Below are positions 1 to 27,446 of a stretch of 27,446 nucleotides of DNA, piece after piece. The first letter of the stretch is position 1. Each line of letters opens with the position of its first letter. The stretch spans positions 1 through 27,446 of the forward strand of contig JARRRI010000016.1 in the NCBI GenBank assembly GCA_037380845.1, given 5' to 3'. A program made the translations under genes and the position numbers. The notes under the pieces were generated by a model that was not told the DNA's origin, did not search any database, and saw only the letters and a program-made list of their open reading frames with translations. The stretch comes from Candidatus Sulfobium sp. Its GTDB lineage: Bacteria > Nitrospirota > Thermodesulfovibrionia > Thermodesulfovibrionales > UBA6898.

Positions 1-1545
1 CAGAAAATCTTCGGCTTTCCTGGCAAACCATACGTCCGCACCCTCGCTGTCCACCATATCTGCGATAGTATTCAGAACGCTCTCGTCATCGGCAAACTGC
101 CCGCATTCTTCACACCTTAGCATCGTAATCGGAACACCCCAGCTCCGCTGCCTGGAAATACACCAGTCCGGACGGTTCGAGACCATTCCGTAAATCCTCT
201 CCCTGCCCCACCTGGGTATCCAGACCACCCTGTCTATTTCTTCAAGACATGCCTTGCGGAGATCATTGCGTTCGACGGAAATAAACCACTGCTCGGTGGC
301 ACGGAAGATCACCGGCTTCTTGCACCTCCAGCAGTGAGGGTAAGAATGGGTTATCTTTACCTCTTTTACGAGAGCACCCTTCTCCTTAAGCATGTCCACA
401 ATCACGGCGTTTGCCTTGAAAACGAACTGTCCCTCGAGGTCCCCGGCCTGTTTCGTGAACCGTCCCCTGTCGTCCACAGGTGCATATATATCAAGGCCGT
501 ACCTCAGGCCGATCTCGTAATCGTCTTCACCGTGTCCCGGAGCGATATGTACAACGCCCGTGCCGTCATCGAGCGAAACGAAATCCCCGAGCACGGCCTG
601 TGACTTCCGCCCCGTGAAAGGATGGTCTGCCTCCATGCCCTCAAGTTCTTTCCCCGCTATCCTGGTTATTACATCTCCCGAGAGACCGATGGCCTGACGG
701 AGTGCCTCAAGCCTGCCCTCAGCAACGATAAGTACTTCTCCGTCCTTCTCGACTGCGGCATATTCCAGGTCCGGGTGGAAGGCTACAGCCAGGTTCGCAG
801 GCAGCGTCCAGGGGGTCGTCGTCCAGATAACTACGAACACGTCACGGCCTTTGAGCGAGGGCAGGTACCTCTCTATATTGTCTTCGTCGACCCTGAACTT
901 TACGTATACCGACGGCGATTCCCTGTCTGCATATTCGACCTCGGCCTCGGCAAGGGCGGTTACGCATGAAGGACACCAGTGGACCGGTTTTTTGCCCTTG
1001 TAGACGTATCCTTTACGGACGAACTTCTTAAACTCTCTGACGATCGCACCCTCGTAACGGTGCGACAAAGTCAGATAAGGCTTCTCCCAGTCACCGAAGA
1101 CGCCGAGTCTCCTGAACTCCTCGCGCTGGATATCTACAAATTTAAGGGCGTATTCCTTGCATAAGGCCCTCTTTTCGATAATGTCTATCTTGTCCTTCCT
1201 TTCACCGAGGTTCTTGTCCACCTGCAGTTCGATCGGCAGCCCGTGGCAATCCCATCCCGGAACATACGGCGAGTAGAAACCATTCATCGACTTATACTTG
1301 ACGATGATATCCTTCAATATCTTGTTCAGTGCGTGTCCCATATGAATATGGCCGTTGGCATAGGGGGGGCCGTCGTGAAGTATGTATCTGCCGCCCGCGG
1401 CCGACTTCCTCAGCCCCTGCATCTTCGTGTAAACCTTCTTTTCCTCCCACATCTGTATCATCTCAGGCTCTCTCTGCGCAAGGTTGGCCTTCATGGGAAA
1501 GCCTGTACGGGGAAGGTTCAGTGTGTCCTTGTAGTCTTTAGCCAT
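1..1545 (-). CDS. ileS: Isoleucyl-tRNA synthetase, N-terminal ~515 codons (continues past window start)
   Basis: Manual minus-strand translation from ATG 1545 gives MAKDYKDTLNLPRTGFPMKANLAQREPE, then LHDGPPYANGHIHMGHALNKILKD (HIGH-type motif), GWDCHGLPIE, WTTTPWTLPAN, GTGVVHIAPGHGEDDY and DWCISRQRSWGVPI. Absent from the ORF track because it runs off the edge. Confidence 0.98.
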   Translation of the reverse strand, partial: MAKDYKDTLNLPRTGFPMKANLAQREPEMIQMWEEKKVYTKMQGLRKSAAGGRYILHDGPPYANGHIHMGHALNKILKDIIVKYKSMNGFYSPYVPGWDCHGLPIELQVDKNLGERKDKIDIIEKRALCKEYALKFVDIQREEFRRLGVFGDWEKPYLTLSHRYEGAIVREFKKFVRKGYVYKGKKPVHWCPSCVTALAEAEVEYADRESPSVYVKFRVDEDNIERYLPSLKGRDVFVVIWTTTPWTLPANLAVAFHPDLEYAAVEKDGEVLIVAEGRLEALRQAIGLSGDVITRIAGKELEGMEADHPFTGRKSQAVLGDFVSLDDGTGVVHIAPGHGEDDYEIGLRYGLDIYAPVDDRGRFTKQAGDLEGQFVFKANAVIVDMLKEKGALVKEVKITHSYPHCWRCKKPVIFRATEQWFISVERNDLRKACLEEIDRVVWIPRWGRERIYGMVSNRPDWCISRQRSWGVPITMLRCEECGQFADDESVLNTIADMVDSEGADVWFARKAEDFL

Positions 1546-1552
1546 AGCCTAA

Positions 1553-1582
1553 AAATTAACACCGCACACGTTTCATTGTCAA
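1553..1582 (-). promoter_or_regulatory. Putative sigma70 promoter for ileS (probably leaderless)
   Basis: Minus strand reads TTGACA-18 nt-(TG.)TAATTT-7 nt-ATG, with no clear Shine-Dalgarno. Confidence 0.6.
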
Positions 1583-1681
1583 GCGCAGTAAGGCAGTATC
1601 GAAGTCGGTCGTTCCTGCCGGTTTTCAGAAGACCCTTTATTGCCGGGCCTCACAGATCACTCCACTGCTACCCAACCGCCC

Positions 1682-1874
1682 TAACCCGCTTTATTCACAA
1701 ATTTTCCTGCATGGCGAAAGGACATAGTGTTTGCGCGGTTTTACTTGCCCGATATTCAGACATTGTGTATCCTGAAATAAAGAGGGCAAGTTCCTCGGAG
1801 GTCGTAACGACCGAGAATGAGCGAAAATACTGTGTCCTTGCGCGTCGGCCACACTTCATGAATAATCCGGGTTA
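1682..1874. mobile_element. MITE-like foldback element (or structured ncRNA)
   Basis: Terminal inverted repeats 1682-1701 and 1855-1874 match 16/20 and both end in TA. Nested inverted repeats at 1718-1736/1821-1839 and 1743-1750/1784-1791. Confidence 0.6.
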
Positions 1875-1931
1875 AAAGGATTTGCGGGACCTCTTCCCGC
1901 CGCAGGTCAAGATGGGGTAAACGCCGGCTTG

Positions 1932-4139
1932 TCAGGCAGACAGGGCCTTCTTTACGGAAATGGCTATTGTACGCTGTGAGAAAGGTTTTTGAATAAATCC
2001 GAGCGCCCCCTGCTTCAGAATCTCCTCTATCCCTCCGAACCCGTTCCTGCTGTATCCGGAGCAAAGCAGCACCCTGACATCCTGGTTGACTGTTTTCAGT
2101 ACCTGAAACACTTCGTTTCCACCCATCTTCGGCATTATCATATCGAGGACAACCAGCGAAACCTTATCTCTCAGCTCCCGGTATATCCTTATCGCCTCAT
2201 TGCCGCTTTCCGCCGTCACTACCTCATAGCCCAGCGGTTCCAGCATGTCCCTGCAAAGCTCGCGCACGTCGGGCTCGTCGTCGACCACAAGGATGGTGCC
2301 GGACCCCCTGATGTTCGGGTCCAGGCCCGCTTCTTCCGTCGCCTCCTCCCTTGCAACCGGCAGGTAGATATTGAAACGCGTTCCCTGAGAAGGCTCACTG
2401 TAAAGGTTTATGTAACCGCCATGGTTGGTAACGATCGAATGAACAATATAGAGACCCAGACCGGTCCCTTTCCCTATCTCCTTGGTGGTAAAGAACGGGT
2501 CGAATATCTTCCCCTGCGTCGCCCGGTCCATGCCGCCCCCGGTATCAGATACGGACAACCTGACAAACCCCCTCTCGCCTTCAAGACTGCCGGCCGCGCC
2601 TCTCTCGCTTCCGACCGCTGAGGTCTCAATCAGCAGCTTCCCGCCCCCTCCCATGGCGTCGCGTGAGTTCACCGCCAGGTTGATTATGACCTGCTGGACC
2701 TGGGAAGGGTCCGCATTTATCAAAGGCAGGCCGTGAGCCAGAGTCGCGATGATCTCTATATTTTTCGGAATACTGTGCTGGAGAAGCTCTATCGAATACC
2801 GTACGATGTCGTTCACATTCACGGGTCTGGTCTCTATCTTTTCCTTCCTGCTTATGCTCAGTATCTTCTGGCCGAAGTCCGCCCCTCTTTGCGCAGCGTC
2901 GTGGATGACCGTTGCCGGTCTGTAGAACGGGTCTCCTTCTTTGCTCATTGACAAGATTATCTCGGAGTAACCGAGTATCGCCGTCAGCAGGTTGTTGAAG
3001 TCGTGTGCCATGCCGCCGGCCAATGTCCCGACGGCCTCCATCTTCTGCGCCCTGATCAGTCTCTCTTCGAGCCTCTTCTTTTCGGTGATGTCTATAATAT
3101 ATCCGTCCATGCCGGTCAAAGAGCCGTCCCCGGCGATCTCCGGATAGAGAGCCAGAGAAATGACCAGTTCCTCTCCGCCCTTTCCGACCGCCCTGCGCTC
3201 CAGATGGATGCCCCTTTCAGGCAGCTTCTTTCCGAGACAATCCGTGGACTCCTTCTGCCCGAATATTTCACATATACCGGACACCTCACCGAACATCTCC
3301 CTGAACCTGCCGTTGGCCTCGACTACCGCCCCCCCGGAATCAAGTCTGAAAATGGCGTGCTCAACCCGCTCGAACAGTGACCTCACTCTTTTTTCCGATT
3401 CCACAAGTTTGTCTTCTTTCTCCTTGAGCGACTTGCACATTGCGGAAAATTCTCCGGAGAGTTCCCGTATCTCGTCACCAGGCCCCTGAGCGACGTTCTC
3501 TTCCGGCAGGACGCCCTCCTTAAACATTGACACGGACCTGTAAAGCCTGGTGACGGGCCTTATGACAAAACGTCCGATCAGGATGTTGATCGACATTATC
3601 GCAAGAAGCGTGATCAAGCCGGAAACCGCGATATCGGCGATGATTATCTCCCGCAGTTCCTGCCTGATCGACGCCGACGAAAGGGCAACCCTGACATATC
3701 CTATCGCTATCGGCGCAGACTCTTTGGATGCCCTGAAGAAAATCGGCCGGTAAAAATCATAGCCATCTGCTCCCCGGATGGACAACGGTTCGACGGACTC
3801 GCTGAAATGGTCCATTGCCGCTGGTTGGGCAGGTTCCCTCATGCTCTCGACAGGATAGGCGTCTATCGCATCCCAAAGGTCAGAGTACACCTGCACCAGA
3901 GTCACATCCGGCGCCTTGATGATATCCGAGGCCTTCTTGATAAGATCCAGGTCTTCATTTACGAGACCTTCCTCGGCGGCGCGCGACAGGGCATAGCTCA
4001 GGGCGGTGCCCCTCCTCACCAGACCCCTTTCCTCGCTGCGCTTGAACGCAGCGGTAAAGAAGCAGGTGGTCACCACTCCGATAACAACAATGACCAGCGT
4101 AACAAGGACCAGGACCCTGGTCCGGAGGGATATTCTCAC
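1932..4139 (-). CDS. Membrane-bound hybrid sensor histidine kinase/response regulator (TM-periplasmic-TM, HAMP, PAS-like, HisKA, HATPase, REC)
   Basis: H-box AHDFNNLL, N-box [28 protein letters not shown], and C-terminal receiver ILVVDDE..LDMIMP..KPF. The ORF extends to TTG 4160, but GTG 4139 has GGAG 7 nt upstream. Confidence 0.93.
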
Positions 4140-4236
4140 GCTACGGCTCCACTCCTTCAATTATCAGTGTCAGACACGTTAACAAACAGTGCGAACGAGA
4201 GATGAAACATCCCTTTCTCATCCGATTACAAAACAT

Positions 4237-4318
4237 GATTATTCCGGAGCCCTCTCATTCAGGCTTGCCTGGCTGCCGGCGGGCAGAAAGATTCCGGACC
4301 TGCACTTGCGGGAATGAC
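4237..4318. repeat. Degenerate copy/doublet of the GTCATTCC..GGAATCC palindromic repeat family
   Basis: GATTCCGGACCTGCACTTGCGGGAATGAC at 4290-4318; weak left arm GATTATTCCGGA at about 4237. Confidence 0.5.
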
Positions 4319-4368
4319 AACAATTTCGGTCCGTCATTGTCGATGTAGCTGACACCTTTTAAAAGGCC

Positions 4369-5205
4369 TCACTGAAGATCCAGAAACGACACCACACCTA
4401 GTGAACTTATAAACCTTTGCCCGTCTTCGCTCAGCGCAAAACTCACGAACTTCATTACTTCGGGCTTCGGTTGCGGGGGGACCAGCAGAAAAAGAGGTCT
4501 CCTTAACCCGTACGTTCCGTCGACAATAGTCTTTATTGTGGGGTAAACGCCGTTCACCTTCAGTATTTTCACCTTCCGCTTCCTGGCGCTGGTAAAGCCT
4601 GTTGCAGCAAACCCGTCAGGCGTCCTCTCGACAAGCTGCTCGACGATTCCCGACGATGGAACAAGGCGGGCATTCGGAGACGATATCCTCTTTCCGTTAA
4701 GAACCAGTTTCCTGATGGAGGTTTCCACACCTGAAAGGCCCTTTCGGGGCCGCGAAAGGAACAACTTTATCGGACCGCCGCGGCCTCCCAGTTCCCGCCA
4801 GTCGGTTATCCTCCCCAGATAGACGGACCGAACGGCATCCAGAGAGATATCGCTGACCGGATTTGTCGGGTAGACTATGAACACAAGCGCGTCCCAGGCG
4901 ACCTGTATGAATTGCAGGCCCCTGGGGTCTCCGGCGATTCTCCCCCTGCAGGACGCTGCAAAATCGACATTTCCGCTCTTAAGGTCCTGGATCCCGACTA
5001 CGCTTCCGCCTCCGCGCACGAAGACCCTCGTGCCTGTCCTTCTCTCGAACTCTTCGGCCAGCGCGCTCAGATATCCGACATTGCTTATCGAACACCCGCT
5101 TCCCGTGATATAATCGGCCGGCCAGGCCGGGCGCGGCACCGCGAACAGAAATGAAAGCAGTGCCAGTGTGAGGCATATGGTCACGACTTTGAAAGAGTTC
5201 TGCAT
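4369..5205 (-). CDS. Periplasmic substrate-binding protein, PstS/PBP fold (orphan)
   Basis: Signal peptide MQNSFKVVTICLTLALLSFLFAVPRPAWPA; VRGGGSVVGI, VAWDALVFIVYPTNPVSDIS, YLGRITDWRELGG, GTYGLRRPLF and FALSEDGQ are typical PstS-like segments. The start could instead be 5214. Confidence 0.85.
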   Translation of the reverse strand: MQNSFKVVTICLTLALLSFLFAVPRPAWPADYITGSGCSISNVGYLSALAEEFERRTGTRVFVRGGGSVVGIQDLKSGNVDFAASCRGRIAGDPRGLQFIQVAWDALVFIVYPTNPVSDISLDAVRSVYLGRITDWRELGGRGGPIKLFLSRPRKGLSGVETSIRKLVLNGKRISSPNARLVPSSGIVEQLVERTPDGFAATGFTSARKRKVKILKVNGVYPTIKTIVDGTYGLRRPLFLLVPPQPKPEVMKFVSFALSEDGQRFISSLGVVSFLDLQ

Positions 5206-5291
5206 AACGATCATACCGGACCGAAAACAAGGTTCACAATTAGCAGGCGGCAGGGGAACAACAGTGCCGTCTGCCTTATGACGCATGAGAG

Positions 5292-6068
5292 CTACGGATA
5301 TGCGCCTGCAGGCGCCTCTCTCCCGGAGCCTTCCGCCACATCGTCATTCGTCTTCCTTATTATCCAGATATTGCCGAATTCCCTTTCCTGATACACCCGC
5401 GCCAAACCAAGTCTGAGCAATTCCAGAAGAGCAAGAAACGACACAATCAGCCGGGTCCTTGTCAACTGCTCCCCGAAGAGCTCCTCGAACCTCACAGCAT
5501 CAGACTTGTCCAGGATATCCATGATGAAAACCATCCTGTCCTTAACCGTCAGCAACTCCCTGGTAACGGTACGCACTTCCGGGGGGGCGGAGTCAAGCAT
5601 TTTCTTGAAGGCCCCCAGGAGGTCGAAGATGTTCACGTCAAAGAGATAAAGCTCAGGCGCCTCGTCCGCATCTTCACTTCCCTCGTTTTCGGGCGCCCGC
5701 CCGAATACCAGGAGCGCCTCCTCTTCCCTTTCCTTCAGGACGAAGGCCGCGTCCTTGTAAGTCTGGTATTCAAGGAGCCTCTGGACCAGCTCGAGCCTGG
5801 GGTCCTCGGTCTCCTCCACCTCCGATACCTCGTCGACAGGCAGAAGCATCCGCGATTTTATATGGATGAGCGTGGCTGCCATCACCAGAAATTCTCCGGC
5901 GATATCCAGATTGAGCTCCTTCATCATTTCAATATACTCCAGATAGCGATGGGTAATAAAGGATATGGGAATATCGTAAATATCGATTTTGGCTTCCCTG
6001 ATGAGATGGAGCAGAAGATCGAGAGGACCCTCAAAAACCGGGAGTTTTATTTCGTAAAGTTCTTCCAT
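5292..6068 (-). CDS. scpA: Segregation and condensation protein A (kleisin)
   Basis: FEGPLDLLLHLI, DIPIS.IT..YL, FLVMAATLIHIKSRMLLP and FLALLEL motifs. Confidence 0.96.
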   Translation of the reverse strand: MEELYEIKLPVFEGPLDLLLHLIREAKIDIYDIPISFITHRYLEYIEMMKELNLDIAGEFLVMAATLIHIKSRMLLPVDEVSEVEETEDPRLELVQRLLEYQTYKDAAFVLKEREEEALLVFGRAPENEGSEDADEAPELYLFDVNIFDLLGAFKKMLDSAPPEVRTVTRELLTVKDRMVFIMDILDKSDAVRFEELFGEQLTRTRLIVSFLALLELLRLGLARVYQEREFGNIWIIRKTNDDVAEGSGREAPAGAYP

Positions 6069-6084
6069 GTTTCCAGGTTGCTGT

Positions 6085-6093
6085 ATTCTAACA
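6085..6093 (-). promoter_or_regulatory. Putative extended -10 promoter for scpA
   Basis: Minus strand TGTTAGAAT lies 16 nt upstream of the ATG. Confidence 0.45.
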
Positions 6094-6118
6094 GATCACA
6101 AAAAATTTAGCGTACATG

Positions 6119-6148
6119 AAGCTATCAAGCTCCAAGCTATCAAGCTTC
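6119..6148. repeat. Short tandem repeat (AAGCTATCAAGCTYC x2)
   Basis: AAGCTATC AAGCTCC AAGCTATC AAGCTTC. Confidence 0.7.
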
Positions 6149-6230
6149 GTCTCTCCACCCCTTACCCTTCGTCGTAGCCAGACAGCTGAGCGCCGATGGC
6201 TCTCCGCTCGTTTGCCGGGTTGAGGTCCTG

Positions 6231-7658
6231 CTAGCCGGTCTGTCTTCCTGTCGGCTTGCACAGGTATTCGTGTATGGCCCTGGCTGCCTTCCTCCCGGCA
6301 CCCATGGCCGATATAACGGTTGCCGATCCGGTTACGATATCGCCACCCGCGTAGACACCTTCCCTGCTCGTGCATCCGGTCTCATCGTCTGCAGCAATAT
6401 ATCCTTCTGTGGTAAGCACAAGGCCGCTCGTACTGCGCGGAACAAGGGGGTTTGCCCCCGTCCCGACCGCCACAATCACGACATCCACCGGGATTCTGAA
6501 CTCGGTGCCCTTCTTCTTTACCGGACGCCTCCTTCCGGAATCATCAGGTTCGGTAAGTTCCATCCGGATGCACTCCATCTCCTTCACCCTGCCGTTCTCC
6601 CCGATAATCCTTACCGGATTGGTCAGAAGCTCGAACCGCACCCCCTCCTCCGCGGCATGGTGGATTTCCTCCCTTCTGGCCGGCATTTCGGCTTCGGAAC
6701 GGCGGTAGACGATCACCGCCTCCTCCGCGCCCAGGCGAAGAGCGGTCCGGACCGAGTCCATCGCCACGTTACCGCCCCCTATGACCGCAACCCTTTTCCC
6801 TCTTATTACAGGGGTGTCATGTCTGGGAAAATCATATGCCTTCATCAGGTTCGTCCTGGTCAGAAACTCGTTGGCGGAGTAAACGCCGTTCAGGTTTTCT
6901 CCCTCTATGTTCATGAACCTGGGCAGGCCGGCGCCCGTGGCTATATAGCAGGCGTCATGGTCCTCCATCAGTTCTCCGACCGTCATGAGTTTGCCTACTA
7001 CTGCGTTCCTGACTATTTCAACGCCCATCTTCTTCAAGAGTTCGATTTCGCACGTTACTATGAGTTTAGGCAGCCTGAATTCAGGTATCCCGTAGTAAAG
7101 AACGCCCCCGGCCTCATGCAGGGCCTCGTAAATGACCACCCTGTGCCCGAGTTTGGCCAAGTCATAGGCACAGGTAAGTCCCGACGGTCCGCTCCCCACA
7201 ATCGCGACACTCTTACCCGACTGCGGGGCGACCGGCGGAACGGTCACGGAACATTGCCTTCTCTCCCAGTCTGCCGCAAATCTTTCAAGCCGGCCTATCG
7301 CGACCGGTTCGTACTTCCTTCCCAGGACGCAGAACTTCTCGCACTGTTCCTCCTGGGGGCACACACGGCCGCATACGGCGGGCAATACATTTTTTTGCCT
7401 GATCAGCTCTATAGCGCCCTCAAAGTCCCCCCCTCTCAGGCGCTCGATAAAACCGGGTATGGGCACATTGACCGGACAACCCTTCACGCAGCCCGGATTT
7501 TTGCACTGCAGGCACCTTTTCGCCTCCTCCATCGCCAGCTCCGGAGTATATCCGAGGGACACCTCTTCGAAGTTGCAGCGCCGGCTCAAGGGTTCCTGCT
7601 CAGGCGCCGGTATCCGCCGGGGGACGATTCGCGATCCTTTCCCGCCTTTATCTTTCAT
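6231..7658 (-). CDS. nfnB: NfnB/SudA-type flavoprotein (GltD-like large subunit of NADH-dependent ferredoxin:NADP+ oxidoreductase)
   Basis: RCLQCKNPGCVKGCP and VCGRVCPQEEQCE Fe-S motifs; GSGPSG and GGGNVA Rossmann motifs; GGDIVTGSATVISAMGAG. Adjacent to an NfnA-like gene, with no gltB nearby. Confidence 0.88.
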   Translation of the reverse strand: MKDKGGKGSRIVPRRIPAPEQEPLSRRCNFEEVSLGYTPELAMEEAKRCLQCKNPGCVKGCPVNVPIPGFIERLRGGDFEGAIELIRQKNVLPAVCGRVCPQEEQCEKFCVLGRKYEPVAIGRLERFAADWERRQCSVTVPPVAPQSGKSVAIVGSGPSGLTCAYDLAKLGHRVVIYEALHEAGGVLYYGIPEFRLPKLIVTCEIELLKKMGVEIVRNAVVGKLMTVGELMEDHDACYIATGAGLPRFMNIEGENLNGVYSANEFLTRTNLMKAYDFPRHDTPVIRGKRVAVIGGGNVAMDSVRTALRLGAEEAVIVYRRSEAEMPARREEIHHAAEEGVRFELLTNPVRIIGENGRVKEMECIRMELTEPDDSGRRRPVKKKGTEFRIPVDVVIVAVGTGANPLVPRSTSGLVLTTEGYIAADDETGCTSREGVYAGGDIVTGSATVISAMGAGRKAARAIHEYLCKPTGRQTG

Positions 7659-7766
7659 CGCATCATATCTTCAGGCACCGGGTAAATCCGGGGTAAGCGG
7701 CAAAAAAAGCCAGACTCCATCCTCCGACCTGCAACCTCAAGACTCATACGTCTTATCGAGGATTGT

Positions 7767-8612
7767 TCACTCGCAGATAGCATTTGCATGAGCCCTCTGC
7801 CACTCCTCGAAGGACATGTTCTCCTCATTCGCGTAGGTCCTCTGGCGGGCCATCAAAAGGTCCCAGTCGACCATATGACCGTCGAAATCCGGCCCGTCGA
7901 TGCAGGCGAACCTGGTTTCCCCGCCGACCGATACCCGGCATCCGCCGCACATTCCGGTTCCGTCTACCATAATGGGGTTCAGACTCACTACAGTCTTTAT
8001 GCCGAAGGGTTTCGTCGTACTGCAGACAAACTTCATCATTACAGCGGGGCCGACAGCCATCACCATGCCGGCGCCGCCCTTTTCAATCTCAAGCCGGAGG
8101 GCATCAGTTACGACACCCCTCATCCCCCTGCTGCCGTCATCCGTTGTTACGACAACCCTGTCGCTTACACTCCGCATCTCTTCTTCGTAAATCAGCAAGT
8201 CGGCGCTGCGTGCGCCCATAATCGCCACCACCTCGTTCCCCGCGGCCTTGAAGGCCCGCGAAATCGGATAGAGTGGAGCGACACCGAAGCCCCCGCCGAC
8301 CAGGATCACCCTGCCGACTCTTTCGATATGGGTCGGCTCTCCCAGCGGTCCGCAGAGATCGAGTATATCCTCACCTTCCTCCATTAGAGACATCTCGTGA
8401 GTGGTCTTGCCGACCGCCATCACGATGAGGCTTATGGTGCCCTCTCCGGGGTCTATGTCGGCAAGCGAAAGCGGTATCCGCTCTCCTTCGCTGTTTATGC
8501 GAATAATGACGAACTGACCAGGTTTGGCCTTCTTCGATATCAGAGGGGCGTCGATTTTGTAATAAAAGACGTCCGGCCTCCTGATCAGTCTTTTTTCGAT
8601 AATCCGTGCCAT
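7767..8612 (-). CDS. nfnA: NfnA/SudB-type FNR-like [2Fe-2S] flavoprotein (small subunit)
   Basis: KAKPGQFVII, GERIPLSLAD, GPLGEP, GGGFGVAP, and the SLNPIMVDGTGMCGGCRV..FACIDGPDF signature. Start taken at ATG 8612 (MARIIEK). Confidence 0.9.
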   Translation of the reverse strand: MARIIEKRLIRRPDVFYYKIDAPLISKKAKPGQFVIIRINSEGERIPLSLADIDPGEGTISLIVMAVGKTTHEMSLMEEGEDILDLCGPLGEPTHIERVGRVILVGGGFGVAPLYPISRAFKAAGNEVVAIMGARSADLLIYEEEMRSVSDRVVVTTDDGSRGMRGVVTDALRLEIEKGGAGMVMAVGPAVMMKFVCSTTKPFGIKTVVSLNPIMVDGTGMCGGCRVSVGGETRFACIDGPDFDGHMVDWDLLMARQRTYANEENMSFEEWQRAHANAICE

Positions 8613-8617
8613 TTTGT

Positions 8618-8626
8618 ATTTTAACA
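8618..8626 (-). promoter_or_regulatory. Putative extended -10 promoter for nfnAB (probably leaderless)
   Basis: Minus strand TGTTAAAAT-ACAAA-ATG, with no Shine-Dalgarno. Confidence 0.55.
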
Positions 8627-8711
8627 AAGGTATGCGGGGTTTTACCAAGGAGGAAAAGCGTTAGAGGTTGGGGGTATGAGGCGAAGAATGAGGTTAAGCT
8701 TGAGGATGAGG

Positions 8712-8845
8712 CGTCTCACGATTCACGTTTCAAGGTCTTCACCAATTCACGGTCTTCGTACCTTTGTGGCTTTGTGTGAGGCAGATTCTTTATGGTCTTT
8801 ACCGTTTCACGATTCACGTTTCACGGTCTTTAACACGTTTCACGA
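8712..8845. repeat. TTCACG-based heptamer arrays / 28-bp direct repeat
   Basis: CGTCTCACGATTCACGTTTCAAGGTCTT (8712-8739) vs CGTTTCACGATTCACGTTTCACGGTCTT (8803-8830), 2 mismatches, plus extra units. Confidence 0.75.
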
Positions 8846-8847
8846 TT

Positions 8848-8876
8848 TTGACAGGCGGAGGACTTTGTTTTAGAAT
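8848..8876 (+). promoter_or_regulatory. Near-consensus sigma70 promoter for the lipoprotein gene (leaderless)
   Basis: TTGACA-17 nt-TAGAAT-6 nt-ATG(8883). Confidence 0.75.
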
Positions 8877-8882
8877 AACACC

Positions 8883-9185
8883 ATGTTAAAGAGCGCACTG
8901 AAACTTCTGTTGCTGTTTTGTATAACGGGGCTCCTTTTTTCGGCCTGTGACCGGAAGAAGGCGGAGGACTACAGCGGGACAGTCCTGAATATGCCCAAAA
9001 GGGCGCAGCATGCCGCCGACCAGGCCAACCTGGAGGCGCTGAACAGCAGTGTCCAGGCCTACCGGTCTGCTAACGGCAGGTATCCCGAAGACCTTAAGGA
9101 TGCCGCAGCCCTCATGGGCTCGTCCATCGACCTCGGAAAGTACGATTACGACCCGTCGACAGGCAGAGTGAGTTTGAGGAGATAG
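8883..9185 (+). CDS. Small lipoprotein, function unknown
   Basis: Hydrophobic signal with lipobox LFSA|C. The body ANLEALNSSVQAYRSANGRYPEDL resembles the pseudopilin/GspG-like helix-YP motif. Confidence 0.8.
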   Translation: MLKSALKLLLLFCITGLLFSACDRKKAEDYSGTVLNMPKRAQHAADQANLEALNSSVQAYRSANGRYPEDLKDAAALMGSSIDLGKYDYDPSTGRVSLRR

Positions 9186-9284
9186 TAAGAAGCGGAGAGC
9201 GCCGGGCATAGTTTTACGGCTATATATTGCGCACTAAACAATTGCGCATTAAGATTCGTCGTTGTACCGAAATTGCTTACAGGC

Positions 9285-9508
9285 CGTAATTCCCGAGGCA
9301 GTAGCCGGGAATCCATTCGCCTTGTGAGAACATGGATATCCCGCCCCTGGTCGCCTCCGGCACGCCAAAGGCGGCAGACTTCGCGGGGATGGCTAACAAG
9401 GCCATTTTCTTTTTCCATCGTGAGCGAGTGCTCATGTCGAGTCCCGCCCAGGCGGGAATCCGGAACAGGAAGAAACTGGATGCCCGACTGAGGACCCCGG
9501 GCATGACG
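9285..9508. repeat. Cluster of four palindromic REP-like arms (two inverted doublets)
   Basis: CGTAATTCCCG..CGGGAATCCA (9285-9315); TGGATATCCCGCCC..[insert]..CTTCGCGGGGATGGC (9333-9393); GTCGAGTCCCGCCCAGGCGGGAATCC (9436-9461); CTGGATGCCCG..CGGGCATGACG (9476-9508). Confidence 0.7.
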
Positions 9509-9673
9509 GAAAAGGAACTATGTGCAAACACTCATTGCGTTGTGCATAGAAACGAGAAGAATCAGGATATTCCAGGGGTCGAGGGAAAAAAGCCGAGCTA
9601 CAGGCCTATTTTTCCGGTCATTATTCACACTGTGCGTTGCGCCCCATGCGCTTTGCTTTAAGAGAGGATAGTC

Positions 9674-10249
9674 GTGAGGATATCCGCAGGGCTTTTGAAA
9701 GGAAGGAAGATCAGGGGCGGGAAATTATCTTCGAAGAAGAACAGGGAAGCGGGTTTCAGACCGACTTCATCGAAGGTCAGGGAGGCGATTTTTGATATCT
9801 TGAGAGACGACATCAGGGGCGCGTCGTTTCTGGACCTCTATGCGGGGAGCGGCACAGTGGGCTTCGAGGCGCTTTCGAGGGGTGCTGCAGAGTGCTGCTT
9901 TGTGGAACATGACCCCCGCCGCTTCAGGGAAATCATGTCTTCCGTCAAACGAATGGGTCTGGAAGACTCGGTGACATTGTTCAGGGAAGAGGCGTCTGAC
10001 TTTCTCAGGAGGGCACTTAAGTCGAAGATCACCTTCGGGATAATCTTCGCCGATCCTCCATATTCGTCGGGGGAGTTCGACAAGATATTCCCGTTGCTTG
10101 AAGGGGGGGAAGTCCTCCGGGAAGGCGGCTTACTGATGATAGAACATCCTTCAAAAAAAGTTTTCATGAACGCCGCCCCTTCGCTGAGATTCGTCAGGAA
10201 TTATAAATACGGAGACACAATGCTCACACTGTTCAGGAAGGAGCCATGA
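9674..10249 (+). CDS. rsmD: 16S rRNA m2G966 methyltransferase
   Basis: RPTSSKVREAIF, FLDLYAGSG.VGFEALSRGA, IFADPPY and YGDT motifs; GAGAGGA SD; canonical position before coaD. Confidence 0.95.
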   Translation: MRISAGLLKGRKIRGGKLSSKKNREAGFRPTSSKVREAIFDILRDDIRGASFLDLYAGSGTVGFEALSRGAAECCFVEHDPRRFREIMSSVKRMGLEDSVTLFREEASDFLRRALKSKITFGIIFADPPYSSGEFDKIFPLLEGGEVLREGGLLMIEHPSKKVFMNAAPSLRFVRNYKYGDTMLTLFRKEP

Positions 10250-10752
10250 AGAAAACTGTAGCCGTCTATCCCGGCACATTCGATCCCTTTACCAACGGTC
10301 ATCTTGACCTCATGGTAAGGAGCCTCAGGATCTTCGACAAGGTGATCGTGGCAATCGCCCCCAGCATGAAGAAGACCCCTCTCTTTACCGTTGAAGAACG
10401 CCTCGCCCTTACCAAAAAATGTACCAGGGACTATGAACGGGTACAGGTCGAGGTCTTCGACGGCCTCCTGGTTAAATACGTCGAGGCCAGGAAAGGCATT
10501 GCCATCATAAGAGGATTGCGGGCCGTCTCCGACTTCGAGTATGAACTGCAGATGGCCCTCATGAACAGGCGGCTCAGCCAGAAAATCGAGACCGTCTTCC
10601 TGATGCCCAACGAGGAATTTTCCTTTCTTACAGCCACGATAGTCAAAGAGATCGCCTCTTTGGGCGGCCCCGTCACAAAACTCGTACCCCCGCCCGTCGA
10701 AAGGGAACTGAAGAAGAAATTCAGGAAGACCGGTAAAGACCGCAGATCGTGA
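10246..10752 (+). CDS. coaD: Phosphopantetheine adenylyltransferase
   Basis: YPGTFDPFTNGHLD and IIRGLRAVSDFEYELQMALMNRRL; ATGA overlap with rsmD. Confidence 0.97.
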   Translation: MKKTVAVYPGTFDPFTNGHLDLMVRSLRIFDKVIVAIAPSMKKTPLFTVEERLALTKKCTRDYERVQVEVFDGLLVKYVEARKGIAIIRGLRAVSDFEYELQMALMNRRLSQKIETVFLMPNEEFSFLTATIVKEIASLGGPVTKLVPPPVERELKKKFRKTGKDRRS

Positions 10753-10787
10753 ATAATTGACTGGCTGCATCGTTGTGCCGTCCGGCC

Positions 10788-10833
10788 GGGAACCTGGGCA
10801 ATCCTCAGCTTACCAGGATTTCCCCCCTTTTTT
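10788..10833 (+). terminator. Possible intrinsic terminator after coaD
   Basis: Imperfect GGGAACCTGG/CCAGGATTTCCC stem followed by CCC and a T run. Confidence 0.3.
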
Positions 10834-10860
10834 GTCATTCCGGCGAAAGCCGGAATCCAG
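10834..10860 (+). repeat. REP-like hairpin, left arm of GIY-YIG cassette
   Basis: GTC ATTCCGGC GAAA GCCGGAAT CCAG: an 8-bp stem with a GAAA loop; exact reverse complement of 11161-11187. Confidence 0.95.
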
Positions 10861-11151
10861 TCAGGCGATCACCTGATAGAAATCCCGCCAATTCGGATTA
10901 GCACGCTCGATCAATTCGAGTTTCCACTTTCGCTTCCATTCTTTAATCTGCTTCTCCCGCTGAATGGCAGATTCCATGGTCTCATGCAATTCATACCAAA
11001 CCAGCTGGTGAACATCGTAGCGCTTTGTAAAGCCTTCTACCATATTATTTTTGTGCTCCCATATCCTCTTGATGAGATCTGAAGTCACACCAACGTAGAG
11101 AGTACCGTTTCTTTTGCTTGCCAGAATGTATACCGCAGGGTGTTTATTCAC
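10861..11151 (-). CDS. Small stand-alone GIY-YIG nuclease family protein (UPF0213-like)
   Basis: AVYILAS..GTLYVGVTSDL.KRIWEHK, GFTKRY, LVWYE, AIQREKQIKEWKRKWK.ELIE..NPNW; 96 aa; more AT-rich than its neighbours. Confidence 0.95.
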   Translation of the reverse strand: MNKHPAVYILASKRNGTLYVGVTSDLIKRIWEHKNNMVEGFTKRYDVHQLVWYELHETMESAIQREKQIKEWKRKWKLELIERANPNWRDFYQVIA

Positions 11152-11160
11152 TGTAGTTTC

Positions 11161-11187
11161 CTGGATTCCGGCTTTCGCCGGAATGAC
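11161..11187 (-). repeat. REP-like hairpin, right arm of GIY-YIG cassette
   Basis: CTGGATTCCGGCTTTCGCCGGAATGAC; perfect 27/27 inverted repeat of 10834-10860. Confidence 0.95.
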
Positions 11188-11224
11188 GCCGATTAATTAG
11201 AGTCTGGTATAAATTGCCTTTGGT

Positions 11225-11285
11225 CGTCATGTCCCGAAAGCTTTCGGGACATCCAGAAGGATTGAAAAACCTGGAATCTCGCCTT
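11225..11285. repeat. Variant REP doublet with truncated right arm
   Basis: CGTC ATGTCCCGAAAGCTTTCGGGACAT CCAG (perfect 24-bp palindrome 11229-11252), a spacer ending TGAAAAAC, then CTGGAATCTCGCC. Confidence 0.75.
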
Positions 11286-11298
11286 GACCTTCTTACTT

Positions 11299-13539
11299 CT
11301 ACTCTTTACCTATCGCTTTCTTTATCCCCAGCCTTACCGGTTCGGGTTTACTGTATCGGCTCAGGACGTCGTGCCATGGTTCCCCGTCCGCCAGTATACC
11401 GACGCATCTTTCGTCCTGTGCAAATGCCTGGCATTCAGTGCCGCACATGTAATGGTCGGTTCCCCTGCCGTCCAGCAGAATTCCAGCCCCGCCGCGAGTG
11501 GCAGCTCCCTGGGAAAGTATTCCCCCCAGATATCTGTCATCCCCCTGCCCGTCTTCGAGGAATCCTACCCCGTAATCGTGCCCCATCCCCTGTGAAACCC
11601 CGAAGGAAGAGTAATAGAAATCGCTGCCTTCCCGGTCTGTAAGAATGCCGACGGAGGAATGTATCCCCGCGCCCTGCGCATAACGTCCCGCAGCATAGCG
11701 GTCGTCCCCCGAGAGGTCGTCGAGAATACCCGCCCCGTAATAATAGGACGCCCCCTGTGCGAAGTAATCGGCGTTATATATGTCGTCGCCTTCCCCATCG
11801 ATAAGCATTCCAATTCCGCCGGAAACGCCGTATCTGTCATCCTCCGGCCTTATCCCCCATCCGAATCCCTGGCCCATGCTGACCGACGACTTCGCCGGGT
11901 CGCGGAAGTCCGGCTGGAGACCTCCCAGTTCATAATAATCGTCCCCCTTCTCATCGATCAACACGCCCAATCCCCGGAAGAGGCCAAGGCCCTGACCTTC
12001 TCCGGAGCAGAGATAGCGCGTCTCTCCGTCACCGTTCAGAACCAGGCCCGTTCCCATTTCCCCCACACCCTGTGAAAAGGTCCTCGCCCTGAAAAGCCCC
12101 TTCCCTCTGCCGTGATATAAAATGCCGACCCCGAAAAAGCCGCTCCCCTGGCTGCCGTCCAGGGACTCAAAGACATCGTCTCCCCCCAGGTCGAACAAAA
12201 ATCCACCGCCGAGAAGGCCCGCCCCTTGTGAGAAGTTTTCCTTCGTCTGGTAGAAATCATTGCCGCCCCAGTCAATGACAGCCGCCACCGGAATCCCCGG
12301 ACGCGTTCCCCCGGCATTGTTCAGATAAACGTCATCACCCCCCAGGTCCAGGACCAGTGCTGCATCTTTCCGATAGACATTGGGGCCGGTGCCGCCCACG
12401 ACCACCTTCCCCAGCGGGGTGTCGGCCTCATATAATATCGCACGGCCGTTGCCGCCGAAGCGCCTCACCAGGTCAGCTCTCAGAAGAGAGAGGCCATGCC
12501 GGGAAAAAAACGGCAGAAGAGGGCTGAAGGAGTCAACGAGGCCCGTGAAGTCTATCTCCAGCGAGGCCCTGACAATATCGCGCCATCGGCTGTCGTCCCA
12601 GGGGTTCAGTGCCTTTTGCCGAAGCAGTTTTCTCTCTCCCGGCGTGAGGCGGTCAAAACATTTGCGGAGCCTCGCTTTCGCCGCTTCCATCGCCTTGATC
12701 AACCCCGGAAAGGTAATGCCCCCCTTCTTCGGCGCGGCCGGTCCGACCTCTTCGACATCCAGGAGACGGGCCATCCTCAGCATGACGGACCCTACCCGAA
12801 AGTCTTCGCCATGCGCCGCAGCTATCAACCCGTCGGTCAGTTTCCGGGCCTCCTCCGCGTCTTCGAGCGGGTGGCGGATAAGATAAGTGAACTCCTTCAG
12901 CTGAAAAGGGTTGTACCGCCCTTTGTAGAACCAGGCGGCGTTGTGGACCCTGTCGGATGTCTCGCGAAGCCCCGCCCGTATTTCGTTGAAGGAAGGAAGT
13001 GCTTCCTGTCTCCGGAGCGCCCTGCAGAGCGCAGACGGCGGGCCGGCAAGGCATCCTGACTTGTGATGAGCTGCCTCGGGCTGCTCATGGCGCGGGGCTT
13101 CCGTCAGCCTTGCCGATGCGGTAAGCTTCTCGTCACCCCGCAGTATTTCCAGGGACGCCACAGACCCGATCCTTTCCCCGGCGATCATGTCCCTGAATGC
13201 GTCGGCCACTTCGCCTTTGGCCCTGCAAAGCGAAGTCCCGTTGAGGGACAGTATGATGTCCCCTTTCTTCAGTCCCGCCTCTGCCGCCGGCGTACCGGCC
13301 ATCACACCCGCGACCTCGACAAAGGCAGAGTCCTTATTGCATGAGGAAACCCTGCGCCCGACATTCTTCGGGCTGAAGGTGACGCCCAGAAAAGGTCTAG
13401 GTTTTGAGACCCCGGCACTTGCCGGAGGTACCTGAAGAAAGCGGCAGTAAGACGAGGAGGCCTCCCTGGTCCCAAAACGGGAAGCGGCGCAGGAAGACGC
13501 CACCGCCGCGCAAAGAAGCGCTGCGGGTATCCAGGGCAC
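11299..13539 (-). CDS. Exported (probable lipo)protein with PDZ domain and C-terminal Gly/Asp-rich repeats
   Basis: Signal ending AVASSC; PDZ segment PFLGVTF..VMAGTPAAEAGLKKGDIILSLNG; about 11 repeats of (L/I)xDxxGDDxY..SQG. Start codon uncertain. Confidence 0.8.
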   Translation of the reverse strand: MPWIPAALLCAAVASSCAASRFGTREASSSYCRFLQVPPASAGVSKPRPFLGVTFSPKNVGRRVSSCNKDSAFVEVAGVMAGTPAAEAGLKKGDIILSLNGTSLCRAKGEVADAFRDMIAGERIGSVASLEILRGDEKLTASARLTEAPRHEQPEAAHHKSGCLAGPPSALCRALRRQEALPSFNEIRAGLRETSDRVHNAAWFYKGRYNPFQLKEFTYLIRHPLEDAEEARKLTDGLIAAAHGEDFRVGSVMLRMARLLDVEEVGPAAPKKGGITFPGLIKAMEAAKARLRKCFDRLTPGERKLLRQKALNPWDDSRWRDIVRASLEIDFTGLVDSFSPLLPFFSRHGLSLLRADLVRRFGGNGRAILYEADTPLGKVVVGGTGPNVYRKDAALVLDLGGDDVYLNNAGGTRPGIPVAAVIDWGGNDFYQTKENFSQGAGLLGGGFLFDLGGDDVFESLDGSQGSGFFGVGILYHGRGKGLFRARTFSQGVGEMGTGLVLNGDGETRYLCSGEGQGLGLFRGLGVLIDEKGDDYYELGGLQPDFRDPAKSSVSMGQGFGWGIRPEDDRYGVSGGIGMLIDGEGDDIYNADYFAQGASYYYGAGILDDLSGDDRYAAGRYAQGAGIHSSVGILTDREGSDFYYSSFGVSQGMGHDYGVGFLEDGQGDDRYLGGILSQGAATRGGAGILLDGRGTDHYMCGTECQAFAQDERCVGILADGEPWHDVLSRYSKPEPVRLGIKKAIGKE

Positions 13540-13568
13540 GCGGAAGAGGGCCTTTCCTCCCCCGGCCT

Positions 13569-14462
13569 TTATTCTGTCTTCCTCCCGGTACCTCCTTCAT
13601 GAGGTCCCCCCGCAAAGCGAAAATCCATTAACGAATACACACCTGTGAGCACTATTGCAACCAGAATCCCCTGAGCCGGGGTGAGGATATGAAAGGATTT
13701 CCCGACATCGGGCCTGAGCCAGAACCGGAACGGCGGAAGCTTTCTGCTCAAGACAACTGGGGCGCTCGCGGCGCTCGCCTCAGGGTATAGTTCAACAATC
13801 CCCGACAAATGCAGAGCGAGCCCTGCCATTATGACAGAGATGGTTGTCAGGGCCCAGGGAGAGACCAGGCGTCTCTTCAGAGAACGCGCCCGCAGAGTGA
13901 GCGGCGCAGATTCGATGTCCGCCAGGGTATAGATCATCAGCACCCCTGTTCCCGCGCCCACCAGGTTAAGAATTATATCGTTGAAATCCAGATAAACCGT
14001 CCTGTTGCCTGCGTAAAGGACGAAATACTGGTACGCCTCGTCAAGTGCCCCCATCAGGGTGACCCATCCCACGGTCTCCCCAAAACTCATTGTCAGCGCA
14101 AAGACCGGTATCGCAAGCAGGGCGTACTGCACAAAGTGAATGGTTTCGACGGAAAAGACGATCAGGGCCTCGTATGACCCCACGATAAGCCCCGCGGTAA
14201 AAAGCCACCAGACGATCCCCATGGTCCGCCGTCTCTTGTCTTTCCGGATATGATGCAGCAGAACAAGCGACAGGAGGAGCAGCAGGACCGCTCCCAGGTC
14301 CCGCATCATCGAATCGTATACCCCGAAAGTAAGCTGCTCTTTCAGCCAGTCGAAAAAACCCGAGACCTTCAGGTGCCCCAGACTGATCGCCGTCAGATAA
14401 GCAATCGATATAAGGAAGGAAATTTTCTTCCTCTTCGAAAGCCATGATATCAAACGGTTCAT
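13569..14462 (-). CDS. VanZ-like multi-pass membrane protein
   Basis: ETIHFVQYALLA, GALDEAYQYF and DFNDIILNLVGA VanZ-type motifs; TGATG coupling to the upstream gene. Confidence 0.78.
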   Translation of the reverse strand: MNRLISWLSKRKKISFLISIAYLTAISLGHLKVSGFFDWLKEQLTFGVYDSMMRDLGAVLLLLLSLVLLHHIRKDKRRRTMGIVWWLFTAGLIVGSYEALIVFSVETIHFVQYALLAIPVFALTMSFGETVGWVTLMGALDEAYQYFVLYAGNRTVYLDFNDIILNLVGAGTGVLMIYTLADIESAPLTLRARSLKRRLVSPWALTTISVIMAGLALHLSGIVELYPEASAASAPVVLSRKLPPFRFWLRPDVGKSFHILTPAQGILVAIVLTGVYSLMDFRFAGGPHEGGTGRKTE

Positions 14463-14833
14463 CAAACGCCGGCCGAGGAGCCCTTCTTTCCTTCCAGTGT
14501 ATCGAGTCTCGCCTTGACAATACCCATCTCCTGGGCGAGCTTCTTGTTCCTTTCACTGAGCGAAGATATGATCGTCGAAAAGTGAAGGAGAAGCACGATG
14601 AGGAAGGTGATGGCGAGCAGAAACAGGAAAGAGGGGGGATAATAGATGCCCAGTTTGAGTGCAATATAATCCAGCAGCCGTCTCCACACGGAAAAGATTA
14701 TGAGCATCACGGAGGTTGCCAGCCATATCAGGCTGTAACGCTCCTTCAGGTGGTTTCTCCTGACAAGCTCGATGACTACGACAAAAATAAATATACTTGC
14801 GCTTATCGATATTAATTGTATGAGCCCGAGCAT
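14462..14833 (-). CDS. DUF2304 family membrane protein
   Basis: ELVRRNHLKERYSLIW, LGIYYPPSFLF and KKLAQEMGI; follows a DPM1-like GT2, the usual pairing. Confidence 0.9.
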   Translation of the reverse strand: MLGLIQLISISASIFIFVVVIELVRRNHLKERYSLIWLATSVMLIIFSVWRRLLDYIALKLGIYYPPSFLFLLAITFLIVLLLHFSTIISSLSERNKKLAQEMGIVKARLDTLEGKKGSSAGV

Positions 14834-14935
14834 CGCTTTACCCCACTTTCTTTAAATAGCACTCAGCCATAAGCTGTACGCTGTCAGCAAAGACAAACAA
14901 CACGACGACAAATCCGTTGTCAGCTTTTTCTTTAC

Positions 14936-15631
14936 TCATTCAATTCTTTTGATCAGATCCACAAAGATCGCAAGGAGCACCTTCACCATATAATATGCCG
15001 CCCTGCCGAAGGTTATGGACGACTTGCCGGCCGCCCTGGGTTGTATCTCGGCGGGGACTTCCTCGATCTTCAGGCCCTTCTTGTGGGCCAGCACCAGTGC
15101 TTCAACCTCGGGATAGTCTTCCGGGTAAACAGAGGAAAAGAAATCCAGAGCCCTCCTGCTGTATACCCTGAACCCGGACGTAGTGTCGGTGATCCACTTT
15201 CCGACGATGGTCGATACCACCAGAGAAAGGATCTTTGAGCCGATCCTCCTCTGCATGGAAGAAGTAAAACCGCCTTCCGACAGGAACCTGGAACCCACCA
15301 CGAGGTCGGCCCCGCTTTTCTGGTACGGCTCAAATATCTTCGGGATCTCGTCGGCCATATGCTGGCCGTCGCCGTCGAACTGGATAGCTACATCGTAGCC
15401 CTTATTCACAGCATAAAGGAACCCCGTCTGTATAGCGCCGCCTATCCCTACGTTGTAAGGAAGATCGACGACGGCCGGGGCCTGCTGCCTGGCCATATGG
15501 GAGGTGTTGTCGGTCGAACCGTCGTTTATGACAAGGATGTCGCCTTGCGGGAAATTCAGGCGCAGGGACTCGATCACACCTACTATGCTGCCCTCTTCGT
15601 TATAGGCCGGCACAATGACAAGGATCTTCAC
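14936..15631 (-). CDS. GT2 glycosyltransferase, DPM1-like (polyprenol-phosphate glycosyltransferase type)
   Basis: VPAYNEE, INDGSTDNT, QFDGDGQH, VGSRF, DTTSGFR and R.AGKSS motifs. Confidence 0.92.
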   Translation of the reverse strand: MKILVIVPAYNEEGSIVGVIESLRLNFPQGDILVINDGSTDNTSHMARQQAPAVVDLPYNVGIGGAIQTGFLYAVNKGYDVAIQFDGDGQHMADEIPKIFEPYQKSGADLVVGSRFLSEGGFTSSMQRRIGSKILSLVVSTIVGKWITDTTSGFRVYSRRALDFFSSVYPEDYPEVEALVLAHKKGLKIEEVPAEIQPRAAGKSSITFGRAAYYMVKVLLAIFVDLIKRIE

Positions 15632-16654
15632 TCACTCCCTCAGCATAAGTTCTTGCGCGGTTATTCTGTGACGTCGAAGGATCTTCCTGTAATCCTTCGC
15701 GGCTATACGTCTGTGCCGCCATATATTTCTCCTCTTCCTAAGCATCCGGGGGATTCCCCCGAGAGCGTCCCGGAAAGCCCTGGAGGCAACATTCAGCAGA
15801 CGGCCCCTTCCGGAATTCTCCGCAAGCCGTGCAACGCTCCCCCTCCCGGAAAGAATACTGTAGACCTGAATAATATATCTCCACGAGGTATAAAAAGGGA
15901 ACAGGAAGACGTAACAGAGCGGAAGATCTTTCAGCAGGACCCAGAAGCGGTTCCTCTCGACGTGGTAGGCCTTGAAGTCGGAATACTTGCCCCCGGTCTG
16001 CGAATAGAGGTGCCTTACCACGGCCCCGGGCGCCATCACCGCCCTCCATCCGGCGAGCCTCCCCCTCAGGCCGAGGTCGGCATCCTCGCAGTAGGAAAAG
16101 AAATCCTCGTCAAAAAAACCCGTTTCCTCCAGCATCTCGCGCCGGTAAAGTGCGGCACAGGCGCTTGGAAAGAGCACCTCCTCCGTCTTATCGAACTGCC
16201 CCCTGTCGGTCTGCCCCCTCCCCCTCTGCCTGGTCATCCCGTCGGGATATACGAGCATTCCCGCCGAATCCAGCTCGCTTCCTTCCCGGCCGAGAAGGAT
16301 CTTCGACGCCACCATGCCGGTCCGGGCATCCGCTTCGGCCGTCTGAACAAGCCCTTCAAGCCAGCGGCTCTCCGCGATGGTGTCGTTGTTCAGCGTCGCT
16401 ATGTATTTTCCCGAAGAGGCGCCGATGCCGACGTTGTTACCCCTGGCAAAGCCGGTGTTTTCACGGAGAGAGATCACATTCACCCATCCAAATTCCTTAT
16501 TGATAAGGTCCAGCGAGCCGTCCCTGGAACCGTTGTCAACGACGATCACCTCGAAATCCCTGAAGGTCTGCGAGGAAAGCGAGTCCAGGCAGTCCCGGAG
16601 ATATTTCTCGCCGTTCAGGTTAACTATAACAACCGATATGGTCGGACGGGGCAT
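15632..16654 (-). CDS. GT2 glycosyltransferase (WbbL/rhamnosyltransferase-like subgroup)
   Basis: VVIVNLNG, VVDNGSRDGS, NTGFARGNN, LNNDT and GFFDEDFFSYCEDADLGLR motifs. Confidence 0.9.
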   Translation of the reverse strand: MPRPTISVVIVNLNGEKYLRDCLDSLSSQTFRDFEVIVVDNGSRDGSLDLINKEFGWVNVISLRENTGFARGNNVGIGASSGKYIATLNNDTIAESRWLEGLVQTAEADARTGMVASKILLGREGSELDSAGMLVYPDGMTRQRGRGQTDRGQFDKTEEVLFPSACAALYRREMLEETGFFDEDFFSYCEDADLGLRGRLAGWRAVMAPGAVVRHLYSQTGGKYSDFKAYHVERNRFWVLLKDLPLCYVFLFPFYTSWRYIIQVYSILSGRGSVARLAENSGRGRLLNVASRAFRDALGGIPRMLRKRRNIWRHRRIAAKDYRKILRRHRITAQELMLRE

Positions 16655-16830
16655 AGATTACAGGGAAACAAGAGGCTGAGCCAAGGTCGAGGTGGAGAGG
16701 ACAAATCACACAGCTAAAGTATAACTTGAAGATATAAAGGATAAGCCGTCGTAAACACAGACTCTTTTAATCACCGAACAACGTAAAGGAGAAGGCACAT
16801 CTTTGGAGGCTGACAGCAGGTAACCGTCTT

Positions 16831-17703
16831 TTATTCCACCAGCCTCATGAGATAACCTCCATACCCGTTCTTTCGCAAAGGTTCGGCAAGCCTGCGCAGC
16901 TGCTCTTTATCGATATAGCCCAGGAGATAAGCGATCTCTTCGACACAGGCGATCTTCAAACCCTGTCTTTTCTCTATCGTGGCGATAAATTCGCCCGCCT
17001 CAAGGAGGCTCTCGTGGGTGCCGGTATCAAGCCACGCAGTACCCCTGCCCAGCAGTTCCACCCTCAGCCTGCCCTCCTGGAGATAGGTCTTGTTGACATC
17101 GGTTATTTCCAGTTCACCCCTCCGGGACGGCCTGACGTTCTTTGCAATTTCCACTACCCTGTTGTCATAAAAATACAGACCCGTCACCGCGTAATTCGAT
17201 TTCGGCTTCGCGGGCTTCTCCTCGATAGACAGCACCTTGCCTTCCCCGTCAAACTCCACCACACCATACCTTTCCGCATCGTTCACATAATAGCCGAAGA
17301 CCGTGCCCCCACCTTCTTCCTCAATCCCCTTCATCGTCTTCTTGAGAAGACCGGTCAGGCCGTGTCCGTAAAAGATATTGTCCCCAAGTATCAGGCATAC
17401 ATTGTCTCCCCCGATGAAATCCTCACCCAGGATAAAGGCCTGGGCCAGCCCTTCCGGACGGGGCTGCTCTTTATAAGTAAATTTCAACCCGAGTTTGGAA
17501 CCGTCGCCGAACATGTCCCTGAATTTCGGCAAGTCGTGCGGTGTGGAGATGATAAGTATTTCTCTGATGCCCGCCAGCATCAGAACGGACAGGGGATGAT
17601 ATATCATGGGTTTATCGTAAATCGGCAGCAACTGCTTGCATACAGAAATGGTGATGGGGTAAAGCCTGGTGCCGCTTCCCCCCGCGAGGATTATCCCTTT
17701 CAC
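16831..17703 (-). CDS. rfbA: Glucose-1-phosphate thymidylyltransferase, copy 1
   Basis: [41 protein letters not shown] and [10 protein letters not shown] motifs. Confidence 0.97.
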
Positions 17704-17716
17704 GAAATGCCCTCCG

Positions 17717-17989
17717 TCATATGTACTGATTCGGTCTTGTGGGCAAAAGAGAAAAGCATATGTCGGTAGACTGTGACCACGGGGAGACTTTTAGACTGAC
17801 GCCCTTTTGAGTTTCCGCCCTTTCCCCTTCCGTCAACAGGAGGGCCTGCGCAGCATGAAATGCGGCGTAATATGCCCTTGACACGGCATCGTCGTAATCG
17901 CCGGATTCAAGAAGTCTTTCGGCCACAGCCAGCTTTTTTCGGGCATTCTCCATGTATCCTTTAAGGACTTCTTTAAGGGTGTCTTTCAA
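17717..17989 (-). pseudogene. HEPN-domain protein, C-terminally truncated
   Basis: LAVAERLLESGDYDDAVSRAYYAAFHAAQALL..ETQKGV is the HEPN N-half. After about 17798 the sequence is unrelated and lacks the C-terminal R..(D)Y helix. Confidence 0.75.
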
Positions 17990-18329
17990 GTCTTATTCCC
18001 TCTTTCAGAATTTGCTCCATAAAAGGAGTAGGTATCGCCCTCAGACGCTTAAAATCGGAAACGGTGAATATCTTGAGAGACACCAGGCGGCCCGTGTCGA
18101 GGAGGATTTCCATGACGATATCATAGAGCATGCTTATGGTTCCACGCTCCTTCTTCTCGACCACCAGCAACAGGTCGTAGTCGGAATCAGGGCGCCAATC
18201 GTCACGACATCTGGAACCAAAGAGATATATCTCCCTTATCCCTTTGCCGGGGGGCAAAGCCTCAAGAAACCGTTCAATGACGGCATCACCGCGCACGCTC
18301 TTTTCGACATCCAGGCGCTCTTTACGCAT
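17973..18329 (-). CDS. Minimal nucleotidyltransferase (MNT) antitoxin
   Basis: IYLFGSRCRDDWRPDSDYDLLLVV (GS..DxD motif); overlaps the HEPN gene start. Confidence 0.9.
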   Translation of the reverse strand: MRKERLDVEKSVRGDAVIERFLEALPPGKGIREIYLFGSRCRDDWRPDSDYDLLLVVEKKERGTISMLYDIVMEILLDTGRLVSLKIFTVSDFKRLRAIPTPFMEQILKEGIRLERHP

Positions 18330-18334
18330 AAGCC

Positions 18335-18343
18335 ATTATATCA
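18335..18343 (-). promoter_or_regulatory. Extended -10 promoter for MNT-HEPN (probably leaderless)
   Basis: Minus strand TGATATAAT-GGCTT-ATG. Confidence 0.6.
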
Positions 18344-18540
18344 CAGGCCGGCACGGGGTCTGCCAAAGTGGCGTCTTACAGCTTGACAAAAAACAAACGC
18401 TAATTTTCGGAATAAGGTCTTTCAGCCTTGCTTCCTCCCCCGGCAGTCGTTCTTGATATACAGTTTGTCTCTTCGGATGTTGCTGTTTCAGGAACTTGCC
18501 GGCTTGTTGGCTTGATGCTTCCGGTGCGTTCCCATCCTCT

Positions 18541-18939
18541 TTACCGTCCGAAGAGAGTGAGAGGGCTGTGTCGAGCTATTACGGAGAAGTGTTCGTCGTA
18601 GGTCATAAGTAACAGACCGTTTTCAATCGCGATCTGTGCAATTAGCAGATCAACCGCGCCCAATGTGTTCCCTTTTCTGGCGGCGCCATATCCCAGAGTG
18701 CCTGCGGATAAAAAAGTGGTCTCTCTTACAGGAATACATCGCATCGCATCAAATGCATCGGTAAGGACCTCAAGCTCCTTGCGCCCCTTAGCTCCGTTGA
18801 TCAGTTCAAGCGCGATTATCCCTGTATAGACCGCTCTTCCCGACTTCAGCAAGGAAGCGATTCGTTCTGCCAAAGAAAGATTCTTCTCCCTGAAAAAAGC
18901 GATCCAGACCGAGGTATCGACCAGGACCTCACCTGCCAT
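18541..18939 (-). CDS. vapC: VapC PIN-domain toxin
   Basis: VLVDTSVWI, ELINGA, DLLIAQIAI and LMTYDEHF supply the PIN acidic residues. Start taken at ATG 18939. Confidence 0.92.
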   Translation of the reverse strand: MAGEVLVDTSVWIAFFREKNLSLAERIASLLKSGRAVYTGIIALELINGAKGRKELEVLTDAFDAMRCIPVRETTFLSAGTLGYGAARKGNTLGAVDLLIAQIAIENGLLLMTYDEHFSVIARHSPLTLFGR

Positions 18940-19123
18940 GCCGGGCCTTTTCCCATTCATCAGAGAATTCAAGTCTGCCGGCCGAAGCGAGAACTCTTTC
19001 GATCTTCTTCTGTCGTATCAGTTCTCTCAGTCCCGTGATGACCGCCTCGGTTTTCGTCCTGCTTCCGGATAATGCCATTGCTTCTTTTATAAGTTCATCG
19101 GGTACATCCAATGTCGTTTTCAT
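18929..19123 (-). CDS. vapB: VapB antitoxin (ribbon-helix-helix type)
   Basis: MKTTLDVPDELIKEAMALSGSRTKTEAVITGLRELIR; GAGG SD; overlaps the vapC start. Confidence 0.9.
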   Translation of the reverse strand: MKTTLDVPDELIKEAMALSGSRTKTEAVITGLRELIRQKKIERVLASAGRLEFSDEWEKARHGR

Positions 19124-19143
19124 CATACCACCTCTACAATACT

Positions 19144-19157
19144 TTTTATATATAAAA
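19144..19157. promoter_or_regulatory. Candidate VapBC operator / promoter palindrome
   Basis: Perfect 14-bp palindrome TTTTATATATAAAA about 20 nt upstream of vapB. Confidence 0.45.
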
Positions 19158-19229
19158 TATAGCATAGAATGGTAGTACGATTCATCATTCTGTTATGAAC
19201 CTGTCTCAAAATTAACTTTCGAAAGGATC

Positions 19230-19302
19230 CGTCACCCCCGCGAAGGCGGGGGTCCACTTTAAACCCTGAAAAACGTGGATTCCCGCCTTCGCGGGAATGA
19301 CG
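19230..19302. repeat. Intact REP doublet (REPIN-like) of the CGTC-tagged family
   Basis: CGTCACCCCCGCGAAGGCGGGGGTCCA, a 19-nt spacer, then TGGATTCCCGCCTTCGCGGGAATGACG. Confidence 0.9.
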
Positions 19303-19317
19303 CAAACGAATTACCCT

Positions 19318-20508
19318 CTAGCCTCTAACCTCCAGCCTCTTTTCTCCCTGCATGCCGGCGAGCTCTTCGTACGCGCTCTCAATTTCCGATATCACTGTCT
19401 GGCGCGAATAATTCCTCCTCACGAAGGCCCGGCCGTTGGCCCCGATTTCAGCTGCGAATTCAGCGTCCATGAGCAGCCTCGATACAGCAGCAGCGAATGC
19501 CTCATGTCCGTCGGCAACAAGGAGGTCCCTCCCGGGCACCGCCCCGATGCCTTCGTTGCCGTAGGACGTGGTTACAACCGGCGTGCCTGCCGCCATGGCG
19601 TCGAGTATCTTTACGATTATCCCGCCGCCCACCAGGATCGGCGCAACGAAGACCGCAGCCTTCTTGTAACACTCGTCGATGTCTTCCACAAAACCGGGCA
19701 CCTCCACGTTCGGATCTTTTTCCCGGAGTGCGGTCAGTTCCTCCGGCGGGCCGTAGCCGGCCGCTATGAATTTCGCATCCGGGACCTCTTTCCTTACCAG
19801 GGGAAAAACGGAACGATAAAAGTAGAGCGCGGCCTCCACGTTTACCCTGCGATATTTGTAGGAGGCGAGAAAGAGAATGGTGTTCCTGTCTTTTTTGAAT
19901 TTCTTTTCCGTAATATCCAGCCCTGCCGGGACGGGTACGGTCCTGATTCTCAGACCAGGCTGCAGTCCCGCAAGATACTTCCGGTCAAAATCGGACAAAG
20001 TAAAGACCATGTCAAATTTCTTCACTATTCTCCGTTCCATGTTTCTGATGAGAATGTAGGCAAGAAAATGAGCGGACCTCCTGATACCCCGAAGGTTTCC
20101 GGCCCTTCTCTCGGCCGGTTTTGTAATCACGTCGTGCGCGTCGAGGACCATCGGCGTCTTCATCTTTTTCATCATGACCCCTGCCTCGGTCCACTCGACC
20201 TGTACGATGTCAAAGTCCCCGTTGCCTGACAGTTTTCTGGCAAAGCGGCTGAAACCGGCGTAATTCAGAAGAAGCCGCAGGACATCCAGAGCCCCCCTCT
20301 TTTCTCTCGTTCTGTAAATATATGGGTAGATATCCTTGCAGAAGGGGTGAAGACCGGATAGCAGAGGGATTTCGGATTCTTCGAGTCTCGTGGCAAGATA
20401 TATCTCATGGCGCGCCGACAGCTCCCTTATCACTTCAAAGACATACCTCCCGCCGGCGTGAAATGAATTCTCGCGGGGGAAAAAGAGACTAACGAAAAGT
20501 ATCTTCAC
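19318..20508 (-). CDS. GT4 glycosyltransferase
   Basis: LDAHDV, VFTLSDFD, GFVEDI and VFVAPILVGGGIIVKILDAMAAGTPVVTT motifs. Confidence 0.92.
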   Translation of the reverse strand: MKILFVSLFFPRENSFHAGGRYVFEVIRELSARHEIYLATRLEESEIPLLSGLHPFCKDIYPYIYRTREKRGALDVLRLLLNYAGFSRFARKLSGNGDFDIVQVEWTEAGVMMKKMKTPMVLDAHDVITKPAERRAGNLRGIRRSAHFLAYILIRNMERRIVKKFDMVFTLSDFDRKYLAGLQPGLRIRTVPVPAGLDITEKKFKKDRNTILFLASYKYRRVNVEAALYFYRSVFPLVRKEVPDAKFIAAGYGPPEELTALREKDPNVEVPGFVEDIDECYKKAAVFVAPILVGGGIIVKILDAMAAGTPVVTTSYGNEGIGAVPGRDLLVADGHEAFAAAVSRLLMDAEFAAEIGANGRAFVRRNYSRQTVISEIESAYEELAGMQGEKRLEVRG

Positions 20509-20661
20509 TTTTCAGGTCGGAAAATGCCGATGCGTCTTTTTGATGCAACGTCATGATAAGGCCTTTTCCTGGAAAGAAAAGGCCGAAGAAGAATATCTGT
20601 TAGCGCTGCGGATATGCAGTTACAGGCAGACGCCGATGACCGGTAGCTGACAGCCGCTTTA

Positions 20662-21534
20662 TTACCCCGCCAGCCTCATAAGATACTGTCCGTAGCCGTT
20701 CTTACTCAGCGGCTCGGCCAGTTTCAGCAATTGCTCCTTACCGATGTAGCCGGACAAATATGCGATTTCCTCAATGCATGCGATCTTCAGACCCTGCCGC
20801 CTTTCTATGGTAGCAATAAATTCCCCCGCCTCCAGAAGACTCTCATGGGTACCGGTATCCAGCCAGGCCGTACCCCTGCCCAGAGGTTTCACCCGCAGTC
20901 GCCCCTCCCGAAGGTATGTCATGTTTATATCCGTTATTTCCAGTTCGCCCCGCCAGGAAGGCTTGACATCCCTGGCGATGTCAGCAACCCTGTTGTCGTA
21001 AAAATAGAGACCTGTCACCGCGTAGTTTGATTTCGGCTTTTCAGGCTTCTCTTCGATAGAAAGGACCTTTCCTTCGGCGTCAAACTCGACCACACCATAC
21101 CTTTCCGGGTCGTGAACGTAGTATCCGAAAACAGTGGCGCCCCCTTTCTCCTCCACGTCACTGATGGTCCTTTTCAGAAGATCGGTCATCCCATGGCCGT
21201 AGAAAATATTGTCGCCCAGGATAAGACAGACATCGTCCTGGCCGATAAACTCCTGCCCCAGAATGAATGCCTGGGCCAGACCGTCCGGACTGGGCTGCTC
21301 CTTATAAGAAATCCTCAGACCCAATTGTGACCCGTCACCGAATATTTCCCCGAACTTCGGAAGGTCGTGGGGAGTTGAGATAACAAGTATTTCTCTGATA
21401 CCAGCCAGCATAAGGACTGACAGGGGGTGATAGATCATGGGTTTATCGTAAACCGGCAGCAGCTGTTTGCATACTGACCTGGTAATTGGATAAAGCCTCG
21501 TGCCGCTTCCCCCCGCCAGTATAATGCCCTTCAT
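20662..21534 (-). CDS. rfbA: Glucose-1-phosphate thymidylyltransferase, copy 2
   Basis: Same motifs as copy 1; AAGGAGG SD; about 50 of 290 residues differ from copy 1 by manual count. Confidence 0.97.
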
Positions 21535-21726
21535 AAAGAAACCTCCTTCAGAATCGCCACGTGATAATTCCCAGCACGTGTGGTATGAGTCAGTAACTCT
21601 TTACCAGGATTCTATTCATAACTCGCTATCCTTTCACAATCGATAACATGAATTCCGGATATTTCTACGGTTAGCCCGTTTGACTCGTTGCCTATGGCCC
21701 ATTGCCTGTTGCCGATGCCCATTTTT

Positions 21727-22239
21727 TCAGTCAAAAACCTCGGCATCCTTCATTAAAAGTCCTTCTGAGTCTTTCCGCGAGGCCAGGACAGGATCATTCC
21801 AGATAATGCACCTTTCATGTTCCGGCGCATAATAATCGGTCGCCTTGTAAAGAAATTCGGCGAATTCGGAGAGCACAAGAAAGCCATGGGCAAATCCCTC
21901 CGGGATCCAGAGCTGCCTCTTACTTTCAGCCGAGAGGTGAACGCCCACCCACTTCCCGAACGTCCGAGAACTTTTTCGGCTGTCCACCGCAACATCGAAA
22001 ACCTCTCCTGAAACTACGCGGACAAGTTTGCCCTGAGGTTGCCTGATCTGGTAATGGAGTCCTCTCAGAACGCCTTTTGCCGATCCCGAATGGTTATCCT
22101 GAACGAACCTCGTATCAAGTCCGGTAGCCTCCCTCCACTTGCGTTCGTTGAAGCTTTCGTAGAAAAATCCCCTGTCGTCTCCGAAGACCCTTGGCTCGAT
22201 GATCAGGACTTCAGGTATTTCCGTTTTGATTACCTTCAT
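21727..22239 (-). CDS. rfbC: dTDP-4-dehydrorhamnose 3,5-epimerase (apparent C-terminal in-frame deletion)
   Basis: FGDDRGFFYESF, QDNHS.S.KGVLRGLHYQ, QGKLVRV, PEGFAHGF and FLYK motifs. Confidence 0.93.
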   Translation of the reverse strand: MKVIKTEIPEVLIIEPRVFGDDRGFFYESFNERKWREATGLDTRFVQDNHSGSAKGVLRGLHYQIRQPQGKLVRVVSGEVFDVAVDSRKSSRTFGKWVGVHLSAESKRQLWIPEGFAHGFLVLSEFAEFLYKATDYYAPEHERCIIWNDPVLASRKDSEGLLMKDAEVFD

Positions 22240-23447
22240 CTATAATGCTCTGCTGCCACGATTCGCGGCCCAAACTGCAAGGTCGATAGATGTCTTTCCA
22301 TTTCCTCAACAATCTTTTCCCAGGAATATTTGTTCTCAACGAGTTCCCGGGCATTTTTAACCAGCGAGTTTCTTATGGCAGAGTCTTTCAGAACAAGTTG
22401 AACGGCCTCGGCAAAAGAAGGAGGCGTGTCCGCAATCATGAGGTGCCTGCCATGCTCAACATCGATCCCTTCGCAGCCTTTTGAGGTCGTGACCACCGGC
22501 AGACCTGCAGCCATAGCCTCCAGAATTTTTATTCTGCTTCCCGCACCCAAACGAAGAGGCACGACAAGTACATCCGCCCGTTTGAAATGGGGTAATATAT
22601 CCGGAACGTTTTCGTAGAAGTCGATACCTGCCCCGGCCGCCACTGATCTTATGCTTCCCAGCCGCCGTCCGACGATGTCCAGTTTTACGTTCGCCACGGC
22701 ATCTCTTACGGCCGGAAAGACCTCTTTTAATAAGTAAACAGCCGAATCGAAATTAGGCTGATATTCAAGACCGCCGATGAAGAGCAGCCGATTATCGCTG
22801 ACATTCTTCGGCTGGAACCTGAAGCGGTCAAGGTCGACCCCGTTGGGGACCGTTACAACTTTTCCCGCATGACCGCAACGGGCCGATATCACGCTGCGCT
22901 CCTTATCCGTGACTGTAAAACATTTGTCGCATTCCCGCCATGCCTTTTCTTCCCTACGCCTGAATCTTTTCTTTTCTACAGCATAGAGAAACCTTCTGAG
23001 AAGATTTCTGTTCGATTCCCCGAGCTGTTCTATTATGTCGGATTCCATATTATGGGCATCGAGGACCACGCGTGCACCCGTAAAAAGGTCGGCATATTGC
23101 CACATCATGGAAAACTCTATCTGCACAAGGTCAAAGGACCTTCTGCCGAGAAGACCCCTGAGAGCCGAGCGCATCCCGTCCGAGGCATACCTCACAACAT
23201 TATAAGGCCTGTTGCCCGTCAGGAAAAGAAAGCGGTCCTGCCACAGCCTGGCCGGTCTTTCCACCAGCAGTACTTCTTCGCAATAATCCCGTAATCCGGA
23301 AACATCTTCCGCGCTTTCGTCGTCCACTATCGCCGCAAGCGTTACCCCGTGAGTCTTCGATAGATTTTTAATAATATTAAAAATACGTATTTTCCCGCCC
23401 TGGATCGGCGGGTAGGGATTAAAGGGAGAAAGTATCAGAATGTTCAC
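22236..23447 (-). CDS. GT4 glycosyltransferase
   Basis: PYPPIQGGKIRIFN, LDAHNMES, VPNGVD and VVPLRLGAGSRIKILEAMAAGLPVVTT motifs. Confidence 0.92.
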   Translation of the reverse strand: MNILILSPFNPYPPIQGGKIRIFNIIKNLSKTHGVTLAAIVDDESAEDVSGLRDYCEEVLLVERPARLWQDRFLFLTGNRPYNVVRYASDGMRSALRGLLGRRSFDLVQIEFSMMWQYADLFTGARVVLDAHNMESDIIEQLGESNRNLLRRFLYAVEKKRFRRREEKAWRECDKCFTVTDKERSVISARCGHAGKVVTVPNGVDLDRFRFQPKNVSDNRLLFIGGLEYQPNFDSAVYLLKEVFPAVRDAVANVKLDIVGRRLGSIRSVAAGAGIDFYENVPDILPHFKRADVLVVPLRLGAGSRIKILEAMAAGLPVVTTSKGCEGIDVEHGRHLMIADTPPSFAEAVQLVLKDSAIRNSLVKNARELVENKYSWEKIVEEMERHLSTLQFGPRIVAAEHYR

Positions 23448-23486
23448 GCGTCATGCCTTTACCGTCTACAAAGACGTCGCTGGAAA

Positions 23487-24095
23487 TCATCTCGTCCACG
23501 TAATGGAACCTCCCGGCTCGTATTTTTCAGCAGTACAACCACTATGTTATCGATGACATATACAGATTCAGGAGCCGGCCATGGTCGCCGCCCCTCGGTA
23601 GTGGACAAAGCTTTTTCACGTTACTCTTCAGTGGATCGGGTAATAACATCCCGTCCAAAATAGAAATTTAGACTCTCGGTTTGACGATAGTCTGGAAAGC
23701 CCTCAGTAACCATTGCGCCACGCTGCAACAACAAGAGAACTGGCACCGACCATGACGACCGCCAGCGGCAACCAGCGCAGCGAGAAAGGGAGGTAATCTG
23801 AGCCGCTGGTAAAATATGATATTAACGCCGGGTATGCGCCCTGGAGCTGCTGGATAACCTCCGAGGGATTGTTGATGTGCGTTCGCCGTCCCAGAACCAG
23901 CCCTGTCGTCATCTTCAATGTGATATAGTATACAACCGCCGCAAGCACCAACGTTCCGGTTGCAGCAGCTATTCGCTCAATCGGGAACGCTTTAGTATCT
24001 TGACAGCGTCCGTCTTCCGCTCGCAATACCACCAGCACACAATGAGCCAGGACGAGAAATGCTGCCAGTGCAATCGCTGGCTGGTAATCGGCCAT
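23487..24095 (-). pseudogene. Fragmented GtrII-like (Glucos_trans_II, GT-C) membrane glycosyltransferase
   Basis: The TM fragment 24095-23703 carries the xYQP motif. A shifted frame continues VTEGFPDYRQTESLNFYFGRDVITRSTEE*REKALSTTEGRRPWPAPESVYVIDNIVVVLL, which has the WP..SV..D..VVV C-terminal signature and an internal TAA. A further frameshift gives KYEPGGSITWTR*. Confidence 0.65.
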
Positions 24096-24178
24096 GCCAC
24101 AATGCGTCTTGGCCTCTTGGAAGGTGAATTCAATCCAATACCGTTGACCTGCTCATCGTCCAGTACAAATTCTTTACA

Positions 24179-25828
24179 CTACTGGGGGCAGAAACTTGGT
24201 AACGCTGCTCCGTTCAGCATCGTACACGCTCGAGAATAATAGCTGCCACTCACGATTCTCTGATACGGTTGGTAGCTCGGAGGACTGGGGTTGCTCCCAA
24301 TCAGGCTCGACGGGATAGTGTCGAGAACCGCAGACTTGCCGTCATCTGTCACACCGATCACAACGAGGTTCCGCAAAGGATAGCTTCTCCGCTTAGAGTT
24401 CTTATATGTCAGGACCGAGACAGTATCAGAGCCGAAGTCGAACTGTGGTTCGGCTCCAATGGGCCCCGGTGAGATACTGCTTCCAACTGGGCTTCCGCCT
24501 AAGAGCTTAAGCGCTCCATTCAAAATGTTGGGGTATTCAGCAAACATGCGGTATTGGGAGTCGGATTCGAGGTCAACCAAGATCACGGTATTCGGCTTGA
24601 CACGCGGCGCTGCTTCGAGGATGCGAGCAAGTTCTATCCCTCTTTTGGTTCCAACAGCAGTAAACCGATTTCGATTAGCAATTCCGTGCAGAACGGTAAA
24701 TGATACCAAAATACCGACCATTATCGAAAACACGATCGGTCGATAGGAGCCAAAACGTACAGACAAAAGCCAACAGAATGCCGATGTCACAAGAGCACCA
24801 CTTGCGCCAGCAAGAAACATCGCGCGTCCTTTCGCCAAATATAGGGGTGTCAAGACGAATGGAATTCTGGCCAAAAAGAGAAGCACGAGTGCCACAAAGA
24901 TGACTGCCAGCCACGCTCTCCGGTTGACGTCATGCTCCTCCTGTTTGCGGGCCAAGCGCAGCGACACGGATCCCACCACAATGCCTGCAATCCCCGCGAG
25001 GACAAACTCCAGGTAGCTCGGCGTTATTTGCGCGGCCTTGGTCCAGCTCTGTAGGAGCACCCACTGATATCCGAAAGTCAGACCCTCAAGCACGTGCGGC
25101 AGATCAAAAACGAAGAGTTTATGCGCCCGACTCCCACTCGCTCCTGCGGCTACGGTCATATAAAAAAACCACATACACGGCATTACACTCCACAAAGCCA
25201 ACACTGGTAGAGCTTTACGATTCGACTGTGTAGTTAGTTTATAGAGCGTCATCGTCGCAACTAGGAACGCTGGGATAACTCCTTTGTACCGCCTGTGGTC
25301 ACCTGTTGGGATTGCGTACATGGGCGCGAGGTTCCTAGTTGGTCCGCCTTGCCAGTAGACGAGCAATAGCGCAACGCACCCGAGTGCCACAACTAGCGCC
25401 ATCATAATTGACACGGTACAAAACCAGAAATAGCCTATATCTGCTGGGTGGTACGCAAACATCGCTGCCGCAGCGAAAGCCACTGCCGTGTGCCCTGGCC
25501 ACAACCTGCGCACGATAAAGAAGAAAAGCCACGCCCGCAGGAAGAACAATACAGGGAAGAGCAAGTTAATGTGCACAAATGAGTGGTCGTTCACAGCCAT
25601 TACCACATACCAAAAGAAGTGCAAGAACATCCTTGGCTTAACGTGGAGGATCTGTGTAAAGTTCGTATGGATCGCGTTGTTGGCGAGAAACCACGTCTCG
25701 GCGGTGGGGAGTTGGGAGAAACCCTGAGGCAGGAACACGACCAAGGCCAAAATAGCGAAGCACGAAGCTACGATATAATCGGTCTGCCGACTAGACTTCA
25801 TATTCTTATTCATATGTCCAACATTCAT
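24179..25828 (-). CDS. Polytopic membrane protein, probable GT-C-fold glycosyltransferase or glycan-modification protein
   Basis: Roughly 10 hydrophobic segments followed by a soluble C-terminal domain; lies within a glycan locus; composition differs from the core genes. The start could be a downstream Met. Confidence 0.65.
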   Translation of the reverse strand: MNVGHMNKNMKSSRQTDYIVASCFAILALVVFLPQGFSQLPTAETWFLANNAIHTNFTQILHVKPRMFLHFFWYVVMAVNDHSFVHINLLFPVLFFLRAWLFFFIVRRLWPGHTAVAFAAAAMFAYHPADIGYFWFCTVSIMMALVVALGCVALLLVYWQGGPTRNLAPMYAIPTGDHRRYKGVIPAFLVATMTLYKLTTQSNRKALPVLALWSVMPCMWFFYMTVAAGASGSRAHKLFVFDLPHVLEGLTFGYQWVLLQSWTKAAQITPSYLEFVLAGIAGIVVGSVSLRLARKQEEHDVNRRAWLAVIFVALVLLFLARIPFVLTPLYLAKGRAMFLAGASGALVTSAFCWLLSVRFGSYRPIVFSIMVGILVSFTVLHGIANRNRFTAVGTKRGIELARILEAAPRVKPNTVILVDLESDSQYRMFAEYPNILNGALKLLGGSPVGSSISPGPIGAEPQFDFGSDTVSVLTYKNSKRRSYPLRNLVVIGVTDDGKSAVLDTIPSSLIGSNPSPPSYQPYQRIVSGSYYSRACTMLNGAALPSFCPQ

Positions 25829-25943
25829 TCTTTTTCTTCTCAGTGTTTATTTCGGTGATGTCGTCCAGTCGATCCGGAGGATCGAGTCAATCCGATGGGC
25901 ACGGTGACGCTTGAGTACTTCATTCTAGTTCCGCTGGTTAAAC

Positions 25944-27080
25944 TCAAAGACGATGCCCATTCCAGAATTCATGAAATGCTTCAATCACTCTTCCAGCTTC
26001 CATCAATTCACAAAACAGTGGGAGACGAATAAGCCGTTCACTTATTCTCACAGTCGTATCGAGACTCCCACTGCACCTCCCATAGCGCATTCCCGCTGGC
26101 GAGGAATGGAGGGGTACATAATGAAACACCGTCATGATCCCCCTCTTCTTCATGTAATCTATAAGCCGCGTTCTGACTGTCAGGTCCTCCAGTAACAGAT
26201 AATACATGTGGGCATTGTGACAGCAGTTGTCAGGGATTACCGGCCGACGGACCTTACCTGAAATCTCCAGGGAAGCAAACACCTTATGATATCCTTCCCA
26301 GATCTCCATGCGGCGATTGGTTATAGCTTCCGCCTCTTCCATTTGGGCATAGAGGAAGGCCGCAATCAATTCTCCCGGCAGATAAGAAGACCCGATATCT
26401 ACCCAGGTATACTTATCGACCTGCCCACGAAAGAATTTACTGCGGTTTGTCCCCTTCTCCCTGATGATCTCGGCCCTCTCGACAAAGCCCTCATTATTGA
26501 TGAGCAAAGCTCCTCCTTCTCCGGAGATAAGGTTTTTGGTTTCATGGAAGCTGATCGCCCCCATATGTCCTATGCTCCCGAGGGCCTTACCTTTATAATT
26601 AGCCATCACACCCTGGGCCGCATCTTCAATGACCATGAGGTTATGGCGTCGGGCGATATCCATAATGGCATCCATCTCACACCCGACACCCGCGTAATGC
26701 ACCGGAACAATTGCCCTGGTCTTCGGAGTAATCGCAGCCTCTATCAACTTCTCGTCCATATTAAGTGTGTCTTCCCGTATATCAACGAACACCGGAACTC
26801 CACCACGTAAGACAAAGGCGTTCGCGGTCGAGACAAAAGTATAGGAGGGCATAATAACTTCATCCCCCGGCTGGATGTCGGCAAGGATCGCCGTCATCTC
26901 CAGTGCCGCAGTACATGAATGAGTCAACAGAGCCTTGAGACATCCGGTGTTCTTTTCCAGCCACTCGTGACACTTCTTGGTAAACTCCCCATCGCCTGCA
27001 AGCATACCCTTATGATGAGCCTGGCTGATATACCATAGCTCCTTTCCCGTCATATAAGGTTTATTGAAGGGGAGTTTCAT
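25944..27080 (-). CDS. rffA: dTDP-4-amino-4,6-dideoxygalactose transaminase (WecE/RffA)
   Basis: MKLPFNKPY, LLTHSCTAALEM, PSYTFVSTANAF, EDAAQG, SFHETKN (PLP lysine), EKGTNRSKFFRGQVDKYTW and FHYVPLHSSP. Start taken at ATG 27080. Confidence 0.96.
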   Translation of the reverse strand: MKLPFNKPYMTGKELWYISQAHHKGMLAGDGEFTKKCHEWLEKNTGCLKALLTHSCTAALEMTAILADIQPGDEVIMPSYTFVSTANAFVLRGGVPVFVDIREDTLNMDEKLIEAAITPKTRAIVPVHYAGVGCEMDAIMDIARRHNLMVIEDAAQGVMANYKGKALGSIGHMGAISFHETKNLISGEGGALLINNEGFVERAEIIREKGTNRSKFFRGQVDKYTWVDIGSSYLPGELIAAFLYAQMEEAEAITNRRMEIWEGYHKVFASLEISGKVRRPVIPDNCCHNAHMYYLLLEDLTVRTRLIDYMKKRGIMTVFHYVPLHSSPAGMRYGRCSGSLDTTVRISERLIRLPLFCELMEAGRVIEAFHEFWNGHRL

Positions 27081-27222
27081 TCTGTTTTGTAATCCTTGTT
27101 TGATGCATCTGGCCAGCCCGCGGCAACAAGACATTTACGATTCAATATCATGCTCAGGGGCCTAAAAGGTGTTGAAGATCAACACATGGCAGGCGGAGTC
27201 GATTGAAAGAAATTGACAAAAA

Positions 27223-27446
27223 CTAATTCTTGGCCACATACTCAAAGAGCAAATTAATAGTATTGACGCTGTCCAGATCAAGATCTCCCAGTTCTTTCCC
27301 CGCAAACTTCTCAATTTCAAGAACAAGATTCATTCTGTCGAGAGAGTCAATCCCATAATCTTCGAAAGTCTCATCGTCGCCTATTGACACGTCGCTCCTG
27401 TTGGTCACACTCTTGATTGCGCTTATCACATTGTTTCTGAATTCAT
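27223..27446 (-). CDS. Acyl carrier protein (start lies beyond window end)
   Basis: YGIDSLDRMNLVLEIE phosphopantetheine motif; the frame is open to the window edge (EFRNNVISAIK..). Confidence 0.88.
   Translation of the reverse strand, partial: EFRNNVISAIKSVTNRSDVSIGDDETFEDYGIDSLDRMNLVLEIEKFAGKELGDLDLDSVNTINLLFEYVAKN

Follow-up and report, generated by a model that had tools for sequence, protein, structure and literature searches.

Palindromes that carry a CGTC tag make up one of the two large REP superfamilies. As defined by Di Nocera, De Gregorio & Rocco (2013, PMC3733652), such a repeat has a CGTC or TGTC tag, an 8-9-bp stem beginning with AT, a 4-5-nt loop and a CCA tail, and the superfamily includes Neisseria dRS3 and Rickettsia RPE-4/6. 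The repeats are found mostly as dimers with the tags facing outward (HH dimers). Heterodimers are in excess among them, and protection from the cleavage of long perfect palindromes was proposed as the reason. In that paper the repeats "apparently lack a dedicated transposase", and its available text makes no mention of GIY-YIG proteins.

Since 2025 the Ssn nucleases are a known partner of these palindromes. The accessible text of Chenal et al. (2025, Nat Commun 16:2388; PMC11893778) defines the Neisseria repeat (NTS) as CGTCATTCCCGCGMAVGCGGGAATCYRG and describes ssnA, the gene for a 94-aa single-domain GIY-YIG protein (CDD cd10448), as repeat-flanked across phyla. Single-domain GIY-YIG Ssn proteins are usually flanked by NTS/SRM hairpins. 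The four purified homologues bind the folded repeat in single-stranded DNA only. Cleavage takes place in single-stranded DNA, on one strand only and a few nucleotides 5' of the hairpin; for Neisseria, the 20-nt product and the oligonucleotide sequence place it 4 nt 5' of the tag. Cutting depends above all on the GTC tag, and binding on the C that follows the stem. The Y6A, Y17A and E64A mutants of SsnA keep binding and lose cleavage. Family members are recognized there by a tblastn match to CAX49033.1 (E<1e-10 over >75% of the length) or by an rpsblast score for cd10448 of >100.

A likeness to insertion sequences and to RAYT/REP systems is pointed out in the same paper, where Ssn as the mobilising enzyme is put forward as a hypothesis. 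The sole in-vivo role that this source gives for a member of the family is the modulation of transformation by SsnA in Neisseria meningitidis. A literature search found no paper showing Ssn-driven mobilisation. The interesting question is whether Ssn moves the cassette and the repeats, and what role the partnership has outside Neisseria.

Structure of the cassette and its predicted nuclease

The window is the whole stretch of 27,446 nucleotides that was analysed, from contig JARRRI010000016.1 of Candidatus Sulfobium sp. The region of interest in this window has the following features.

10246..10752, + strand: coaD-like gene (cytidylyltransferase-like), the upstream neighbour, outside the cassette; the orthologous spacer in two congeners is without the nuclease gene
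10833..10860, + strand: left hairpin arm, a TGTC-tagged SRM/NTS-like repeat with tag TGTC, 8-bp stem ATTCCGGC/GCCGGAAT, loop GAAA and tail CCAG (z -4.8)
10861..11151, - strand: ssn-type gene for a predicted 96-aa single-domain GIY-YIG nuclease, with a GTG start (open reading frame and Pfam PF01541, E 9e-18)
11152..11160, - strand: spacer of 9 nt between the start codon and the right arm (sequence inspected directly)
11161..11188, - strand: right hairpin arm, an exact inverted copy of the left arm, with a CGTC tag on the bottom strand

The two arms, of 27 nt each (10834-10860 on the plus strand and 11161-11187 on the minus strand), are 100% complementary and are separated by 300 nt. The 27-mer has two copies in the window and none in 100 dinucleotide shuffles. 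Folded singly as single-stranded DNA, each arm forms an 8-bp stem with a GAAA loop at -9 kcal/mol, with z scores of -4.8 and -2.7. The TGA stop codon of the GIY-YIG reading frame abuts the left arm (0 nt), and the start codon is 9 nt away from the right arm. On the coding strand, the arm tail together with the spacer reads CCAGGAAACTACA ahead of the GTG, which by eye is a possible ribosome-binding site.

The initial annotation had described perfect inverted hairpins around a GIY-YIG gene, a stop codon flush with the left repeat and 9 bp to the other one, and all of this is borne out by the sequence. It was also right that the gene is AT-richer than its flanks. The GC content of the nuclease gene is 44.7%, compared to 52.7% for coaD, 60.0% for the PDZ-domain gene, 53.2% for the window and 53.4% for the genome. 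The cassette is preceded by an RsmD-type methyltransferase gene and coaD, and is followed by the convergent PDZ-domain gene. There is no transposase gene inside the 354-356-bp unit, again as annotated, and there is no target-site duplication. The cassette flanks, ...CCTTTTTT before the left arm and GCCGATTA... after the right arm, have no direct repeat. No Rfam family matches any part of the window. The promoter scan found no promoter-like site positioned to drive the nuclease gene, and the terminator scan found no terminator-like site.

The Pfam GIY-YIG domain covers residues 6-78 of the 96-aa protein, and no other domain is found. An alignment of 18 homologues shows no variation at Y8, Y19, R29, E66 and N85. 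The AlphaFold2 model has a pLDDT of 93.9, and its best fold matches in the PDB are all GIY-YIG domains (1zg2, Slx1 and the N-terminal domain of UvrC), although these are weak, with a best E value of 1.2e-3, and the copy of the PDB that was searched has no Ssn structure. A search of the ESM Atlas gave generic GIY-YIG clusters only. The score for TIGR01453 is 21.6 bits, below the cut-off of 56.

Membership in the Ssn family is based on peptides of SsnA encoded by primers, on the architecture and on the flanking motif. Translation of the primers in Supplementary Data 8 of PMC11893778 gives the SsnA peptides MQPAVY, QPAV[Y6A]ILAS, RNGTL[Y17A]IG, TR[E64A]KQLKKWNR and NRAWKL. The window protein contains PAVYILAS, RNGTLYVG and REKQIKEWKRKWKL, which are near-identical locally to these peptides, and its Y8, Y19 and E66 are equivalent to Y6, Y17 and E64 of SsnA, with equal spacing. 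Both arms match the published degenerate SRM motif HGTCWYN(0-2)YYVSBRHN(0-5)WNVSBRGN(0-2)RNCYNB. They also fit the definition of a CGTC-tagged REP (T/CGTC + ATTCCGGC + GAAA + GCCGGAAT + CCAG). The hairpin is a CGTC/TGTC-tagged REP, which is named NTS/SRM in the Ssn paper. As judged from the sequence, the unit is probably (at roughly 0.85) an ssn cassette, in which an Ssn-family single-domain GIY-YIG nuclease gene is located between two inverted presumptive recognition hairpins. A contig with the sole match to a published primer (L034) was rejected as the Neisseria ssnA locus, as it has neither a GIY-YIG gene nor an NTS.

The arms fit the NTS/SRM motif and the catalytic residues of SsnA are kept, and together with the report of Chenal et al. 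in 2025 this means that the system is not an undescribed one. The pairing, its biochemistry and the comparison with RAYT/REP are already known, having been published in 2025 (PMC11893778). The earlier statement that CGTC-tagged palindromes have no established mobilising nuclease is thus outdated. It gives the position of Di Nocera et al. in 2013, since when the pairing with Ssn has been described by Chenal et al.

By analogy with the characterised proteins, the window protein would bind the hairpin only when it is folded in single-stranded DNA, and of the two strands only the one reading 5'-YGTCATTCC...GGAATCCAG. It would depend on the GTC tag and on the C that follows the stem. The cut would fall a few nucleotides 5' of the tag and, at the position found for Neisseria (4 nt upstream), the predicted sites are near 10828/10829 (top strand) and 11192/11193 (bottom strand), a short way beyond the cassette at either end. 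The enzyme had been proposed to nick these hairpins. Characterised homologues do make hairpin-directed cuts, but in single-stranded DNA 5' of the hairpin and not in a duplex or cruciform.

Recurrence of the bracket and the hairpins of the genome

Three GIY-YIG genes are present in the genome (3.18 Mb in 104 contigs), namely UvrC and two small ones. Inverted hairpins bracket each of the small genes at a distance of 5-27 nt. The second small gene (C51:86147-86413), with 58% identity, has one hairpin after its stop codon and three tandem inverted copies before its start. The two Y1_Tnp genes of the genome are 6-8 kb away from the nearest hairpin.

The bracket is found at homologous loci as well. 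A search through 40 relatives gave 17 homologue loci at 50-79% identity, 15 of which reach the threshold of 14 for the inverted-repeat score. The remaining two have unlike tagged hairpins on either side, and GIY-YIG genes below 46% identity in the relatives have no tagged arms. From IMG/VR and metagenome contigs 145 loci were fetched, of which 121 have 150 nt on both sides. Among the 101 evaluable Ssn-like loci (identity of 45% or more), 64 are bracketed. In comparison, none of the 20 distant GIY-YIG loci from the same contigs and none of the 349 control windows, shifted by 800 or 1100 nt, is bracketed. Given a bracket that recurs far above chance, and the published hairpin-directed cleavage by homologues, the nuclease and the hairpins belong together, and the core inference of the initial annotation is right.

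The orientation of the hairpins can be classified in 52 cassettes elsewhere. The tags point outward in 38 of them and inward, facing the gene, in the other 14, and as a result the cassettes do not fit a single model in which the tags are the ends of the element. Protein identity is 61.0% for pairs with the same stem 8-mer and 56.7% for pairs with different stems, a difference that none of 1000 label shuffles reached; linkage alone would yield it, so that it is no proof of co-evolution.

The SRM motif has 68 matches in the genome, compared to 18-36 in 10 dinucleotide shuffles, and GTCAT-anchored hairpins number 251, compared to 39-61 in ten such shuffles. Most of the excess is due to the stem families ATTCC (95 copies), ATGCC (29 copies) and ATACC (21 copies). 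Neither the GTCATGCC hairpin family (29 copies) nor the GTCATACC one (21 copies) is matched by a cognate gene in this genome. The cassette arms carry a compensated change in the stem, CCGGCG..GCCGG in place of CCCGCG..GCGGG. This variant has two copies in the genome, both of them the cassette's own arms, and consequently the exact hairpin of the gene is not the abundant one. A match between the flanking variant and the most abundant repeat of the genome, suggested earlier as a check, is not found here.

The tags are outward (HH) in 25 of the 28 close hairpin pairs of the genome. None of these 25 doublets has like arms, whereas both cassettes of the genome do. The doublets pair ATTCC with ATGCC or ATACC, or a long-loop with a short-loop form. 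With heterotypic doublets and homotypic cassettes, the resident gene-less doublets are not what a simple deletion within the resident cassettes would leave. Three places in the window had been given the same gene-less layout as the cassette, and the features observed at these places are as follows.

9436..9508, no strand: gene-less doublet, a degenerate hairpin without a GTCAT tag and an inverted GTCATGCC-type hairpin (C16:9480, minus strand)
11225..11256, + strand: solo CGTC-tagged hairpin of another stem type (ATGTCCCGAA.../...TTCGGGACAT), 37 nt to the right of the cassette (-10.3 kcal/mol, z -4.1)
19230..19302, no strand: gene-less HH doublet with stems ACCCCCGC and ATTCCCGC, arms 84% complementary

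The doublet at 19230-19302 is a true tags-outward one, but its arms are unlike. Its right arm (19275-19302) has the Neisseria NTS consensus with one mismatch. The region at 9436-9508 is also a doublet, but again with unlike arms, and one of them is degenerate and without the GTCAT tag. The layout proposed for 11225-11285 is not observed, as there is one complete hairpin only (11225-11256) and no convincing second arm. Elsewhere in the genome, the spaced hairpin pairs C11:37903/38308 and C10:10443/10820 were rejected as cassettes. One 'hairpin' of these pairs lies within a multi-CxxCH reading frame (cytochrome-like, by eye), and the other pair has no convincing gene.

Boundaries, decayed copies and possible modes of spread

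A comparison was made with cassettes at the nearest-homologue locus and at two metagenome loci (L005, L131 and L134), which have 72-82% DNA identity to that of the window. The homology ends at or near the tags, at 10814-10834 on the left (10830-10834 for L131 and L134) and at 11187-11188 on the right. Beyond these limits, L005 and L134 gave no homology in their flanks, and L131 has one short, weak tblastx match elsewhere in the window (9478-9546). The neighbouring genes in L005 are unrelated to those of the window. The flanks of the three cassettes do not repeat, giving no target-site duplication there. In these unrelated genomic contexts the cassette behaves as one discrete unit.

A match is present in 26 of 41 relatives, many of them as fragments or with stop codons. 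The nearest homologue (79% identity) is from a different taxonomic family (genome G040) and has nearly the same unusual arms, whereas the paralogue within the genome is only 58% identical. The median number of hairpins is ~50 in the 14 genomes with an Ssn-like gene and 10 in the 27 without one, in a set of genomes that are kin and mostly drafts. On the other hand, three relatives (G001, G003 and G007) have 102, 270 and 95 ATTCC-type hairpins, and no Ssn-like gene was found in them with this query. Assembly tends to leave the cassette as a separate contig of 353 nt, and the absence of the gene from draft genomes is therefore weak evidence. The proposed correlation between repeat copy number and gene presence is thus seen as a loose tracking, with the three hairpin-rich genomes as exceptions.

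The synteny between coaD and the PDZ-domain gene is kept in two congeners (G002 and G003), with the nuclease gene missing from the orthologous spacer. In G003, a solo hairpin in the same orientation is located at the place of the left arm of the window. The spacer after coaD collects repeats in two congeners also. The spacers of G002 and G003 have diverged and carry other repeats, and as a result no precise empty site can be defined. In four metagenome runs, no contig joins the flanks across the cassette. Joints that skip 295-304 were rejected as evidence of excision, as their sides are of 30 nt or less and derive from the repeat at other places. In other metagenome contigs the two arms of this pair are only 10-27 nt apart, which is a weak observation with matching sides of at most 30 nt.

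One relative (G037) has one intact copy and nine decayed, dispersed copies of a second cassette lineage. Blastn aligns the decayed copies with one another in pieces, most of them at 74-96% identity, and at least four of the copies show differing internal deletions. Sequence shared around the decayed cassettes of G037 continues past the right tag. Internal deletion of cassettes does occur, as these copies show. The earlier suggestion that the gene-less doublets are derivatives of this cassette is not supported in the genome of the window, with 0 of 25 tags-outward doublets having like arms.

The favoured reading is a selfish partnership of nuclease and repeat, comparable to RAYT/REP, in which the cassette would spread or be exchanged as a unit. 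To the mobilisation hypothesis of Chenal et al., the current analysis adds unit-like boundaries, varied contexts and a lineage that is decaying in many copies; neither an insertion nor an excision was observed.

In a tentative alternative, the cassette would be an autonomous transposon with the GIY-YIG protein as its transposase, and the gene-less doublets would be non-autonomous derivatives mobilised in trans. The architecture is like that of an insertion sequence, as was likewise remarked in the accessible text of PMC11893778, and for cassettes in unrelated contexts the shared sequence stops at the tags. The patchy distribution with broken copies (26 of 41 relatives matched) is consistent with a transposon, as are the multi-copy decaying lineage of G037, where internal deletions head toward gene-less forms, and, weakly, the metagenome arm pairs 10-27 nt apart. 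However, neither a target-site duplication nor a clean empty site nor a contig joint spanning the cassette was found, the arms are alike in both cassettes and in none of the 25 tags-outward doublets, and the tags are inward in 14 of the 52 classifiable cassettes. Hairpins persist, moreover, in relatives without a found gene. The cleavable hairpins would be on opposite strands, and the 'peel and paste' route of IS200/IS605 would then not be directly copyable. It is doubtful whether the hairpin-ssn-hairpin cassette represents a new mechanistic class of mobile element, in which the 96-aa nuclease would be the sole protein required to move the cassette and, in trans, the CGTC-REP dimers. In that case, Ssn would be the mobilising enzyme that the second great REP superfamily has been missing.

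It is unlikely that the nuclease has become a domesticated host function, which would restrict or modulate incoming or exposed single-stranded DNA bearing hairpins and leave the flanking hairpins as relics or regulatory elements. This would agree with the role of SsnA in transformation, the only one shown in vivo for a family member in the accessible text of PMC11893778, and with the presence of 1-2 gene copies per genome for ~145 hairpins, as with single-copy RAYTs. The locus is not conserved, however, the GC content of the gene is ~9 points below that of the genome, the nearest relative (79%) is in another taxonomic family while the paralogue in the genome is at 58%, and pseudogenes are frequent in the relatives. 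For these reasons, a fixed host gene fits less well than a selfish gene that moves horizontally.

A precedent for spread by cleavage and repair is well established in GIY-YIG homing endonucleases, and a homing-like process is a still less likely alternative here. Breaks beside the hairpins, in transiently single-stranded DNA, would be repaired from a copy of the cassette, and the gene would be copied into pre-existing doublets, with the hairpins as targets and homology arms rather than transposon ends. Such a process would place the gene between two hairpins whatever their orientation (38 outward, 14 inward) and without target duplication, and the solo hairpin of G003, in the same orientation at the left-arm position, is consistent with it. 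Direct evidence for homing is absent, however, and the protein (96 aa; TIGR01453 at 21.6 bits, cut-off 56) has no DNA-binding extension. Moreover, homing would need co-conversion of the arms, as the resident doublets are heterotypic and the cassettes homotypic.

Finally, an ordinary small gene in a repeat-rich spacer, with the hairpins as unrelated terminators or insulators, is hardly conceivable even though the spacer after coaD gathers repeats in two congeners, as hairpins bracket the two small GIY-YIG genes alike, the terminator scan of the window gave no terminator-like site, and the shifted-window controls (0 of 349, versus 64 of 101 homologue loci) already refute such a coincidence.

Comparison with known systems

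This genome alone does not alter existing knowledge. It is a compact natural case, with two paralogous cassettes that each have their own arms, with three stem families, two of them without a cognate gene, and with heterotypic doublets only. It is suited to questions of enzyme-hairpin specificity and of the origin of the doublets.

The closest known system is SsnA with its NTS/SRM hairpins. Both have a single-domain GIY-YIG protein of ~95 residues, whose catalytic Tyr, Tyr and Glu agree in position and in local sequence, and in both the gene has CGTC-tagged, motif-fitting hairpins on both sides while further hairpins are scattered over the genome. The host here is an uncultured marsh bacterium, rather than Neisseria or Wolbachia, and the system is known in it from sequence alone. 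Other differences are the compensated stem change in the arms and the presence of two paralogous cassettes beside three hairpin stem families.

The hairpins are similar to those of the CGTC-REP superfamily (PMC3733652) in the CGTC/TGTC tag, the 8-bp stem beginning with AT, the 4-nt loop and the CCA tail, and also in the predominance of HH dimers that are largely heterodimers. The difference is that no dedicated enzyme is reported for CGTC-REPs in the available text of that 2013 paper.

On paper, the arrangement is also like that of REP/REPIN sequences and their RAYT genes (REPtrons), where a low-copy nuclease gene is flanked by a repeat that is dispersed as inverted doublets. However, the enzyme here is of the GIY-YIG type rather than an HUH/Y1 transposase, the tag is CGTC rather than GTAG, and both Y1_Tnp genes of the genome are far from the hairpins (6-8 kb).

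As in IS200/IS605, the enzyme would, by analogy, recognize a folded hairpin in single-stranded DNA and cut beside it. The catalytic fold is a different one, and IS200/IS605 makes both of its cuts on one strand, whereas the cleavable hairpins of the cassette would be on opposite strands. In comparison with a classical insertion sequence or MITE, inverted ends are present and a target-site duplication is absent. GIY-YIG homing endonucleases of the I-TevI type share the catalytic domain and the selfish-gene setting with the cassette. Such enzymes have a DNA-binding extension and an intron or free-standing phage setting. In contrast to these, the protein has no DNA-binding extension and scores far below the TIGR01453 cut-off, and its gene is found outside any intron, in the chromosomal spacer that separates coaD from a PDZ-domain gene.

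The hairpin tag and the end of the gene

In nine of the 17 homologue loci (Ssn-like genes in relatives; L006, L008, L009, L010, L015, L016, L017, L030 and L033), the open reading frame runs on through the hairpin arm, and terminates at the TGA supplied by the complement of the GTCA tag, so that in these nine loci the tag also serves as the stop codon. The read-through of the arm gives the proteins C-terminal tails, for example SGFPPSRE. In the window cassette and in that of L005, the TGA is placed just ahead of the arm.

Other copies and the coaD spacer

The genome carries a second ssn cassette and two Y1 transposase genes, located as follows (G000 being the genome and C its contigs).

G000:C51:86096-86560, second ssn cassette (locus L002/L031)
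G000:C22:85515-85838, Y1_Tnp gene (IS200/RAYT-type)
G000:C35:26012-26338, Y1_Tnp gene (IS200/RAYT-type)

The second cassette has a single hairpin past the stop codon of its gene. The start codon is preceded by three inverted hairpins repeated in tandem every 41 nt, together with a degenerate fourth. Neither of the two Y1_Tnp genes has a CGTC-tagged hairpin in its vicinity. The flanks of the gene on C35 show an 18-point inverted match.

The nuclease gene is absent from the orthologous spacers after coaD in two congeners, G003 (L036) and G002 (L037). These spacers contain tagged hairpins as well as other short repeats, namely GTGAATAGT-like runs and a shared block with TAGGTTCTA. The spacer after coaD seems to be a repeat sink.

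In the relative G037 (L215-L225), one intact cassette is accompanied by nine dispersed, decayed copies of a second lineage, at least four of them with differing internal deletions. Several copies have common sequence extending at least 16 nt past the right tag, and a further module of ~120 nt recurs ~100 nt away. The repeated unit in G037 may therefore be larger than the segment from tag to tag.

Other repeats in the window

Two 300-nt segments of the window (16831-17130 and 20662-20961) form a direct repeat with 76% identity and a spacing of 3,831 nt. More matching stretches are found at the same spacing (repeat families D1, D5 and D8), and the two segments look like parts of a duplicated gene block. 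On the upstream side of the ORF at 8883 is a pair of 33-nt direct repeats (8712-8744 and 8803-8835; family D9), 88% identical and 91 nt apart.

Cassettes in IMG/VR and metagenome contigs

Ssn-like proteins (at least 46% identity) are encoded by 43 (L065-L107) of the 65 loci found in IMG/VR contigs, which are putatively viral, and 28 of the 37 evaluable ones are bracketed by inverted hairpins. Among the 52 cassettes of viral and metagenome contigs for which the orientation could be classified, the tags face inward, toward the gene, in 14 (L071-L076, L085, L089, L104, L106, L135 and L138 among others). The protein encoded by one of these, L135, is 79% identical to the window protein.

In one marsh metagenome run (X8), the summed contig depth is ~1,500-1,800 over the arms of the window cassette (within 10810-10860 and 11116-11217), compared to ~38 for the gene and the flanking DNA. 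It follows that near-identical hairpins are highly abundant in the marsh community sampled.
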